This document shows positions 1-64,000 of a stretch of 64,000 nt of DNA, one piece after another (position 1 is the first letter of the stretch; each line of letters opens with the position of its first letter). The stretch lies in assembly GCA_965204535.1 (NCBI GenBank), contig OZ241996.1, positions 1,529,654 through 1,593,653 of the forward strand. Direction: 5' to 3'. Source of the DNA: a bacterium. Its GTDB lineage: Bacteria; UBA8248. Made by a program: the position numbers and the translations under genes. The notes under the pieces were generated by a model. It was given only the letters and a program-made list of their open reading frames with translations. It was not told where the DNA came from and did no database searches.

Positions 1-204
1 TCGAATACGCTGATCAGCCCGCGGGGGATACTGAATCCCTGGCTCGTCATTCGGGTGGGCGAACCCATCTCGCCGCTGCACGGGAAGAACGGCAGGGAGT
101 ACCGCCGGGAATTCGCCCAGAGCATCTTCGACGCGATCCTGAAACTCGAGGCAGATTTTCTGGCCTCGCGGCAGGGGAAGAAACAGGCGGGGCGAGGCGC
201 GTAG
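1..204 (+). CDS. 3' end of a gene truncated by the window edge; possibly a lysophospholipid acyltransferase family C-terminus
   Basis: Frame 1 is open from base 1 to TAG at 202-204: ...NPWLVIRVGEPISP...EFAQSIFDAILKLE... The 'IRVGEPI' strand plus final amphipathic helix resembles PlsC-family C-termini. Confidence 0.4.
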   Translation, partial: SNTLISPRGILNPWLVIRVGEPISPLHGKNGREYRREFAQSIFDAILKLEADFLASRQGKKQAGRGA

Positions 205-278
205 CAGGCGATTGAAATTTCAGGTGCGAGGGCTTTGTTTTGTTGCAATCCGGCTGTTGCTGATCCCGACCGGTAGGA

Positions 279-720
279 GGTTGTTGAAAAAGTCCTGCGC
301 ACCCCTCGAATGGAGGCCGTAGGGGTCAGACATATATGTCTGACCCTGTGGCCGCCCGTCGGTCGTATTCACCTCGATATAGGAAGGGCACGAGAACCAC
401 GGACAGGCACGGGGGCCTGTCCCTACGGATACCTGGTCGACATTGACCGCCGCCGGAATGACGAACGAAAACTTCTCGGCAAACGGGAAATTGCCGTGTA
501 GGGGTCGCATACATGCGACCCGCCCCGCGGACACAAAACCAGGGCCGCATATATGCGGCCCCTACAAAACCATCGTATCCCCACCGCTTGAGAGGGCCTT
601 TTCAACAGCCCTGACAAGGGGGGGTAGGGGGGTTGCCTTTCCAGTCCGAGAGTGCATCCTTCGATACGGCGCTTGCGCGCCTATTCAGGATGAGGTGGAT
701 AGGGCTTTTCCAACAGCCCC
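279..720. repeat. Composite repeat nest: MITE-like ends enclosing two GTAG-REP pairs, plus the right half of the 218-bp MITE
   Basis: GGTTGTTGAAAAA at 279-291. REP palindromes at 319-346, 401-426, 498-521 and 542-565, with GTAGGG or CCCTAC ends. TTTTCAACAGCCC at 599-611, then CCCTGACAAGGGGGGGTAGGGGGGGTTGCC, then TTTTCCAACAGCCCC at 706-720. Confidence 0.8.
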
Positions 721-744
721 GACAGGGCCAATCGGCTGAAAGAC

Positions 745-783
745 CCGCCCGGGGCCGTGGACTCCCGCCCACGGCCCCGGCGG
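745..783 (-). terminator. Probable intrinsic terminator or stabilising hairpin after the porin gene
   Basis: 12-bp stem CCGGGGCCGTGG/CCACGGCCCCGG (749-760/769-780) just past the porin stop; only a weak U-tract. Confidence 0.55.
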
Positions 784-789
784 AGCATC

Positions 790-2136
790 CTAGAAGCTAT
801 ACACAAAACCCAACTGCAGGCGCGTCGCGTCGCCCTCCTCGCCGCGGTTCGTCTCGCGCCAGCCCTGAATGATCTCCGCACCAATCCTCGTCTTGGGCGC
901 GGGTGACCACCAGACGTTGGCGTGCAGCGTCTGGAGCGACTGGCTGAGGGCCGGATACACCGCCTTGGCGGCATCTTCAAAATCGTTCTCCACCCAGCCG
1001 TAATACAGGCCTGAACTCACGGAGCCGCTCCAGTTGTGCGTGATGCCGACGAAACCGCCCATGGAATCCAGCGCCTCCAGCTCGTTGTTCGCCCCCAGAA
1101 TGGCGGCGGCGGAAGCCCCGAGCATGGATTTATCCAATCCGCCTGCGCCGACGTTGAACGTGCCCCACAGGCGGGTGTCCTTGCCCAAGCCGATGTTCGC
1201 GCCGAGGTGGAGGGCGGAGATCGTGACGCTTTCTTCCACCGCGCCACTTTCGTAGAGAACCTGCCCCAGCAACCCCGACACGTTTATGGCGCCCCAACTC
1301 GTTTTCAGGCGCAGAGCAGCTACAAGATTCGGCAACCGCTCCTGTGAGGACTTCGTGAGGAAATCCGGTTCACCGGCCTCCCCCCTTTTTGGATTGTTAG
1401 TCAGAATAGTCGGGGCGTTTGGATCCTCGAGCGCGACCTGCATTGTGAGGTTCTTTCCCATGGCCTGGGAGTAGCGGACTTGTGGCCGGCGCGTGGCGAT
1501 CACGCCCACCGGGCCTTCGAAATCGATCGTATCGGCGTAGGTGTTTTCATCCATCAACGTCGTCCAGGTCTGGCCCGCCAGCACCCCGCCCAAAGAGGCG
1601 TAGGCATGACGCAGGCGCAGTGCGTTGCCGCCGCCGTAGAAATCGGTTTCGATCCGTGTCTTGAGCCCGCCCATTTTCGTCGACGTCAGGCTGTCGAAGC
1701 GGAGGCGCGTCTGCCTGGCGTGCAGGGAGGCTTTGCGCTGACCACTGTCATCGCCCTCCAGGAGAATGCCGCTCGCGCCGCCTCCCCAGTCATAGCCGAA
1801 AAAGGAATCGCCCAGATCCTGGTCGAGATCGTAGATGGCGTCGAGTTTCACGTAGCCGCTGAACGAGACGGAAGTGTTCGATCCCGGCATCTTCCAGGAA
1901 CCCGGAAAGTCGCCGGTGGCCACGGCCTTTTTCTGGGCGGCTTCCTGGGCGGCCATCATATCGGCCTTCATCTTCTTCTCCCGGGCTTCGAGAGCTTCGA
2001 GCCGCTCCATGAGCGCCTTGATCTGCGCCTTGAGATCGTCTATCTCGCCTCCGGCGGCCGGCGCGGCGAACAACGCCAAGGCCGTTACACACCCAAGAAG
2101 CGCCAAACCGAAACGATTTGCCCGATTTCTCTTCAT
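790..2136 (-). CDS. DcaP-family trimeric outer-membrane porin
   Basis: Signal peptide MKRNRANRFGLALLG...AAG, N-terminal coiled coil, 'GYVKLDAIYD', 'HARQTRL', 'RLRHAY', 'GQTWT', C-terminal Phe (GFVYSF). Start moved to ATG 2136 with a GGGGAGAG RBS. Confidence 0.85.
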   Translation of the reverse strand: MKRNRANRFGLALLGCVTALALFAAPAAGGEIDDLKAQIKALMERLEALEAREKKMKADMMAAQEAAQKKAVATGDFPGSWKMPGSNTSVSFSGYVKLDAIYDLDQDLGDSFFGYDWGGGASGILLEGDDSGQRKASLHARQTRLRFDSLTSTKMGGLKTRIETDFYGGGNALRLRHAYASLGGVLAGQTWTTLMDENTYADTIDFEGPVGVIATRRPQVRYSQAMGKNLTMQVALEDPNAPTILTNNPKRGEAGEPDFLTKSSQERLPNLVAALRLKTSWGAINVSGLLGQVLYESGAVEESVTISALHLGANIGLGKDTRLWGTFNVGAGGLDKSMLGASAAAILGANNELEALDSMGGFVGITHNWSGSVSSGLYYGWVENDFEDAAKAVYPALSQSLQTLHANVWWSPAPKTRIGAEIIQGWRETNRGEEGDATRLQLGFVYSF

Positions 2137-2357
2137 ATCTCTCTCCCCCGTGAGAAGTTCTGCAAAAGGCGTCCTGTACATGATGAGGCGATTGCACACA
2201 CAACCACCTCTTCGGGTTATATGTATTCCTTGTCGAGCGAATAATCGGGTGGATGCCTCGCCCATCCCTACCCGAGGGCGCAATCAAGCATATTTATGAA
2301 CAGTAGTATCCCACATCAATCCTCAAAATTCGAGAAAAAAGACCGAGGCCGCCAGGG

Positions 2358-3224
2358 TCAGGACGCGCCCAGGGCCTTCAGGATGGTTCGACGAACCAGA
2401 ACGGGCGTCACCTGCCGCCTGTAATCGCTGCTGGCGCGGATATCGGTCAGAGGCTCCAGGTCATCGAGCGTGTCCGCGAGTACGGCGTCGATGTTCTCCT
2501 GGTTGAGTTCCTCCCCCCGGAGGCCCTCTTCCGCCGCCGTGAGACGCCTGAATACGGCCTCCACGCCGCCCAGGCCGATCCTCGCTTCTTTTGCAGTCTT
2601 GCCGTCTTCTTCGGTGAGCACCGCCGTGGAGACGGATACGCAGGGCTTGTCCTCTTTCGAGCGCGTGGTGAAGCGCGTGCACGCCGTCCGGAAGCCGTCC
2701 GGCAGCGGGTCGACCTCTATCGAGCACAGCAATTCATCCTCTTCCAGCGCGCATTCGTAATAGCCCGTCCAGAACTCCGCCGCGGGAATCACGCGCTCCG
2801 TTCCGTCCGCCTTCCTGGCGTTCATCCGGGCCTCGAGAGCCAGAAACGCGCCCGGGGGATCGGAGGCCGGCTCCGCAAAGCACAGGTTGCCGCCCACCGT
2901 CCCCTGGTTTCGGATGCGAATGGTCGCCACGTTGTGGAAGATTTCCGCAAGCAGCGGGAATCGCTCCTGCACGAGCGGGGAGGTTTCGATCTTGCGGTGC
3001 ACCGTCTTCGCCCCGATGCGGAGGCCGCCGTTGTCGGTTCCTTCGATGAAATCCAGATCCCCCGCGCCCGCGATGTCAATCAACACCTCGGGTTCGTATA
3101 CCCGCGATTTCATGAGGATCGAGAGGGCCACGCCGCCGGCGAACACTTTCCCGTCCTCGCCGTGCTCCTTCAGGGCGGCGAGCGTTTCCTCCGCGCTGTT
3201 CGCGGGTAGATGCCGAAAAGCCAT
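2358..3224 (-). CDS. Xanthine dehydrogenase family FAD-binding (medium) subunit
   Basis: AGG FAD loop, 'IRNQGTVGGNLC', 'D-IRASSDYRR' C-terminus typical of CoxM/XdhB subunits. Confidence 0.9.
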   Translation of the reverse strand: MAFRHLPANSAEETLAALKEHGEDGKVFAGGVALSILMKSRVYEPEVLIDIAGAGDLDFIEGTDNGGLRIGAKTVHRKIETSPLVQERFPLLAEIFHNVATIRIRNQGTVGGNLCFAEPASDPPGAFLALEARMNARKADGTERVIPAAEFWTGYYECALEEDELLCSIEVDPLPDGFRTACTRFTTRSKEDKPCVSVSTAVLTEEDGKTAKEARIGLGGVEAVFRRLTAAEEGLRGEELNQENIDAVLADTLDDLEPLTDIRASSDYRRQVTPVLVRRTILKALGAS

Positions 3225-3243
3225 TTTTTCTCCCCTCTCCTCG

Positions 3244-5529
3244 TTATTCGCCGTTTTTCTCGTTGAGCGCGGTCAGCACCTTCTCCGGCGTTATCGGCAG
3301 CGACGTGATCCGCACGCCGACGGCGTCGTAGATCGCGTTGCCTATCGCCGCCGAGGTTCCCAGCTGCGCCATCTCACCCAGCCCCTTTGCGCCGAAAGGC
3401 CCTGAGGGATTCTCCGTCTCGATGAGCACCGCCTCGAGCTCGGGCAAATCCTGGGTGGTGGGCAGCTTGTAATCGAGCCAGTTCGGATTCACCGGCTGGC
3501 CGTCTTCGACCTCGAAATCCTCCATCATGGCGTAGCCCACGCCCATGACCGCGCCGCCGTCCAACTGACCCTGCGCGCCGGCGGGATTCACGATGGTTCC
3601 GCAGTCGTTCGTGCTGATGACGCGCAACACCTCGAACGCGCCGGTCTCGGTGTCCACTTCCACCTCGGCCACCTTCGCGCCGTATGCGTAGGCCGCGGAC
3701 CAGTTCCCGTAGCCCGTCACGGGGTCGGGCGTCTCGCTCGGCGAGTCGTACGAAGACGCCGTGTAGACGGCCTCGCTGCCCTCTTTCTCGTATATCTTCA
3801 TGTAGGCTTCGCTGTGGGTCACCTGCCGCTCGGGAGAGCTGGTGACGAAAATCCTGCCCTCGCGGGCGTCCAGGTCGTTCGGGTCGCACTCGAGCAATTC
3901 CGCCGCGCCCTTGAAGAGCATGTTCCTCGCCTGGACCGACGCCAGGCGCGTGGCCTCGCCGTCGATGGTCGTCGTGCGGCTTCCGCGCACGCCCCACCCG
4001 TAGGGGTTCACCGCGGTATCGCCGTTGATGATCCGCACGTCTTCCACGCGTACCCCGATCGCCTCGGCGCAAATCTGCGCCAGCGTGGTGTCCGAGCCGT
4101 TGCCCATCTCGATGGTCCCCGAGAGCAACTGCACGGTGCCGTCCTTGTTCATCTTGATGAACGCGCCCGCCGTCTCCGGCCCCATCGCGCGCGCGCCGGT
4201 GAAGTGAACCGCAGCGGCCAGCCCGTAGCCGCGCCTTTTCCCGTTGCTGCCCGGCTGCTTCTGCCTCCAGGGCACGCGCTTGACCGCCTCCTCCACGCAT
4301 TCGGAAACGCCGCAACTGGTGATCTTGGCCCCGATGATGGTGGTGTCGCCCTTTTTCACGAAGTTCTTGATGCGAAACTCCGCCGGGTCCATGCCGATCT
4401 CCTCGGCGTGTTTCTCCATGGCGAGTTCGGAGCCGAACGCATAGCCGGCGTTGCCGATTCCGCGCATCGCGCCGCCGGGCGGCACGTTCGTGCAGACCAC
4501 GTCGGCGTGGTGGCGATAGGCCTTGTAGTTGTAGATGCTCCCGCCCATGTGGGCCGTGATGCCGCCGACCGCCGGGCCGTAATCCGAATAGCCGCCGTTT
4601 TCCACCACCATCTTGGTGTCGCGCGCGAGCAGCATGCCGTCCTTGTCGGTGGCGATGCGCCACACGTGAAACTGCTTCGTCCGGTGGGTGCCCAGGAGGA
4701 ACTCCTCTTCGCGCGTGTAGTAGAATTTCACGGGGCGGTCCAGCATCTTCGCCGCGATGATGGAGAGGAAATCGATGTTGAACTTGCTCGTCGCCTTGCC
4801 GCCGAAACCCCCGCCCACGTAGTTCGTGATCACGCGAATCTGGGCCTCGGGAATCTTCAGGAGTTTCGCGAAATACTGGCTCGAAAGACTCGGGCACTGC
4901 GAGGAGTTGTAAACCGTCACGTCGCCTTTGCGCGACCATTCGGCGATGGAGACGTGCGCCTCCAGGGAGCCGTGCATCTGGCGTGAGGAGGAAGTGGCCA
5001 ACTCGCTCACGTGGTGGGCCTCGTCGAACATGCGGTCCACGTCGCCGAATTCCATATGCTTGGTGAAGGCGATGTTGTTCGGGTACCTGTCGTGGATGAC
5101 GGGGGCGCCCTCTTCCATCGCTTCTCTCGGGTCGAAGACGGCGGGAAGCTCCTCGTAGTCGACGTCGATCAGATCGAGCGCTTCCACCGCGATGTCTTCT
5201 GAAGTCGCCACGACGGCCGCCACCGAGTCGCCCACGTGGCGCACCTTGTCCGAGGCGAGGGGACGCTGGTCGTAGCAAACGGGCACGACGCCCCACTCCA
5301 CGCCCTCGGGGATATCCTTGTACGTCAATATGCGCTTGACGCCGGGGAGCTTCTCGGCCCGGCTGGTGTCGATGTTCTTGATCCGCGCGTGCGGCAGGGG
5401 ACTCCCCAGCAGCCTGCCGTGGAGCATTTTGGGCAACTGCAGGTCCAGGGTGAACATGGCCCGGCCCGTTACCTTTTCCGGCCCATCGACGCGCGGTACG
5501 CTTTTCCCGATGTATGAGAGTTCAGCCAT
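3244..5529 (-). CDS. Xanthine dehydrogenase family molybdopterin-binding (large) subunit
   Basis: 'RVDGPEKVTG', 'VGGGFGGK', 'AMRGIG', 'EMGNGS', 'GSRTT', 'GAKGLGE'. ATG 5529 has a GGAGG RBS. Confidence 0.92.
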   Translation of the reverse strand: MAELSYIGKSVPRVDGPEKVTGRAMFTLDLQLPKMLHGRLLGSPLPHARIKNIDTSRAEKLPGVKRILTYKDIPEGVEWGVVPVCYDQRPLASDKVRHVGDSVAAVVATSEDIAVEALDLIDVDYEELPAVFDPREAMEEGAPVIHDRYPNNIAFTKHMEFGDVDRMFDEAHHVSELATSSSRQMHGSLEAHVSIAEWSRKGDVTVYNSSQCPSLSSQYFAKLLKIPEAQIRVITNYVGGGFGGKATSKFNIDFLSIIAAKMLDRPVKFYYTREEEFLLGTHRTKQFHVWRIATDKDGMLLARDTKMVVENGGYSDYGPAVGGITAHMGGSIYNYKAYRHHADVVCTNVPPGGAMRGIGNAGYAFGSELAMEKHAEEIGMDPAEFRIKNFVKKGDTTIIGAKITSCGVSECVEEAVKRVPWRQKQPGSNGKRRGYGLAAAVHFTGARAMGPETAGAFIKMNKDGTVQLLSGTIEMGNGSDTTLAQICAEAIGVRVEDVRIINGDTAVNPYGWGVRGSRTTTIDGEATRLASVQARNMLFKGAAELLECDPNDLDAREGRIFVTSSPERQVTHSEAYMKIYEKEGSEAVYTASSYDSPSETPDPVTGYGNWSAAYAYGAKVAEVEVDTETGAFEVLRVISTNDCGTIVNPAGAQGQLDGGAVMGVGYAMMEDFEVEDGQPVNPNWLDYKLPTTQDLPELEAVLIETENPSGPFGAKGLGEMAQLGTSAAIGNAIYDAVGVRITSLPITPEKVLTALNEKNGE

Positions 5530-5872
5530 CACAACCTCCACTCGTTAGCGGCGCCGAACCGCATGCCGCAGGGCGTTTTTATGTTCTTATCCTTTGTTTG
5601 ATTTTCGAATGAATAGACCATCCCCCCATCGCCATCCCCTCGGGACTCGGCAGAACGCGACGGTATTTCGCTTGCTTTCGATTCTCGCATTATAACAACA
5701 CGAAGGAGAAAACAAAACATCAAAAATCGACGCGGAGAGGCTCCTTGCGCCATTCCGGGGAACCCCTCCCTCCCGCTTTCTCCCCTTCGGTTTGTGGTGT
5801 ATCATCCGCCGTACTGAAACCGGAAAATAAACTTTCGAAACATCCCGCAAACACCAGAACTGGAGTATCGTA

Positions 5873-6619
5873 ATGCCCATTCGTTTTGATTTTCAGGGCC
5901 GAAAGGTCATTCTCACGGGCGCGGCGGGCGCGATGGGAAGCCGCATCCTGCAGGGATACATCGAGGCCGGCGCCAAAGTTTTCGCCACCGACAGGGAAGG
6001 CCCGGCGTTCGACGCCATCGAAGGCCCGTCCGATCAGCTCTTCAAGCTCCCCTGCGACCTGGCCGACGTGGACGCCATCCGCACCACCATGCGCGCGGCG
6101 CTCGAATGGCTGGGCGGCTGCGACGTGCTGGCGAACGTGGCCGGCTACATGCCGATTCGCCCGCCGATGGAACTCGAAGAAGACGACTGGAACGTCGTGC
6201 TGAACGTGAACCTGCTGGCGCCCTATTTCTGCATCCAGGAGACCATCGAGGCGCTCAAGGCCTCGGGAACGGGGCGCATCGTCAGCTTCGCGTCCATCGC
6301 GGGGAAAATGGGGGGTATCGGCCCCAATCTCACCTACTCCGCCGCCAAGGCGGGCCTGCTCGCCATGACGTTCAACCTCGCGCGCGAATTGGCGAAAACG
6401 GGCGTGACGATCAACACCATACAGCCGGGTCCGGCCGATACGGGCCTTCACTTCCAGTCCCCGCCCGAGATGCTCGTGAACGCCGAGAAGGCCCATCCCA
6501 TGGGCAGACTCACGACGCCCGAAGACGTGTGGCAGACCGTCCTGTTCCTATCGAGCGAGGAGGCCGCCCACATCAACGGCGAGGCGGTGGACGTGAACGG
6601 CGGCTTCTGGACGGACTAG
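5873..6619 (+). CDS. SDR family NAD(P)-dependent oxidoreductase
   Basis: TGAAGAMG, NVAG, YSAAK, VNGG motifs. Confidence 0.9.
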   Translation: MPIRFDFQGRKVILTGAAGAMGSRILQGYIEAGAKVFATDREGPAFDAIEGPSDQLFKLPCDLADVDAIRTTMRAALEWLGGCDVLANVAGYMPIRPPMELEEDDWNVVLNVNLLAPYFCIQETIEALKASGTGRIVSFASIAGKMGGIGPNLTYSAAKAGLLAMTFNLARELAKTGVTINTIQPGPADTGLHFQSPPEMLVNAEKAHPMGRLTTPEDVWQTVLFLSSEEAAHINGEAVDVNGGFWTD

Positions 6620-6631
6620 GAGGAGAACACC

Positions 6632-7468
6632 ATGCCGAACGACAACCCGAAAGGATATGCGAACCCCGACCTGCTCTGGTCGGCAGTACTTCTCAAAGAG
6701 CGCATGGACGACCCGAATTTGAGAATCATCGACACGCGCCCCGGCGAGCGCTATACGATGGGCCACATCCCCGGCGCGCGGCATTTCGACGTCTACGGCG
6801 TGAACAGCGACGACTCGGACGAGGCCCCCTTGAGGAATTTCTTCTCCATGTGGGCGTTCCTGCTCGGGAACCGCGGGGTGTCGTTCGAGAACACCATCGT
6901 CTTCTACGACGACTTCGTCGGCAACACGAGCGTGCGCGGCTTCTGGATGCTGGAGCTTTTCGGCCACAAGGACGTGCACGTGCTCGACGGCGGCTACGGC
7001 GCCTGGGAGCGGGCGGGCTACGAGACGACGCGCGACGCCGAGGTGCCAAAGGCCGCTGCATTCGAGATGGCGTTCGAGCCGGATCGCCTCGCCACGCGCG
7101 AGGACGTGCTGGCGGCCATCGAGGACGACAACCACATGCTGCTCGACACCCGCTCGGTTGAGGAGTGGGAGGGGCGCAGCATGCGCGCGAAGCGCAGCGG
7201 CATCATCCCCGGCGCGGTCTGGCAGGAATGGCTCCAGCACCTGACGCCTGAGGGCGAGATGAAGCCGGCGGATGAGCTTCGCGCGCAGTTCGAGGCCATC
7301 GGGGTCACGCCCGACAAAGAAGTGACCACCTACTGACAGACGGGCTACCGTGCGGCGCACGGTTACTTCGCCCTGCGGCTTCTCGATTACCCCAAGGTGA
7401 GGAACTACATGAGCTCCTGGAAGGAATGGGGCAACCGAGACGACACGCCCATCGTCCAGGCGCAATAG
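6632..7468 (+). CDS. Two-domain sulfurtransferase (rhodanese/SseA-like), probable selenoprotein with Sec at TGA 7334-7336
   Basis: GHIPGA, VLDGG, LLDTR and GIIPGA motifs. The in-frame TGA sits at the catalytic Cys (TTY-U-QTGYRAAH). The frame continues through the conserved 'VRNYMSSWKEWG' to TAG 7466-7468. Confidence 0.88.
7337..7375 (+). promoter_or_regulatory. Putative bacterial SECIS element
   Basis: ACCGTGC-GGC-GCACGGT hairpin (7347-7363) with a lower GGGC/GCCC stem. The G-first apical loop starts 18 nt after UGA. Confidence 0.7.
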
Positions 7469-7594
7469 GGCGTACATAAGCGGAAAGACGCGGCGTGAAG
7501 GGCTCCACGGCCGAACTCGTCTCCGTCACGCCGTCGGGCCTGAGGACGCTCTCGCAGTATTACTGGATTGAGAAGATTGACTTGAAGAGGTAAC

Positions 7595-7614
7595 GGGAGA
7601 GAAGGCGCTCTCCC
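7595..7614. terminator. Short hairpin between convergent genes
   Basis: GGGAGAG-aaggcg-CTCTCCC; no clear U-tract. Confidence 0.3.
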
Positions 7615-7642
7615 CGCGCATGTCAAACCCGAATTCGCCCCC

Positions 7643-8068
7643 TCACATCTCCCTCGGGTGCAGCTCTTCGTACTTGCCGTGATCCGTATCGATATCCGCC
7701 ATGTGGCGGAAGATTTCCTCGTACCCCGGTGGTGAGAACATCCACAGGAGTTTGAGGGGAACGTCGCCGGTGTTCCTCAGGCCGTGCTCCACGCCCACGG
7801 GCAGAAAGGCGGTCATGCCCGCCTTGACCTGATAGACCTCGCCGTCCACCTCCACTTCGGCTTCGCCCTCGTGGAAGAAGAGGATTTCTTCTTCTTTCTC
7901 ATGCAGATGTACGGGGATGCCGCCGCCGACGGGGATGTCCTGATTCCCCATGCTGAGCATTCGGGAGTTCGTGTTCCGGGGGTCGATGAGGATGCGCCAG
8001 CCCCGGGGCAATTCTATATCGACCATCTCGATCTTTTCGCCGTCGTCCCAATCGAACACGTATGTCAT
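7643..8068 (-). CDS. Cupin domain protein
   Basis: 'PVHLHEKEEEILFFHEG' and 'FLPVGVEHGLRNTG' match cupin motifs 1 and 2. Confidence 0.88.
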   Translation of the reverse strand: MTYVFDWDDGEKIEMVDIELPRGWRILIDPRNTNSRMLSMGNQDIPVGGGIPVHLHEKEEEILFFHEGEAEVEVDGEVYQVKAGMTAFLPVGVEHGLRNTGDVPLKLLWMFSPPGYEEIFRHMADIDTDHGKYEELHPREM

Positions 8069-8126
8069 GCGGATACCCTCCCCGGCCTGCGCTCGCGAGG
8101 GGTGGCCGCACCGGGTGAGCGGCGCG

Positions 8127-9164
8127 TCAGGCCATCGCGGGCGCGACCTCAGTGGCGAATCTTTCCAGAAGTTTCAGAGAATCCTCGTGCTTCATCCCGT
8201 CGCCGTAAACGCCGAGAATCACGTGGTTCAGCCCGAAATCGTGCTTCAAGCGGTAAAGCTCCTGAATGTTCTCCTCCACGGAGCCGATGACGCCGCCGCC
8301 TTTCAGGAACTCGCGCACGTCGAGCTTGTAGCTCCAGTTGCGCTGGAGGTGCCTGCCCTCCTCGTCGGTGAAATCCACTTCGTTCACCCTGGCGCGGTAT
8401 TCGAGATAAGAGGAAAGCCCGCGCTCGAAGGTTTTGAGGTAATCGGCCTGCTGATTATCCTCACAGACGTAGAAGCGGTGCGTCATGGTGTAGTCGATAT
8501 CGGACAGGTCGCCCCCGGCCGCCGCCACGGCTTCTTCGTAGAGCTTCATCTTGTCGCGGTAGACTTTGGGTCCCTTGAAGCCGGCAGAAGCCATGATCTT
8601 GAAGCCGTTCTCGCCCGCGTAGGTGTATGTCTCGGGACTCGTGCCCGCGAGCCAGATGGGCGGCCTCGGCTTCTGGAGGGGCTTGGGGAAGATTTCAACG
8701 TCTTTGCACTGATAAAACTCGCCCTCGAAGGTCACCTGCTCCCCTTCCAGGAGCCTCGATACGATCTCCATCCCCTCGACGAGCCGCTTTCTGCTCTCAG
8801 AGGGCCTTGCGCCGAACGTCTTGAACTCCTTGGGCTGGGAACCCCGGCCCACGCCGAGTTCGAGCCGCCCGCCGCTCAAAAGATCGACCACCGCCGCCTG
8901 CTCGGCGAGGCGCACCGGATTGTGGAAGGGCATGATCGATATCGCCGTCCCGAGTCGGATGTTCTTCGTCTTCTGCGCCAGCGCCGCGCACCACAGCAGG
9001 GGATCGGGGCACATGCCGACCTTCGAGAAATGGTGCTCCGCGAACCATGCGCAGTGGTAGCCCAACTCATCCGCCGCCTGGCATTGCTCCATCACCTTCT
9101 GGTAGGCGTCGGCTTCGGTTTCATCCCCCTCGGGGCAAATCACGTAAAAAATCGAGAATTTCAT
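8127..9164 (-). CDS. LLM-class flavin-dependent oxidoreductase (luciferase-like)
   Basis: 'WFAEHH', 'IRLGTA', 'DLLSGGRLELGVGRG', 'PKPLQKPRPPIW'. Confidence 0.92.
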   Translation of the reverse strand: MKFSIFYVICPEGDETEADAYQKVMEQCQAADELGYHCAWFAEHHFSKVGMCPDPLLWCAALAQKTKNIRLGTAISIMPFHNPVRLAEQAAVVDLLSGGRLELGVGRGSQPKEFKTFGARPSESRKRLVEGMEIVSRLLEGEQVTFEGEFYQCKDVEIFPKPLQKPRPPIWLAGTSPETYTYAGENGFKIMASAGFKGPKVYRDKMKLYEEAVAAAGGDLSDIDYTMTHRFYVCEDNQQADYLKTFERGLSSYLEYRARVNEVDFTDEEGRHLQRNWSYKLDVREFLKGGGVIGSVEENIQELYRLKHDFGLNHVILGVYGDGMKHEDSLKLLERFATEVAPAMA

Positions 9165-9355
9165 GTCACCTCATCCTTCGTCTTCTTGTGAAACACGGGC
9201 ATAAACCATCCTTCCATCTCCCCTCCCGGGCGGTTTCCCCCTTGAATGGAACCAGCAAATTACCATCTTCTTCACGGCCTGAGAAGCGCTCCGGCCTTGC
9301 GAGACAATTTTTCCGACCTGGGCTAGGATGCGGCATCATCCAAAGGAGGAAAGGC

Positions 9356-10105
9356 ATGCGTTTCGAGAACAAAACCATCATCGTCACGGGCGCGGGCGCA
9401 GGCATCGGCCAGGCGAGTGCGCTGAGATTGGCGAGCGAGGGCGCGCACGTCGTCTGCATGGACATCGCCGAATCGCGCGAGGAAACGGCGAGGCTCATCC
9501 GCGAAGACGACGTCGGCGATGCGAGCACCGTGGCATACGACGCACTCGACTCGGAGAACGTAAAAAAGGTTTTCGGGGATACGATTTCAGCGCACGGGCG
9601 CATCGACGGCCTCATTAACTGCGTCGGCGCGGGCCTTCCGCGTAGGGCGCTGGAAATCGACGAAGAAGCCTTCGACAAGATGTTCGACATGAACGTGAAA
9701 ACGACTTACCGGGCCTGCTGGGCGGTGCTGCCCCACATGAAGGAGAAAAAAAGCGGCAAGATCGTCAATTTCTCCTCCGTCGCGGGCCGCTCGGCCAGCG
9801 TTCTCCAGGGGCCGCACTATTCGAGTTCCAAGGCCGCCGTCATCGGCCTTACGCGACACCTGGCGCGGGAGTTCGGCCCGGACAACATCAACGTGAACGC
9901 CGTCGCACCCGGCGTCATCGGAACCGGGCGCATCCTCGCGCAGATGAGCGATGAGCAGCGAAAAAGGACCGAAGCCGCCACGCCCGTAGGGCGCATCGGC
10001 GCGCCCGAGGACATCGCGGGCGTCGTCGCCTTCCTCGCTTCAGAAGACGCGCGCCACGTCACCGGCGTCACCATCGACGTGAACGGGGGATTCTTTCTGG
10101 CCTAG
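9356..10105 (+). CDS. SDR family oxidoreductase
   Basis: TGAGAGIG, YSSSK, NAVAPG. ATG 9356 is preceded by AAGGAGG. Confidence 0.9.
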   Translation: MRFENKTIIVTGAGAGIGQASALRLASEGAHVVCMDIAESREETARLIREDDVGDASTVAYDALDSENVKKVFGDTISAHGRIDGLINCVGAGLPRRALEIDEEAFDKMFDMNVKTTYRACWAVLPHMKEKKSGKIVNFSSVAGRSASVLQGPHYSSSKAAVIGLTRHLAREFGPDNINVNAVAPGVIGTGRILAQMSDEQRKRTEAATPVGRIGAPEDIAGVVAFLASEDARHVTGVTIDVNGGFFLA

Positions 10106-10133
10106 TTGGCAGAGATTTTCTCAGGCGACATGG

Positions 10134-10820
10134 GGGGTTGTTGTATAAGCCCCCCTGAGAAGGGCCTGTTGAAAAAACCACTGAGAGGGTAATAGTAACC
10201 CCTTGAAAGGGAAATCCCTTAAAACCAACCCCCCCTACCCCCCCTTGTCAGGGGGCAAGAAAAAGCAAAACCCCCTCAACCCTGCGAAGGCGCATCGCCT
10301 TTTTATACCCCCCTGACAAGGGGGGGTAGGGGGGGTTGCCTTTCCATCCGTGAGGGGCTTCTTCGCTACCTCTGAAAATGGGTTCTTCCCCCGAATCGAG
10401 ATTATTCACCGTCATTCCGGCGAAAGCCGGAATCCATTTTGACTTTTCACCGGACAGGGCGGCACGACCTTGTCGTTGCGCGGCGTCTGGATGCGGAATC
10501 CAGAGAATTCGCCTTTCATTTTTATGTTCGATTCCGATCCTCCCCGTCCGGAAGTAAAAACGTCCGACCGAGAAAGCGAAAAGGCAAAGGCGAAAATGGA
10601 TTCCGGCTCAAGGCCGGAATGACGATCAAAACCAAAAGGCGGGCGGACGCCGCGGTTGCGAAATGACGGCGTCGTGCGGCTTCCGTATTGCCCGTAGGGA
10701 CAGGCCTCCGTGCCTGTTCCGATACCCCGACAAAGGACAACCACGGAGGGCAGGACAACCCCGAGGAGGGGTTGTCCCTACAGATCGAACCGGCCAATGA
10801 GGGCCTCTTCCAACAACCCC
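10134..10820. repeat. Composite repeat nest: MITE copy, GTCATTCCGG-type palindrome pair and GTAG-REP pair
   Basis: Outer IR GGGGTTGTTG (10134) / CAACAACCCC (10811-10820). MITE from 10162 with internal IRs at 10226-10255 and 10308-10338, matching the reverse complement of 50022-50239. GTCATTCCGGCGAAAGCCGGAATCC (10411-10435) faces GGATTCCGGCTCAAGGCCGGAATGAC (ending 10623). REP pair at 10694-10781. Confidence 0.8.
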
Positions 10821-10825
10821 AAGCC

Positions 10826-12976
10826 CTACCCCTCGGCAGATTCCGCCTCCACCGGCGCAGCGGTCACGAAATCCTTCGGCCGCATCAATTGCATGACGAT
10901 TGAGACGATCATCAGGGCAAGCCCCGTCGTCTTGTACCACATGCCGTTCCAGAACAGGGCGCAACCGGCAGCACCCATCAGGCATCGGTCGAACGTCGTC
11001 AGGATGCGCAGGAAATAGCCTTCCAGGGCCGCCGAGGTGCATATGAAGCCCAGGGCCGCGCTCGCCCAGACCAGGATGACCTGATCCCAGGGGCCGTTGA
11101 TGAGAATCGGCGTGTAGGCCATCAGGAGCGGCACGACGTAGAGCGGCTTCGCCAGCTTGAGCGATATGAAGCCCGTGCGCATGGGGTCGCACTGCGCGAC
11201 GCCCGCCGCCACGAACGCGCCCAGGGCGAAGGGCGGCGTGAGGGCCGCGTCCTGGCTCAGCCACAGGATGATCATGTGCGCGGTGAACATCGAGAGGCCG
11301 AAGTCCATGAGCGCGGGGCCTGCGAGGATGGCGATGAGGATGTAGCTCGCCGTGATCGTCATGCCCATGCCCAGGATGTAGCTGGCGAGCGCCACCAGGG
11401 CCACGGCCAGCCAGAGCATGTTGTTCGAATAGGAAAGAATGATGGCCGTCATCTTCTGCGCCAGATCGGGATGCGTGACGCCGGTCAGCACCAGGCCCAT
11501 GACGCCCGCCGTCGCGCCGATGACGAGTGAATTTACCGATCCCGTGACGAACGCGTCGCCGATTTCGGACATGATGCGCCGCGCCTCTTGGTGCCGCCAC
11601 GACAGGAAGCAGCCGATCAGCACGTAGAGGTACACCGCGTCGCCGCCGTAGAGGATGCTGGCGACGAAAACGGCCGCCTGCACGCCCAGCAGGTACCAGC
11701 ACTTCTGCTTGAACGTGCTCACCACCACCGAGGCGACGATGGCCCAGAAGCCCGCGAAAAACGGCGAGAACTGGAGAATGAGGAGCATGATGAGCAGCAC
11801 GATGGGGAGGAGCAGTATCCCGTCTTTTTTCATCACGCCCCAGAAATCGGGCAGCTCTTCTTTCGAGAGGCCTTGCAGGTTGTTCTTGCTCGCGTAGTAG
11901 TGAACCGACATGAAGACGGAAAGATAATAGAGCAGCGCGGGCACGAGGCTCACGAGCGCGACCTTGTAGTAGGGCGTCTCGGTCATCGCCGCGAGGATGA
12001 AGGCGGCCGACGCCATGATGGGCGGCATCAGGTGGCCGCCGATGCTGGCCACCGCCTCGGTCGCCGCGGCGTAGGTGGCCCGGAAACCCCCGCGCTTCAT
12101 GAGGGGAATCGTGAAGGTCCCGGTGATGACGATGTTCGCCGCCCCGCTGCCCACGATGGAGCCGACGAGGCCGCTCGACACGACAGCCGCCTTCGCCGCA
12201 CCGCCCTTGAAGCGGCCCACGAGCGCGAAGGCGAGATCGACGAACACGTCCCCCACCCGCGTGGCCTGGAGCAGCGCCCCGAATATCAGGAAGATGAAAA
12301 CCACCTGCGCGTAGACGCGGGTGATGACCCCGTAGATGCCCGACTGGCTGTAGAGATAGCCCATCACGTAGCCGAACTCCGCGCCCTTGTGCGACAAGAG
12401 ACCGGGGAATATCGGCCCCGCCCAGTCGTAGAACAGGAATACGATGGCGACGATGGGCAAGACGAGACCGAGCACGCGGCGGCACGTCTCCCAGACGAGG
12501 CATGCGGCGGCGAAGCCGAACACCACGTCGTTCCACTCCACGATGCCCGCCCTGGCGCCGCGGTCGTCGTAGTAATACATGAACTCGCACATCACGACGA
12601 AACTCAGTATGCACCAGAGCACGTCGAAACCCGAGGGCCTGTCTTTCGGTGAATTCTCCCTGCATGGATAGAGCATAAAGGTGAGAACGGACGTAAGGCA
12701 GATGAATATGGGCAGGGAGAACTGTTCCCCGTAATACGGGATGTAGGGAAATTCGAGCAGTGCCAGTTTCATGCTTCTGGGGCCGAAGACGGTGAAGCTC
12801 CCGTTCACCGCGCCGAAGAGAAAATATGCGGCGAAGATGAAGCCCACCACGCGCAGCGCCCAGAGAGAGTGGCCGCTCAGCGTCCTCGTCTTGGCGAGGC
12901 CTGCCCCGAGGAAGCTGCCGATTTTTTCAAGGACGCTGCGAAAACTCAATCTATGTTCCCCCGAGGGAAGTACCAC
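10826..12976 (-). CDS. TAXI-type TRAP transporter fused 4TM/12TM permease
   Basis: Highly hydrophobic; 'GGAAKAAVVSS', 'TGTFTIPLMKR', 'GGHLMPPIMAS', 'LGMGM', 'TPPFAL'. Confidence 0.92.
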   Translation of the reverse strand: MVLPSGEHRLSFRSVLEKIGSFLGAGLAKTRTLSGHSLWALRVVGFIFAAYFLFGAVNGSFTVFGPRSMKLALLEFPYIPYYGEQFSLPIFICLTSVLTFMLYPCRENSPKDRPSGFDVLWCILSFVVMCEFMYYYDDRGARAGIVEWNDVVFGFAAACLVWETCRRVLGLVLPIVAIVFLFYDWAGPIFPGLLSHKGAEFGYVMGYLYSQSGIYGVITRVYAQVVFIFLIFGALLQATRVGDVFVDLAFALVGRFKGGAAKAAVVSSGLVGSIVGSGAANIVITGTFTIPLMKRGGFRATYAAATEAVASIGGHLMPPIMASAAFILAAMTETPYYKVALVSLVPALLYYLSVFMSVHYYASKNNLQGLSKEELPDFWGVMKKDGILLLPIVLLIMLLILQFSPFFAGFWAIVASVVVSTFKQKCWYLLGVQAAVFVASILYGGDAVYLYVLIGCFLSWRHQEARRIMSEIGDAFVTGSVNSLVIGATAGVMGLVLTGVTHPDLAQKMTAIILSYSNNMLWLAVALVALASYILGMGMTITASYILIAILAGPALMDFGLSMFTAHMIILWLSQDAALTPPFALGAFVAAGVAQCDPMRTGFISLKLAKPLYVVPLLMAYTPILINGPWDQVILVWASAALGFICTSAALEGYFLRILTTFDRCLMGAAGCALFWNGMWYKTTGLALMIVSIVMQLMRPKDFVTAAPVEAESAEG

Positions 12977-13024
12977 GTTTCCGGCGAAGCATCCTCAACA
13001 AGAACGGATGCTTCGCTTGAACAT

Positions 13025-13058
13025 ACCGGCCGGGAGGAGAGCAAGCCTCCCGGCCGGT
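13025..13058 (-). other. Intercistronic stem-loop between the TAXI binding protein and permease genes
   Basis: 13-bp perfect stem ACCGGCCGGGAGG/CCTCCCGGCCGGT; typical of an mRNA-stabilising hairpin after a binding-protein gene. Confidence 0.6.
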
Positions 13059-13079
13059 GAAGACGCCTGGTTCTTTTTA

Positions 13080-14057
13080 CTAATTCGGCAGTTTGTAGCC
13101 GACTTCTTTCCAGTAACGCTCTGCGCCCGGATGCGCTTTCAGGTTGATGGCGGCCATCCCTTTCAGGTCCGGGGCCGTCACGAAGCCCGAAGCCCAGCCC
13201 TTGTGCACCTTGAGCAGGAACTCGCGGCCCTTCTTCGAGAAGTTGATGCGCGCCACTTCATACACCACGTCGTTGGGCACGTTGCAGCCCACGATGGTCC
13301 ACGCGGCGTAGCCGATGGTGGGCACCGGCTTGTCGACGCCGTTGTAGGCATTCTTGACGATGGTGGTATTGAAATAGGCCTTGTTCGACTTGAGGAGGCC
13401 GTCGCCCACTTTCCCGTCCACAGGTACGAGGGTGATGGGAAGCGAGGTCGCCAGCTTCAGGACGGCCGGAGAGGGAACCGGGTTCGGGATGGTGAATGCG
13501 TCGAGGCGGCCGTCTTTGACGGCATCGGCCGCCACGTTCCAGTTCAGGTTCTCCTCGCGCACCTTGATGCCGGCGAGCGCCACGATGGTTCGCGTCATGA
13601 AGTGGGTGCTGCTGCCCCGGCGCGCGAAGCTTACGCGTTTGCCGTTCAGGTCGGCGACCGTCTTGATGCCCGAGTCCTTCCGAACGGCGATGTGGAACTG
13701 CGAAACCGTGCCGGGTCCGAAGCCGCACACGTTCTTGTAGGGCTTCTTGAACATCTTCTTGCCCTTGAGCGCCAAATCCACGAGCGTGGCGACGCCCAGA
13801 GCGAACTCGGCCTTGCCGTTTTCGACCAGACGGATGTCTTCCACCGCGCCGCGCGTGGTGAGGTTGTTCATCTCGACGGTCTTCGATTCCTTGGACACCA
13901 GAGCCGCGAGACCGCCCCAGATCACGTAGGCGGCGGCGCCGGGCCCGGCGCTGGCGACCGAGGTCTTGATGCGGGCGGCTTCGGCGCTCGAAAACGACAG
14001 GCCGACCGCCAGCGTGAAAGCGACTGCTGCAATCGCAGCGTTTTTCAGGTACTTCAT
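13080..14057 (-). CDS. TAXI family TRAP solute-binding subunit
   Basis: Signal peptide MKYLKN...AEA, 'TTRGAVED', 'DLNGKRVS', 'HPGAERYW'. ATG 14057 has an AAGGAGG RBS. Confidence 0.92.
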   Translation of the reverse strand: MKYLKNAAIAAVAFTLAVGLSFSSAEAARIKTSVASAGPGAAAYVIWGGLAALVSKESKTVEMNNLTTRGAVEDIRLVENGKAEFALGVATLVDLALKGKKMFKKPYKNVCGFGPGTVSQFHIAVRKDSGIKTVADLNGKRVSFARRGSSTHFMTRTIVALAGIKVREENLNWNVAADAVKDGRLDAFTIPNPVPSPAVLKLATSLPITLVPVDGKVGDGLLKSNKAYFNTTIVKNAYNGVDKPVPTIGYAAWTIVGCNVPNDVVYEVARINFSKKGREFLLKVHKGWASGFVTAPDLKGMAAINLKAHPGAERYWKEVGYKLPN

Positions 14058-14129
14058 CTGTTTCTCCTCCTTGGTGAATAGTGATGCCACGAAAAAACGA
14101 TTCCCGGAATGCTTACCCAAATACGAGAA

Positions 14130-14618
14130 TCAGGAACTCTCCTCTTCTTCGCGAAACGTGTCGATATCGCAATAGAGCTCGATGTAGTTTCCGTCCGGGT
14201 CGCAGAAATAAAAAGCGCGGTTTCCGCTGCCCGCCTCGAACCCGTCTCCCTCGGGGCCGTGCACCAGAGGGCCGTATTCGATCCTGACGCCGCACTCTTT
14301 CACGTGCCGAAGCGCCTTGAGCCACTCTCCCCGGTCCGGCAACTCGAAAGCGACGTGCTGAAACCCCGGTTTGGCCTCCGCCATGGAATTGCCCGATTCG
14401 GGATACAGCCCCGGGGCATCCTCCGGGACCTGGAAGAATACGACCTCATGATGGGTGACGTCGCATCTTAAAAATACGGAAGCCCCGCCCGGCACCTTCG
14501 CGCCCGGCCCGCTCCTGCTCGTTACCTGGAAGCCCAGCACGCGCGTGTAGAAATCCTCCATCCGGTCCAGGTCTTTGGTCCAGAACCCGACGTGCCCTAT
14601 TTTCGTCGTCTTGAACAT
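14130..14618 (-). CDS. VOC (glyoxalase/extradiol dioxygenase-like) family protein
   Basis: 'IGHVG', 'FYTRVLG', 'HH', 'HVAFE', 'YFCDPDGNYIEL'. Confidence 0.85.
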   Translation of the reverse strand: MFKTTKIGHVGFWTKDLDRMEDFYTRVLGFQVTSRSGPGAKVPGGASVFLRCDVTHHEVVFFQVPEDAPGLYPESGNSMAEAKPGFQHVAFELPDRGEWLKALRHVKECGVRIEYGPLVHGPEGDGFEAGSGNRAFYFCDPDGNYIELYCDIDTFREEEESS

Positions 14619-14816
14619 AAAAACCGGTTCACCATCGGCAGAGGCGTTGGAGGGAAAATGAATGGAATAGTCCCGCCTTCTCGTCCTCGCAACCACCCCT
14701 TGAATTAAAATTCCCGTATGACGAAACCTTAAACCATACCGCAGGACAAAAAGCAAGAAACCTCACGGCCTTGCGGTGAAAAACAAAGCCTGTCACGCGA
14801 TAGCGGCGAGGACGGC

Positions 14817-16181
14817 TCAGTTTCCCGTTTCGACATCCGGAAACTCTGTGACCCAGCCCAGTTCCGCCTCGCACCAGCGGGCGGCGGAGAGTAGCGCGGC
14901 CTCCCCGAAGCGGCGTCCGCCCAGTTGAATCCCGATGGGCAGATTCTCATCCCCACGGCCTACCGGAAGGCTGATGGCCGGAAACCCGATTTGCGTGAAC
15001 GGCTCGTTGAACAGGGCGTTTCCGGTGGATTCCTCGGCGATGGGGGGACGCTCCACGTGGGAGGGCAGGATGACGAGGTCGTAGTTCTCGAAGAAATCCG
15101 CCATCCGCTGGATGAAGCGCGCGCGAAAGCGCAGGGCGTTCACGTAGTGAACCGCAGGCGTCATGAGGCCCGTCGAGATGTTTTTCCGAATCTGGGAAGC
15201 ATAGGCGTCCTGGTTCTCCAGGAACATCGCCTCGTGATAGGCGGCCGCCTCCACGCGCATGATGATGCGGTGCGCCGCGTGCATCTCGTCCACGTCCACC
15301 GGCAGCTTCGCCTCCTCCACGTCCACACCCTTGGCTTTCAAGCCAGCGACGCATTCCTCCATTCGCTCGGCCACCTCTTCGCTCGCGTGGGGGAGGAGAT
15401 CCTCCTTCCAGAAACAAGCGCGTTCCGGCTTCACCGGCGAGGAGGCTTCGGCGTAATCAGGCACGTTGACGTCGGGCGCCTGCGCGTCTATACCGTCCGC
15501 TCCCGCAATGGCCGTGAGCACGCGCGCCGCATCCTCGGAACACCGGGTGATGACGCCCACGTGGTCCAGATTCCACGACACCGTAATCAGTCCGCTCCTT
15601 GGGATACGACCGTAGGTGGGTTTCAAGCCCACCACGCCGCAAAACGCGGCAGGCCGCAGGGTCGAGCCGCCCGTCTGGCTCCCCAGGGCCGCCGGGACCA
15701 TCCCGACGGCCACCGCCGCCGCGGAGCCGCTGCTCGAACCTCCCGGACTACGCTTCAGGTTCCACGGATTCCGCGTTTCCGAGGGGTCGGAGGTGGCGAA
15801 CTGCGTGGTGACCGTCTTGCCGAGACAGATTGCGCCCGCATTTTTCAGGCGCGTCGTGACGGTGGCGTCCTCATCCGCTATTTCGCCTTTCAACAGCGGC
15901 GAGTTCGCCTCGCGCGGCAGGCCGGCGACGTCGACGATGTCCTTGTAGCCGATGGCGACGCCCCCGAGCGGCCCGTTCCCCTCACCGTTCGCGAGGCGCT
16001 CATCAACCGCCTTCGCTTCGGCGAGCGCGCCCTCCCCCTCCACGTGCGCCCACGCCAGGATTTTACCCTCCAGCGCGTCGATCCGCTCCAGCAAGGAGCG
16101 CGTCCATTCGGAAGCGGACAAACCGCCTTCCGCGATATTCCTCAATCCATCCGAGAGGCTCAAACACCAAGGTTCATTCAT
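14817..16181 (-). CDS. Amidase signature family protein
   Basis: 'KDI', 'GKT', 'NPWN..RSPGGSSSGSAAAVA', 'GSQTGGSTLRPAAFCGVVGLKPT'. Confidence 0.93.
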   Translation of the reverse strand: MNEPWCLSLSDGLRNIAEGGLSASEWTRSLLERIDALEGKILAWAHVEGEGALAEAKAVDERLANGEGNGPLGGVAIGYKDIVDVAGLPREANSPLLKGEIADEDATVTTRLKNAGAICLGKTVTTQFATSDPSETRNPWNLKRSPGGSSSGSAAAVAVGMVPAALGSQTGGSTLRPAAFCGVVGLKPTYGRIPRSGLITVSWNLDHVGVITRCSEDAARVLTAIAGADGIDAQAPDVNVPDYAEASSPVKPERACFWKEDLLPHASEEVAERMEECVAGLKAKGVDVEEAKLPVDVDEMHAAHRIIMRVEAAAYHEAMFLENQDAYASQIRKNISTGLMTPAVHYVNALRFRARFIQRMADFFENYDLVILPSHVERPPIAEESTGNALFNEPFTQIGFPAISLPVGRGDENLPIGIQLGGRRFGEAALLSAARWCEAELGWVTEFPDVETGN

Positions 16182-16217
16182 TTTTCACTCCCCTGCTTTC
16201 GTATCGTCCGTCATGAT

Positions 16218-16391
16218 TCATTTATCGAGTTCTTCCAGCTTCTCAAGTATGTCGAGCAGATGGGGCTTTCCCCCCGCCGGCGGCCGCCAGCGCACGTGCG
16301 TCACGGCCACATTCTGGTCTCTCAACTCTTCCGCGAATATCTCAAGGCCCAGATTCACGACCCGAAGCGGTTTCCGGCGCAAGTCTTTCAT
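16218..16391 (-). CDS. Small stand-alone FdrA C-terminal-domain protein (57 aa; not in the ORF track)
   Basis: MKDLRRKPLRVVNLGLEIFAEELRDQNVAVTHVRWRPPAGG... matches the 'VINIGL..F...L......V.WxPPAGG' tail of FdrA/YahF proteins. Starts 3 nt after the fdrA stop. Confidence 0.8.
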   Translation of the reverse strand: MKDLRRKPLRVVNLGLEIFAEELRDQNVAVTHVRWRPPAGGKPHLLDILEKLEELDK

Positions 16392-16394
16392 GGC

Positions 16395-17873
16395 TCACCC
16401 GACACCCAGCAGTTCCGGTTTCACCAGCACGGCGGCAAATCGCGCCGCCTGCGCGTTCGAGGGAAGAACCATTACGCCCGCTTCCTCTAAAATACCAACC
16501 TGCTCGTCCAGGCATTGCGGGTCGTCCGCCGTCCCCACCACGGAGGCGACGAACAGCGGACTCTTGTCTTTGCCTCTGGCCTCTTTTACCGCCCGCGCCA
16601 GCGGGCCCGCCGGGTCCTGTGCGCTCCCTCTGCCCAGCACCAAATCAAGCAAGACCACGCCGAAGCCTTCTGCCTCCAGGATCGCCTCCGCGCGGGATTC
16701 CGGGTCGACCATGGGATGAGGCTTGCCGACCGTATAGCGATCATCGCCCAGGTCGAGAATCCGGTGGCGACCCGCATCCTCGTTCCAGGACACGCCGCCG
16801 AGCAGGGATTCGAGAATAAGACGGCTCTCATGGGCGAGCGTGCCGCCCGAGAACAGCCCGAGGATGCCACCCTCCTGCGGCTTTAATGAGTCGATTTTCT
16901 CCTTGATCCCCGCTTCCGCGAAGAAATTTTCAGGCTCGTAGCTCTCTCCCCTCAGGGTCGCCGCCACGGCGTGGCCCGCATCTTCCAGAGTCTCCGCCCA
17001 GCCCGGTTTTTCCGCGCCCAGAAAGCACACGACGTGCGGCTTGTTGAAATTTTCGAGCGCCTCTTCGATTCCAGGCAGCACCTCCGGGTCAGGCGGTTTT
17101 GATATGAGCGCCACGATTTCCGTTTCCGGATCGTCCGACAGGAAGTCGAGCGCATGGAGCGTCATCAGCCCGCCGACTTCTGCGGATAAATCGCGTCCGC
17201 CCACCCCGATTCCGTGGGAAATCCCTTCGCCCAAGGCGTCGAGTTGCGAAGCCACGGCTTGCAAGCCGGTGCCCGATGCGGCGATGCAGCCCACCCGCCC
17301 CGGCTTCACGGCGTTGGCGAAGCCGAGTCCGGTTCCTGCGATGTAAGCCGTTCCGCAGTCTGGGCCCATCAGGAGCAAATCGCGCTCTATGGCCTCTCGC
17401 TTGAGCGCCACTTCGTCATCCACGGACACGTTGTCGCTGAACAAGAACACGTGGAGCCCGGCCCGCAGGGCGTCCATGGCTTCTTTTGCGGCATAGGCGC
17501 CGGGTATGGAGATAATCGCCAGGCTGGATTCGGGCGCTGCGGCGAGCGCGCCCGCCAGACTCGACGGCGAAAAATCACTCGCGCCGCCATCCCCGACCCG
17601 CGCTTGCTTGAGAAAGGCTTTCGCCTCCTCGATCGCCTCGAATGCCAGCGCTTGCGAATCCGCCTCCACGGCCAGCACCAGATCGTTCGGCCCGGCCTCG
17701 ACCTCGTTCTCTTCGGCCAGTCCCGCCTGAAGCATGATCTCCTGATTCGCGGGCGTGCCCATGAGCGCCGCGACTTCCGAGACGCCCGGTTTCCTGCGAA
17801 TCTCGCGCGCCAGGCGCATGAGCTTTACGGAATCCTGATAAAACGAAGGCAGTACGGCCCTTGCGAGCGGCAA
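16395..17873 (-). CDS. fdrA: FdrA/YahF-like acyl-CoA synthetase family protein
   Basis: 'YQDSVKLM', 'MGTPAN', 'FLFSDNV', 'MGPDCGT', 'ASGTGLQ', 'GVGGRD', 'FSGGTL', 'DLGDDRYTVGKPHPMVDP'. Confidence 0.88.
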   Translation of the reverse strand: MPLARAVLPSFYQDSVKLMRLAREIRRKPGVSEVAALMGTPANQEIMLQAGLAEENEVEAGPNDLVLAVEADSQALAFEAIEEAKAFLKQARVGDGGASDFSPSSLAGALAAAPESSLAIISIPGAYAAKEAMDALRAGLHVFLFSDNVSVDDEVALKREAIERDLLLMGPDCGTAYIAGTGLGFANAVKPGRVGCIAASGTGLQAVASQLDALGEGISHGIGVGGRDLSAEVGGLMTLHALDFLSDDPETEIVALISKPPDPEVLPGIEEALENFNKPHVVCFLGAEKPGWAETLEDAGHAVAATLRGESYEPENFFAEAGIKEKIDSLKPQEGGILGLFSGGTLAHESRLILESLLGGVSWNEDAGRHRILDLGDDRYTVGKPHPMVDPESRAEAILEAEGFGVVLLDLVLGRGSAQDPAGPLARAVKEARGKDKSPLFVASVVGTADDPQCLDEQVGILEEAGVMVLPSNAQAARFAAVLVKPELLGVG

Positions 17874-17874
17874 T

Positions 17875-18060
17875 TTATTTCGTTTCTTCGGCGGGTGGAG
17901 TGAAAGGCTCCAGCGTTTTCTCGAGTGAGGCGGACGACAGCGTCTGCATCATCTCCGCCACCTCATCGGCGAATCCGGCGATGCGTTCTTCATCTTCCAA
18001 GCCGAAGACTTCCCGCCCCACCCTCACGAGTTGCGCGGCGACCTCTGCTTTCTCGTTCAT
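17875..18060 (-). CDS. Small acidic protein, possibly a GatC/AtzG-like amidase partner
   Basis: 61 aa, overlaps the ubiX stop (ATGA) and abuts fdrA. Helix-helix followed by an 'L..EPF.P' tail. Confidence 0.6.
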   Translation of the reverse strand: MNEKAEVAAQLVRVGREVFGLEDEERIAGFADEVAEMMQTLSSASLEKTLEPFTPPAEETK

Positions 18061-18671
18061 TCGCTCGTTTCTCCCTCAGTTCTCGACGATAAAGTCTTTC
18101 GCTCCGGGTGCTGGCCCCGCCATCTCTCGAAGAGGTTTTGCTCCAGCCCCAGGCACGTGAGCGTCTTGCCCACCACGTGATCGATCAAGTCCTCCATCGT
18201 CTGCGGCTTGAAGTAGAATCCCGGCGACGCAGGCAGGATGAATACGCCCATCAGCGCGAGTTTGTGCATGTTCTCCAGATGAACCGCCGAGAGCGGCATC
18301 TCGCGCGGCAGGAGAACGAGTTTTTTCTGCTCCTTGAGCATCACGTCCGCCGCGCGGCAGATGAGGTTCTCCCCCGTGCCGGTGGCTATCTGCCCGAGCG
18401 TCTTGAGCGAGCAGGGGGCTATCACCATCGCGTCGAAACCTGCGCTCCCGCTCGCGGGCCTTGCGCCGATGTCGCTTTCGGGGTGAACCACGCTCGCCCA
18501 GGAAGAGAGGCGGGCCAGGTCCACGTCCGTCTCGTAGGCCAGTACGCGTACGCCCGCCTTGGAGACGACGAGGTGCGTCTCCACTTCGGGATACGCGTCG
18601 TGCAAGACTTCCATGAGGCGCACGCCGTAAATCGAACCGGAAGCGCCCGTAACGCCCACCACCAGCTTCAT
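18057..18671 (-). CDS. ubiX: Flavin prenyltransferase UbiX
   Basis: 'GVTGASG', 'ASGS', 'IAPCS', 'RAADV.LKE', 'PREMP', 'PGFY'. Confidence 0.93.
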   Translation of the reverse strand: MKLVVGVTGASGSIYGVRLMEVLHDAYPEVETHLVVSKAGVRVLAYETDVDLARLSSWASVVHPESDIGARPASGSAGFDAMVIAPCSLKTLGQIATGTGENLICRAADVMLKEQKKLVLLPREMPLSAVHLENMHKLALMGVFILPASPGFYFKPQTMEDLIDHVVGKTLTCLGLEQNLFERWRGQHPERKTLSSRTEGETSE

Positions 18672-18696
18672 CGGAAAACTCCTGTTTCAAGCAAAC

Positions 18697-19587
18697 CTAC
18701 AAGCGCGTCTTCGCGATCTTCTCGTAATCACGATACAACAGGGTGAAATCTTTTTCGATCATCCCGCGTTTGACGGCCTTTTCCAGAAACGCGAGCGTGG
18801 CTTCCCCGTGTTCGGTATGCGCCCTGTGCTTCTCGCCCATCTTCACGGCCATGCCGACGTCTTTTATCATATTGTAGACGCGCGATTTGCCGTCCCACTT
18901 TTCGGACAGTATGTGATTCGGGAAGCGGAACTGGCTCGCGTAGCTCCGCGCGTTCGAGACGTTGAACACGTCGATCATGTCCCCGACCTTGAGGCCCACC
19001 CGCTCCGCGAGCTTTCCTCCCTCGCAGGTCGCCATGAAGATGGAGTGGCAGACCATGTTGTGAATCAACTTCATGGCGTGGCCCGCGCCGCTCTCGCCCA
19101 GATGGAAGAGGTTGTCCGCGATGGGAGCCAGGAATCGCTTCGTGCGGCGATACGCCCGCTCGTCCCCGCCTATCATGAGCGTGAGCGTTCCTGCGGCGGC
19201 GCCCGTCGCCCCTCCGCTCATGCCGGCGTCGAGAAACGCCACCCCCTTCGCCTTCGCGCGCCGGGCGATCTTCCGGCTCACGGCGGGGTCCGAACTCGTG
19301 AAGTCGTAGATCACGAGATTCTTTCGCGCGTTCGCCAGAACGCCTCCCCTTCCCTTGAGAGCTTCCTCGATTTCGGGCGAACCGGGCACCACGAAGATGA
19401 TAACGCTCGCCTGCCCGGCCATCTCGCCCGGCTCGAGAATTTCAACGCCCCGCTTCCTCTCCCACGGCTTTCGCGCCTCGGGGGCCACGTCCCACACCAT
19501 CAAGGGGATTTTCGCCTTGTGCAGATTCCCTGCGACGCCGCGCCCCATGTTCCCCAAACCGACCACGCCTACCTTCGCCTGCGCCAT
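18697..19587 (-). CDS. Beta-hydroxyacid (3-hydroxyisobutyrate-family) NAD(P)-dependent dehydrogenase
   Basis: 'GLGNMG', 'LDAGMSGG...A..GTLTLMIGG', catalytic Lys in 'AMKLIHN'. Confidence 0.88.
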   Translation of the reverse strand: MAQAKVGVVGLGNMGRGVAGNLHKAKIPLMVWDVAPEARKPWERKRGVEILEPGEMAGQASVIIFVVPGSPEIEEALKGRGGVLANARKNLVIYDFTSSDPAVSRKIARRAKAKGVAFLDAGMSGGATGAAAGTLTLMIGGDERAYRRTKRFLAPIADNLFHLGESGAGHAMKLIHNMVCHSIFMATCEGGKLAERVGLKVGDMIDVFNVSNARSYASQFRFPNHILSEKWDGKSRVYNMIKDVGMAVKMGEKHRAHTEHGEATLAFLEKAVKRGMIEKDFTLLYRDYEKIAKTRL

Positions 19588-19623
19588 ATCCTGGTTCCTC
19601 TCCTTCCCGTAGCGGCCCGCTCT

Positions 19624-21348
19624 CTATTCCCGGGCCGCTAAGGGCGTATACGTCTTGAGCGGGTCCGTATCGAACAATATCCCGCCGTCCGCCCCGTGCG
19701 CGAGGCGCGTGACGAAACTGCAGTTCGCCTCGTCCGTCTCGGGATAATCCAGCCGGAAATGCGCCCCCCGGCTCTCTTCCCTTTTGAGCGCGGCGGTGGC
19801 GAGGAGTTTCCCCAGAAGCGCCAGGTTCCGGACCGAGAGCGCGCTTTCGAGTTCCTGGCCTTTCGTTTTCTCAGAGGCGCGCGCGCCGTCATCGAGCCGC
19901 ATGTGGAGGATATCCTCGCTCTCGATGCGCGCATATTCATCCAGCGCATACCGGCAGCCCCCGGCGTCGCGTATGGGGCCGAGCTTCTCGTGCGCGAGCA
20001 TCCGGCAGCGCATGCGCACGTCCTTTTGCAGCGGGCCCTCCTCGCGCTCGATGAGCGCTTCCAGCCAGGTGCGCTCCGCTTCGGGAATGCCGCCGAAAAC
20101 AGCCGGCGCGTCCCGTCCGCTCGCCTTCACCTGCTCAGAAACCGCCCGCCCGGCCCGCCTCCCGTAGACCAGCGAGGCCGAAAGCGCCGAGCCGCCGATG
20201 CGGTTGCCGCCGTGAATGCCGCCCCCCGTCTCGCCCGCGGCCCAAAGGCCCGGCACGCGCGTTTTTCCATTAACGTCTATCTCCAGACCGCCGAGCCATG
20301 TGTGGCTGCCCGGCGCCACTTCGAGCGGCGTTTTCGTGATGTCGATTCCGCGCGAGAGGCACGTCTTGTATACGTGGGGGATCTGTTTCTGGATCGTCTC
20401 CATGGGGACTTTCGTCGCGTCCATGTAGATGCCGCCCGTTAAGCCCGCTCTCCCTGCGTGAATCTCCTTCGCCATGGCGAGGATGACCTCGCTGCGCGTG
20501 CTTTTTTCCGCCGTGTCGGGGAAATAGCGCTTCAGGAACGCCTCGCCCTCCTGGTTCAGGAAAATGGCGCCCGCGTTGATGAACCCGGTGGGATGCGGCG
20601 CGAAGCCAAACAACTCCTCGGGCGCGCAGCACATGGCCTGAAAATCGATCATCTCGATGCCGAGGAGCGCGGCGCCCGCCCGAAAGCCCAGCACGTAGCC
20701 GTCGCCCGTCACCTGCGGCGGGTTGTCGTTCACGTAGAAAAGGCCGCTCCCGCCCCCGGTGGCGAGAATCACCTCGCGCGCGGCGTAGACCATGAGGCAC
20801 CCGCGCGAGTAGTCCACCCCCCATGCGCCGATGACGCGGCCCCCTTCGGTGATGAGGTCCACGACCGCCACATGGGGATGCTGGCCGATGCGGGCGTCGC
20901 CCCTAAGCCTTTTCGAGAGCACCTTGGTGACCATGTTGCCCGTGGTGTCGTGGTGGTGCAGGGCGCGGGGATAGGTATGGCTCGGGAACATCTTGAGGTC
21001 GAGGTCTCCCTCATCGTCCGTGATGAACTCCGCCCCCCACTCGCGCATGTCGTGCACGACGTCGATGATGTCGTACACCCAGGTTCTCGCCAGTTCGGGG
21101 TCGATGAGCTCGCCGCCGTATTTCAGGATTTCCTGCAGGTGAAGCTCCGGGCTGTCGCCGGGCGCCATCGCCGCGGCGAATCCGCCTCGCGCCACGGTCG
21201 TCGTACCGCTGGTTGCCCTGCCCTTGGTGGCCTGGATGACGCGCACGCCCGCCTGCGCGCACTCGAAGGCGGCCATCGTGCCCGCTGCGCCCCCGCCCAC
21301 GATCAACACGTCGGTCTCGTGGCGTTCTTCCGCGATGTTTCCCGCCAT
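19624..21348 (-). CDS. FAD-dependent oxidoreductase of the SdhA/FrdA/NadB superfamily (divergent)
   Basis: 'GGGAAG', 'ATGG', 'TGDG', 'HTWLGG', 'AAGE..GIHGGNRIGG', 'REESRGAHFRLDYP'. Confidence 0.85.
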   Translation of the reverse strand: MAGNIAEERHETDVLIVGGGAAGTMAAFECAQAGVRVIQATKGRATSGTTTVARGGFAAAMAPGDSPELHLQEILKYGGELIDPELARTWVYDIIDVVHDMREWGAEFITDDEGDLDLKMFPSHTYPRALHHHDTTGNMVTKVLSKRLRGDARIGQHPHVAVVDLITEGGRVIGAWGVDYSRGCLMVYAAREVILATGGGSGLFYVNDNPPQVTGDGYVLGFRAGAALLGIEMIDFQAMCCAPEELFGFAPHPTGFINAGAIFLNQEGEAFLKRYFPDTAEKSTRSEVILAMAKEIHAGRAGLTGGIYMDATKVPMETIQKQIPHVYKTCLSRGIDITKTPLEVAPGSHTWLGGLEIDVNGKTRVPGLWAAGETGGGIHGGNRIGGSALSASLVYGRRAGRAVSEQVKASGRDAPAVFGGIPEAERTWLEALIEREEGPLQKDVRMRCRMLAHEKLGPIRDAGGCRYALDEYARIESEDILHMRLDDGARASEKTKGQELESALSVRNLALLGKLLATAALKREESRGAHFRLDYPETDEANCSFVTRLAHGADGGILFDTDPLKTYTPLAARE

Positions 21349-21613
21349 CTGAATCGTCCTTTCGGGCCAATGATTTATGAAGAAAAAAAATTACGGGCGC
21401 ATCTTAAACCATTTGAGGGGAAAAGACCGCCCGCGCCGGGTTTTCGAGGCAACCGGGCCGCGGCCCCTCGATGCGCGGCTTCGCCACTGCTCCAGGTGGC
21501 GAAGGCGACGGCTCCCCTCTTCGCCCAGGATGATGACGCGAACTTCACCCGCGCTTATAATGGCGGCGCATCGCCCGGCTGCGGCCTTACGGAAACGGAG
21601 GGAATCCTGAACC

Positions 21614-21949
21614 ATGACGCGAGTAGACGACGCGCTTCTACGGCGGATGGTAAAGACCATCGTGGATGAGGTCGACCCCGAGCAGGTGATCCTCTTCGGC
21701 TCACGCGCACGCGGCGACGCGGTGGCGGATTCCGACGTGGATTTCGTGGTGGTGGAAGCCGCCCCCTTTAAGGAGGGGCGGGACAGGCGCTCCGAAACGA
21801 CGCGGCTTTGGCGCGCGCTGGCGGGTTTCGACGTTTCCAAGGATATTTTGCTCTTCAGCAGCGATGAAGTGGAATACTGGCGCGACTCCTTGAACCACGT
21901 CCTGGCGCGCGCCCTGCGCGAAGGCGAAGTGCTCTATGAGCGACCCTAA
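21614..21949 (+). CDS. Minimal nucleotidyltransferase (MNT) antitoxin
   Basis: 'VILFGSRARGDAVADSDVDF' (GS-x10-DxD) and 'EGEVLYE' C-terminus; TATAAT at 21556-21561 upstream. Confidence 0.88.
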   Translation: MTRVDDALLRRMVKTIVDEVDPEQVILFGSRARGDAVADSDVDFVVVEAAPFKEGRDRRSETTRLWRALAGFDVSKDILLFSSDEVEYWRDSLNHVLARALREGEVLYERP

Positions 21950-22057
21950 ACAGGCCCGCGTGCTCCTGGAGGCGGCGGAGCGGGACGTTCTTCGACGCGC
22001 GGCTTCGACACTGCTGCATGAGAAGGATAGATTGAAGATTACGCGGCCTCCGAGCCC
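21936..22057 (+). pseudogene. Truncated HEPN toxin remnant
   Basis: Start overlaps the MNT stop. 'MSDPKQARVLLEAAERD' resembles a HEPN N-terminal helix (A..D). Only about 40 codons remain before the convergent Tm-1 gene, and no 'FHAQQA.EK' motif is present. Confidence 0.55.
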
Positions 22058-23302
22058 TCATCCCCGCGCGAGCATCCCGATCATCTTCTCCGCGCAGGCA
22101 TCGGCGAAAGCCGGGTCGTTGATGTGGAGATCGAGCGTGACGATCTCCCCCGTCTTCAGGTGCTCCGCCAGCGAGGCGGCAAAGGCGGCGTCCGCCTCGG
22201 GCTGACGCCAATCGCCCGCATCGCGTCCTTCCAGATCGTGGGCTTTTCGTTTCGTGTGCTCGCTGTAGCCTTTCGTGGGTATCAGTACCGAGAGAGGCCC
22301 TTTGGCGCGGTTCAACTTTTCCGCCATCAGGACGCCGAGCGCCTCGAACTCCTCCCTGTTCGTGCGCATGAGGAGGTTTTGCGCGTTGTACTGGAAGAAC
22401 GCCCGTTTTTGATATTTCCCGGGCACCTGGCCCGTCCAGAAATTCGCGTGATCGAGCGCGCCCGGCACCACGACCTGGGGAATACCTGCTGCACCCGCCG
22501 CCTCGAGCCTCCCCGCGCCCGCGCTGTACACGCCGTCCACCAGCAGGTCCGTGAGTTCGTGCGTGGTGACGTCCACCACGCCGGCCAACTCACCCAGCCC
22601 GGCCAGGGATTCCAGCGCGCGTCCGCCGGGTCCCGAGGCGTGAAAGAACATGACCTCATAGCCCGCCTCGGTGAGCCGCCTTTCCACCTGTTCGACGCAC
22701 GCCGCCGTCCCGCCGAAAGATGACACCCCGATGAGGGGCGGCGCGGAACTATCGCTCTCTCCCTCCGCCTCCTCCTGTTTCACCATCCCCGCCAGAGCAA
22801 GAGCGGCGTTCTTCAGCACCCCGCGCGTGATGCGGTTCAGGGAGATATCGCCGATGGAGGGAAACATGATGATGTCGCTCTCGGCCACATACCACTGCAC
22901 GGCCGCCGTGGCGGCGACGACGCTCACCATCACCTTGGGCGCGAGGGGCGGCAGCGCGCGCATGATGGCGCAGGCCATCGAGGTCCCGTTCGCACCGCCG
23001 AGGCCGACCGCGCCGTGTATTTCGCCTTCCCGATATTTTTCGGCCACAACCCGCCTTCCGCCTTCCATCATGATTTCCGAGGCGGCGTTTCTCTCCATAT
23101 CAGCGAGATCATCCCAACTCCGCCCGGCTGCGGCCGCCACCTCCGCGCCGGTGACATCTGCACCACCGGCCTCGTGCGGCTTACAGGACAAATCCACCAG
23201 GAGGGGTTTTACGCCCGATTCTGAGAGCGCATCCGCTATGAAGCGCGCCTCCGGCCCCTTGCTGTCCATCGTCACCAATATGGCTACACCCGGTTTCGAC
23301 AT
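22058..23302 (-). CDS. Tm-1-like ATP-binding domain protein (UPF0261)
   Basis: 'TMDSKGPEA', 'GLGGANGT', 'PKVMVS', 'FHASGPGGRALE', 'DVTTHE', 'PGALD', 'HINDPAFA'. Confidence 0.9.
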   Translation of the reverse strand: MSKPGVAILVTMDSKGPEARFIADALSESGVKPLLVDLSCKPHEAGGADVTGAEVAAAAGRSWDDLADMERNAASEIMMEGGRRVVAEKYREGEIHGAVGLGGANGTSMACAIMRALPPLAPKVMVSVVAATAAVQWYVAESDIIMFPSIGDISLNRITRGVLKNAALALAGMVKQEEAEGESDSSAPPLIGVSSFGGTAACVEQVERRLTEAGYEVMFFHASGPGGRALESLAGLGELAGVVDVTTHELTDLLVDGVYSAGAGRLEAAGAAGIPQVVVPGALDHANFWTGQVPGKYQKRAFFQYNAQNLLMRTNREEFEALGVLMAEKLNRAKGPLSVLIPTKGYSEHTKRKAHDLEGRDAGDWRQPEADAAFAASLAEHLKTGEIVTLDLHINDPAFADACAEKMIGMLARG

Positions 23303-23360
23303 TTTTCCTTACCCGATAAATTGGTCATCTAAAGATGATGCCAATCGCGTGCGCACATGC

Positions 23361-24197
23361 CTATTTCCGCAAGCGCACAGATTTGAAACCCTGCGCCGCC
23401 CTGGGCACGGCATTCTCCACCGGAAAGCGTTCGGCGGAGGAGCCGCCCACATAGCCGTCGAAGCGGCTCTCCATGTCGAGAAGCCTCTCGAAATCGGCGG
23501 GCGTCTCAATCGCGCCCCCGTGACAGGTGAAGATTCTTTCCCCGTATTTCGGCAATAAAGCGTCGAATATCGCCGCCGCCCGCTGCGCGGCCAGCTCGAG
23601 CGGCATCACCGTTTTGGAACCGATGGAACCGCCCGAGCTGTTCCCGAAATGGATGATAATGTTGTCCACGCCCGCTTCCGCCATGGCGAGGGCCTCATCC
23701 GGCGTCGTCGTGAAGGCTTTGGTGAACATGCCCTTTCGGCTCGCATAGCCCAGAACGTCGACTTCTTTCGAAAAACCCATACCGGTTTCCTCCAGGTCTT
23801 TCCTGAAATTCCCGTCGATTAAGGCGACGGTGGGGCAGTTCATCACCCCGTGGAAGCCCGCCGCTGCAATTTTATCCACGAACCCGGACATGTCTCTCGT
23901 GGGGTCCGCTCCCAGAAGGCCCGCGACCACGGGGCATTCCCGCACGACGTTCAAGATGGAGCGCTCACCCAGTTCGAGCGTGATGGCGTTCGCGTCTCCG
24001 ATGGGCAGGTAGCCCGCCATCGAACTCAGACCCTGCATCCGGTAGTAGGCTAGGTTGAAGGTGGTGACGAGGTCCGCTCCGCCGCGCGCGGCGAATTTCG
24101 CCGTGATGCCGCTCCCGCAAAGTGCGTCATAAACCGCGCGCCCGGCGTCCCTCTCGGCCCGCAGGCGGGCCGCGATTCCATCCCGGGAGAAGTCCAT
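23361..24197 (-). CDS. PEP-hydrolase family TIM-barrel protein (Tm-1 C-terminal-like)
   Basis: 'GSGITAK', 'GDANA', 'PTVALIDG.FR..LEETGMG', 'HGGAIETP', 'GGSSAERFP'. Confidence 0.9.
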   Translation of the reverse strand: MDFSRDGIAARLRAERDAGRAVYDALCGSGITAKFAARGGADLVTTFNLAYYRMQGLSSMAGYLPIGDANAITLELGERSILNVVRECPVVAGLLGADPTRDMSGFVDKIAAAGFHGVMNCPTVALIDGNFRKDLEETGMGFSKEVDVLGYASRKGMFTKAFTTTPDEALAMAEAGVDNIIIHFGNSSGGSIGSKTVMPLELAAQRAAAIFDALLPKYGERIFTCHGGAIETPADFERLLDMESRFDGYVGGSSAERFPVENAVPRAAQGFKSVRLRK

Positions 24198-24345
24198 ATA
24201 TAAATTATCCTCTAAATATCAATAAGTTAGCTGGTATTTCCCAGAGGTTACTCAATATGTTACCACATAAGCGTTTATGATACAGCGTGGTAATGTATTT
24301 TGATGTATTTTCTACTTGAAACCATACCCGCCTTTGTGTGAAAAT

Positions 24346-24543
24346 AGGACATGGAAGAGGCAGGCGACCTATCGCCTTCAAAATCATATTGTTCCAAGGA
24401 TAAGTTCCAGTGGTCCCGTTCGCCCGAGCCGCTCCGCCCTGTTTTCCGGGTGGAGCGGCACGGGGCCACACCTGACCGGTTACAGACATCATTCAAATCG
24501 GCTGAGTGAAATCGCGGAAATTCTACGGCCCTCTTCAGGTCCT
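24346..24543 (+). ncRNA. Candidate structured non-coding RNA with 6S-like architecture
   Basis: Outer stem AGGAC..GAAGAGG / CCTCTTC..GTCCT. Long inner hairpin at 24410-24469 with G-U pairs on the + strand, and weakly paired flanking segments. TTGAAA..GAAAAT upstream. Confidence 0.4.
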
Positions 24544-26667
24544 GTCCGCCAGGAACGCCTCGGCCACGAATATCCCCCCCAGTGCGAGAAACAAAAGCGC
24601 GCCCAGGTCGATGAGCCTCAAGATAGAGCGCAGCGGGTCCGAATCGTTCGCAGGCAAATCACGCACGTCGAGTTTCTCGAGTGTTTCCCTGAAAATGCTC
24701 ATCTCCACGGGGGAGATTTTCGCCTCGGATGCGGGCGCATTCACGGCCACGAAATGTTTTTCATCGGGCGTGAGCACGCGGTAAAAGCCCGCGCGGTAGG
24801 CGTCGCGGTAATAGGCGACGGCGCCGCCGCTTCCCGCCTTGCCCAGCCTGAGCCCCTCGGCGGGCGCAGGCTCGGAACCCGATGCTTTTTCCGTGAATTG
24901 AATCGCGCGCTCTTCCCGCGCCGGGCCGCGTATCTGTATCGCCTCCCCGACCCGCCGGACGGGCGCCCTGATTTCGAACGCCTCTCCCGCATCCGCAGAC
25001 GAAGACACCCCCTTGTGGATGCCTCCCAGAAAGTCCGAAACGCCCCTCATGAAGGGAACGAAAACGGGGCGCACGGCGAGGTCAGTCCAGTCCCGATCGC
25101 ACGTGGAGCCCCACACCATCACCTGGCCCGAACCCACCGAGCCGACGACGAGCACGGGGGCGCCGTCCGGCAGTTCCAGCAGAGCCCGTCCGCCTCTCGC
25201 AGGCTCCAGCGGCGTGATCCGGGCCAGACGCAGGGCGGAGAAAAACCGTCCGCCGTTCACCCCCAGCAGGGAGAAGGCCGGGTGCGCCTCCTCGCCTTGC
25301 GTGATCTTGAGGTTTCGGGACGGGCGCAGCGTGACGGGTCCTTTCGCCGTGGCCGGCAGCCAGCCGAGCCCTGCGGTCATTGCGCTCGACAACTCGCCGG
25401 TGGCCCAGAAAAGACCACCGCCTTTTTCGACGAAATTCCTCAGCCCCTGCTTCGCCCGGTCGGGCCAGCCGCCCAGGTTGCAGGCGATGACGTAGTCGTA
25501 CTCGTCCCATGGCACGTCATTCAGTTCATAAGACGCCACGACGCGCGTCAGCACGGGGGATTCTCCGCCCAAAGGGGCCGCGCTCAGGGCGTTGACGATG
25601 AAAAAGGTCTCGCTGTCCTGGAGCCCGCGCTTCGGGTCCCCGTCGATGACCAGCGCGCGCAGGCGCTTTCCGATGCCCGCCGCGAAGTAGAAGCGGTTCG
25701 TCGCCGAGAGGTTGTCCTCCGGCAACTCGAGGCGGCCGTAGAGCACGCCCTTCTCGGGCGCGTTCACCCGAAAACTCACCGGGCCCGCCCCGTTCGGTTC
25801 GAGGTCCACCTCTATCGTTTCCTGCAACTCCTCGCTCACGTACAACCGTACGGGGACTTTTGATTTCTTCTCCTCTCCCCGATTGAAGACGCGCGCGCCG
25901 ATGGTGAAGGAAAAACCCGCCTTGGGCGGCCACGGCTTCATCTTCACGTCCTGGAAGCTCAAATCCTCCACCCCGGCCTCGGGGGCCACGCGCACGAATT
26001 GCAGATGCACGTGCGGGTTCCATTGCTTGAGATTGCGAATTTGAAACGACTCCCAGTCGCCCCGGGCGAAATCGCTGAAAACGACGATGTTCCTCCGCCC
26101 CGCTTTGGGCGATGCGTTCTCGAGCGCATGCTGGAGGACGCGGGCGGGCGCTCCCCTGGCGTCGGTCTGGCGGACCTGCTCCAGGGCCGCGAGCGCATCC
26201 TCGCGCTTCAACTCCTTGAGTGGCGCGGCGGCCGGTTCCCCCGCGGTCGCCGCGATGCTCATGCGGCCCGCATCCGACATGTCCTCAATCATCCGCCGCA
26301 CGGCGCGTTTGGCCACGTCGAAACGACTGCCCTTTTCCGTCTCAAACGCCATGCTGGCCGAATTGTCGATCACCGCGACGGTATGCTCGGGGAACCATCC
26401 GACGCCCGCCACGCCGCCTTCGGTTTCGAGAAGGGGGCGCGACGCCAGGAAGATGATGATCCCCACGGCGCACACCCGCAGAAACAGGAGTATCCAGTTT
26501 CTGAGTCTGCTGCGGTTCGTGATGCGGCGCTGCGTCCTGAGCAGGAACTCGAACGTGGGGAGGCGGTATCTGCGGACAAGGCGCCTCCTCAGCAGGTGAA
26601 TCAGGATGGGAAGAAAAACGAGCCCCATCCCCCAGAGAAGCGCTGCGTGTAAAAACTGGAAACTCAT
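24535..26667 (-). CDS. BatA-domain / vWA membrane-anchored protein
   Basis: N-terminal 'LPILIHLL.RR...PTFEFL' (BatA), MIDAS 'DNSASM', 'VFSDF', C-terminal TM 'FVAEAFL'. Confidence 0.87.
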   Translation of the reverse strand: MSFQFLHAALLWGMGLVFLPILIHLLRRRLVRRYRLPTFEFLLRTQRRITNRSRLRNWILLFLRVCAVGIIIFLASRPLLETEGGVAGVGWFPEHTVAVIDNSASMAFETEKGSRFDVAKRAVRRMIEDMSDAGRMSIAATAGEPAAAPLKELKREDALAALEQVRQTDARGAPARVLQHALENASPKAGRRNIVVFSDFARGDWESFQIRNLKQWNPHVHLQFVRVAPEAGVEDLSFQDVKMKPWPPKAGFSFTIGARVFNRGEEKKSKVPVRLYVSEELQETIEVDLEPNGAGPVSFRVNAPEKGVLYGRLELPEDNLSATNRFYFAAGIGKRLRALVIDGDPKRGLQDSETFFIVNALSAAPLGGESPVLTRVVASYELNDVPWDEYDYVIACNLGGWPDRAKQGLRNFVEKGGGLFWATGELSSAMTAGLGWLPATAKGPVTLRPSRNLKITQGEEAHPAFSLLGVNGGRFFSALRLARITPLEPARGGRALLELPDGAPVLVVGSVGSGQVMVWGSTCDRDWTDLAVRPVFVPFMRGVSDFLGGIHKGVSSSADAGEAFEIRAPVRRVGEAIQIRGPAREERAIQFTEKASGSEPAPAEGLRLGKAGSGGAVAYYRDAYRAGFYRVLTPDEKHFVAVNAPASEAKISPVEMSIFRETLEKLDVRDLPANDSDPLRSILRLIDLGALLFLALGGIFVAEAFLADRT

Positions 26668-26691
26668 CTCCCCTTCTCCCCAAGCGCCCCG

Positions 26692-27585
26692 CTATATCCT
26701 CGAGCGACTGCGCCACGCCAGAAAGCGGATGAGGCCCCTGTCCAGCGGCTCGGCCGTCGAGACGAGATGATAGTCCACCCCCAAGTCCGCACACCGTTCG
26801 CGCGTTTGCTCAAGAAATTCCTCCAGAAGCCCAAGATAGGGCCGCTTCACCACCTCGCATTCCACGGTGATGTTCCTGTCGATCTCGACGTCGTCCATCC
26901 TGGCGAGGCCTTCGAAGGGAAACTCGAGCTCCACGCTGTCGAGGATGTGGAATACGATGACGTCGCTCCCCTTGAGGCACAGGAGTTTGAGCGCCTTTTC
27001 CACGGCCTCGGGGTCATCGAGCAAATCGGAAACGACCACGACGAGCCCCCTTCGCTTCAGGCGTTCCGCCAGGTCAAGCATCGAACGCGCGATTCCGGTT
27101 CCCCCGGCGGGGGTGGCCGCCTGAAGGCCCGCCAGCAGGGTCAGCAAGTGCTTTCTGATCGATTTGGGCGGAACCTGCACGTCTTCGGTTTCATGGGAAA
27201 TCACCAGCCCCACCGAATCGGACTGGCCCAGCAGCAGATGCGACATGGCCGAGGAGAGCGTGGCCGCATACGCCCACTTGCTCAGGGGCCCGTCGCCGAA
27301 GTCCATCGAGGCGCTCGCGTCGACGACGAGATGCGCGTAGAGGTTCGTCTCGTCCTCGTATTGCTTCACGAGGTAGCGGTCGAATTTCCCGTAGGCCTTC
27401 CAGTCGATGTGCCGGAGTTCATCGCCCGGGCTGTACGCCCGGTGTTCCTCGAAATCGACGCTGAAACCGCGCGAGCGGCTCCTGTGCACGCCGCTCATCA
27501 GGCCCTCGACCACGTGGCGGGCGCGCAGCTGGAGGTTGGACAAACGCGAGATGACGAGGGGGTCGAAATACAGATCCGTGTTCAA
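26692..27585 (-). CDS. DUF58 domain protein
   Basis: 'G.HRS..RG.SVDFEEHRAY.PGDELRHIDWK', 'VKQYEDETN', 'DASASM', 'SDLL'. Real start is probably TTG 27585 (GAGGG RBS), not 28482. Confidence 0.9.
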   Translation of the reverse strand: MNTDLYFDPLVISRLSNLQLRARHVVEGLMSGVHRSRSRGFSVDFEEHRAYSPGDELRHIDWKAYGKFDRYLVKQYEDETNLYAHLVVDASASMDFGDGPLSKWAYAATLSSAMSHLLLGQSDSVGLVISHETEDVQVPPKSIRKHLLTLLAGLQAATPAGGTGIARSMLDLAERLKRRGLVVVVSDLLDDPEAVEKALKLLCLKGSDVIVFHILDSVELEFPFEGLARMDDVEIDRNITVECEVVKRPYLGLLEEFLEQTRERCADLGVDYHLVSTAEPLDRGLIRFLAWRSRSRI

Positions 27586-27608
27586 GCCGATTCCCTCTGA
27601 GCAGGCGT

Positions 27609-28661
27609 CTACGCGGCTTCGGTGGCCTCCGCCGGGGGCGCGATGGTTTCGAGCAGTTGCCGTATCAGGGAGACGGAGTCGTGGCCTTCCGCCTGTCCCC
27701 GGAAGTTCACCAGAATCCGGTGGCGCAACACGGGTTCGGCCAGCGCCCGCACGTCCTCGATGGTGGCGGCGTAGCGGCCCCGGAGCAGCGCCCGCGCCCG
27801 CGCGCCCAGAATCAGATACTGGCTCGCCCTCGGACCCGCGCCCCACTCCACGAAATTGCGGACGAATTCCGGAGCGCTCTCGTCGTCGGGGCGGGATGCG
27901 CGCGCGAGCGACACCGCGTATTCCACCACGTAGGGAGCCGCCGGGACGCGGCGCACCAGTTCCTGAAACGCCAGAATCTGCTCGTTGTTCATGATTTCTT
28001 CGAGTTTGGGGTCGTAGTTCGAGGTCGTCTGCGCGACGATTTCCTTCTCCTCCGCCAGACTCGGGTACGACACCCCGATCTCGAACATGAACCTGTCCAG
28101 CTGCGCTTCGGGCAGCGGATAGGTGCCTTCCTGCTCCACGGGGTTCTGGGTCGCGAGAACGAAAAACGGCGGGTTCAGATAGTGCGCCTGCCCGCCGGCC
28201 GTCACGTGCAGCTCCTGCATGGCCTGCAGAAGCGCCGCCTGCGTCTTGGGCGACGTGCGGTTGATCTCGTCCGCCAGCAGTATCTGCGTGAAGATGGGTC
28301 CGCGAATGAAGCGGAAAGAGCGCCTCCCCTCCATGGTGTCGTCGAGTATGTCCGTGCCCGTGATGTCCGAGGGCATCAGATCGGGCGTGAACTGGATGCG
28401 GTTGAAATCGAGCTGCAGCACGCGGGCCAGGGTGCGTATGAGCAGGGTTTTCGCCAGACCCGGCACGCCGACCAGAAGGCAATGACCCTTGGAAAGCAGG
28501 GCTATCATGACCAGGTCGATCACTTCCGCCTGTCCGACGATGATCTTGTGCACCTGCTCGAGGATGGCGTCGCGCTTCACGCCTATCTCGCGCGCCACCT
28601 CCACGTCCACCTCGTTCATGCCCGACTCTTCGTTTCCCACAACACCTGTTTCATCGTTCAT
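27609..28661 (-). CDS. moxR: MoxR family AAA+ ATPase
   Basis: 'GVPGLAKT', '[12 protein letters not shown]', 'LADEINR', '[21 protein letters not shown]'. Confidence 0.95.
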
Positions 28662-28679
28662 TGCGAACCGCCTCTCGAT

Positions 28680-30401
28680 TTAGCGGGACGACATGAGGCG
28701 AAGGGCTTCACGCTCGCGCTTCGCCTTTTCCGCCTCGCCCGTTCTTTCGTAATGCGCCAGCAGGCGCTCATGTACCACTCGAATGAAGGGGTTGATATGC
28801 AACACCTCCTCCCACGCCCTGAGGGCGCGCCCGGGCCTTCCGCCCATCTCGCTCGCCAGCGCCTTGTGCACGTGCGTCATCGCGTAATCCGGGTCCACCT
28901 TCAGCGCCCTTTGAATGTGTTGCTCGGCCTCGGGGATCAGGCCCAGATGTATCTCGATCTGGGCCGCGCGGTTGAGGAGGGGCTGGGAGTGCGGCTCATC
29001 GCGCAGGGCGCGGCGATATTCGATGAGCGCCGCACGCATCCTCCCCCGGAACGAGAGCCTGTCGCCCAGCCGCATGCGCCTTCTGGCCACGGCGCTCTTG
29101 AGCGCGGCCAGGTCGATCGTGCGCTCGCTCATCGGCCCTTTGGGCTTCAGCTTCGGCAAGGAGACCTCCGAACCCGCGTGCTTGCGAAGGGGGAGTTTTT
29201 TGAGGTCTTCTATCCAGAGCTTCTCGAACCCGCCCAGGTCGACTCCGGCGAGGAGCCGCAGGCCCGGCTCGGCGCTCTGGGGCGGACCGGTGGATTCGAG
29301 CTCGACGAGGCTCGCCCGTCTTTGATGACGCATCCCGGGGTTCTCCTCACCGAACGCCGGCGCACCCTGCGTTCTCGGTGCAGGCGCGGCGTTTTTGATG
29401 CCCGCCAGCAGGCGGACGAGCGCGTTCTCGCCCATTGTGCGTTGGATGAAATCCACGGCCGAGGCCGCCTCCGCGTAAGCCAGGTGCACTTCTTGCGGCG
29501 TGTCGAGGTAGATGAGGCTCGGCTCCATTTTCTTGAACGGGACGTAGACGTTCGTCTCCCTCGCATTGTACAGCAAGGCCTCCTCGCCCGGGTGGAGGAA
29601 GCCGGTTTCATCGCTGCGCCATTTTTTCTCCAGATACTTGGCGATCCCCTCGTGCAGCCAGATGGGGGCGCGATTTTTCGTCGCCAGCACGACGAGATAG
29701 TGGACGTATTCGTGCGCCGCCGTGTCGAGCCAGCGATAGCCCCGCAGGAGCGCGCCGGGGGATAAAAACATTATCTTGTTGAACTTGCAGACCCCGACCG
29801 CGCCCTTCTCTTCGATGTCGCGCCTCGATAGCGTGGACGAGCGGTGGAAGCGGACGGAATCGGAGAAAAGCTCCACGCGGATGCGCTGGGTGGGCCGCAC
29901 GCCCAACTCCTCGCCGTAGCGCGCATAGGCCCTCTCCAGCGCGTCGCCCAGATAAGGCAGCAGAACGGCGTCTTCTCCCGGCTCGTACCAGATGTCGAAA
30001 TGCGCCGTTTGATACGCCTTGAAGCCTTTCATCGCCGTTTGCGTCTGGCGCACGTGGAGCCTCAGTTCGAGCCATTCGCTGTCTCCCGGGCGTTTCTTGA
30101 GCGCCGCGTTGAGGTTGGCGAGCGACTCGGCGTATCGGCCCTCCAGGTAGTCCGCAGCCCCCGAAAGCGCCGGCCATGCCGCCAAGCCGGGAGATTCGGA
30201 CTCGAGCGATGCGATTTTTTTTCTGGCCTCTACGAGATTCCACGCCCGAAGCTCGTCCACCACCGCGCGGTAGCCGTCGGGCCGCGCCACGGCCTGGGAG
30301 AGAGGCACCGCGCGGTTTACGGTATGCGGCCACGCGGGTGGCGTGAAGACCGCGACCCCGAAAGCGCAAACGAAGATTGCGAAGAGTCTTTTCAGCATCA
30401 T
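28680..30401 (-). CDS. Exported TPR-containing zinc metallopeptidase (peptidase MA-like)
   Basis: Signal peptide, 'HEYVH' (HExxH) followed by 'WLHEGIA', TPR-like helices at both ends. Confidence 0.82.
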   Translation of the reverse strand: MMLKRLFAIFVCAFGVAVFTPPAWPHTVNRAVPLSQAVARPDGYRAVVDELRAWNLVEARKKIASLESESPGLAAWPALSGAADYLEGRYAESLANLNAALKKRPGDSEWLELRLHVRQTQTAMKGFKAYQTAHFDIWYEPGEDAVLLPYLGDALERAYARYGEELGVRPTQRIRVELFSDSVRFHRSSTLSRRDIEEKGAVGVCKFNKIMFLSPGALLRGYRWLDTAAHEYVHYLVVLATKNRAPIWLHEGIAKYLEKKWRSDETGFLHPGEEALLYNARETNVYVPFKKMEPSLIYLDTPQEVHLAYAEAASAVDFIQRTMGENALVRLLAGIKNAAPAPRTQGAPAFGEENPGMRHQRRASLVELESTGPPQSAEPGLRLLAGVDLGGFEKLWIEDLKKLPLRKHAGSEVSLPKLKPKGPMSERTIDLAALKSAVARRRMRLGDRLSFRGRMRAALIEYRRALRDEPHSQPLLNRAAQIEIHLGLIPEAEQHIQRALKVDPDYAMTHVHKALASEMGGRPGRALRAWEEVLHINPFIRVVHERLLAHYERTGEAEKAKREREALRLMSSR

Positions 30402-33400
30402 TTCGTCAGCCTGTCGAAATAGTCCTCGATTTCACCGCGCATCCCGCTCGGCAGACCGTCTTTCATCGCCTCCATGATCTCCTCCCTGTACTTGGCCGGC
30501 ACCTTGTATTGCTCCCGATCGGGGATGAGCACCTCGCTGAACTGCGTGCCGAGATTCCCGTCCTCCTCGCGCCCCCGATCGTTGGAGCCGCGCGGCTGGG
30601 GGAAATTCGGGTTTCTGGACCACCACGGCCTGTTCCCTCCCATGCCCGGCCCGAAAGCGCTGAACCCCCGGGGGGTGCCCAGACCCACGCTGCCCCGCTG
30701 GGCCATCTGCTGCATGGCCTGCTGCATGGAGTTCTGCCCCTCGGCGAGCTTGCGGATCGCCTCCTCCTCGGGGGGAACCGCGCGGGAGGAACTGCGTTTC
30801 GCCAAAGCGGCGGCGGCCTCTTCCATCGCCTCGCCCGCCTCGGCGATTCTGCGCAGGATGCTCGGGTTGATGAAGGGATACACCTGCATCATCCGGCGCA
30901 GTTGCCGCTCGAAATCCCCCAACCGCTTGCGCAGGTCTTTCTGCCGGTCGCGCAGGCCGTCGAGTTTCGCGATTTCCGTGCCGCCCGCCTCTTTTTCGGA
31001 TTTGTCCAGAAGCCGCCCCGCACTCTTCGCCAATTCTTTCGCGGATACGGGCTCCGGGCGCGCAAACCCAAACCTCATCCCGCTAAGCGCAAGCGACGCC
31101 ATGCGCTCCAGAATTTCAAGCGAAGGCCTCTGCGGCGAAGGAACCGGGCCTATCAACCCGAGCGTAAGCCCAACCGCGCTCTCCGCCGGCTCTCCCGCCA
31201 GGGGCGCGGCGCCGCGTTCTTCCAGACGCTCCGCCGCCTCCGGCGCAGGCTTCGCGTCCGCATCCATCCGCCGGGCCCAGGGCTCGGGCCTGATTCCCTC
31301 CCGCGCATCCCGCGGCGCGGGCTCCGACCGCTTTTCGCGCCTCGCCACCTTCGGCGCATCTTTTTCCTTCTCCGCTATCTGCTCGGGACGGACGCAAGGC
31401 GACCTCCCGAGTTTGGCCGCCCATTCCGGCAGCCTCTGGAAGATGATCCCCCACTCTCCTCTCTTGAGCATCGTGTCGAACTCGGAGAGCGCACGCACCT
31501 TCTCGCGCTGGATTTTCTCTGCCTGCGCCCGGGGGGAGAGTTTCTTCTCCGCTTCGGGACGGCCCAGCATCGAAATCTCGGGCTCCGCCGCCTCGGCTTT
31601 CTTCTCGGGTTCGGCTTGTTTCACCGGTTCGGCCTTCCCGAAACAATCGGCCGGGAGCGGCTTTGCGGCCGATTCACCTGCTTTTTCCCAATACGCACGC
31701 GCCAGTCGCGACACGGCGGCGGCGTCTTCGGGCCATTTCTTCTTGAGGCGATCCACCACGGTCTCCACCACCCCCACCGTCTCGCCGAGTATGGCCTGCT
31801 GCTCCTCCACGATTTTGGCCAGTTCGCCTTGCTGACGCTGGATGGGCCGACCGCCGCGCTGGCTCCTCATCTGCTGGCGCTGCATGCCGCGAAGCGCCAT
31901 GCGCATTCTCTGCAACTGGCTCATCAGGCGCCTGAGTTGTTCCAGCGCGCCCTGGAAATTGTTCTGGCGCATCATCTCGCGAATCCGCTCGAAGGAGCGC
32001 ATCATGTCCTGCATGGGCATCTCGCGCATGCTGCGCTGATTCATGAACTCCCTGGGCATGCGCTGGGCCAGCGAAGCCATCTGCTGCATCAGCTCGCCCA
32101 ACTGCTCCCTGAGCTTCCTCAACTCCTTCTCCACCCGCCGGAGCGCTTCTTCGTCAGCACCCATGCTGCGCATTTTCTCCAGCGCCTGCTCGATGGACCT
32201 TTGTCTTTGGATCATCGATTCCGTCGTGCGGCCCGCCCTGTCCACCCGGACGTTGCGCTGGATTTCCTCGCCCATCGTGGCGAGGCGCTCCAGCGTCTCC
32301 GTCGCCTCTTCCTGCCGGGCGGCTATCTCGCGGTTCAGCCTCTCCCTTTCTCCTTTCGCGTTCTCGCCCAGTTTCGACAATCGCGAGAGGGGTTTGAGGT
32401 ATTGCGAAATCGCATCGCGCAGCTGCCGCTCGAGGGTGGATAAATCCATGTCGGAGAGCGTCTCGCGCGGATTCTTGGGCCGGAGCATCGCCCTCGTCCG
32501 CTTGATACGCTCCAGAATTTTTGTGGCCTTCGCCTCGATGGAGGGGCTCTTCCCCGCTGGTTTCCCCGTTTCTTTCGCTTCTTTCGCCCTCTCTTCCGGC
32601 GGGAGGTCCTTCTCCAGGTAATCACCCAGCAGGTCGAGGAGTTCGTTTGAAATCTCGCCCAGATTCCTGTCCAGCCCGGCCATCACGGCTTCCCTGTCGC
32701 GGATGCTGATGCGGTAGACTTTGCTCGTCCCGACTTTGGGGCCGCTCACCGTATCCACGTCGGGCGCGATGAAGCGATAGGAGAGGACGCCCCCCGGACG
32801 AATGCCCATGGTGCTGAGGTCGAACTCGTAGCGGCCGAGCACGTCCTTCTGGGGCTTCTCGCCGCCCCACACCTTGATTCTCCTCGGGCGGCCGCTCCCG
32901 AGCCTGACTTCGAGGTACACGCCCCTGATCCCGAAATCATCGGACGCCCGGAACTTCACGGTCACCCGCTCGTCGGCTTCCACCGTGAGGTCCTTGCCCG
33001 GTTGCGTCACCATCACGTCGGGATAGGCGTCGGGGATGATGTCGATCTGGTAGCGCCGGGGCGCCAGATTGGAAAACCCGTGCGCATCCTTCAAGCGCAC
33101 CTGATAAGAACCCGCGCCGCCCAGGATCATCTTGCCGCCCAGCGAGTCGCCGTTTTCGGTGGGATTGAGGGGCAACCGCCACCCGTCGGCCAACGCGATG
33201 AGCGCCTCCTGAACCGGCTTGTTCGTCTTGACGGCCAACTGCACCTCGGAGCCCATGTAGGCGCGGATGTGGCCTCCGCTTTTCCCCGCACCGGGTTTCA
33301 ACTTCGTATATTCAGGCGGAAACTGAACCACTTCGATGGACTCCACCCTCGGCGGGGCGACCACGCGAACCTCAACCGTCCGGGAGCGGAACCTGCCCGT

Positions 33401-34201
33401 ACGCGCCGTGATGCGCGCACCGGCTCCCGCAGCCAGCCAACGGGCGCGAAACTGGTGAGGCGCCACTTTCTCCATGGCGATGCTCGCCCCGGCTTCGGCG
33501 CCTTGTTGCACCTCCAGTTCCACGTAACCCGCCTCACGCCCCCTGGTCCTGACTTCCAGGGTCGTGGGCATTCCGGGAAGCAGCGTCGTGCGCTCCGCCC
33601 AAATCTCCAGATGGGTGATGCGCGAGGGCATGAGGTCCGCCGCGTTCGCCAGAAGATAACCCGCGCGCGGGTAGAGCCCCGGCCAGATGAACGCCATGAG
33701 CATCACGACGATGGCCAGAATTCCGGCGAGCCGCCCGAGCCTCTGGAAACCGGCGTGTGAGACGTAAGCTTCGGGGTCGAGCGATTCCACTTCCCGGCTG
33801 GTGTCGTTCACCAGCGCGTCGATGAGTCCCGGCGAAGTGGGATCGTCGTCGCCGAGTTCGCCTTTGCGCGGGAAAAGCTGCAGCGAACTGATGAGGTTGC
33901 TGCCCAGATCCGGGTGGGTCTCTTCGATGTCGAGAGCGATTCTCTCGCGCCTCGGACGGCGCGTCGCCAGCCACCAGCACCGGACGAGCGCCGCGCCGAG
34001 CAGCAGAACGGCCAGCCCGGCGTAGATGACGGCGGAATATCCGAAGCGGACCTGGGAGACGACCGCCGCGGGAGCGAGCAGCAAAACGGCCAGTACGCCC
34101 AGCAGCAGAACCATCCCCGCTTCGAGGCGCCTGACCTTGAGGCGAGCGCGAATTACCGAATCGAGAAACTCGTTTATCTTCCTGAAAGATCGCTCGGCCA
34201 T
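30398..34201 (-). CDS. DUF4175-like large membrane-anchored coiled-coil protein
   Basis: N-terminal TMs, 'PPEYT', 'ASDDFG', Q/M/E/R-rich helical C-half, 'YREEIMEAM...IEDYFDRL' terminus. Confidence 0.8.
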   Translation of the reverse strand: MAERSFRKINEFLDSVIRARLKVRRLEAGMVLLLGVLAVLLLAPAAVVSQVRFGYSAVIYAGLAVLLLGAALVRCWWLATRRPRRERIALDIEETHPDLGSNLISSLQLFPRKGELGDDDPTSPGLIDALVNDTSREVESLDPEAYVSHAGFQRLGRLAGILAIVVMLMAFIWPGLYPRAGYLLANAADLMPSRITHLEIWAERTTLLPGMPTTLEVRTRGREAGYVELEVQQGAEAGASIAMEKVAPHQFRARWLAAGAGARITARTGRFRSRTVEVRVVAPPRVESIEVVQFPPEYTKLKPGAGKSGGHIRAYMGSEVQLAVKTNKPVQEALIALADGWRLPLNPTENGDSLGGKMILGGAGSYQVRLKDAHGFSNLAPRRYQIDIIPDAYPDVMVTQPGKDLTVEADERVTVKFRASDDFGIRGVYLEVRLGSGRPRRIKVWGGEKPQKDVLGRYEFDLSTMGIRPGGVLSYRFIAPDVDTVSGPKVGTSKVYRISIRDREAVMAGLDRNLGEISNELLDLLGDYLEKDLPPEERAKEAKETGKPAGKSPSIEAKATKILERIKRTRAMLRPKNPRETLSDMDLSTLERQLRDAISQYLKPLSRLSKLGENAKGERERLNREIAARQEEATETLERLATMGEEIQRNVRVDRAGRTTESMIQRQRSIEQALEKMRSMGADEEALRRVEKELRKLREQLGELMQQMASLAQRMPREFMNQRSMREMPMQDMMRSFERIREMMRQNNFQGALEQLRRLMSQLQRMRMALRGMQRQQMRSQRGGRPIQRQQGELAKIVEEQQAILGETVGVVETVVDRLKKKWPEDAAAVSRLARAYWEKAGESAAKPLPADCFGKAEPVKQAEPEKKAEAAEPEISMLGRPEAEKKLSPRAQAEKIQREKVRALSEFDTMLKRGEWGIIFQRLPEWAAKLGRSPCVRPEQIAEKEKDAPKVARREKRSEPAPRDAREGIRPEPWARRMDADAKPAPEAAERLEERGAAPLAGEPAESAVGLTLGLIGPVPSPQRPSLEILERMASLALSGMRFGFARPEPVSAKELAKSAGRLLDKSEKEAGGTEIAKLDGLRDRQKDLRKRLGDFERQLRRMMQVYPFINPSILRRIAEAGEAMEEAAAALAKRSSSRAVPPEEEAIRKLAEGQNSMQQAMQQMAQRGSVGLGTPRGFSAFGPGMGGNRPWWSRNPNFPQPRGSNDRGREEDGNLGTQFSEVLIPDREQYKVPAKYREEIMEAMKDGLPSGMRGEIEDYFDRLTK

Positions 34202-34311
34202 TTCCCGTTTCCTCACATGAATGAACGGCGAGGAGAATCAAACGAAATTGTAATACATGATTTGATTTACCGCACGTTCATCTAAAAAACCGCGCGCCGA
34301 CTGCCTTGCGT

Positions 34312-36654
34312 TCAAGCCAGCCCCCAAAGTCTCCGTATGGTCCATTCCAGGCCCGGCAGCAGAATGAGAATCATCCCGATCCAGGGAATGCTCCAGAGCC
34401 TCACGTCACGCACCTCCATCACCCTGTGCGGCACCTTGCCCTTCAAGGCCTCGAGGACGCGGGCGGTCAAATCTTCCTCCGCCACGGCGTCGGCCCGGAA
34501 AAACAACCCGCCCGTGTGCTTCGCCAGCGTCTGCAAATTCTCCCAGTGCGGGCTGACGTCGGCCCACTCCGCCTTGCCCGCTTCGCGACCGATGCCGATC
34601 GTGCGCACCGCCTCGCCGATAACCTGCCCGCCCTCCACGGCCGTCATTCTCGCCCGATAGCTCCCGTTCCCGCGGGGGCGGAAGTGAACCTCGAACTCCC
34701 GGGAATCCGGGCGGTAGACCGCGCGATACCGGCTGGTGACGCCATAGGGGTCGCGAAGCTGCACCTGCACCTGCGCCGCCGGGGCGGGCCGGTAGGATTC
34801 GTCCCTCACCTGCATCCTGAGGACGTAGGTCCCGTCCTTCGCCTGCTCCGCTTCGGGGACAATCTGAACCTGCGAAATTCCGGGGTCGCCCGAGAGCCAG
34901 CGGATCATCTGCGCCACCAGGCGGATGTAGAGGCGGTTCGTCTTCTCCGCCGCCACCATCCCGAAATTCCACCGCCAGATATCGTCGGAGAAAATGCTCA
35001 CCACCCTGCCCTCGCCAATCCGCTTCGTGGCGAGCAGGGGAATTTTCCCCTCTTTCGTCGAAACGAGAATCTGCCCCTTTCCGAACGGCGTCGTTGAATT
35101 GATGCGCCTCAAGGCCGGAAGGGCGGCCCAGAGTTTTTTGTTCTCCTCGACATCCGGGGAGAGTTGCGTGATGGGATGCCTTCCGCCGGTGGAAGTCAGC
35201 TGAACGAGCAGGCGCCTCTGGTCCTGATAGTCGCTCTGCTGCTGCAAGCGCACGGGCAGGAGATCCTCGATGGGGCTGCGGTAATACCCGCCCGCGCTGA
35301 AGGATTGCCTGCCGCCGAACTTGAGCAAGGCCCCGCCCTTGCGGACGTATTCCCCCACGCGCTGGAGGTAGTAGTTGCTGAAATACTCCTGCGCGGAGAA
35401 ATTATCGAAAACCACGATCTCGAAATTCTTGAGTTCTTCCAGGAACAGCTTGTCCACCGGAAACGGAACGAGGCTCAGGTGCCGGGTCGGAACGCCCGGA
35501 TCATCCTCCGAAGTCCTCAGAAAGACGAACGACACGAGGTCGATGGCGGGGTCCCGCTTGAGCGCCATGCGCAAGAAGCGATAGTTCCAGGTGGGAGAAC
35601 CCGTGATCGTCAGCACCCGAATTTTGTCGCGCCGCACTTCCAGGGGGATCTCGACGCGATTGTTCGACTCCACGATTTCGCCGCGCTGAACGGGCGTCAC
35701 CACGCTGAGCACCTGGCTCCCCACTTCATTCGGCGTGAAGCGGAATTTCACGAGACGGCGCAGCGGACTGCGCCTGACGTCTATCGACCGGGTCCTGATG
35801 ATGCGGCCCTCGCGCGTAAGAGCGACCGGCAGCTTGCGGCCCGAATAACCTTTCACCGAAAGCGAAACCTCCAGACTCATCTCCTTTCCCTGAAAGGCGA
35901 TGCGCGGGGCTTGAATATCCTGTATGGCGATGTCCCGAAACGAATCCGGCGCCCCGAAGCCCACTCCGATGAGGGGCGGGAAGGATTTCACGTCCCCGGG
36001 CGGAAGATCCGCTCCGGTGGTGTCCCCCCCGTCCGTGAGCATCAGGATACCCAGGGGGCCGTCCTGGTTTTTCTGCTCTTGCTCGCCCTCCGGCATGCTC
36101 GCTTCGCGGGCGCTGCGCAGGGCGCCCCGGATGGCCCCCAGGGGGTCGCTGCCCACGCCCCGGGCTTCCAGGTTTTCGAGCTCCCGCACCCCGATGGGGG
36201 TTCTGCGCGCATCGTAGCGGGCGAGTTGAACGTCGTAGAGTTTCCTGAGGCCCGTGAGCAGGCTCGCCGGGACGTCCGCCTGATCCTCCTCTCCGGGGGC
36301 TTGCGACTCCCCGATCTTTTTCGGGACCAGCAGAAAATCCTTCGCCAAATCGATGCGCGTTTTCTTGCTGTTCACGTCCTGGACGCTCATGCTCGCCGAA
36401 CTGTCGAGGAGAACGAGCAGCTTGGGCGGCAGGGAGCGCTCGCGTTTGTCGATCAGCGTCGGGCCGGAGAGAAAAAAGACGACCGCCGCGTACAACAAAC
36501 CCCGCAGAACCTGAAGAAGCCAGACGCGCCTCATCGGGAGTTTTTCGGCCAAATCGCGGTGTCTTCGCACGAGCGCCCAGCCGAGTCCGACCGCCACAGG
36601 GAGGATCACCCACCAGGGGGCGCCGCCCGGCCAATGAAGTGTGGACCAGTCCAT
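34312..36654 (-). CDS. Membrane-anchored vWA plus class-I glutamine-amidotransferase-like domain protein
   Basis: N-terminal TMs, 'LLDSSASM', 'LTDG', 'GG...SF.AGGY', 'WRW', C-terminal TM 'EWTIRRLWGLA'. Confidence 0.82.
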   Translation of the reverse strand: MDWSTLHWPGGAPWWVILPVAVGLGWALVRRHRDLAEKLPMRRVWLLQVLRGLLYAAVVFFLSGPTLIDKRERSLPPKLLVLLDSSASMSVQDVNSKKTRIDLAKDFLLVPKKIGESQAPGEEDQADVPASLLTGLRKLYDVQLARYDARRTPIGVRELENLEARGVGSDPLGAIRGALRSAREASMPEGEQEQKNQDGPLGILMLTDGGDTTGADLPPGDVKSFPPLIGVGFGAPDSFRDIAIQDIQAPRIAFQGKEMSLEVSLSVKGYSGRKLPVALTREGRIIRTRSIDVRRSPLRRLVKFRFTPNEVGSQVLSVVTPVQRGEIVESNNRVEIPLEVRRDKIRVLTITGSPTWNYRFLRMALKRDPAIDLVSFVFLRTSEDDPGVPTRHLSLVPFPVDKLFLEELKNFEIVVFDNFSAQEYFSNYYLQRVGEYVRKGGALLKFGGRQSFSAGGYYRSPIEDLLPVRLQQQSDYQDQRRLLVQLTSTGGRHPITQLSPDVEENKKLWAALPALRRINSTTPFGKGQILVSTKEGKIPLLATKRIGEGRVVSIFSDDIWRWNFGMVAAEKTNRLYIRLVAQMIRWLSGDPGISQVQIVPEAEQAKDGTYVLRMQVRDESYRPAPAAQVQVQLRDPYGVTSRYRAVYRPDSREFEVHFRPRGNGSYRARMTAVEGGQVIGEAVRTIGIGREAGKAEWADVSPHWENLQTLAKHTGGLFFRADAVAEEDLTARVLEALKGKVPHRVMEVRDVRLWSIPWIGMILILLPGLEWTIRRLWGLA

Positions 36655-36657
36655 CGT

Positions 36658-37506
36658 CTAGCCCTGGTTCAGCCTGCGCTGGATGAAGGGGTGGTGGATG
36701 AGGTCTTGCTTGTAGTTGCCCGTCATCGCGTAGAGGGAGATGTTGACGGCGAGTTGAAAGGCCGCGAGACGCTGGGGCTCCCCGCCGGGGGTGCATTCTT
36801 CGAGCCATCCGCCACCGGGACCCCTCGCCCAGGCGCCTCCCAGGTCGTTCCGGCAGAAGATGACGGGGGTGAACATGCCCACCTGGATGCCCAGCAAGTC
36901 CTGGCTGACGGCCTGCCGTCCGCCGATGGAGCGGATCAGGTAATAACTCTTGAACACGGCGTGCTCGCGCTGGAGCGCCTCGAAGGAAGTTCTCGGAAAA
37001 ACCAGCCGCATGAGTTCCCTGACGGCGCCGCCGAAGGCTTCCTCTTCGAGCCCGAGCCCGTCGTCGATGAGCAAAAACCCCCCGTAGGTGAGGTGGCGCC
37101 TCAGATTGTCTATCGCCCTCGAGCCGGGCATCTCGAACTCGTAGCGCCCCGACATATACAGAAAAGGATATTCGAAAATTTCGGGCGAGGAGATGTCCAC
37201 CGCCTGCGCATCCCCCGCGGTTTCGATGCTCGTGCGCCTTCTCACCTCATCGAGAAAAGAAGCCATCGCCGTGGGGTATTCCCGCCAGCGTCCGCCCGAA
37301 TAGCGCAACTGCGCCGGCGTGAAATCGGGGAGAAACGTCTTTTCCTCCTCGAAGGAGCGCGGCAAGAGATGCTTCTGCCAGTCGCCGAGGGGAGCGGGCG
37401 ACTGCGCTTCCGCCCGCCCGGGGAGGCCGAGGAGCGCGGCCGCTGCCACCGCAGAGCGGGCGATGAACGCGCGCCGGCTCAAGAGAGATTTACGGGACGC
37501 TGACAT
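36658..37506 (-). CDS. DUF4159 domain protein with Tat signal
   Basis: 'SRRAFI' twin-arginine signal; 'YPFLYMSG', 'GGFLLIDD', 'NDLGGAW', 'YAMTGNYKQD'. Confidence 0.87.
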   Translation of the reverse strand: MSASRKSLLSRRAFIARSAVAAAALLGLPGRAEAQSPAPLGDWQKHLLPRSFEEEKTFLPDFTPAQLRYSGGRWREYPTAMASFLDEVRRRTSIETAGDAQAVDISSPEIFEYPFLYMSGRYEFEMPGSRAIDNLRRHLTYGGFLLIDDGLGLEEEAFGGAVRELMRLVFPRTSFEALQREHAVFKSYYLIRSIGGRQAVSQDLLGIQVGMFTPVIFCRNDLGGAWARGPGGGWLEECTPGGEPQRLAAFQLAVNISLYAMTGNYKQDLIHHPFIQRRLNQG

Positions 37507-38332
37507 CGGGCAACACCACGTAGGTCGTGGGCGGCGGCAGTCTTTTGCGCGTGAGCACGAGCTCGGTTTCCTTCGGGCGGAGGACTCGCGTGATTCCCTC
37601 CGCCTTCAGGGCCTTCTCGAACTCTCCGGTCAATTCGGGGCCGAAGTAGTGCATCGGTATCACGATGTTGGGCCCGATGCGCTTGACGATCTTGGCCGCC
37701 ACGTCGTGCGGCACCGTAAAGGAGCCGTCGATCGGAAGCAGGAGCACGTGAATTTTCCCAAGGTCCCGAATCTGTCCGGGCGACGGCCCGAAGCGCGCGT
37801 TCCCGAAGTGCGCGACGCAAATCCCGCCCGCCTGAAAGACGTGGATGGTGTTGAGGACGAAGGGATGGTTCTCGTCCCCGTCCACCTGGGGGAAGGACGC
37901 GACTCTCAGCTTCCCGAATTTCTCGTCGATCGCGTTGGGCTTTCCCTCCTGCGTCACGCCGAAGAAAATCTCCGACTTGCCCACGTAGGGCCCCGTCATG
38001 GAGTGGGTTTCGTGGAAATTGCTGACGGTGACGGCATCCGGCGGCGGATCCAGCACGGGGATCACGTAGGGGTCCATGACGGCCCGCCCGCCGCCCGGGG
38101 CTTCGATCAGGAAACTCGAATGTCCCAGAAACTTGAGCCGAACCGCGCGCGTTAGGCGAGCGCTCTCCCATCCGCCCCTCGTCGAGACGGGGATGAAACG
38201 CCCGTCGCGCTGGACGATTCCCGGCTTGCAGATGCCCTCGGCCGCCCATGTGAGAGTGGACGAAAAGATAAACGCGAAGAAGGCGAACAAACCCAGGGAG
38301 ACGATTTTTTTCGCCGGAAAGCGATTCCGCAT
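37490..38332 (-). CDS. Exported MBL-fold metallo-hydrolase-like protein (degenerate metal motif)
   Basis: 'FLGHSSF', 'DPY', 'VIPMHY'; N-terminal signal/TM segment; start uncertain. Confidence 0.8.
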   Translation of the reverse strand: MRNRFPAKKIVSLGLFAFFAFIFSSTLTWAAEGICKPGIVQRDGRFIPVSTRGGWESARLTRAVRLKFLGHSSFLIEAPGGGRAVMDPYVIPVLDPPPDAVTVSNFHETHSMTGPYVGKSEIFFGVTQEGKPNAIDEKFGKLRVASFPQVDGDENHPFVLNTIHVFQAGGICVAHFGNARFGPSPGQIRDLGKIHVLLLPIDGSFTVPHDVAAKIVKRIGPNIVIPMHYFGPELTGEFEKALKAEGITRVLRPKETELVLTRKRLPPPTTYVVLPDVSVP

Positions 38333-38397
38333 GCGCGTCGAAAATCGATGCTTCCCACAGGCGGGGTTCAATATGATGTCCCCTATGGCAACGTCGC

Positions 38398-38437
38398 TAC
38401 GACATCACCAAGACATTTTACGACATCACAGCGACAA
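38398..38437 (-). promoter_or_regulatory. Phased direct-repeat operator candidate upstream of the MBL-MoxR operon
   Basis: TACGACATCAC occurs twice exactly (38398, 38419). GACA cores at 38401, 38412, 38422 and 38433 (spacing 11/10/11). Confidence 0.5.
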
Positions 38438-38521
38438 CAAGGCGGCGTGAACGTGCAATTCTAGCGCATTTATCCATCCTGTGGATAGTCGCGCGCCCCA
38501 GTGGGGTAAAAAGCGAGATTC

Positions 38522-39100
38522 TCACCACTGCGACGGCTCGCCCTGAGCGGTCCCCCGCCAGGGGGAAATCCATATCGCCGCGGCCAGGATGCACGCCTTG
38601 AGCACGTCCGTGACGACATAGGCGCCGTGGTAGCGCCCGAACTCGCTCTGCACGGCGGGCGCGCCCCCCGAAGCCTCCGTGCTCGTGAGGATTCTGCCGA
38701 GCGCTTCTATTTTCGGCGAGAACCAGAAGACGTGCACACCCACGATGAGAAGGAGACACCCGGCCAGCACGAGCGGCAAACCACTCATCCGTCCCGCCCA
38801 CCAGAGAAAGCAGAACAACAAAACGCAGAACATGAATTGCAGGCGGTTCCATGCGCGGAAAATGCGGGCATTCACCTCTCGCGCGGCCATGCGGCCCTTG
38901 ATTTCAGTCGTCGAGGCGGGTTCGAACAGCTTGGAGGCCACCGGGTTTTTCCCCGCGTCGAACGTATCGAAGGAATTCGTCGCGGCCCACCACACGCCCA
39001 GCGTGAGGGCGAGCCAGGATACGAGAAGAGCGAAGTGCAAAGAACGAACCAGAGCGGTCAAGCCAGACTCCTCGATCCGGGAATAGACACACTTGAGCAC
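38522..39100 (-). CDS. DUF4149-like membrane protein
   Basis: Four hydrophobic segments; 'F.RYHGAY' resembles the DUF4149 'F..LH..S' motif. Confidence 0.65.
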   Translation of the reverse strand: MLKCVYSRIEESGLTALVRSLHFALLVSWLALTLGVWWAATNSFDTFDAGKNPVASKLFEPASTTEIKGRMAAREVNARIFRAWNRLQFMFCVLLFCFLWWAGRMSGLPLVLAGCLLLIVGVHVFWFSPKIEALGRILTSTEASGGAPAVQSEFGRYHGAYVVTDVLKACILAAAIWISPWRGTAQGEPSQW

Positions 39101-39184
39101 GGACCTTCAATGTACTCGACAAGCACGGCGGCTCACAAGCCACAGGCGCAAGGAGCGGGCCCCTGCGCAAGGCGCGATGATCTC

Positions 39185-39360
39185 GTAGGGGCGCTTCGTG
39201 AAGCGCCCGTTTCATTTAGGGGGGTCGTTCGCGAACGACCCCTACGTCACAACCGGAGATGACGACCGTAGGGGCGACCCCCTGTGGCCGCCCTCCCCCC
39301 ACCCCTGTCCCGAGGAGGGACAACCACAGGGGCAGGACAGGCACGGAGGCCTGTCCCTAC
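39185..39360. repeat. Cluster of two GTAG-REP inverted pairs
   Basis: GTAGGGGCGCTTCGTGAAGCGCCC (39185), GGGGTCGTTCGCGAACGACCCCTAC (to 39245), GTAGGGGCGACC (39268), GGACAGGCACGGAGGCCTGTCCCTAC (to 39360). Confidence 0.85.
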
Positions 39361-39506
39361 GGCGAACAATCTCGAAGGTCGGATAGACTTTTCACAACGG
39401 CCCCGGTCAGCGCTCCCCGGCGTATCGCCCAAAGCAATGCTGGACACCGCGTTGCGCGAACACTTAGAATGATTGGCGAGGCACCGCGGCTCACGGGGAG
39501 ATTGTC

Positions 39507-41156
39507 ATGACAGAAAACGCTTCCACGGCCTACAAGTCTCCCGCCAAAATCGAGGCTTTGCTCTCCCGCCAGAAAGAAGAAGGCTACCTCTCGAAAGAGG
39601 CGATCACCGAGGTCTCCAAAGACCTGGGCGTTCCCATCTACGATTCCTACGGCATCGCCAGCTTTTTCCCGCACTTTCACCTGGAAAAACCCGCGAAACC
39701 CAAAGTCCAGATATGCCGGGACATGAGCTGTCTGCTCGCAGGCGGCGATGCGCTCTTAGAAAGTGCGAAAAAACTCGCGCGACGCGCGGGCGTCAGGAAC
39801 CTCCGGCCCGAAAGCTGCGCCTGCCTGGGCCGCTGCGACAAGGGGCCCGCCGCCGAGATCGAGGGCCGCATCTATTCATCCCTCGCGGATGAAAAATTTC
39901 AAAACATCCTCGCGTCCTGGAAAAACGGGCGCCTGAGTCCCGCCACCAGGGCGCAGAAGCTGAAACACGCATCGCGCATCAACCCTTACCGCAAGAACGA
40001 GGCTTATGGGGTCCTGCGAGCGTTGATGAGAAACGACAAGCCCGAGAGCGTCATCGACGTACTCAAGGACAGCGGCCTGCGCGGCATGGGAGGCGCCGGT
40101 TTTCCGGTCGGGCTCAAGTGGAGTTTCGTCCTGAGCGCGCCGGGGGATGAGAAATTCGTCGTCTGCAACGCCGATGAGAGCGAACCGGGCACGTTCAAGG
40201 ACCGCGCCATCATGGACACATACCCCGAACTCGTCGTCGAGGGAATGCTCATCGCCTGCCGGGCCGTTGGGGCTGTGCGCGCCATCATCTACATACGCCA
40301 CGAATACGGCGGGCAGGCGAAAAGGCTCGGAAAAGCCATCGAACGCGCGCGCAAGGCGCGGCTGGTCGGCACGAAGACCACCCCCACTCTCGAAATCTTC
40401 ACCAGCCCCGGCGGGTACATCTGCGGAGAGGAGACGGCGCTCCTGGAAGTCCTGGAGGACAAGCGCGCCCAGCCACGCGACAAACCCCCCTTCCCAGGCT
40501 CCGAGGGTCTGTTCGGCAAGCCCACCCTCATCAACAACGTCGAGACCTTTGCGCTCATACCGGCGGTGCTGAAGTATGGAGCGGCGTGGTTCACCTCCTT
40601 CGGGCGAAACGGGAGCAAAGGCTTCAAGGTGGTGGGCGTGAGTGGTGCGGTCAGGAAACCGGGGGTCTACGAGGTGGAGTTCGGTACGCCGATCCGGGAG
40701 ATCATAGAAGGCCCCGCGGGCGGGCTGCCCCCGGGCGCGCGCTTGAAGGCGTTCTCGCCCGGCGGGGCCAGCAGCGGATTTCTGCCCGTGAGCCTCGTCG
40801 ATATTCCCTATGACTTCACGCCCCTCCAGGAGACGGGCAGCATGCTGGGCAGCGGGGCGCTCGTCGTCATCCCCGAGGGGGTGGACATGGTCGCGCTCGC
40901 CCACAACGTGGTGCGCTTTTTCAGGGACGAGTCCTGCGGCAAGTGCGTACCCTGCCGCCTGGGGACGGAAAAACTCACCGCCTTTCTGGAGCGGGCCTTA
41001 AGCGGCGAGGCGCGGGCAACGGAGCTTCCCGCCATGCGCGAGATATGCGAGGCCATGAAGGACACCTCCATCTGCGGCCTCGGACAGGCCGCGCCGATTC
41101 CCTATCTCTCGCTCTTCGAATACTTCGAGGCGGACATCGAGGCGAGACTGAAATGA
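39507..41156 (+). CDS. NuoE/NuoF-like fused diaphorase subunit of NAD-linked formate dehydrogenase (FdsG+FdsB-like)
   Basis: 2Fe-2S motif 'CRDMSC...CLGRC', 'LRGMGGAGFP', 'NADESEPGTFKDR', 'YICGEETAL', 'ESCGKCVPCR...SICGLG'. Confidence 0.9.
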   Translation: MTENASTAYKSPAKIEALLSRQKEEGYLSKEAITEVSKDLGVPIYDSYGIASFFPHFHLEKPAKPKVQICRDMSCLLAGGDALLESAKKLARRAGVRNLRPESCACLGRCDKGPAAEIEGRIYSSLADEKFQNILASWKNGRLSPATRAQKLKHASRINPYRKNEAYGVLRALMRNDKPESVIDVLKDSGLRGMGGAGFPVGLKWSFVLSAPGDEKFVVCNADESEPGTFKDRAIMDTYPELVVEGMLIACRAVGAVRAIIYIRHEYGGQAKRLGKAIERARKARLVGTKTTPTLEIFTSPGGYICGEETALLEVLEDKRAQPRDKPPFPGSEGLFGKPTLINNVETFALIPAVLKYGAAWFTSFGRNGSKGFKVVGVSGAVRKPGVYEVEFGTPIREIIEGPAGGLPPGARLKAFSPGGASSGFLPVSLVDIPYDFTPLQETGSMLGSGALVVIPEGVDMVALAHNVVRFFRDESCGKCVPCRLGTEKLTAFLERALSGEARATELPAMREICEAMKDTSICGLGQAAPIPYLSLFEYFEADIEARLK

Positions 41157-41171
41157 CGGCGGGGCTGAACA

Positions 41172-43913
41172 ATGCCTGACGACAAGACGGTTACGATCAC
41201 CATCGACGGCCGGGAGATAGAGGCCGGGGCCGGCGCGACCATCTGGGAGGCGGCGCAGTCGATGGGGGTCGAGGTCCCCAGGCTCTGCCATCAGCCCGGG
41301 GTGGAGCCCGTGGGGGTGTGCCGCGTGTGCGCCGTCGAGGTCGAGGGCGCCAGAACGCTCGTTCCCTCGTGCCACCGCAAAGTCGAGCCCGGCATGGTGA
41401 TCCGCACGGGCAGCGAGCGCGTCGTGCGCGCCCAGAAAACGCTCGTGGCCATGCTCATGGCGGACCACGGCGTTCCGTCCGAGCCTGAGAACTGCGAACT
41501 CACCGCGCTTGCCGGGCAACTCGAAGCCGGAAACGGCGTGAGCGCCTTACCATCCAAGGAAGCGGGGCGGGCGCAGGATTTCTCGTCTTCCGTTATCGCC
41601 GTCGATCACAGCGCGTGCATCCTGTGCGACCGCTGCATCCGCGCCTGCACGGACGTACAGGGCAACAACGTCATCGGGCGGGGCGGCAAGGGCGCGAGCG
41701 CGAGGATCGTGTTCGACGCGGACCTGCCCATGGGCGAATCCACCTGCGTCTCCTGCGGGGAGTGCATGGCCGCCTGCCCCACCGACGCGCTCACGAACAA
41801 ATCCCTCACGCTGCAAATCGCCCCCGACAAGCCCAAGGAGGTGGATTCGGTCTGCCCCTACTGCGGCGTGGGTTGCTCCATCACCTACCAGGTGGCCGGC
41901 AACACCCTCTTGAGCGTCCGGGGGGACGAGACGAGTCCCGTGAACCGGGGCCGGCTCTGCGTGAAGGGGCGCTACGGGTTCGACTACGCCCATCACCCCG
42001 ACCGCCTCACGACCCCCCTCATCCGCAAGGAAGGCGCACCCAAGACGAAGGAACTTCCTGGAGATCCGCTCTCCCTGTTCCGCGAGGCGAGCTGGGAGGA
42101 AGCCATGGACCTGGCGGCGGCCTCGCTGGGGAAAATCCACGAGACCCACGGCCCATCGAGCATGGCCGGCTTCGGTTCGGCCAAGTGCTCGAACGAGGAC
42201 AACTACCTCTTCCAGAAGCTCATCCGCGCCGTATTCGGGACGAACAACGTGGATCACTGCACGCGGCTCTGCCATTCGAGCTCGGTGGCCGCCCTGTTCC
42301 AGACCATCGGCTCGAGCGCGGTGAGCAACCCCTTCTCCGACGCCTTGAAGGCGGATTTCATCCTCGTGGCCGGGGCGAACGCCACCGAAAACCACCCCGT
42401 GGCCGCCACCTTCATCAAGCAGGCCGCAAGCGCAGGCGCGACGCTGGCCGTGGTCGACCCGAGACGTATCGACCTGGTCGATCACGCGGACATGTTCGTG
42501 CAGTTCCGCCCCGGCACGGACGTGGCGCTCTTCAACGGACTCCTGAACGTGGTGATCGAAGAAAAACTCTACGACGCCGACTTCATCGCCGCGCGCACGG
42601 AAGGTTTCGGGGAACTCGCAGAAAACGTAAAGCCCTACACGCCCGAGAACGTCGCCAAACTCACCGGCGTCCCGGCCGAAACGCTTCGGGAACTGGCCAG
42701 GGGGTACGCGACCTCCGGGCGCAGCATGACCTTCTGGGGCATGGGACTCTCCCAGCACACCCACGGCACGGACAACTGCCGCGCGCTCATCGCACTTTGC
42801 CTCATTTGCGGGCAGGTAGGCCGGGAGGGAACGGGCTTGCACCCCCTGCGGGGCCAGAACAACGTGCAGGGCGCATCCGACGTGGGCCTCATCCCGATGG
42901 TCTATTCCGCCTATCAGGACGTCGCCTCGCCCACGATACGCCGAAAGTTCGAAAAGGCCTGGGGCCGCAAGCTCGACCCCGAACCCGGCCTCACCGTCAT
43001 GGAGATCGCCGACGCCGCCAACCGGGGCGAGATAAAGGGCATGTACATCATGGGCGAGAACCCGGCCATGAGCGACCCGAACCTCAACCACTCGCGCGGC
43101 GCGCTGGCGAACCTCGAATTCCTCGTCGTCCAGGATATTTTCCTCACGGAAACCGCCTATTTCGCCGATGTCGTCCTGCCCTCCACGGCGTTCCCTGAAA
43201 AAACGGGCACCTATACGAACACCGACCGGAGAGTGCAGATCGGCAGGCGCGCCATCGACCCGCCCGGCGAGGCCAGGGAGGACTGGCGCATCGTGGCCGA
43301 ACTCTCGGAACGCCTCGGATATCCAATGGAATATGAGTCCGAATCTGAAATTTTCGATGAAATCGCCTCCTTGACGCCGTTCATGGCGGGAATGTCCTAC
43401 GACCGGCTGGGCGATCACGGCCTCGTCTGGCCGTGCACAAGGCCCAATCACAAGGGCAAGGATGTCCTCTTCGATAAATCGTTCCCCTCAGGCCGCGGAA
43501 AGCTCATTCCCGTCCAATACGCCCCCGCCAGGGAGTTGCCCGATGACGAATTTCCCTTCGTGCTCAACACGGGGCGCAACATCTACCACTGGCACACCGG
43601 GGCCATCACCAGAAGGGCGCAGGCTTTGGAGGCCGCCGAACCCGGCCCCTACGTCGAAATGGCGCCCGAAGACCTGAAACGCCTGAGGATCAGAGCCGAT
43701 TCGGACGTTCGCGTGGAATCGAGGCGCGGGGAGATCACCCTCCCCGCCCGGGCTTCCGCGCGGGTGCGGCCGGGGCAGGTGTTCATCCCGTTCCACTACG
43801 TGGAGGCCGCCGCGAACCTGCTCACAGTGGACGACTTGGACCCTTACGGGAAAATCCCCGAGTTCAAGTTCTGCGCCGTGCGGGTGAGAAGGCCGAGAAA
43901 ACGGCGGCGGTGA
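41172..43913 (+). CDS. fdsA: Formate dehydrogenase alpha subunit (Mo/W-bisPGD, Cys ligand)
   Basis: N-terminal 2Fe-2S, two CxxCxxCxxxC motifs, 'CPYCGVGC', 'NNVDHCTRLCH', 'LRGQNNVQG', 'IPEFKFCAV'. Confidence 0.9.
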   Translation: MPDDKTVTITIDGREIEAGAGATIWEAAQSMGVEVPRLCHQPGVEPVGVCRVCAVEVEGARTLVPSCHRKVEPGMVIRTGSERVVRAQKTLVAMLMADHGVPSEPENCELTALAGQLEAGNGVSALPSKEAGRAQDFSSSVIAVDHSACILCDRCIRACTDVQGNNVIGRGGKGASARIVFDADLPMGESTCVSCGECMAACPTDALTNKSLTLQIAPDKPKEVDSVCPYCGVGCSITYQVAGNTLLSVRGDETSPVNRGRLCVKGRYGFDYAHHPDRLTTPLIRKEGAPKTKELPGDPLSLFREASWEEAMDLAAASLGKIHETHGPSSMAGFGSAKCSNEDNYLFQKLIRAVFGTNNVDHCTRLCHSSSVAALFQTIGSSAVSNPFSDALKADFILVAGANATENHPVAATFIKQAASAGATLAVVDPRRIDLVDHADMFVQFRPGTDVALFNGLLNVVIEEKLYDADFIAARTEGFGELAENVKPYTPENVAKLTGVPAETLRELARGYATSGRSMTFWGMGLSQHTHGTDNCRALIALCLICGQVGREGTGLHPLRGQNNVQGASDVGLIPMVYSAYQDVASPTIRRKFEKAWGRKLDPEPGLTVMEIADAANRGEIKGMYIMGENPAMSDPNLNHSRGALANLEFLVVQDIFLTETAYFADVVLPSTAFPEKTGTYTNTDRRVQIGRRAIDPPGEAREDWRIVAELSERLGYPMEYESESEIFDEIASLTPFMAGMSYDRLGDHGLVWPCTRPNHKGKDVLFDKSFPSGRGKLIPVQYAPARELPDDEFPFVLNTGRNIYHWHTGAITRRAQALEAAEPGPYVEMAPEDLKRLRIRADSDVRVESRRGEITLPARASARVRPGQVFIPFHYVEAAANLLTVDDLDPYGKIPEFKFCAVRVRRPRKRRR

Positions 43914-44056
43914 AAGAAGCCTATCAGGGATTCCCAGCATTTCCAATTAAAGTGTTACTTTACTTATAACATGCAACGAATTGTTAGATATAAATTTATC
44001 TAAATTTGAAATCTGAAAGGAGGGATATTCTTGAGTAGCTTTGTATCTAAAAGTCC

Positions 44057-44392
44057 CTAAGAAATTTTTTGAAGTTCATCATGCGGTATCTTTTCTCCGT
44101 ATACATATATATTTCCTTCCCAATCTTCAAAATAAAATGACCGGCGTTTTCTTTCTCTTAAAATTTCATTTGCCTCTGAAGATAATAAGGTGACTTCATG
44201 CCAAAATTTAATTTCAAATTTATCTCGCTCTATTGTATCTCTAAACTCTTTTCGAGTTTCTTCACTATACCTCTTCAGAATATTTTGAATGTAGCATCGA
44301 ATCCCTTCTGCACGTTGTTCATCATCCACAGTGGAATAGTCTGGCTCTGCATAGGTTTTATGAATCTCATCGAACAATTCAGACATCATCAT
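44057..44392 (-). CDS. Hypothetical protein in the AT-rich island
   Basis: Charged ~111-aa ORF with AT-rich codons, co-oriented downstream of the methyltransferase. Confidence 0.55.
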   Translation of the reverse strand: MMMSELFDEIHKTYAEPDYSTVDDEQRAEGIRCYIQNILKRYSEETRKEFRDTIERDKFEIKFWHEVTLLSSEANEILRERKRRSFYFEDWEGNIYVYGEKIPHDELQKIS

Positions 44393-44490
44393 TTTCCCTT
44401 TCCCCATTGCAAACTTCTACATATAACGTAATTTTTCTGACGAACTTTTTGGGCTCGGTTAAGTTTGCAATTTTTTTATCCGCCCTTTTC

Positions 44491-45639
44491 CTATTTCTGT
44501 AATAAAAATAAAAACTCTCTATTTGGCCTCTCGACTTCCGGCAACCATTCATTCGTCCACTTCATCGTCGCCATCACGTTTCGCTTATATTCAATTGCTA
44601 AAGTCTTAACAAGTTCTCCATTGTCTCTAATTACCTCATTTAGCTCATTCGCCGTCGCCCTTCCGCCAGAACTGTAAGAAAGCAAAACCCACTCACATGG
44701 CGTTTGCTTGAGCAAACGATCGATTGCATCTACCACAACAAATTTCCCAGAAGCATTCCTGCGAAATTCCTCGAATACCGAGATCGCCACTTTGTCAGAT
44801 GTGTCTTCTCTTCGTAACGCTTTTCCAAAAAGCGGGGGTTCGTCGTTTCGGCAAATTGTGGTCCACAGATGATAATATGAGGCGTATCGCACCCTCGAAG
44901 GAGGCATCTTTTCGTTATTCGAACCATACGGCGGATCATAATAGGCGAGATCGACATCAACACTGGGAAGAGATTCGAAAACATCACCGCACAAAACTGT
45001 ATGCTCGATCTCGTTTCGCCATAATTGGGGAACTTTCAGCCTTAAATCCTTGAATGAACGCAAAGACCAGCTTTTCAGGTATGAAACAAAATGGCCAATT
45101 GTGCTATCTACTTCGTCCAACGCAAGAATCAGGCTCGTTAAAGCCACGCTTTTAGAAATTTCATCGAGACGTAGGCTATCTATTTCTTTTCTTATAGCGT
45201 CGAGTTTTCTAGTGTTCTTTTTCTGCCAAGGCTTCTTGGTACCATCACTCTGGATAGCGTTGTCACATTCGCTAGCATTAACTTCTCCACCGTAATTCTC
45301 GGTGAACCAACCATCTTCGGGAGGAAGAGAATTCAAATGATCGATAAGTGATTGATATTCCTGTAGATTTTCAAGATTCTTCAAATAACATGTGCCAAAA
45401 ATTCTTGACCACTCCGAAATATCATTCGATACCACTTGGTAGCCCGCTTTGGCGAAAGCTTGGCTTACTCTAGTGGAACCCGAGAAGCCGTCGAAAACGT
45501 TTTTCGCGCCGGTCTTTTTCGACAATTCAAGGATATAGGGAATCAATTTGAGCTTGGAGCCGATGTACTTGATGCCCTCGGTCGTAGGTGTTTCAACGAA
45601 ATTATCGAAAAGCAAACCCTGCTCTTGCATCATGTTCAC
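44491..45639 (-). CDS. N6-adenine DNA methyltransferase (D12/Dam-like alpha class)
   Basis: 'KYIGSK', 'DGFSGS' (motif I) before 'YDPPY' (motif IV), 'LSYS'. The GTG start overlaps the upstream stop. Confidence 0.9.
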   Translation of the reverse strand: MNMMQEQGLLFDNFVETPTTEGIKYIGSKLKLIPYILELSKKTGAKNVFDGFSGSTRVSQAFAKAGYQVVSNDISEWSRIFGTCYLKNLENLQEYQSLIDHLNSLPPEDGWFTENYGGEVNASECDNAIQSDGTKKPWQKKNTRKLDAIRKEIDSLRLDEISKSVALTSLILALDEVDSTIGHFVSYLKSWSLRSFKDLRLKVPQLWRNEIEHTVLCGDVFESLPSVDVDLAYYDPPYGSNNEKMPPSRVRYASYYHLWTTICRNDEPPLFGKALRREDTSDKVAISVFEEFRRNASGKFVVVDAIDRLLKQTPCEWVLLSYSSGGRATANELNEVIRDNGELVKTLAIEYKRNVMATMKWTNEWLPEVERPNREFLFLLQK

Positions 45640-46481
45640 CTGATATTTGAAAATCGCTTGAGTCGAATAATATCTTCTTTAATTTTTTCAAGAGCCTCAT
45701 GATGACCGGTCTCGGTAGATACGAGTGCATGAGAGAAGAGCTTAACTAAGACAAGATTATGAGAGTAATCGATCCAGCCTCCTGTAATGCTGTCAAAGTA
45801 ACCCAACCCATTTTTCGTATGAGTCCAAAGGCCCCTTTGGAGTGCATTTGCAGTTGCATCTCCATAACGAACCTCACAAACGTAGGCGTCATTAGCGTTA
45901 TAAAATCGATACACAGGATGTATTCTGCCTCTCGTTCCCTCCTCTCTTGAAATTCTGACTGTTTCGGCCTCTGCACGACGATAATCGAACACCAGAATAT
46001 TACAACGTTGGGACTTTTCGTCATAAATAAGAGGCAAGACATTTATGTTTCGAAAATCGGAAAAAGCAGTATCGGAGAATACTCTTTGAACGTTTTCTCT
46101 TCCTGTAATATCCGCGTTTTCCTGCTCTAGCCGCGGAAACATCTTGAAATTTTTATCTGTGGAAAGTTGAAGCGGTCCGTCCCCATAAGCTTTCAAGCTA
46201 ACTGGAAATTCAATCTTGGTTATTTCGTTAATTATTTTGATGTCCTCTTCTTTCGATTTGGCTCTATACAAATCTTTACCCACATGTTCAGAGCGAAAAT
46301 CATACATATATTGGTTGATGAACTCGGCTATAGCGATTTCCGCCAGATCCCCATGTGTCTTATTCCCGATGAGACGCATAGTAAATATATTGCTCAACGT
46401 CGTTGTGATTAAACCCGGGTGTTTTTGGACAAGAAGTTTCAGGCGTGTCGTGAAATCTTTGTAAGGATCGAACTGATTCAT
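45636..46481 (-). CDS. Putative type II restriction endonuclease
   Basis: Translationally coupled to the MTase, AT-rich, PD-(D/E)xK-like 'G..AE...EDI...VSLK' pattern. Confidence 0.65.
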   Translation of the reverse strand: MNQFDPYKDFTTRLKLLVQKHPGLITTTLSNIFTMRLIGNKTHGDLAEIAIAEFINQYMYDFRSEHVGKDLYRAKSKEEDIKIINEITKIEFPVSLKAYGDGPLQLSTDKNFKMFPRLEQENADITGRENVQRVFSDTAFSDFRNINVLPLIYDEKSQRCNILVFDYRRAEAETVRISREEGTRGRIHPVYRFYNANDAYVCEVRYGDATANALQRGLWTHTKNGLGYFDSITGGWIDYSHNLVLVKLFSHALVSTETGHHEALEKIKEDIIRLKRFSNIR

Positions 46482-46637
46482 CACTTAACCAATTCCATAG
46501 GCCGAAACGCGACCAGCTACCTCACTAACAGAGGTTTTTATCCGATCGATTCTGTAATTGGGCGGGATTGTAATAACTGGTACATTAAGTGCAACTCTAT
46601 GATAACCCTATATCTGTAATTTTCCAAACGACTCCCC

Positions 46638-47543
46638 TCACCGAAAACTCGTGATCAGGAATCCCCCCAGCACCACCAGGCCCGCCGCGCCGAAAAGGCG
46701 CGCGTTCACGCGCTCCATGTCGCCCATGAAGACGAGGCTCAGGAGCACCACCCATATCGGGGCGGTGCGGCTCAAGGGCAAGACAACGGTGACGTCCGAA
46801 AACGTGAGCGTGTACCACAAAAGCCCGGTGGCGGTGGCGGAGAATACCGAGCCGAGTAGTATCCAGCTTACGTCGCGCCTGTCCGCCTGTATCTTGCCGC
46901 TCGCGCCCAGAAACGGCTTCGCGCACAGGAGAAAGAGGAAACCCGCCAGAAAGGCGAAGCCCACCGCCGCGAAGGGCGTCCTCTGCTCGGCGTAGCCGAT
47001 TTTCGCGATGACCGGCATGGCGGCGTACATGAACGAGGCGAAGACGGGGAAAATGAGCGCGCGGCGGAATTCGGGCCCCATGCCGCCCTTTTCGACGGCC
47101 TTGCCCTCGCCCATCGAGATGAGCGCCACGCCGCCCACGATGGAGAGCGTCCCGAGAACCACCGCGACGCCCGGTTGCTCGCCCAGAAAGAACGCAGCGA
47201 AAAAAACCGCCCATATCGGGGCCGAGGCCTGCACGGGGCTCGTCCGGCTCGCGCCGATGCGCTGAATGGCGGTGTAGGACGCCAGGTGGCCCATCCCCTG
47301 CCCCAGACAGCCCGCCAGCATGAACCACAAGACGGGCTTGAGCGATGAGGTCTGCAGCGTACCCAGGGAAAAAGCGATGCTCAGGAGCAAAAAACTCGCC
47401 ACGGCGTTGGTGATGAGCACGCCCGTGATGGGAGAGGCATTCCTCAATCCCCGGCGGAAGGAGATGAGCGCCCCCGAGTAGATGAACGAAGATGCGAGGG
47501 CGAGGATTTCGCCCGACATGAAAAAAGGAGGTTGCGCGTTCAT
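46638..47543 (-). CDS. DMT (EamA) family transporter
   Basis: Ten TMs, internal duplication, 'FLGE', 'PLSRTAP'. Confidence 0.88.
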   Translation of the reverse strand: MNAQPPFFMSGEILALASSFIYSGALISFRRGLRNASPITGVLITNAVASFLLLSIAFSLGTLQTSSLKPVLWFMLAGCLGQGMGHLASYTAIQRIGASRTSPVQASAPIWAVFFAAFFLGEQPGVAVVLGTLSIVGGVALISMGEGKAVEKGGMGPEFRRALIFPVFASFMYAAMPVIAKIGYAEQRTPFAAVGFAFLAGFLFLLCAKPFLGASGKIQADRRDVSWILLGSVFSATATGLLWYTLTFSDVTVVLPLSRTAPIWVVLLSLVFMGDMERVNARLFGAAGLVVLGGFLITSFR

Positions 47544-47593
47544 GGGCGCGACTATACACGGCCCGAGGTTTTGAGGCGAGATGAGCGGGCGTT

Positions 47594-48493
47594 TTACTTA
47601 AAGGCGGTGATCAGCACGCCGCCCGCCACGACCATCCCCGCCGCCAGGACGATGCGCGAGGTGATGCGCTCGAGCCCGCCCAGGAAGAGATAGGTCCACA
47701 GCACGACCCACAGGGGCACGAGCCGGCTCAGCGGCAGCACGGTCGAGACGGGGGCGATGCTCATCGCCGTCCAGAACATGATGGCCGCCAGCGTTGTGGT
47801 GATGCCCGCGCCGAGAAACAGATAGACGGCTCTCCTGTCGGCTTCGAGCTTGCCGCCGTCGGGCAGGAGGGGGCGCGTTACAGCCAGGAGCACGGTTCCC
47901 GCCGTGAAGGCGCACGCAAAGCCCATGATGGGGGTTTTCTGGTAGGAGAACGCGACGTTCGCCAGCACGGGCAGCAGCCCGTAGGAGAGCGCGGAGGTGA
48001 GCGGGTAGACGAGCGCGCCCTGAAAGAAATTCTTGAAACTCTGGTCCGCGCGCCGCTCGCCCAGCGAGAGCAGGCAGACGCCCGCAACGATCAGAACCGT
48101 CCCCATCGCCACGCCGACGCCGGGCCGCTCGCCGAGAAACATCATCGCGAAGGTAACCGAGAAGATGGGCGTTGAGGATTGAATCGGCACCGAGCGGCTT
48201 ACGCCCATCCTCTCGATGCCGATGGCGTTCGTGAGTTGCCCCACGCCCTGCCCCAGGCACCCGCCGAGCATGAAGATCAGGACGGGCGTGAGCATGGATT
48301 CCTGGAGTGTGCCACGAGCAGCGGCGATGATGAGCCCCAGGACGGAGACGGTCGAACTCAAGATAAGCACGCCCGCTATCGGCGTCGCGCTCCTCACCCC
48401 CTGGCGGATGGCGATGAGTGACGTCGAATAGGATATGGACGCCCCTATCGCCAGCAATTCCCCCCAGCCTGCCTGTGCGAAAAGACCCGACAT
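47594..48493 (-). CDS. DMT (EamA) family transporter
   Basis: Ten TMs, 'FLGERP', 'PLSRLVP'. Confidence 0.88.
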   Translation of the reverse strand: MSGLFAQAGWGELLAIGASISYSTSLIAIRQGVRSATPIAGVLILSSTVSVLGLIIAAARGTLQESMLTPVLIFMLGGCLGQGVGQLTNAIGIERMGVSRSVPIQSSTPIFSVTFAMMFLGERPGVGVAMGTVLIVAGVCLLSLGERRADQSFKNFFQGALVYPLTSALSYGLLPVLANVAFSYQKTPIMGFACAFTAGTVLLAVTRPLLPDGGKLEADRRAVYLFLGAGITTTLAAIMFWTAMSIAPVSTVLPLSRLVPLWVVLWTYLFLGGLERITSRIVLAAGMVVAGGVLITAFK

Positions 48494-48544
48494 TTTATGA
48501 CTGACTGCTCCTCGATAATGCGCATCGCCCCGCAGCCGGGGCGC

Positions 48545-49447
48545 CTAGCGGAACAGGGTGATCATCACCCCGCCGGCCACGACGAGGCACGCGGCGACCA
48601 CCGTTTTGGGCACAACGCGCTCTATTTTCCCCAGAAACAGGAAACTGAACAGGATCACCCACAGGGGCGTCATCCGGCTCAGCGGCAATACGCTCGACAC
48701 CATCCCCGCCACGAACGCCGTCCACATCAGAAACGCGGCGATGATGTTGAACGGAAGACCCACCAGAAGGGCTCTCACCGTCGCCATGTTCCCCCTGATG
48801 ACCCCGCCGCCCGGCATCATGCGCCTCGCCGCCAGCATGAGCAAAAGGCCCGAGCCGAACGCCACGCCGAATCCCAGATAGGGCGCCTCGTGCTCCGCCA
48901 GACCCAGCTTGGCGAACACGGGCACCGCCGCATAGCACACGGATGAGGAAAGCGGCAGGAGGTAGTCTCTCCGCACCGGCTCCCCGCGCCCTTTTTTTCC
49001 GCCTCCCCTCCCCGGCCAGGAGAGCAGAAAAACGCCGCCCACGATGCCCAGCGTCCCCAGGAGAACATAAACGCCCGGCTGCTCGCTCAGAATGATGACA
49101 GCAAAGGCCACGCCCCAAAGAGGCGAGGAGGCATGGATCGCCGTGGCCCGGCTCACGCCCAGGCGTTCGATGGCCGAGAAGAAGATGAGGCTTCCCGTGC
49201 CGTGGCCGGCCATGCCCGTGAGCGCGAACCAGCCGAGCGCCCGCATATTGGTCGAAGCCAGAGTGCCGAGCACCCATGCGGTCGTCAGCCCCGCGATGCT
49301 CACCAGCGAATTCAGGACGATGATGCTCATCAGGGGGCTTCCGGTCGTCATCGCCCGGCGCACCGAAATGAGCGTGATGGAATAGCTGAACGAGGTCGCC
49401 ACGGCGAGAAACTCGGGACTGCCCCATGATGATATCCACTCGACCAT
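48545..49447 (-). CDS. DMT (EamA) family transporter
   Basis: Ten TMs, 'LSEQP', 'PLSRMTP'. Confidence 0.88.
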   Translation of the reverse strand: MVEWISSWGSPEFLAVATSFSYSITLISVRRAMTTGSPLMSIIVLNSLVSIAGLTTAWVLGTLASTNMRALGWFALTGMAGHGTGSLIFFSAIERLGVSRATAIHASSPLWGVAFAVIILSEQPGVYVLLGTLGIVGGVFLLSWPGRGGGKKGRGEPVRRDYLLPLSSSVCYAAVPVFAKLGLAEHEAPYLGFGVAFGSGLLLMLAARRMMPGGGVIRGNMATVRALLVGLPFNIIAAFLMWTAFVAGMVSSVLPLSRMTPLWVILFSFLFLGKIERVVPKTVVAACLVVAGGVMITLFR

Positions 49448-49581
49448 GGGGCGGACTATACACCCCAAACCCCCGGGAGGCGAGGTTGTGCGCGGATCAT
49501 CTGGCCACGGGCTCCTCTAGCGGATAGAATGCGTCCCGATGGACACGATTACGATTCATTCCATGAAACCGGAGGCCGAAA

Positions 49582-49893
49582 ATGGCGGATGAGAGAGTAT
49601 TCCTGATAGCGTGGCTGAAGCCCAAGCCCGGCAAAGAAGACGAGATGGCCGAACTCCTGGGGGGCATGTGCGCGCCCTCGCGCAATGAGGCGGGGTGCAT
49701 CTTCTACAACCTCTACCGGGCGACGGACGAGGCGGGCGCGTTTCACTTCATCGAGTGCTGGAAATCACAGGCCGCTCTCGACGCGCACCGCGAAGAGCCG
49801 CACTACAAGAATTTCAGGGAGAAACTGCCCGACCTGCTCGCGGAGCCCGTGGGCGTGAAATTCCTCGAAGCCGTCGATTCAACGACGGGGTGA
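49582..49893 (+). CDS. Antibiotic-biosynthesis/quinol monooxygenase (ABM) family protein
   Basis: 'KPGKE', 'SRNEAGCIFYNL', 'E.WKSQAALDAH..EPHY'; GGAGG RBS. Confidence 0.88.
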   Translation: MADERVFLIAWLKPKPGKEDEMAELLGGMCAPSRNEAGCIFYNLYRATDEAGAFHFIECWKSQAALDAHREEPHYKNFREKLPDLLAEPVGVKFLEAVDSTTG

Positions 49894-49913
49894 TGTCGGG
49901 AGACGGGGAGCGT

Positions 49914-49995
49914 GTAGGGACAGACCCCCGTGCCTGTCCGCAAATGGGCGGGCACAGTCGGGCTTCCCTTCCTCAGGAAAGCCCGACGCCCCTAC
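49914..49995. repeat. GTAG-REP inverted pair
   Basis: GTAGGGACAGACCCCCGTGCCTGTCC ... GTCGGGCTTCC..GGAAAGCCCGACGCCCCTAC. Confidence 0.7.
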
Positions 49996-50021
49996 GGTTT
50001 CGTTTCAATTTACAGTTTACA

Positions 50022-50239
50022 GGGGCTGTTGAAAAATTCCCCTTTTCAGGGGGTAGAGGGGGCATCCCTCTCGACTGAAAAGCAACCCCCCCTACCCCCC
50101 CTTGTCAGGGGGGTATAAAAAGGCGATGCGCCCCCGCTGGGCTGAGGGGGTTTTGCTTTTTCTTGCCCCCCTGACAAGGGGGGGTAGGGGGGGTTGCCTT
50201 TATGGGATTTCCCTTTCAGGGGGTTTTTCAACAAGCCCC
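50022..50239. mobile_element. 218-bp MITE with terminal inverted repeats and a 5-bp target-site duplication
   Basis: Ends GGGGCTGTTGAAAAA / TTTTTCAACAAGCCCC. TTACA on both sides (50017-50021, 50240-50244). Internal IR CAACCCCCCCTACCCCCCCTTGTCAGGGGGG. Related copies near 609, 10162 and 59829. Confidence 0.82.
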
Positions 50240-50262
50240 TTACAGGAAAGGTTTGATAGCCC

Positions 50263-50330
50263 GTAGGGGCGGACTCGCGTGTCCGCCCGCGCTTCCGTGT
50301 CGCCTGAGAGTGGCAACACCTCATCCCTAC
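50263..50330. repeat. GTAG-REP; a CCCTAC end overlaps the SDR stop codon
   Basis: GTAGGGGCGGACTCGCGTGTCCGCCC at 50263; CCCTAC at 50325-50330. Confidence 0.6.
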
Positions 50331-51121
50331 CACAACGACTTCAAACGTCCCCCGTCCAGGTTCAGGGAAATCCCGGTGATGTAGCTCGCGCGTTCGGAGC
50401 AGAGAAAAACGATGGCGTCGGCGAGTTCTTCGGGCCTGCCGAAACGGCCCAGCGCGTTCTTGCGCGCCGCGCGTCGGCGGGCCTCTTCTTCTGATTCCGC
50501 CGCGAGTTCAGCCGCCAGGCCCTGCGCGTTCATCCGCCAGAGCGCGGTGTCCACCCAGCCGGGGCACACCGCATTCACGTGAATACCCGCCTCGCCGAAT
50601 TCGGTCGAAAGCGATTTCGTCATGTTCAAGAGCGCGCTGTTCGTCATGCCGCTTCCGAACATGTAGGGGTCGGGCTCCTTGCCCGCCCCTCCGATCATGT
50701 TCACGATGCGCCCCCACCCCTTCGCGCGCATCCCCGGCTCCACGAGACGGATGAGGCGCAGGAAGCCGAACAATTTGGTGTCGAGTTGTTTCTGGAGACC
50801 GGCGTCATCGAGCACCTCGAACCTGCCTGAACTCATGGTGCCCGCGTTGTTCACGAGAATGTCGATGTTTCCCAGCTTTTCCTGCGCGCGCTCTACCAGG
50901 GGCGCGAGTTCCCCCTCGTTCGAGGTGTCCGCCACGGCGTAGTGGAATTCGCCACCCGTCTCATCGGCCAATTGCGCGCAAGTCTCGGCGAGAGCCTCTT
51001 CGTTTCTCGCGCAGGTGAAGACGCGGACGCCCTCTTCCAGGAAGCGCCTCGCCGTCTCTTTGCCGATGCCACGGCTGCCGCCCGTCACCAGGGCCGATTT
51101 TCCTTGGATGCCTAAGTCCAT
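50327..51121 (-). CDS. SDR family oxidoreductase (atypical, no YxxxK)
   Basis: 'TGGSRGIG', 'NNAG', 'NAVCPG'; the active-site segment reads 'SGMTN'. Confidence 0.88.
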   Translation of the reverse strand: MDLGIQGKSALVTGGSRGIGKETARRFLEEGVRVFTCARNEEALAETCAQLADETGGEFHYAVADTSNEGELAPLVERAQEKLGNIDILVNNAGTMSSGRFEVLDDAGLQKQLDTKLFGFLRLIRLVEPGMRAKGWGRIVNMIGGAGKEPDPYMFGSGMTNSALLNMTKSLSTEFGEAGIHVNAVCPGWVDTALWRMNAQGLAAELAAESEEEARRRAARKNALGRFGRPEELADAIVFLCSERASYITGISLNLDGGRLKSLW

Positions 51122-51148
51122 ATTTCATTCTCAACGAAAAGAAGTTTG

Positions 51149-51326
51149 ATTCACTCCCCCCTTGAGGGTCTGGCTTCCCAAGGGGAAAGCCAGACGGTGA
51201 GCTAAGGGCGTCAGCCCGCAAGCGAACCGGTGGGGGGAGATTTTTTCTGTGGCATGTCCCCCCACCGAATCGGCCTTCGTCCAATGGACTCGGCCTCTTC
51301 GACTCCCCCTCAAGGGGGGAGTGAAT
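51149..51326. repeat. 178-bp palindromic miniature element
   Basis: Perfect 20-bp TIR ATTCACTCCCCCCTTGAGGG / CCCTCAAGGGGGGAGTGAAT, with internal hairpins (GTCTGGCTT..AAGCCAGAC). Confidence 0.75.
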
Positions 51327-51397
51327 TCCAATCACCTATTATGCAAATATCGAAACAAGGGATAGCAATACCGAGCGTGTCGCATCCCCAATTCCAC

Positions 51398-51988
51398 CTA
51401 TCCCGACACCTGCGCGACTTCCTCCCATTCCTTCCAGCCGATGATGTCATCGGGCGGCTCCACGGGGTTGTGGAGGCCGTCCTGCAGGCGGTTCCAGGCG
51501 TTGAACAGGCAGGTGAACAGCGTGAGTTCCACGATATCCTTTTCGCTGAAAAATTGTTTAAGCGGCGCGAAACAGGCGTCATCGGCGGCGGCGGTGTTTC
51601 TCGTGAGGGCCGTCGCCCAGCGGATCACCGCCTTTTCGCGCTCATCGAAGAGGTCGCTCCCCTCCCATCCATCGACTATCAAAGCGATATGTTCGTCGTT
51701 CAATCCGGCAGCTTGACCAAGCTTGACGTTGTGGTTCGTTCATATCTCGCAGTCGTTGATGAGCGAGGGCGTCAGGATCGCCAGCTGCATCAGGCGCATT
51801 CTGGCCGAATCGGTCCGCCACTGGCTCCGCAGGGCCACCGTCAGGCTCATGATGTGGCGCAGCGCTTCGGGCGAATGGGCCAGGGCGCGGTAGAAGCTGG
51901 GCACCGTGCCCCACCTTTCCCTCGATTGTTCAAAGAGCGGTTCGTGATCGCCTGCGGCGTCATCGGGTACCGGCGTGATTCTCGACAT
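51398..51988 (-). CDS. AhpD/carboxymuconolactone-decarboxylase-like peroxidase-related protein, probable selenoprotein (CxxU; TGA at 51740-51742)
   Basis: ORF-track pieces 51740..52018 and 51398..51703 share a frame and are separated only by TGA: 'LINDCEI-U-TNH'. The C-half has 'FDEREKA', 'F..KDIVEL', 'FNAWNR'. ATG 51988 has an AAGGAG RBS. Confidence 0.88.
51710..51739 (-). promoter_or_regulatory. Putative bacterial SECIS element
   Basis: mRNA AGCUU-GGUC-AAGCU hairpin (+17 to +30 after UGA) with a G-first, GU-containing loop. Confidence 0.68.
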
Positions 51989-52133
51989 CTCGGTCTCCTT
52001 GTGCGTCGGAATTCGCAATGTAATGTCATGCGGGTGTTTCCCTCATTTTTAGCAGATTTCCGGGGTTGTCACCAAGGGTCGAGCCCAATCGAGCAGGGGA
52101 TGTTGAATCACCCCCATCAATCGGGTTTGGTCT

Positions 52134-52247
52134 GTAGGTCGGACATATATGTCCGACATATATGCGGCCCGTGCGGAGTCGAATCGAAACCTGTAAAGGC
52201 GCAGGCGATGAAAACCAAACCACGGGTCGCATATATGCGACCCCTAC
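52134..52247. repeat. GTAG-REP inverted pair (CATATATG-core subfamily)
   Basis: GTAGGTCGGACATATATGTCCGAC ... GGGTCGCATATATGCGACCCCTAC; same cores as at 319-565. Confidence 0.8.
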
Positions 52248-52347
52248 AATCTTTAACACCATTCCCCTGCCCATCCCCCCCCTTTGCGGTGCGCATCGCC
52301 CCCTGCTATAAGTCGCCTTGCCGCATCGTCCGTGAAAGGAAACCACG

Positions 52348-53058
52348 ATGGAGCACCAGAAGATCCTCATCATCTGCGCGCATCCCGACGACATCGAGTT
52401 CCGCTGCGCAGGCTCGGTCGCCAAATGGACCCGCGAGGGCCGGCGCGTGGCGTACTGCCTCGCCACGAGCGGGGACAAGGGCGTGAACGGCCCCGAGTCG
52501 CGCCGCATGACCATCCAGGAGAAACAGACGATCCGCGAGCGTGAGCAGCGCGCGGCGGCGGCGGTCGTCGGCGTCGAGAAAATCCACTTCCTGCGCCATA
52601 CGGACGGGGAAGTCCGCAACACGGCCGAACTCAGGCGCGACCTCGTGCACGTGATGCGGGAGTGCAAGCCGGACCTCGTGATCGCCGACGACCCGGCGAA
52701 CGACGCCTTCGACAGTTTTTACGGCTACCACGGCGACCACCGCGCCGTCGCGGAGGCGGTCTTCGACGCGCTCTACCCCGCCGTCGGGAACGAGAATTAT
52801 TTCCCCGAGCTGCTCGCCGAGGGTCTGGAGCCGCACACGCCCAAAGAGGCGTATTTCAAGACGATTCCCGGCGCCGACACCTGGGTGGACATCACCGACA
52901 CGTTCGATCTGAAATTAGAAGCGCTCAAATGCCACGAGAGCCAACTCGATGATTTCGAGGAAATGGTTCCCCTGCTGCGCGACTGGGCGAAACGCTCGGG
53001 CGAGGCGGGCGGCCTCGAATGCGCCGAGTCCTACCGGCGCATGGAGGTGCCGCAGTAG
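52348..53058 (+). CDS. PIG-L/LmbE family deacetylase
   Basis: 'AHPDDIE', 'TSGDKG', 'REREQ', 'HGDH', 'K.EAL.CHESQ'. Confidence 0.9.
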   Translation: MEHQKILIICAHPDDIEFRCAGSVAKWTREGRRVAYCLATSGDKGVNGPESRRMTIQEKQTIREREQRAAAAVVGVEKIHFLRHTDGEVRNTAELRRDLVHVMRECKPDLVIADDPANDAFDSFYGYHGDHRAVAEAVFDALYPAVGNENYFPELLAEGLEPHTPKEAYFKTIPGADTWVDITDTFDLKLEALKCHESQLDDFEEMVPLLRDWAKRSGEAGGLECAESYRRMEVPQ

Positions 53059-53107
53059 GGGCGAGTGATTGCGGCGGATGTGCTCAAGGGAACGCGCGTC
53101 GAGAAGT

Positions 53108-53136
53108 TTGTGCCCGATCTCGAAGTCATGTATAAT
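53108..53136 (+). promoter_or_regulatory. Sigma70-type promoter for the deaminase-ABC operon
   Basis: TTGTGC-N17-TATAAT, about 110 nt upstream of ATG 53244. Confidence 0.55.
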
Positions 53137-53243
53137 TCACTCATCCTGTGCTGTTCATACGAAGTTGTGGGTCTTGCGGTTCATGCCGGGGGCCGACAAT
53201 TCACGCCAGCGGGAATGCCCAATCTACAGAGGAGATTGGAGCA

Positions 53244-55013
53244 ATGTCTTCGCGCCGAGCCCTGATCGACGTCGCCCTTGGCAATGAACCGGCCGATCTC
53301 GCCATAACGAACGGCCGTCTCGTCAATGTACATACCCGAGAAATCTACAGCGCCGGGGTCGCAATCAAGGGCGACCGGATCGCGGCGGTCGGCGACATCG
53401 ATTACGCGATCGGTGAGAACACGGAAGTCATCGACGCGGAGAACCGCTATGTGACACCCGGCCTGGTCGACGGCCACCTCCACATGTATCACTCCTACCT
53501 GGGCGTAAACGAGTTCGTCGAGGGAATGCTGCGCCATGGCGTCACCGCCTATGCGGACGGCTTCTACGGCCAGGGGATCGTCGGCGGTCGGGACGCGATC
53601 CGGTTTTTCAAGGATGCGCTAGAGGCCACCCCGCTCAGGCTCATATTCCTGGTCCCCACTCTCGCGCACCTGCAGAACCGTGAACTCGGCCTCGAACCCA
53701 CACCAGGCGTCAGCGTCGAAGAGATGAACGAGATGCTCGACTGGGAAAACTGCGTGGGGCTGGAGGAGCCGCCGTTCCTGCCGGTCTGCGAGAAGTGGGA
53801 CGATTATCTGGACCTCTTCGACCGGTGCCTGGAGCAGCGCAAAACGATTACGGGGCATGCCGCCGGCGCAAGCTGGCGCCAGATGCAGGCATACGCCGCG
53901 GTCGGAACCAGCACCGACCACGAGTCCATCGCGACCGACGAGGCGGTCGACAAGACCCGGGCCGGCTTTCGCCTGCTCATGCGGCTCGGGTCAGGCGCGA
54001 TTGACGTGCCCGAACTCGTCAAGGCGTATCTCGAGCACAAGATCGATCCGAGAGCGCTTGCCATGTGCGCCGATCTCGCATCGCCGGAGAAACTGCTGCG
54101 CGAGGGCGGGGTCGACGATAATATCCGCGTGGCCGTTCGAAACGGCGTGCCGCCCGTAATCGCGGTTCAGATGGCAACCATCAATGTCGCCGAGGCCTTC
54201 TATCTGCAGAGGGATATGGGGGCGGTTGCTCCGGGCCGCTACGCCGACATCCTGCTCGTCGACGACCTGGTCGCATTCGATATCTCCCGCGTACTCGTCG
54301 GCGGGGAGACCGTCGTCCGGGACGGCGAGTTCCTGGCGGACCTGCCCCCCATCGAGTATCCGGACAGCTTCCGCGGAACTGTGAAGATCGAGCGTGAGAT
54401 CACCGCCGGTTATCTCGAACCACGGACCGACGCCGAGGGCCCGGTGACCGTTCGGGTGATCGGCGTGACGGACGGCAGCCTCGTCACCGATGACGGAAGG
54501 GCGGTCCTCGAGGTCAATGACGGCGTGATACAACCGGACCTTGCCAACGACGTCCTGCCGCTGACGATGGCCGATCGGTTCGGCAAGGGAGGGGGGCGCA
54601 TCGGCAACGGTTTCGTGCGCGGCTTCGGCCTGAAGCGCGGCGCGATTGCGTCGACCGTCAACGCCGTCTGCGAGAATCTGGTTGCGGTCGGCGCGAACAC
54701 GTCCGATATGGCGTTCGCCATGAACAAGCTCGCCGAGATCGGCGGCGGGAAGATCGTCGTTGCCGATGGTGAGATCCTCGCATTGGTGGAGTTGCCCCTT
54801 CTCGGGCTCCTGTCCGAAGAACCGACGGAGACGGTCGCGGCGAAGTTCGACAAGGCGTTCGACGCCATACGCGAACTCGGGTGCGATCTCGCGAGCCCGT
54901 TCTCGCAGCTTGAGTTCAGCTTCGCCTGCGGCGAAATCGGCGACCTGCGGCTTTCCGACGAAGGGTTGCTGCGGGTTGACCCGCCGGAGATGGTGTCGCT
55001 GGTCGTGGAATGA
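53244..55013 (+). CDS. Adenine deaminase family amidohydrolase (divergent)
   Basis: 'PGLVDGHLH', 'GHA', 'TDHE', 'QMATIN.A', 'G.VAPGRYAD', and the Ade C-domain 'GFGLKRGAIAS', 'LPLLGLLS'. Confidence 0.87.
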   Translation: MSSRRALIDVALGNEPADLAITNGRLVNVHTREIYSAGVAIKGDRIAAVGDIDYAIGENTEVIDAENRYVTPGLVDGHLHMYHSYLGVNEFVEGMLRHGVTAYADGFYGQGIVGGRDAIRFFKDALEATPLRLIFLVPTLAHLQNRELGLEPTPGVSVEEMNEMLDWENCVGLEEPPFLPVCEKWDDYLDLFDRCLEQRKTITGHAAGASWRQMQAYAAVGTSTDHESIATDEAVDKTRAGFRLLMRLGSGAIDVPELVKAYLEHKIDPRALAMCADLASPEKLLREGGVDDNIRVAVRNGVPPVIAVQMATINVAEAFYLQRDMGAVAPGRYADILLVDDLVAFDISRVLVGGETVVRDGEFLADLPPIEYPDSFRGTVKIEREITAGYLEPRTDAEGPVTVRVIGVTDGSLVTDDGRAVLEVNDGVIQPDLANDVLPLTMADRFGKGGGRIGNGFVRGFGLKRGAIASTVNAVCENLVAVGANTSDMAFAMNKLAEIGGGKIVVADGEILALVELPLLGLLSEEPTETVAAKFDKAFDAIRELGCDLASPFSQLEFSFACGEIGDLRLSDEGLLRVDPPEMVSLVVE

Positions 55014-55041
55014 CGCAAACCGGAAACAAGAGGGAGAGATC

Positions 55042-55803
55042 ATGAGTGACGGAAAGCTGGCGGGCCGCGTCGCCATCGTGACCGGTGGATCGCGGGGCCT
55101 TGGACAGGCGATTGCGTGGGAATTCGCGAATGAGGGCGCCGACGTCGCCGTGGTCGGGCGAGACGAAAACGCCCTCGCCGAAACGGTTGACGGCATCGAG
55201 CAGCGCGGCGGAAAGGCCGTCGCGATCGCGGCGGAACTCCGTGATGTCGCCTCGATTCCAGGGGTCTTTGACAAAGCCGAGCAAGCGCTCGGTGAATCGA
55301 CGATCCTCGTCAACAGTGCGGGCGTACAGGGAGACCGGCCTGCGCTCGACGTCACTGAAGACCAGTATGACGAGGTAGCCGATACGAATATGAAAGCGCT
55401 TTTCTTCTGCTGCCAGGAGGCCGGCAAGCGGTGGATCGATCGCAAGAGCGGCGGGCGCATCATCAACCTCGGTTCTATTTTCGCCGTCGTCGGGATGCCC
55501 AATTTTTCGGTCTATTGTTCAACAAAAGGCGGCGTGCTGCTGCTTTCCAAGGCTCTCGCGATCGAGTGGGGGCCACACGGAATCAACGTCAACCTGATCG
55601 GCCCCTGCGCCACGATGACGGACATGGTGAGGCCGCTGTTCGACGACCCCGATTTCAAAGCGGCCTACATGCCGAGGGTGCCCGCCGGCGCCCTGCCTGA
55701 TCCCCTGGACATCGGGAGAGCAGCCGTCTTCCTGGCCTCGGACGACGCTCGGATGATTCATGGACACCATCTACTCGTAGACTCCGGCTATACGACCAAC
55801 TAA
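55042..55803 (+). CDS. SDR family oxidoreductase (gluconate 5-dehydrogenase-like)
   Basis: 'TGGSRGLG', 'NSAG', 'YCSTKGG', 'LAIEWG'. Confidence 0.9.
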   Translation: MSDGKLAGRVAIVTGGSRGLGQAIAWEFANEGADVAVVGRDENALAETVDGIEQRGGKAVAIAAELRDVASIPGVFDKAEQALGESTILVNSAGVQGDRPALDVTEDQYDEVADTNMKALFFCCQEAGKRWIDRKSGGRIINLGSIFAVVGMPNFSVYCSTKGGVLLLSKALAIEWGPHGINVNLIGPCATMTDMVRPLFDDPDFKAAYMPRVPAGALPDPLDIGRAAVFLASDDARMIHGHHLLVDSGYTTN

Positions 55804-55829
55804 TCGAGGTTCGGGGGGCTGAGACCCTG

Positions 55830-56924
55830 GTGACTGACCAGAGCGAAACATCAGGCGGTCCTGTCGCAGGCGACCATTTCGGGAACGGTTCCCCACAGGA
55901 AACGGCCTGGACCGGCGGCGCTTTGGAGCGAACGCGCGGTCTGCTGCGCCTCGAGGTGCAGTTGCTGTTCGTCCTCGTCTTCCTCTACCTCGGGTTTTCG
56001 ATCATAGAACCCGACATCTTCATTTCCGTCAGGACCATCGAGAATCTCGCCAGACAGGCGGGGGTGCTGCTGGTCGCCAGCGTCGGGCAGATGCTGGTGC
56101 TCGTCGTGGGCGGTTTCGACATCTCGGTCGGCGCGACCGCGGGATTCGCCTCCACGGCGCTCGCGCTGCTCGTTGACGATTTCGGGTTGTACGGGGCCGT
56201 CACGGCGGCTTTGGCGCTTGGCGCCCTTGTCGGCTCCGTCAACGGTTTCGTTATCGCGTACCTGGGGGTCAACCCCTTCGTGGCTACCCTGGCGATGCTG
56301 ACGTTCCTGACCGGTTTGTCAAACGAACTGAGCAGCGGCGCTTCGGTTCCGATCACCGACCGGGGTGTGAGCGCGTTCGGCGCGGACGAGTGGGGGCCGC
56401 TGCCGGGGACAATGGGCGTCGGGCTGGTTGTCGTATTCATTGCGTACCTGCTTCTCAACCGCGTCAGGGCGGGTCTCTATATCTATGCCATCGGGGGGGG
56501 GCGTGAGACGGCGCGGCTGTCAGGAATTTCGGTCGCCCGTTACGAGGTTCTCGCTTATGCGATGTGCGGCTTTTTCGCGGCCGTCGCCGGGGTCATGCTC
56601 GCATCCAGGGTCACGCTTGGACAGGCAAGCCTCGGGGCCGGGCTGGAGCTTGAATCCATCGCCGCGGCGGTGATCGGGGGCGCCGCGATCGGCGGCGGGG
56701 TCGGCCGGCTGCTCGGCGCTGCGATGGGGGTGGGAATCCTGACGGTACTCACCAGCGGTCTCGAGATCGTCGGTGTTTCGGAGTTCGCGCGCCAGATGGT
56801 TACCGGCGTCGTGCTGGTCGTAGCGGTCGCCCTCAACCAGCAGGGACGGCTGGGTGAATGGGCGATCGTAAAGCTGGCCAAATCACTGCTTCACGGCCGC
56901 GTCGCACGGTCCCGCGGTCCTTGA
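55830..56924 (+). CDS. CUT2 (ribose-type) ABC transporter permease
   Basis: 'GGFDISVG', 'PFVATL', 'YAIGG...ARLSG', 'ELESIAAAVIGG'. Confidence 0.92.
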   Translation: MTDQSETSGGPVAGDHFGNGSPQETAWTGGALERTRGLLRLEVQLLFVLVFLYLGFSIIEPDIFISVRTIENLARQAGVLLVASVGQMLVLVVGGFDISVGATAGFASTALALLVDDFGLYGAVTAALALGALVGSVNGFVIAYLGVNPFVATLAMLTFLTGLSNELSSGASVPITDRGVSAFGADEWGPLPGTMGVGLVVVFIAYLLLNRVRAGLYIYAIGGGRETARLSGISVARYEVLAYAMCGFFAAVAGVMLASRVTLGQASLGAGLELESIAAAVIGGAAIGGGVGRLLGAAMGVGILTVLTSGLEIVGVSEFARQMVTGVVLVVAVALNQQGRLGEWAIVKLAKSLLHGRVARSRGP

Positions 56925-56960
56925 CGCAACATATCGTTTTCACTGCCAAAGGAGAACACC

Positions 56961-58085
56961 ATGCGTATGAAATCCATGATTGCCATGCTGAGTCTCGTCA
57001 CGTTTGCACTTATGTTCTGGGGAGGGAGCGAGGTCAGCGCCCAGGCCATCAAAATCAGTCCCAAGGATGCGGCCTATGCGAAGTATCAGGCGCTTTCGAC
57101 GGCGAAGAAGCTGCATTCGAATCTTCCCTGCACGGTTTCTCCTACCCCGGATGAAGCCGCGGCGTACCGCGCGCCGAAGGCGAAGCGCAGATACACAATC
57201 GGCTTCATGGAGCCCACGCTGGCGGGGCACTATTACCAGGCCGGCTCGAGCGGCGCGTTCAAGGCTGCCAAAGAGGCGGGCGTGAAGCTTGAGTTCGTTT
57301 CTGCCGGTACCGGATACGCGTCGCCCGAGCAGCAGCTCAAACAGGCCGAGCGTCTCCTGCTGAAAGGCGTGGATGCGGTCGCGGTCATCCCGACCGATAT
57401 CCAGGGCGGCGTCGCAATCACCAATCTTTTCCTCCGCGAGAAAATTCCGGTCGTGATCGTGGCCACGGAATCCAGTTCGCCGGATGCGTACATGGTGATG
57501 CAGGACGACTACCAGATGGGTCGTGATTCGGCTGACCTCCTGGTGAAAGAGACCGGCCCGAATGCCGGGAAGGGCATCGTGATCGCCGGGCCGGCCAACG
57601 CCACCTGGTCGGCCAAACGGGCGGCCGGTTTCGCGGATCGGGTGAAAGAAAAGTACCCGGGCGTCAAGATCGCCGTCTCGGCGACGCAGAACGTCGACCC
57701 CGCCCAGGGGCTGAAATCATTCGAGAACGCGGTTCAGGCCCATCCGGATATCAAATGGGTGTATTCGGTCTTCAACCTGCTGCTCGATCCCGACTCGCTG
57801 CCGGCGCGGTACAAGGACGTCGCTTTCGTCACGAACGGTCTGGACCCCGCCTCCATTCAGGATTTGAAAGAGGGCCAATACTCGACGATCATAGGCATCA
57901 CGCCGACTCCGATGGGGTATCAGGGGGTCGGTCACGCCGTGGCGATCCTCAATGGCGATCAAAACGTGCCCGCCCTGGTGTGCATCCCGCTGACGCGCTA
58001 CACCGCAAAAGACATGCCGCCCAACAAGACCGCGGTGACGCTGGAGCTTATCCAGAAAGGGTTTGAGGTCTCGGCTCAAAAATGA
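56961..58085 (+). CDS. CUT2 ABC transporter substrate-binding protein
   Basis: Signal peptide; periplasmic binding protein type-1 pattern 'GVDAV', 'D.YQMG', 'R.AGF'. Confidence 0.88.
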   Translation: MRMKSMIAMLSLVTFALMFWGGSEVSAQAIKISPKDAAYAKYQALSTAKKLHSNLPCTVSPTPDEAAAYRAPKAKRRYTIGFMEPTLAGHYYQAGSSGAFKAAKEAGVKLEFVSAGTGYASPEQQLKQAERLLLKGVDAVAVIPTDIQGGVAITNLFLREKIPVVIVATESSSPDAYMVMQDDYQMGRDSADLLVKETGPNAGKGIVIAGPANATWSAKRAAGFADRVKEKYPGVKIAVSATQNVDPAQGLKSFENAVQAHPDIKWVYSVFNLLLDPDSLPARYKDVAFVTNGLDPASIQDLKEGQYSTIIGITPTPMGYQGVGHAVAILNGDQNVPALVCIPLTRYTAKDMPPNKTAVTLELIQKGFEVSAQK

Positions 58086-58128
58086 CCGGCAAGCAGCGCT
58101 TCGCCCGCGAGCCTGGTGGTCAGAGAGG

Positions 58129-59667
58129 ATGGAATTGCTGAATTCCCCGGTCGCAGAACGCCGTGCCCCCGCCGTCAGGGTGGAGAACGTCACCAAAACG
58201 TTTCCTGGCGTAAAGGCCCTGGATCGCGTCAGCTTTGATGTCGACCACGGCGAGATACACGCGGTGGTCGGGGAGAACGGGTCGGGAAAGTCCACACTTT
58301 TGAAGCTGATGGTGGGCGCTTTCCCGATGAACTCCGGGCTGATCCGCATTGATGGGGATGAGGTCCGGCTGCGCTCACCGCGTGAGGCCAGGAAGCGGTA
58401 CGGCATCAAGATGATGCCGCAGGACGTCGAGTTGTGCGGACAACTGATTACCGGCCGCAACATCATGCTGGGCCTCGAGGGGGCGCTGGTCGACCGGAAC
58501 AGGCTGTCGCGCCGCGAGCGGGCGATGACGAAGGAAGTGCTCCGCCTGATCGGCGCTCACGTGGACCCCCAGGGCAGAGCGGAGGATTTAAGCACACCGG
58601 AGGCTCGGTTCATCCAGATCGCTCACGCGCTCTTGCCTCCGGTGAGCGTGGTCCTTTGCGACGAGCCGACGGCGGTGCTTTCCGCAGTGGATGCCGAGGC
58701 GCTTCTGGCCACCCTGACCAGGATCCGGAGCGAGGCGGGTACGGCCATCGTATACGTCAGCCACCGGATCGGTGAGGTCCTCCAGATAGCCGACCGCATC
58801 ACGATCCTCCGCGACGGCCGCAGCGTCGGCACTTTCCGGCGCGGCGAGATCGACCGGCAGCAAATGATCGAGCTGATGACCAAGTCCGCGCGCGCCGGCA
58901 AGCAGGGGGCGCCGTCTCAAGACGCCGCCCGGGGCGCGGCGAAAGGAGGCAAGCTGGCGGTTCAGGCGCTTGGGCTCGGCCGGAGCTTTTCAGACGTCTC
59001 GCTCGAAGTAGCGGCGGGACAAATTGTGGGAATCGCCGGCGCGCAAGGCGCGGGGTTTGGTCCGCTGCTCGCCGCCATTGCGGGCCGCATGAAATACGAC
59101 GCCGGCTCTGTCGAGCTGGACGGGGTTTCCATTCCGCCCGGCTCGACCACGAAAGCGTACAAGTCCGGGATCGCGCTGGTCCCGGCCGACCGGCGGCAAG
59201 CGGGTATCGTCCCGTCGCTCACGGTCCGGGAGAACATCGCCTTGCCCGTTACAGGATCGCTTGGACGGAACGGTTTCCGGCTTCGGCGGGCCGAGCGGGA
59301 GACGAGCCGGAAATTCGCCGAGGTATTCGATATCCGGGGCGCCGGGCTCAACACCATGGCCGGAAACCTGAGCGGCGGCAACCAGCAGAAACTGGCGATT
59401 GCGCGATCCCTTCAGGGGGAACCCAAGTTTCTTCTGCTCGAAGAACCCACGCAGGGCATCGATATCGGCGCCAAGTCCGAGATCCGTCATCACATCGGCC
59501 AACTCGTTCGCAACGAAGGAATGGGAGCGTTGGTCGCGAGTTCCGAGTTTGAAGATCTCATCGGCTTCTCGGACGTCCTCCATGTGATGCGCCTGGGCCG
59601 GATCGTCGCAACATTCGACGGGAAAACGGCGACCTACTCGGACATCCTTCACGCGGCGCTCCCGTAG
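58129..59667 (+). CDS. CUT2 ABC transporter double ATPase
   Basis: 'GENGSGKST', 'DEPT', 'VSHR', 'LSGGNQQK', 'EEPTQGID'. Confidence 0.93.
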   Translation: MELLNSPVAERRAPAVRVENVTKTFPGVKALDRVSFDVDHGEIHAVVGENGSGKSTLLKLMVGAFPMNSGLIRIDGDEVRLRSPREARKRYGIKMMPQDVELCGQLITGRNIMLGLEGALVDRNRLSRRERAMTKEVLRLIGAHVDPQGRAEDLSTPEARFIQIAHALLPPVSVVLCDEPTAVLSAVDAEALLATLTRIRSEAGTAIVYVSHRIGEVLQIADRITILRDGRSVGTFRRGEIDRQQMIELMTKSARAGKQGAPSQDAARGAAKGGKLAVQALGLGRSFSDVSLEVAAGQIVGIAGAQGAGFGPLLAAIAGRMKYDAGSVELDGVSIPPGSTTKAYKSGIALVPADRRQAGIVPSLTVRENIALPVTGSLGRNGFRLRRAERETSRKFAEVFDIRGAGLNTMAGNLSGGNQQKLAIARSLQGEPKFLLLEEPTQGIDIGAKSEIRHHIGQLVRNEGMGALVASSEFEDLIGFSDVLHVMRLGRIVATFDGKTATYSDILHAALP

Positions 59668-59691
59668 GCGTCGGCGTAGAAGACGCAGTTT

Positions 59692-59857
59692 GTAGGGGCC
59701 GTTCGCGAACGGCCCCTACGGAAACCTCTGCGAATTACGATAAGGACGCAGTTCTGAGCATACGGTCGTTTACGGGGAGTCCATTATCCAAAGCCGGACA
59801 GGCGCGGAGGCCTGCCCCGACAAAACCACCCCCCCCTACCCCCCCTTGTCAGGGGGG
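59692..59857. repeat. Perfect REP palindrome, degenerate REP and MITE fragment
   Basis: 28-bp palindrome GTAGGGGCCGTTCGCGAACGGCCCCTAC (59692-59719); GGACAGGCGCGGAGGCCTGCCC; CCCCCCCTACCCCCCCTTGTCAGGGGGGT near 59829-59857. Confidence 0.8.
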
Positions 59858-60143
59858 TAAAAAAAGGCCGGCGCCCCGCGAAGGGCCGGCGGAAGCGGAA
59901 GTTGCTGCGACACAATCCCTGAGGTCCGAGGCCCGGCCGAGCGGGGCGCCGGCCTGTCTGCATGACGAAAACAGGGGCCGCCCGTTGTTCCCGTTCCCGG
60001 CTCGAGGACTCAAACTCATAACCGGGAGCGGTACAGTTTGCTCCATCACGAGGGAAGCAACCAACGGGCAACCCCCTTTTCGCTCTCCTTTTCAGCCTCA
60101 GGCTCCTGAGGAAGAAACCCCCGAGACCGAAGGCGTCTGTCCG

Positions 60144-61784
60144 TTACCTGTGTGCCGCGAATGCCCCGATGAAAGCGGCGTCTCCTTCGCCACTTTCTTT
60201 TACGACGTTAAACGTTCCCGCGACCGAACCGGGAGCTTGTGGCGAGAAGGTTATTGCTGTGGTTACAGGCTCGACGTCCGTATCTCTTACACTTTTCGGG
60301 CCACTGATTCTCTGGCCGAAAAACTGACCTCTCCATCCGCCGCGGTAGCTTTGGCCCGCAACGACACCAACAGCTAATGTTGCCGACGGCGCTGAAGGGA
60401 AAGCACCTCCGATATCGTTGGCCAATGTAGTTTCACGTAATTCAATAGAGCCGCTGATGGATTTTCCACCAGCGACGATATTCGTTACTTCACCCTCGAT
60501 CGTTCCCCTTCCGGTTCCAGCATCATTCACAAACTCGGCGTCGAGTGAAACGTTCGCCGTGAAATAGCTCATCGCTCCACCCGCGAGGTAAGCGCCGTTC
60601 GCATCCCCATTATAAGTGGCCGTTATACTTTCACCAGCAGTCGGAACAATATCGTCGATCATATCGAAACCGCTTGCTAGCTGCGTACACGTAGTATTGG
60701 CCACGCCCGCATAACGATTACACTCAGCGAAATTAGTCCCATCAGGCGGTCGAGACGAATCAAGGGGTTGGCCGCCATACGCGAAAGCCTCTATTGCATC
60801 ACTCGCAAGCCAAATCCCGACGAGCAGGTAGTCGGTGTCTGCTTTGGGCGCGACCGCCTCATTCGTGTCTGGCGTGTTCGTATTGTCTGCCAAGCCTGTC
60901 CTCGCTCTTGGGTTTTCTCTGTTGATGTCCGTGTAGGCGTTGACGAAACTGTCGCCAGCGGCGTTTTTCATATCGAAGCCATGGGGAAGGCGACCCGTCC
61001 CACTGAGGGGGGACGTCCTGATATCCTGCGAGTTGAGTCCGTTCACCGTAACCCTCCGCACCTCCGGTCTGACGTTCGGGGCAGTACCCGTGGTAGCCGG
61101 GAATCTAGCTTCGCTGGTACCTGAAGCGGCCGGACCTACGGTGAGAGGGTCGGTAGCGGTGTTTTTCAGATTTGCTATCACGGCGTTATAGACGAGTTTG
61201 TTGTCTCTCACGTGCCGGATGAGCGAAGAGCCGTTCGTCGCGAGACGCTCCTCCTCCGCCTGCTGTTCGCGCAGGCCCGCAACCGCTTCCACGGCACTCT
61301 GGATGGCCGCCGCCCCCGCCCGCGCATTGCTTAGGGTAGTAAGCGCCGCCCTCGCGCTCGTCACGGCGCCTTCCGCCGCCGCTGGCGTTGTGGCCGCATT
61401 CGCCACGCCGCTCGCGCGGACGATCGCCCTCAAGGCGTCCAGCGCGGCGTTCCCCTCGGCGCGGGCGTTCGCTATCTGCTCCGCCGTGGCGTCGGCGCTG
61501 GCTTCCACCGCCGTCACGGCCGCGCGCGCCGCTTGTTCTAAAGTGTTGGCGTCCCTGACGATGCCCGCTATCGTTTCTCTCGCCGTGGCTATCCTTTCCT
61601 CATCCGTCGGCCCCGGATCCGTGCAGTCCGGGTACGTCCCGACTTGACCCTGCGGGCATTCCATCACCGGCGGTGGTTCCTCCGGCGTCATCGCAGAGCC
61701 GCCGCCACCGCCGCAACCGGAGGCAAATGCCGCAATGCACACGACAAATACCGCCAATTTCAAAAGCTTGAGCATTTTCATCAT
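60144..61784 (-). CDS. Surface lipoprotein with a TbpB-like C-terminal beta-barrel
   Basis: Lipobox 'ASGC' + poly-Gly, Ala-rich helical stalk, 'ATYNGDANG', 'GGWRGQFFG', 'PGSVAGTF', 'GAFAA'. Confidence 0.75.
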   Translation of the reverse strand: MMKMLKLLKLAVFVVCIAAFASGCGGGGGSAMTPEEPPPVMECPQGQVGTYPDCTDPGPTDEERIATARETIAGIVRDANTLEQAARAAVTAVEASADATAEQIANARAEGNAALDALRAIVRASGVANAATTPAAAEGAVTSARAALTTLSNARAGAAAIQSAVEAVAGLREQQAEEERLATNGSSLIRHVRDNKLVYNAVIANLKNTATDPLTVGPAASGTSEARFPATTGTAPNVRPEVRRVTVNGLNSQDIRTSPLSGTGRLPHGFDMKNAAGDSFVNAYTDINRENPRARTGLADNTNTPDTNEAVAPKADTDYLLVGIWLASDAIEAFAYGGQPLDSSRPPDGTNFAECNRYAGVANTTCTQLASGFDMIDDIVPTAGESITATYNGDANGAYLAGGAMSYFTANVSLDAEFVNDAGTGRGTIEGEVTNIVAGGKSISGSIELRETTLANDIGGAFPSAPSATLAVGVVAGQSYRGGWRGQFFGQRISGPKSVRDTDVEPVTTAITFSPQAPGSVAGTFNVVKESGEGDAAFIGAFAAHR

Positions 61785-61919
61785 TTGCCCCCTAAGGCTG
61801 CCCCCCCTCCTGAAACGGAAGGGGTCGGGCGGGTTGAAACCAACTTCCAGATTATCGCTTGCTTGGAGAAGCCCCGGCCCCGGGCTCAGAGAGCCCGAGG
61901 CCAAAGGCGTGGTGCTCTG

Positions 61920-63749
61920 TTAGTCAGCCTTCCTCGAGCCGAAAGAGCCCAGAATTCTGACCGGGTCACCGGAATGCCCCGGCGCTTCCGCAGCAAAAGT
62001 ACCTGCCGCGGTCGTGGGGTATTCGGTTTCAGCCGCCTTGGCGGTCCTCGCCTTGTTGGGGCCGTAGAACTGGCCGCGCCACTTGCCTTCCATGGCCCGG
62101 CCCGCCAGGGTGCCCGAAACCTCGTCGCTGAAGCCGGCCACGCTATGATTATCAGATGCAGGGTCCAACAAAAGGGTGGTCCCATCAAATACGGCGGCAC
62201 CGTTGGCAGTCCTCGTGACGGTTGCCTTCTCGAGCGTCAGCGAGCCCGCCACGTCCATGCCGCCGGCCCTGATGTTGGAGACGGTTCCGGTGACGGCGCC
62301 TATGAGAAGCCCGTCATTAGCAGCATTTGCGGGAGAATTATCAGCCCCGACGGTTCCGCCGAAGTTGGCCGTCAGGCTCACGTCCGCGTCGAAGTATTCG
62401 ACCATGCCTGCCGCCGAATACAGACCGCTCGCGTCCCCGTTGTACGTCGCCGTGCCCTTGAGTTCTGGAGAGACAATGAACACGTCGCTGCCGTAAGCGA
62501 ATGCGCCCGCCTGGGCGTGAGGGGCCGTATTGGGAGGAGTAGTACCTGACAGGCTATCCACGGTGGAACCAGTAACCCAGAAACCCCAGGCCAGGTAGTC
62601 GCTGTCCGCCTTGGTGGTTCCGTCGCTCTCATGGAATGTGTAGCCCGTATTCGCTACGATCTTTCCACTCGCGTCGACACTGATTGAGCAAGGAGTTCCG
62701 GGAGTATTACATTGAAATTGTCCTGCAACCGGAGGTCGATTGTCTCCGGGGTTCGCGTTCAACGTCGCCGCGAAATTGCTTCCGTCCCCTGCGACGTCCC
62801 CCGCTACGATTACACTTGTGCCAACAGCGGGAACATCGTTAGTAGATGCTGTAGCCTCATAGTTTTGGGTGTCCGCCTGAATGTCCGTGTTGACGACGAG
62901 ATGAGTTTTGTCAGTGGCAGCAGCTGCCCGGTATACCAGATCCTGGGCTTCCCAGTCTCCTTTGGTCTGGAAGCGTGAAGGCGTTTCACCCACTAAAAAC
63001 GCATTACCAGTACCAAGTTCGAGCGTAAATGTTGAGCCGCCCGCCTTATGATCCGCTACTGCCGTTGTTGTTACAGTTACGGTAGCAGGAGTAGCTACTG
63101 TTGAATCACTGGATCCGCCCAAGTTCAACATACCAGTAGTATTAGTAGGCGTAGCCCCTGCGGCAGCCGCCATTGCGGCTCCCACGTTGCTTGCATTTGA
63201 GCGATACGCGGGCGGTTTAGTTCCCTCCAACTCGGCATTTGCGATATCTTCGCCGTTGAGCTGCTTGTTCGCCAGCATGGTAACTCCCACGCCGCGCTCG
63301 CCGGCCGCTTCCATCGCGCTGTCGCGGGCCGCTTCGGCCGCCATCTGGTGCTCCATGGCCGTCGCCGAATCTGTGGCCGCCGCCGCCGAGGCGGATGCTG
63401 TCATGGCCGCGTTTGCGTGCGCCTGCGCGTTCGAGGCCGCCACGGGGTCCTTCGCGCCGGCTACTGCCGCCGCCGCCGCCGTATACGCCGCCATGGCGGC
63501 TTCCTGCGCGCCGCTCAGGGCCATCTCTTCGGCAAGGTCCTCGGCGGAGGTGCACGACCCGTCCTCGTTATACCGACCGCCGTCATCCTCGCACATTTCC
63601 TCCGCGGTCGGTTCCGGCATCGCGGGCGGCTCCGGGTCCGGCGCAGCAGCACTGCCGCCGCCGCCGCCGCAGCCGGCCAGCGTCAGCGCGAACACGGCCG
63701 CCAGCGCGAAAGCGTAGAGCTTGTTTATCGATTTCTCTTTGAACATCAT
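61920..63749 (-). CDS. Surface lipoprotein with a TbpB-like C-terminal beta-barrel (paralogue)
   Basis: Lipobox 'LAGC' + poly-Gly, Ala-rich stalk, 'DYLAWGFW', 'ATYNGDASG', 'GKWRGQFYG', 'TAAGTF', 'GSFGS'. Confidence 0.78.
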   Translation of the reverse strand: MMFKEKSINKLYAFALAAVFALTLAGCGGGGGSAAAPDPEPPAMPEPTAEEMCEDDGGRYNEDGSCTSAEDLAEEMALSGAQEAAMAAYTAAAAAVAGAKDPVAASNAQAHANAAMTASASAAAATDSATAMEHQMAAEAARDSAMEAAGERGVGVTMLANKQLNGEDIANAELEGTKPPAYRSNASNVGAAMAAAAGATPTNTTGMLNLGGSSDSTVATPATVTVTTTAVADHKAGGSTFTLELGTGNAFLVGETPSRFQTKGDWEAQDLVYRAAAATDKTHLVVNTDIQADTQNYEATASTNDVPAVGTSVIVAGDVAGDGSNFAATLNANPGDNRPPVAGQFQCNTPGTPCSISVDASGKIVANTGYTFHESDGTTKADSDYLAWGFWVTGSTVDSLSGTTPPNTAPHAQAGAFAYGSDVFIVSPELKGTATYNGDASGLYSAAGMVEYFDADVSLTANFGGTVGADNSPANAANDGLLIGAVTGTVSNIRAGGMDVAGSLTLEKATVTRTANGAAVFDGTTLLLDPASDNHSVAGFSDEVSGTLAGRAMEGKWRGQFYGPNKARTAKAAETEYPTTAAGTFAAEAPGHSGDPVRILGSFGSRKAD

Positions 63750-64000
63750 TTAGTGAGTCCTCCTGAATACACAGTAGAAAAAGGGATTTTCCGTGAATTT
63801 CCGGCTTTCTCCGATTAACCTCCTTTCGTCAGCTTTTATTTCGGGCCTTCACAAACTGGTGATTCGTATCTCGGGCCGCCTGAAATACGGCGGACTTGAA
63901 CCCTTTCATGCTCCGGGCCGGTGGTGAGTCTTTCCGCGAGAGGCGAATCCCTGCGGCATGCGTCCATCTCGAACCCGGGCTGGTGACCGCTAATTGCTGT

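What the first reader, a model, noticed from the sequence alone, without database searches (positions are those of the whole stretch)
6632..7468. Hidden selenoprotein 1: tandem-domain sulfurtransferase with Sec as the catalytic residue
Seen: the ORF track stops at TGA 7334-7336, exactly where SseA/TST enzymes have the active-site Cys (Y-C-x-x-G-x-R-A). The next 43 codons give the conserved C-terminus (QTGYRAAHGYFALRLLDY..VRNY.SSW.EWG). A 7-bp hairpin with a G-first loop starts 18 nt downstream, where bacterial SECIS elements sit. Known: rhodanese-like selenoproteins have been reported from environmental genomes, but pipelines usually call them pseudogenes. Inference: a Se-dependent S/Se-transferase co-transcribed with an SDR and divergent from the Mo-hydroxylase; it could act in cofactor sulfuration or organosulfur catabolism.
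Basis: partly seen in the sequence, partly recalled or inferred. Interest (0 to 1): 0.78.

Follow-up and report, generated by a model that had tools for sequence, protein, structure and literature searches.

The report
Selenocysteine rhodanese with newly evolved SECIS
This is a two-domain sulfur-transfer (rhodanese) gene whose catalytic cysteine codon has become a UGA that is very likely read as selenocysteine; such selenoproteins have been predicted since 2005, so it is a new member of a known kind that public databases cut short.

Summary
Confirmed; new member of a known kind. Window 6632-7468(+) encodes a 278-residue tandem rhodanese with TGA at codon 235, the catalytic Cys column. TGA is kept in 32 genomes of four genera (33 copies). 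The 43-codon tail evolves as protein. The genome has selA, selB, a TGA-containing selD and tRNA-Sec. A 7-bp, G-loop hairpin meets the published bacterial SECIS rules and matches the selD hairpin's geometry.

The family (COG2897 selenoprotein) was predicted in 2005, and this scan reported this gene twice before in other genomes. Databases list it as a 234-residue protein.

Added here: the Sec clade nests among Cys orthologues, two of them behind the same SDR gene, and its hairpin depends on two amino-acid changes (S241A, A244G) plus two rare codons. A paralogue gained TGA separately in this genus, and a third lineage separately again.

Function is inferred: sulfane-sulfur transfer, likely with the upstream SDR. 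Cofactor sulfuration is a weaker rival. Read-through was not measured.

The parts
6632..7468 (+). Gene for a 278-residue tandem-domain rhodanese (sulfurtransferase), predicted selenoprotein; U235 is its only Cys or Sec residue
   Evidence: two PF00581 stretches; pLDDT 96; TM 0.84-0.87 to 1e0c and 1uar
7334..7336 (+). In-frame TGA, codon 235, predicted selenocysteine at the catalytic Cys position (loop U-Q-T-G-Y-R)
7347..7363 (+). SECIS-like hairpin: 7-bp stem, 3-nt loop GGC starting 18 nt after the UGA; covers codons 239-244
   Evidence: criteria from PMC13188914 section 5
7337..7468 (+). 43-codon read-through tail carrying the rest of the active-site loop, a helix and the SW.EWG motif; evolves as protein
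   Evidence: (149 synonymous vs 36 non-synonymous codon differences; 93.6% identity vs 90.2% upstream)
6619..6625 (+). Purine-rich Shine-Dalgarno-like site overlapping the SDR stop codon, ending 6 nt before the ATG
   Evidence: sequence; function inferred
5873..6619 (+). Short-chain dehydrogenase (SDR) 12 nt upstream, likely the same operon; substrate unknown
3244..5541 (-). Divergent molybdenum-hydroxylase large subunit (xanthine dehydrogenase / 4-hydroxybenzoyl-CoA reductase family, below all family cut-offs); neighbour, link to the rhodanese not shown
2358..3224 (-). FAD subunit of that molybdenum hydroxylase; no 2Fe-2S subunit gene found in the window

Best explanation
The gene encodes a two-domain rhodanese whose catalytic codon is a UGA that is very likely decoded as selenocysteine through the hairpin behind it, and the enzyme likely moves sulfane sulfur from a donor to a thiol acceptor in a catabolic operon with the upstream SDR. 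Shown: the ORF, the TGA at the catalytic column, its conservation, the protein-like evolution of the tail, the hairpin, the machinery genes and the SDR linkage. Inferred from known bacterial Sec decoding (about 0.97): SelB with Sec-tRNA binds the G-loop hairpin and inserts Sec at codon 235. Without this, the 234-residue product has no Cys or Sec and lacks most of the active-site loop. Inferred from rhodanese chemistry (about 0.85): the selenolate attacks a sulfane-sulfur donor (thiosulfate, a persulfide or polysulfide, or a thiol-bearing catabolite), forms an enzyme-Se-SH intermediate and passes the sulfur on, as Azotobacter RhdA does with Cys230. Inferred from gene order only (about 0.55): it handles sulfur released in the pathway that the SDR serves. 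History, inferred from trees: a Cys ancestor already sat behind this SDR; one lineage gained UGA and a SECIS made inside the active-site coding sequence by S241A and A244G and the rare codons CGT and GGT.
For: selA and selB over cut-off, selD with its own TGA, one tRNA with anticodon TCA. The selD hairpin also has a 7-bp stem and a 3-nt G-first loop at +18. TGA in 22 of 23 genomes of the genus (the 23rd contig ends before the codon) and in 10 genomes of three other genera. All 94 full-length database homologues among the best 120 have Cys at this column; 25 records end exactly at Tyr234. Hairpin codons CGT and GGT occur in 16 of 18 copies each, against 10 of 307 CGN and 15 of 380 GGN codons elsewhere in these genes. 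The three Cys orthologues (67-70% identity) read C-Q-T-G-Y-R-S-A-H-A and lack the hairpin. The Sec copies form one clade among Cys rows (SH-aLRT 96-100, columns 230-246 blanked). Fold and loop resemble RhdA (C-Q-T-H-H-R-S), which transfers sulfur from thiosulfate (passages of PMC9369223). SDR upstream in 26 of 26 loci and in 2 of 3 Cys orthologues.
Against: No peptide, 75Se or reporter evidence of read-through. The hairpin's energy is not beyond shuffles. No compensatory base changes were seen. Low synonymous variation there (p 0.012 by column permutation, related genomes) is matched by a stretch at codons 12-40. A241 and G244 are not Sec-specific: 13 of 67 distant Cys loci have A241 and 2 have both residues, without the hairpin. 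selB was not found in 3 of the 32 TGA genomes (79%, 91%, 67% complete). No substrate evidence. Neighbours of distant Cys homologues are mixed (20 of 53 neighbour ORFs scanned), so the SDR link may be inherited gene order.
Confidence: 0.55

Rival explanations
1. Same selenoprotein, but its job is to deliver sulfur or selenium for the terminal ligand of the molybdenum cofactor of the divergent Mo-hydroxylase.
For: The large subunit is the divergent neighbour in 23 of 26 loci, in G031, G032, G050, G051 and in the Cys orthologue of G043. The genome has 10 large-subunit loci plus XdhC, YqeB and YqeC, the proposed accessory proteins of selenium-dependent Mo-hydroxylases (passages of PMC2276186).
Against: The link is lost in L059 and L064 and in G033 and G034 while the SDR stays. 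XdhC, YqeB and YqeC cluster about 535 kb away (C1:997-1002 kb). None of the 74 metagenome loci outside this clade showed a hit to the large subunit, though many are short. Most of the 23 positive loci are one genus, so they are not independent.
Confidence: 0.17
2. Same selenoprotein, but mainly a general redox-protection enzyme (thiyl-radical, persulfide or peroxide handling), with the operon position incidental.
For: RhdA, the nearest solved fold, scavenges glutathione thiyl radicals through Cys230 (abstract and passages of PMC3458005). Two distant homologues sit behind peroxiredoxin-family genes (L094, L128). TGA arose separately in three rhodanese lineages, which points to a general advantage of Sec.
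Against: No glutathione synthetase over the TIGR01380 cut-off was found in the genome (other synthetases not searched). The SDR link is kept across five or more genera.
Confidence: 0.22
3. UGA is a true stop, a sequencing error, or read as another residue; the gene is truncated or dead.
For: Public records list 234-residue products. Read-through was not measured.
Against: TGA, never TAA or TAG, at the catalytic column in 33 copies down to 74% identity. The tail is intact (42-52 codons in 19 of 19 TGA loci) and under purifying selection. TGA ends 1286 coding-like ORFs here and the only TCA-anticodon tRNA is tRNA-Sec, so there is no general recoding.
Confidence: 0.03

Closest known systems
[quoted passage not shown]
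   Same: SseA-type tandem rhodanese with Sec for the catalytic Cys, a U-x-x-G loop and a downstream SECIS.
   Different: Trees indicate a separate origin of this clade within one family of Nitrospinota-labelled genomes. The published representatives (MQG53192.1, MCY3690685.1) could not be fetched, so their relation to this clade is untested. Equating the 2022 COG2897 row with the 2026 'form 4' row is my inference from their shared name and table position.
Azotobacter vinelandii RhdA (PDB 1e0c)
   Same: Top fold match (TM 0.84, E 1e-26, 30% identity). Loop C-Q-T-x-x-R shared, with a single catalytic chalcogen residue.
   Different: Sec for Cys; G-Y for H-H in the loop; Ala where RhdA has Ser236, one of the residues said to lower the Cys230 pKa.
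Thermus thermophilus rhodanese (1uar) and actinobacterial SseA/CysA sulfurtransferases
   Same: Best sequence match (E 1.4e-43); TM 0.87.
   Different: Loop C-R-I-A-E-R in 1uar; about one third identity. The genome's second TGA paralogue (loop U-R-L-S-H-R) looks closer to this type by loop; not tested by alignment.
Escherichia coli SseA, 3-mercaptopyruvate sulfurtransferase (1urh; NCBIfam PRK11493)
   Same: Same fold; best NCBIfam hit (E 7e-42).
   Different: 143.5 bits against a cut-off of 250; loop C-G-S-G-V-T is not matched.

Membership tests
Bacterial selenoprotein | In-frame UGA aligned with Cys of homologues | tested here: met
   (94 of 94 full-length homologues have Cys)
Bacterial selenoprotein | selA, selB, selC, selD in the genome | tested here: met
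Bacterial selenoprotein | bSECIS model: loop 3-9 nt, stem 4-16 bp, G in the first two loop positions, spacing 16-37 nt, energy at or below -7.5 kcal/mol | tested here: met
   3 nt, 7 bp, GG, 17 nt, -9.7 against the criteria in PMC13188914 section 5; bSECISearch itself was not run
Bacterial selenoprotein | Coding conservation after the UGA | tested here: met
Bacterial selenoprotein | Selenium in the expressed protein | not testable with these tools
   needs 75Se labelling or mass spectrometry
Tandem-domain rhodanese (TST/MST/SseA superfamily) | Two PF00581 domains, catalytic residue in the second | tested here: met
Tandem-domain rhodanese (TST/MST/SseA superfamily) | Sulfur-transfer activity | not testable with these tools
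   needs an assay
COG2897 selenoprotein / rhodanese form 4 | U-x-x-G motif in an SseA-type protein | tested here: met
   U-Q-T-G; motif from the table of PMC13188914
COG2897 selenoprotein / rhodanese form 4 | Score against the COG2897 profile, or alignment to the published representatives | not testable with these tools
   no COG library held; accessions not retrievable; the BSepDB supplement held lists genomes only and was cut
3-mercaptopyruvate sulfurtransferase (E. coli SseA type) | C-G-S-G-V-T loop and PRK11493 cut-off | tested here: not met
Mitochondrial-type thiosulfate sulfurtransferase | C-R-K-G-V-T loop | tested here: not met
   motif from PMC9369223; here U-Q-T-G-Y-R
Other NCBIfam rhodanese families (ExtH NF040901; LYCAU selenoprotein NF041203) | Family cut-off | tested here: not met
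   46.2 vs 200 bits and 34.8 vs 115 bits

The most novel reading that the evidence does not exclude
Tandem rhodaneses have switched Cys to Sec at least three times independently, and in the two switches within this bacterial family the SECIS was written into the active-site coding sequence by changing residues (S241A and A244G here, T to S in the paralogue). That gives matched Sec and Cys orthologues in one gene order. In the boldest reading the Sec enzyme works through a Se-SH or Se-SeH intermediate that supplies the selenium or sulfur ligand to the neighbouring Mo-hydroxylase, linking the selenocysteine and selenium-cofactor traits.
Probability: 0.15. Interest if true: 0.65.

Novelty: new member of a known kind. 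Interest (0 to 1): 0.3.

Why it matters
It corrects a misannotation: public records of this clade end one codon before the catalytic residue (25 of the best 120 homologue clusters). My paper searches (open-access library only, listings and passages) showed predictions of Sec-rhodaneses but no biochemical study, so what Sec adds to persulfide chemistry looks open. The matched Sec and Cys orthologues (67-70% identical, two behind the same SDR) offer a ready test of that, and of how a SECIS arises inside an active-site sequence. A selenoprotein specialist would not be surprised: the family is known, Cys-to-Sec is the usual direction (PMC1794560), and genomes with the same Nitrospinota label are among the most selenoprotein-rich in BSepDB.

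Tried and rejected
Folding energy as proof of the SECIS: not significant. Covariation: none seen in the fetched copies, so no covariance model was built. S241A as an adaptation to Sec chemistry: rejected as the main cause, because the second TGA lineage keeps Ser (7 of 7) and 13 of 67 distant Cys loci have Ala. Single origin of the two tested TGA groups: rejected by AU test (p 4.9e-5; 16 TGA rows against 34 Cys rows, quick tree; the paralogue was not in that tree). General TGA recoding: rejected. Promoter scan of 5400-7800: none found; terminator-like hits at chance level. RNA: contigs from two metatranscriptome runs of one study cover the SDR-rhodanese junction and the TGA region at about 90-95% likeness (4 of 23 listed runs laid). 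Contigs cannot show a single transcript, DNA may be present, and the difference table was cut (147 rows not shown), so the letters at 7334-7336 in those runs stay unverified. The HMMER search of cluster representatives could not be run, so distant TGA lineages were sampled only. The first tree finished only as a quick tree and had long branches. Neighbours of distant homologues gave no consistent partner. No complex prediction was made: adjacency alone did not justify it. Supplements of the reviews were not read; BSepDB's own entries could not be seen and may already hold this gene.

Full report
Observation. The window has an ORF from ATG 6632 to TAG 7466-7468 with one in-frame TGA at 7334-7336. 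Read through, it gives 278 residues with two rhodanese domains. The TGA sits at the catalytic Cys of solved sulfurtransferases 1uar, 1e0c and 1urh. An AlphaFold model made with Cys at that place has pLDDT 96 and matches 1e0c and 1uar with TM 0.84 and 0.87. U235 is the only Cys or Sec in the protein, so a 234-residue product would have no catalytic residue. A 7-bp hairpin (7347-7363) has a GGC loop starting 18 nt after the UGA; the stem starts at +11.

Machinery. The genome carries selA and selB over their family cut-offs, selD with its own in-frame TGA, and one tRNA with anticodon TCA. Across the 51 genomes of the phylum, selA passed the cut-off in 49 and selB in 48. Of the 32 genomes with the TGA gene, selB was not found in three (79%, 91% and 67% complete). 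TGA is an ordinary stop elsewhere: it ends 1286 coding-like ORFs of 150 codons or more.

Conservation. The gene has TGA in 22 of 23 genomes of the genus (the other contig ends before the codon) and in 10 genomes of three other genera, down to 74% identity; with a second copy in one genome that is 33 copies. The tail after TGA is open for 42-52 codons in 19 of 19 TGA loci. Against the window's gene, 17 relatives differ in the tail at 149 synonymous and 36 non-synonymous codons, compared with 623 and 388 upstream. Among the best 120 of 717 database homologues, 25 end exactly at Tyr234, one is a shorter fragment, and all 94 full-length ones have Cys at the column. Named records such as MCY3824267.1, MYA98022.1 and MDE0330720.1 are 234-residue proteins. 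Sequencing error and pseudogene are thus very unlikely.

The SECIS. The hairpin meets the four criteria of the bacterial model as given in section 5 of PMC13188914: loop 3 nt, stem 7 bp, G first, spacing 17 nt, -9.7 kcal/mol. The selD hairpin of the same genome has the same stem length, loop size and position. A comparable hairpin follows 19 of 1286 TGA-ended ORFs. Against this, its energy is not beyond shuffles, no compensatory changes were seen, and the low synonymous variation (mean 0.084 vs 0.229; p 0.012, related genomes) is equalled at codons 12-40. The stem needs the rare codons CGT and GGT, each used in 16 of 18 copies against 3-4% elsewhere in these genes. It is unbroken in 28 of 33 copies, 6 bp in 3, and has one mismatch in 2.

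Origin. Three genomes of the same family hold Cys orthologues at 67-70% identity (G042, G043, G044); all have selA and selB. They read C-Q-T-G-Y-R-S-A-H-A and have no hairpin. Relative to G043, four of the seven base pairs are new: two come from S241A and A244G and two from third-position changes (read from the codons). In a 50-row tree with columns 230-246 blanked, nine Sec rows chosen from this clade form one branch among Cys rows; all 32 did so in the 48-row tree. Both are quick trees rooted at the midpoint, so the gain is inferred from nesting. Among the 94 closest Cys proteins, 93 have Ser241 and 92 have Ala244. In more distant Cys loci Ala241 is common (13 of 67) and 2 have both changes without the hairpin. 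The residues are therefore tolerated changes that the RNA uses, not a requirement of Sec. A paralogue gained TGA only in this genus, with its own hairpin and a T-to-S change (21 TGA copies, 4 Cys copies fetched). Seven of 80 metagenome loci form a third TGA lineage, and an AU test rejects joining it with this clade (p 4.9e-5); its recoding is unverified.

Neighbourhood. An SDR ends 12 nt upstream. It is upstream in 26 of 26 genome loci, in all 12 further TGA loci from the phylum search and in two of three Cys orthologues. The divergent Mo-hydroxylase is present in 23 of 26 loci, mostly one genus; it is also next to the Cys orthologue of G043 but absent in L059, L064, G033 and G034. The genome has 10 large-subunit loci and 36 SDR-like loci, and XdhC, YqeB and YqeC cluster far away. 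Distant homologues have mixed neighbours. RNA-library contigs from one study cover the junction and the tail but cannot prove one transcript. Named relatives are titled Nitrospinota or unnamed 'bacterium'; many runs holding relatives are labelled sponge metagenome, and three such runs were laid.

Mechanism. Recoding by SelB at the hairpin is inferred from the established pathway (about 0.97). Ping-pong transfer of sulfane sulfur through an enzyme-Se-SH intermediate is inferred from rhodanese chemistry (about 0.85). The loop U-Q-T-G-Y-R matches neither the mercaptopyruvate type (C-G-S-G-V-T; PRK11493 below cut-off) nor C-R-K-G-V-T. It is closest to RhdA (C-Q-T-H-H-R-S), which prefers thiosulfate as donor and also scavenges thiyl radicals (passages of PMC9369223 and PMC3458005). 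I commit to sulfur transfer in the SDR's catabolic pathway (0.55). Rivals: general redox protection (0.22), S or Se delivery to the Mo-hydroxylase (0.17), dead gene (0.03).

What is known. Three COG2897 rhodanese selenoprotein genes were predicted from the Sargasso Sea in 2005 (PMC1088965, passages) and three more in Olavius symbionts (PMC1976440, passages). The family is in the tables of the 2022 and 2026 reviews (PMC9312934, PMC13188914; passages, plus one section). Cys-to-Sec is the usual direction of change (PMC1794560, passages). BSepDB lists three UBA8248 genomes named Nitrospinota or Nitrospinaceae among its ten richest, with 48-54 selenoprotein genes (PMC13326102, passages); that this genome belongs to UBA8248 is my inference from the labels of its relatives. 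Its one supplement held lists genomes and was cut. Searches listed no biochemical study of a Sec rhodanese, and one search listed no paper on SECIS-driven residue changes in this family; I saw only listings for most hits and the library lacks most subscription papers. This scan reported the same gene in two other genomes; one of those notes led me to look for the host lineage's selenoprotein richness.

Verdict. Real and well supported; a new member of a known, predicted family. The extra value is the clear record of repeated Cys-to-Sec gains with matched orthologues. Interest 0.3.

Noticed in passing
G000:C1:488935-489780 (L086, L168): Second tandem rhodanese with TGA at the catalytic column (U-R-L-S-H-R-A-S). 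All 21 fetched copies from genus g1 have TGA and a 9-bp hairpin with loop GTC at +20; the 4 fetched copies from other genera have Cys, read R-A-T and have no hairpin over 5 bp. An independent, apparently younger Cys-to-Sec gain.
   Followed up: yes
L126, L128, L134-L137, L142 (metagenome contigs): A separate lineage (about 51% identity) with TGA at the same column, loop U-Q-G-G-Y-R-S; 7 of 80 loci. No G-loop hairpin at +16 to +25 by my scan, so it may use another SECIS type; machinery not checked.
   Followed up: partly
G000:C2:1879494-1880363 (L087): Cys-containing paralogue (43-47% identity, loop C-Q-G-G-Y-R-S) next to a DNA gyrase A-like ORF (named from its sequence, not scanned); could act as a selenium-independent counterpart.
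   Followed up: partly
G000:C1:997429-1002247: XdhC, YqeC and YqeB genes cluster here, and a second YqeC lies at C2:2013705; with 10 Mo-hydroxylase large-subunit loci but 4 FAD-subunit and 4 2Fe-2S-subunit loci, the genome likely has the selenium-cofactor trait and shares small subunits.
   Followed up: partly
G000:C2, about 2322306-2322855 (+): ORF reading ...PLVIP-TGA-HRV... with a G-loop hairpin at +21; resembles methylated-DNA-protein-cysteine methyltransferase (motif recalled), a listed selenoprotein family.
   Followed up: no
P0049, P0050, P0058, P0085, P0091: Cys homologues of 434-436 residues with an extra N-terminal domain of about 160 residues that has no Pfam hit in the 2 of 5 scanned; its H-D-H and I-H-S motifs recall a thiol-dioxygenase-type cupin (recalled, untested). 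A possible clue to the family's function.
   Followed up: partly
L140:1035-2231, L141:544-1686: Distant Cys homologues lie directly behind class-V aminotransferase (cysteine desulfurase-like) genes.
   Followed up: no
window 6806-6808 (codon 59): Residue 59 is Ser in the 14 matched copies of this genus but Cys in the matched Sec copies of other genera and in the three Cys orthologues, so the genus lost the only other cysteine of this motif (22 of 36 loci matched the pattern).
   Followed up: partly
records 5, 6 and 11 (window 7329-7385): RNA-library contigs of other organisms touch the active-site region; one loose end reads as Tyr-TGA-Gln-Gly-Gly, hinting at another TGA rhodanese in the same runs.
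   Followed up: no
window 790-21348: The gene sits in a catabolic-looking island: DcaP-type porin, cupin, luciferase-like monooxygenase, second SDR, TRAP/TAXI transporter, glyoxalase-fold protein, amidase, FdrA, UbiX and a fumarate-reductase-like flavoprotein.
   Followed up: partly
L061 (G004 second copy): One genome holds two copies; one has frameshifts in this gene and in the luciferase-like gene; assembly error or decay, not resolved.
   Followed up: no

Follow-up and report, generated by a model that had tools for sequence, protein, structure and literature searches.

Within the window (the whole stretch of DNA that was analysed, 64,000 nucleotides), the minus strand carries two ORF fragments in one frame with a TGA between them, and the question is whether they are separate or decayed genes or a single gene whose TGA encodes selenocysteine (Sec). 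The preliminary description had joined the fragments through one TGA, and this joining proved exact on the minus strand: the frame runs from the ATG at 51988 to the TAG that terminates at 51398 and comprises 196 codons, with the TGA as codon 83 in the context I-N-D-C-E-I-U-T-N-H-N. Under table 11, translation yields two products instead, of 82 and 101 residues. As described below, the fragments belong to a single intact gene, which encodes a small redox enzyme, and, judging from sequence comparison, its UGA codon 83 almost certainly specifies Sec. The features are collected in Table 1.

Table 1. Features of the locus, its neighbours and other selenoprotein genes of the genome (positions in the window, or on contigs C1 and C2 where so marked)
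Feature	Position	Strand	Basis or occurrence
Predicted AhpD/CMD-fold selenoprotein gene, TIGR01926-like, HN subgroup, 196 residues	51398..51988	−	29/29 orthologue rows with one TGA
In-frame TGA, codon 83, predicted Sec; aligns with second Cys of CxxC	51740..51742	−	homologue alignment
Cys80, first position of CxxU, likely resolving thiol	51749..51751	−	translation, alignment
His86-Asn87: His at +3, Asn at +4 where AhpD and PA0269 carry the relay His	51728..51733	−	alignment
Gln68 instead of the relay Glu, 12 residues N-terminal to the first Cys	51785..51787	−	alignment
Shine-Dalgarno AAGGAG, 6 nt upstream of the ATG	51995..52000	−	sequence
SECIS-like hairpin, 5-pair stem, GGUC loop at +22 after the TGA	51710..51723	−	covariation, codon constraint
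PIG-L family deacetylase, divergent, BshB1/Mca-like below cut-offs	52348..53058	+	22/28 orthologue loci
Rhodanese-type sulfurtransferase TGA, T-Y-U-Q-T-G, the window's other predicted selenoprotein	7334-7336	+	aligned with Cys of paralogue
AhpD-like gene with two in-frame TGAs, U-Y-G-U (loci L121/L254)	C2:2008491-2009087	−	TIGR01926, 87.7 bits, over cut-off
CoA-transferase alpha subunit (PF01144), TGA in E-H-A-U (locus L103)	C2:146781-147605	+	candidate selenoprotein family
Two genes of TIGR01244 type, sulfur transferase-like, with H-U-K where the catalytic Cys would be (loci L093, L120)	C1:709387; C2:1923896	+; −	

Conservation of the TGA and its hairpin

Matches to the protein were found in 47 of the 60 relatives searched, and the TGA is present in 150/150 among the matches listed, with 325 further matches beyond these. 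The orthologues, 29 rows from six genera at 58–99% identity with the genome under study (G000) included, contain one TGA each, and its position is identical in the 28/28 that were parsed. For ten orthologues compared in detail, no second stop occurs within 100 codons after the TGA, and the 3′ half is conserved as well as the 5′ half (63–69% versus 60–61% identity in the most distant genus). The TGA codon aligns with the second Cys of structurally solved homologues. The preliminary description had named a TGA not shared by homologues and a decaying 3′ half as signs against a selenoprotein; instead, the same TGA recurs in 29/29 rows and both halves are conserved. Its statement that AhpD-like selenoproteins are mis-annotated as split genes is likewise borne out. 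Among 1.84 billion protein representatives, the two best matches correspond to the separate halves, one of 82 residues that stops ahead of the TGA and one of 100 residues from the second half, and public collections keep the 82-residue N-terminal product in 15/15 members of its cluster. The gain for annotation is a hidden selenoprotein that these collections cut in two.

In RNA libraries of close relatives, from two studies, contigs span the TGA with no listed change there, in data whose strand is not readable and which may include DNA; over 16 kb the RNA coverage is patchy and unsuited to ranking genes. Many such contigs land on two intergenic non-coding elements of the window (51149-51326 and 50022-50238), both MITE-like, bounded by perfect inverted repeats of 20 nt and containing hairpins. 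A metagenome scan with one paralogue as query returned 8 close loci only, all with TGA and none giving a functional hint. Promoter and terminator scans gave results at chance level.

The genome (4.56 Mb, 2 contigs, 95.7% complete, 5.3% contamination) is equipped for Sec insertion. Absence of tRNA-Sec or SelB had been named in the preliminary description, which proposed a check of selABCD, as evidence against recoding. Here tRNA-Sec scores 75.9 bits against a cut-off of 47, and selA, selB and selD each exceed their family cut-offs, with selD carrying an in-frame TGA of its own. TGA is also the commonest stop and terminates 1152 of the 2501 training genes, which indicates recoding rather than a changed code. 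A genome-wide reassignment of TGA to Trp or Gly (tables 4/25), without involvement of selenium, would account for the many genes that read through a TGA, but this explanation is practically negligible in view of those terminated genes, of a tRNA-Sec that is the only UCA tRNA at the default threshold, and of read-through sites that align with Cys.

Downstream of the TGA, the hairpin AGCUU-GGUC-AAGCU spans +17 to +30, and its loop lies at +22, where the preliminary description had placed it. Its GGUC core presumably resembles that of the SECIS loop of E. coli fdhF. The stability of the hairpin (−3.8 kcal/mol for 27 nt) does not differ significantly from chance (z +0.19), and when 45 nt are folded another fold has the minimum energy (z +0.89); stability was consequently dropped as evidence. 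When GG-loop hairpins were counted behind every TGA triplet of the genome, no clear peak emerged. The specific arrangement is rare: a GGTC loop at +22 with at least 5 pairs follows only 9 of the 130,163 genomic TGA triplets, and 7 of these 9 belong to AhpD-like genes. When the same peptide was recoded with random synonymous codons, a GGTC loop with at least 4 pairs arose in 0.5% of trials and any GG-loop in 5%.

Covariation points in the same direction. Among 30 distinct orthologue and paralogue rows, it reached 0.389 versus 0.170 in shuffled alignments (0/500) and exceeded all six slid controls, and 87% of cells pair, these counts being inflated because the rows are related and the structure was derived from one of them. 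The closing pair is U-A in 22/30 rows and C-G in 8/30, which exchanges Gln and Arg in the protein; the number of additional pair types in these 30 rows did not exceed that in the shuffles (306/500). The Gly codon of the loop is GGT in 28/28 orthologues, a codon that makes up 9% of the genome's Gly codons, and it is the sole single-codon column among 23 conserved four-fold columns. Collectively, these sequence patterns argue that a hairpin just 3′ of the UGA, with a G in its apical loop, is under selection, in which RNA-level selection would override codon choice and even amino-acid choice. In a separate observation, the Ile codon preceding the Sec codon (51743-51745, minus strand) is the rare ATA in 27/27 orthologues having Ile there; ATA, which makes up 21% of Ile codons before T, also occurs at both Ile-preceded Sec sites of the genome.

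The remaining alternative for the TGA is that of a true stop, which would leave a pseudogene or two separate small proteins. Gene callers do split the gene, the TTG at 51703 could begin a 101-residue product, and the hairpin is weak, so the proposal has a basis. Nevertheless, it is extremely improbable, since the same TGA is retained in 29/29 orthologue rows of six genera, both halves are conserved, synonymous constraint falls exactly on the hairpin, and homology to Cys proteins runs unbroken across the TGA codon.

Fold, active site and relatives

The best NCBIfam model, TIGR01926, matches with 67.7 bits at E 1e-18 and does not reach its cut-off of 81.8, and the Pfam CMD match scores 19.8 bits against a cut-off of 23. 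The protein was accordingly filed under the AhpD-like CxxU kind by its motif and nearest model, and not as a TIGR01926 member above the cut-off. Two further models match weakly, and the protein is a member of neither: NF053654, the YciW-related (seleno)protein (E 1e-14, 54.6 versus a cut-off of 310), and NF041238, AhpD_rel_CFYUT (E 5e-4, 19.6 versus 175). The AlphaFold2 model, in which Sec was modelled as Cys, has a pLDDT of 94.8 and ten helices, and the top Foldseek matches are Atu0492 (2GMY), Deinococcus radiodurans AhpD (6K40, TM 0.76), Bmp8 (6OHI), Mlr4105 and PA0269. The model thus predicts an all-helical AhpD/CMD fold with a redox helix hairpin, and the AhpD/CMD-like assignment of the preliminary description agrees with it.

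The active site departs from that of AhpD. According to the published passages (PMC3141380), the relay comprises Glu118, Cys130, His132, Cys133 and His137 in Mycobacterium tuberculosis AhpD and Glu36, Cys48, Tyr50, Cys51 and His55 in Pseudomonas aeruginosa PA0269. The corresponding places here are held by Gln68, Cys80, Ile82, Sec83 and Asn87, i.e., three of the five residues are replaced, and a His is found at 86. The AhpD-family redox motif claimed earlier therefore stands in part: the CxxU motif (C80-E-I-U83) aligns with CxxC, whereas the canonical relay E-x11-C-x-[HY]-C-x3-H is broken by Gln68, Ile82 and Asn87. The His of the claimed motif, at +3 from Sec, is not equivalent to the catalytic His of AhpD, which lies at +4, a place occupied here by Asn.

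Position 83, His86 and Asn87 are invariant in 40/40 hand-picked "HN" sequences, and Cys80 is nearly so (P0010 lacks it), the invariance of His86 and Asn87 being partly a product of selection because the alignment was chosen for the HN motif. All 40 of these sequences match TIGR01926 at E ≤ 0.001 (best E 4e-22). His-Asn also occurs in 26 of the 81 database homologues having the motif, Cys forms included; the pattern is therefore not explained by Sec alone. The relay Glu is kept in 30 of the 41 homologues with His at +4 versus 9 of the 27 with Asn. Two database proteins (P0025 and P0032) are homologues of about 360 residues in which the cut tail of an AhpD domain is fused to a Cys-less second domain; they are probably two-domain selenoproteins truncated at their TGA.

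The closest solved structures are those of PA0269 (2O4D/2IJC/7XW1) and Agrobacterium Atu0492 (2GMY, Foldseek E 5e-7), at about 30% identity. Both share with this protein a helical hairpin with a CxxC-type motif, but they retain Cys and the +4 His (PA0269 also Glu36 and Tyr50), whereas the present protein carries Sec along with Gln68, Ile82 and Asn87, and has an additional N-terminal arm. PA0269 is described as a weak thiol peroxidase (PMC3141380). M. tuberculosis AhpD has the same two-helix redox hairpin, of which Sec replaces the second redox position here; unlike in that enzyme, Glu118, His132 and His137 are unmatched, no ahpC is linked, and the motif topology differs (PMC3141380). The tetrabromopyrrole debrominase Bmp8 (6OHI/6OHJ) resembles this protein in length class, fold (TM 0.72) and marine setting, yet it shares only 17% identity and is a Cys enzyme from a biosynthetic cluster, while no halogenated-pyrrole cluster is present here.

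AhpD-like selenoproteins with a CxxU motif were described in 2005 from 27 Sargasso Sea sequences (PMC1088965) and, as "AhpD-like 1", in 2008 from 299 sequences of the GOS data (PMC2398784); Table 1 of a 119-family inventory lists the family as predicted and not experimentally verified (PMC13188914). With its CxxU motif, single Sec, in-frame SECIS and best NCBIfam match to TIGR01926, the gene resembles this family (COG2128/TIGR01926); its score falls below the TIGR01926 cut-off, and it has His-Asn after Sec and Gln in place of the relay Glu. It is an ordinary, well-supported member of a selenoprotein kind known since 2005, with an altered active site worth noting. The AhpD-like selenoprotein family, its mis-annotation and the Sec-richness of UBA8248, the clade that probably includes this genome, are already in print.

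The genome contains 14 family matches, 11 of them with an in-frame TGA. Nine HN-type paralogues are 31–39% identical to this protein, and genomes of the family have 1 to 15 HN-type copies, with at least one in 41/41. Sec and Cys forms are interleaved in the tree, with at least 4–5 changes, and a single Sec clade, or one recent expansion of Sec paralogues, was rejected (AU p 5.7e-6). Whether the HN group is monophyletic depends on the tree: a quick tree of 91 rows supports it (SH-aLRT 97), and one of 37 rows does not resolve it. The paralogues have mixed neighbours. At locus L035 (C2:1074989-1076052, plus strand), the gene immediately after a CxxU CMD-like gene is a paralogue in which both redox residues are missing. 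Nine Sec paralogues thus occur in one near-complete genome, in a family without a tested selenoprotein member, and natural Cys counterparts together with natural loss of the relay make the questions of Sec versus Cys and of the relay directly testable. In the published passages that were consulted, nine HN and 14 AhpD/CMD-clan Sec genes per genome was a level not found described.

Candidate functions

On balance, we favour an intact Sec gene for a general oxidant or disulfide reductase of AhpD fold, in which Sec83 would attack and Cys80 would resolve. SelB with Sec-tRNA would bind the GGUC hairpin 22 nt past the UGA, using the machinery found in the genome, and the ribosome would insert Sec. 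The chain is predicted to place C80-x-x-U83 at the start of helix 81-93 of the all-helical fold. The selenolate of Sec83 could then attack a peroxide, a hypohalous oxidant or a disulfide, Cys80 would close a selenenyl-sulfide as the resolving thiol, and a cellular dithiol (thioredoxin/glutaredoxin-type, lipoamide or a small thiol) would re-reduce the enzyme. Because position 83 is invariant in the 40 sequences and Cys80 is not, Sec83 is favoured as the essential residue; the attacking position differs within the superfamily: Sestrin2 is described as retaining the first Cys alone (PMC4674687), and the product complex of Bmp8 is a C82A mutant according to its PDB title. With the Glu/His proton relay of AhpD replaced, the acid-base role probably falls to the invariant His86, and the enzyme may therefore act on a substrate other than that of AhpD. 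Each of the nine deep paralogues would have its own share of the substrates.

A role as an AhpD-type adaptor, passing electrons from dihydrolipoamide to an AhpC-type peroxiredoxin as in mycobacteria, would fit the shared fold and the CxxC-equivalent motif, and the genome does contain 13 AhpC/TSA matches, 6 of them with an in-frame TGA. This role is nonetheless quite unlikely, since the protein departs from the relay described for AhpD and PA0269 at three of five positions, and nine paralogues are many for one adaptor role. In addition, neither the window nor the neighbours scanned at 11 orthologue loci include an adjacent peroxiredoxin, and no reductase or halogenase gene adjoins the gene. The last of these bears on a further proposal, a Bmp8-like reductive dehalogenase whose Sec83 would remove halogen from brominated aromatics in the manner of deiodinases, detoxifying or using host metabolites. 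Bmp8, which is described as dehalogenating (PMC7918430), is a relative in both sequence (E 1.6e-18 with the family profile) and fold (Foldseek rank 7, TM 0.72). Moreover, relatives were found in sponge and marine metatranscriptome runs, three deiodinase-like selenoprotein genes occur in the genome, and the AhpD relay is altered. Dehalogenation is still unlikely, as Bmp8, with 17% identity, is a more distant relative than Atu0492, PA0269 and D. radiodurans AhpD, and halogenase or bmp-like genes were not found among the neighbours scanned.

The gene neighbourhood (SDR, PIG-L, EamA, ABM, adenine deaminase-like and sugar ABC genes) is a weak functional lead. It makes the PIG-L deacetylase a possible functional partner, and small-thiol conjugate turnover, with the selenoprotein reducing mixed disulfides or S-conjugates alongside this divergent deacetylase/amidase, may be considered. 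The PIG-L gene, located upstream, accompanies the orthologues in 22/28 loci of three genera, and among NCBIfam models it scores best with BshB1, BshB2 and Mca. However, all these matches lie far below their cut-offs, the two genes are divergent and not co-transcribed, kin share gene order for non-functional reasons, and PIG-L is absent at five loci of three other, more distant genera and on one short contig. The SDR gene, found downstream in 18/28 orthologue loci, is missing from the same five loci. We regard such a partnership as rather unlikely and retain the general oxidant or disulfide reductase as the preferred reading. Elsewhere in the window (44491-46484, minus strand), a D12-class adenine methyltransferase is followed by a 282-residue ORF without a Pfam match, which is probably its restriction endonuclease.

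A broader reading would join several of these elements. The relay-less HN group would be an unrecognised branch of the AhpD clan outside peroxide chemistry, and its nine ancient Sec paralogues per genome would be reductive dehalogenases or electrophile reductases tuned to halogenated compounds of a sponge host, within one of the largest bacterial selenoproteomes, which would include a diselenide-type (UxxU) AhpD not described before and a CoA-transferase that depends on Sec. As a whole, this reading is doubtful and must be considered an unlikely conjecture. In the openly available passages that were consulted, neither the HN group nor a UxxU AhpD or Sec CoA-transferase is described.

The predicted selenoproteome of the genome

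A selenoprotein-rich genome had been suspected from two cases within the window, and a genome-wide TGA search supports this: it predicts no fewer than 58 selenoprotein genes, with 59 TGA sites between them. Candidates were drawn from coding-potential, hairpin, motif and self-homology scans of the genome. Of 61 read-through candidates compared with NCBIfam, 45 were kept (8 with Pfam too), and these were added to 13 established earlier, giving 58; the other 16 were dropped, having no family match or a TGA at a gene junction (GrdE stop, SDR/AcpS). No two of the 58 genes are more than 70% identical, so strain duplicates do not inflate the count. The AhpD/CMD clan contributes 14 genes, UGSC 8, OsmC and DsbA-like proteins 5 each, and deiodinase-like, Prx-like and PrdB-like proteins 3 each. 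Rhodanese, Grx, Trx-like and TIGR01244-type genes number 2 each, and GrdA, GrdB, DsrE, ArsC-like, DUF3179, CUAEP radical SAM, SelW-like, CoA-transferase alpha and SelD are represented once each. No TGA was found inside nine molybdopterin-enzyme matches or two MsrA genes. Hairpin loops at the 59 sites include GGTC, GGC, GTA, GTG, GGA, GGG and GTT; the variation of SECIS loops within the genome that was proposed earlier (GGC versus GGUC) is thus seen in at least seven loop types.

The congeneric genome G007, of which 79% was used, was compared by nucleotide alignment over 2.4 Mb. It covers 40 of the 59 TGA sites, and all 40 keep the TGA. A comparative scan over 2.05 of the 4.56 Mb passed 32 sites, 27 of them already listed, against 10 and 5 in the TAG and TAA controls, and gave no convincing new site; the 469 sites of a first comparative filter, mostly in antisense frames, had been discarded. 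In Table 2 of BSepDB (PMC13326102), the maximum is 63 selenoproteins, in the Olavius Delta 1 symbiont, and three UBA8248 MAGs are listed with 54, 50 and 48. The count of at least 58 is close to this published top of 63, with counting methods that differ from those of BSepDB and with families outside the inventory included. A record size (>63) is not supported, as the comparative scan added no convincing site. The genome merits a dedicated selenoproteome study.

Several of the genes deserve separate mention. The AhpD-like paralogue with two in-frame TGAs has an intact Glu/His relay, and both TGAs are kept in 23/30 among the loci listed, from three genera, the other seven being CxxU sisters; its sister gene in this genome (C2:218319-218894) is also CxxU. 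In the 119-family table, as far as it was consulted, AhpD-type families are only CxxU, UxxU AhpD is absent, and so are CoA-transferase and TIGR01244 entries (PMC13188914). In the CoA-transferase alpha subunit, the TGA aligns with a Cys of the gene's own paralogue, its position having been checked in G000 and G007. One TGA is present in each of the best 35 matches (35/35; 63–100% identity, five genera), and a strong hairpin with a GGC loop is found. The UxxU AhpD-like gene and the Sec CoA-transferase would, if confirmed, add families to the bacterial selenoproteome. The TGA of the TIGR01244-type genes is kept in G007.

The same read-through contexts recur at C1:192163/C2:2965217 and at C1:209352/C2:8639, i.e., between about 192–220 kb of C1 and the ends of C2, which suggests an assembly overlap or a duplicated element; the set of 58 genes is not affected. 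In the window's rhodanese-type gene, the TGA is followed by a 7-pair hairpin with a GGC loop at +18, and this TGA is likewise kept in G007.
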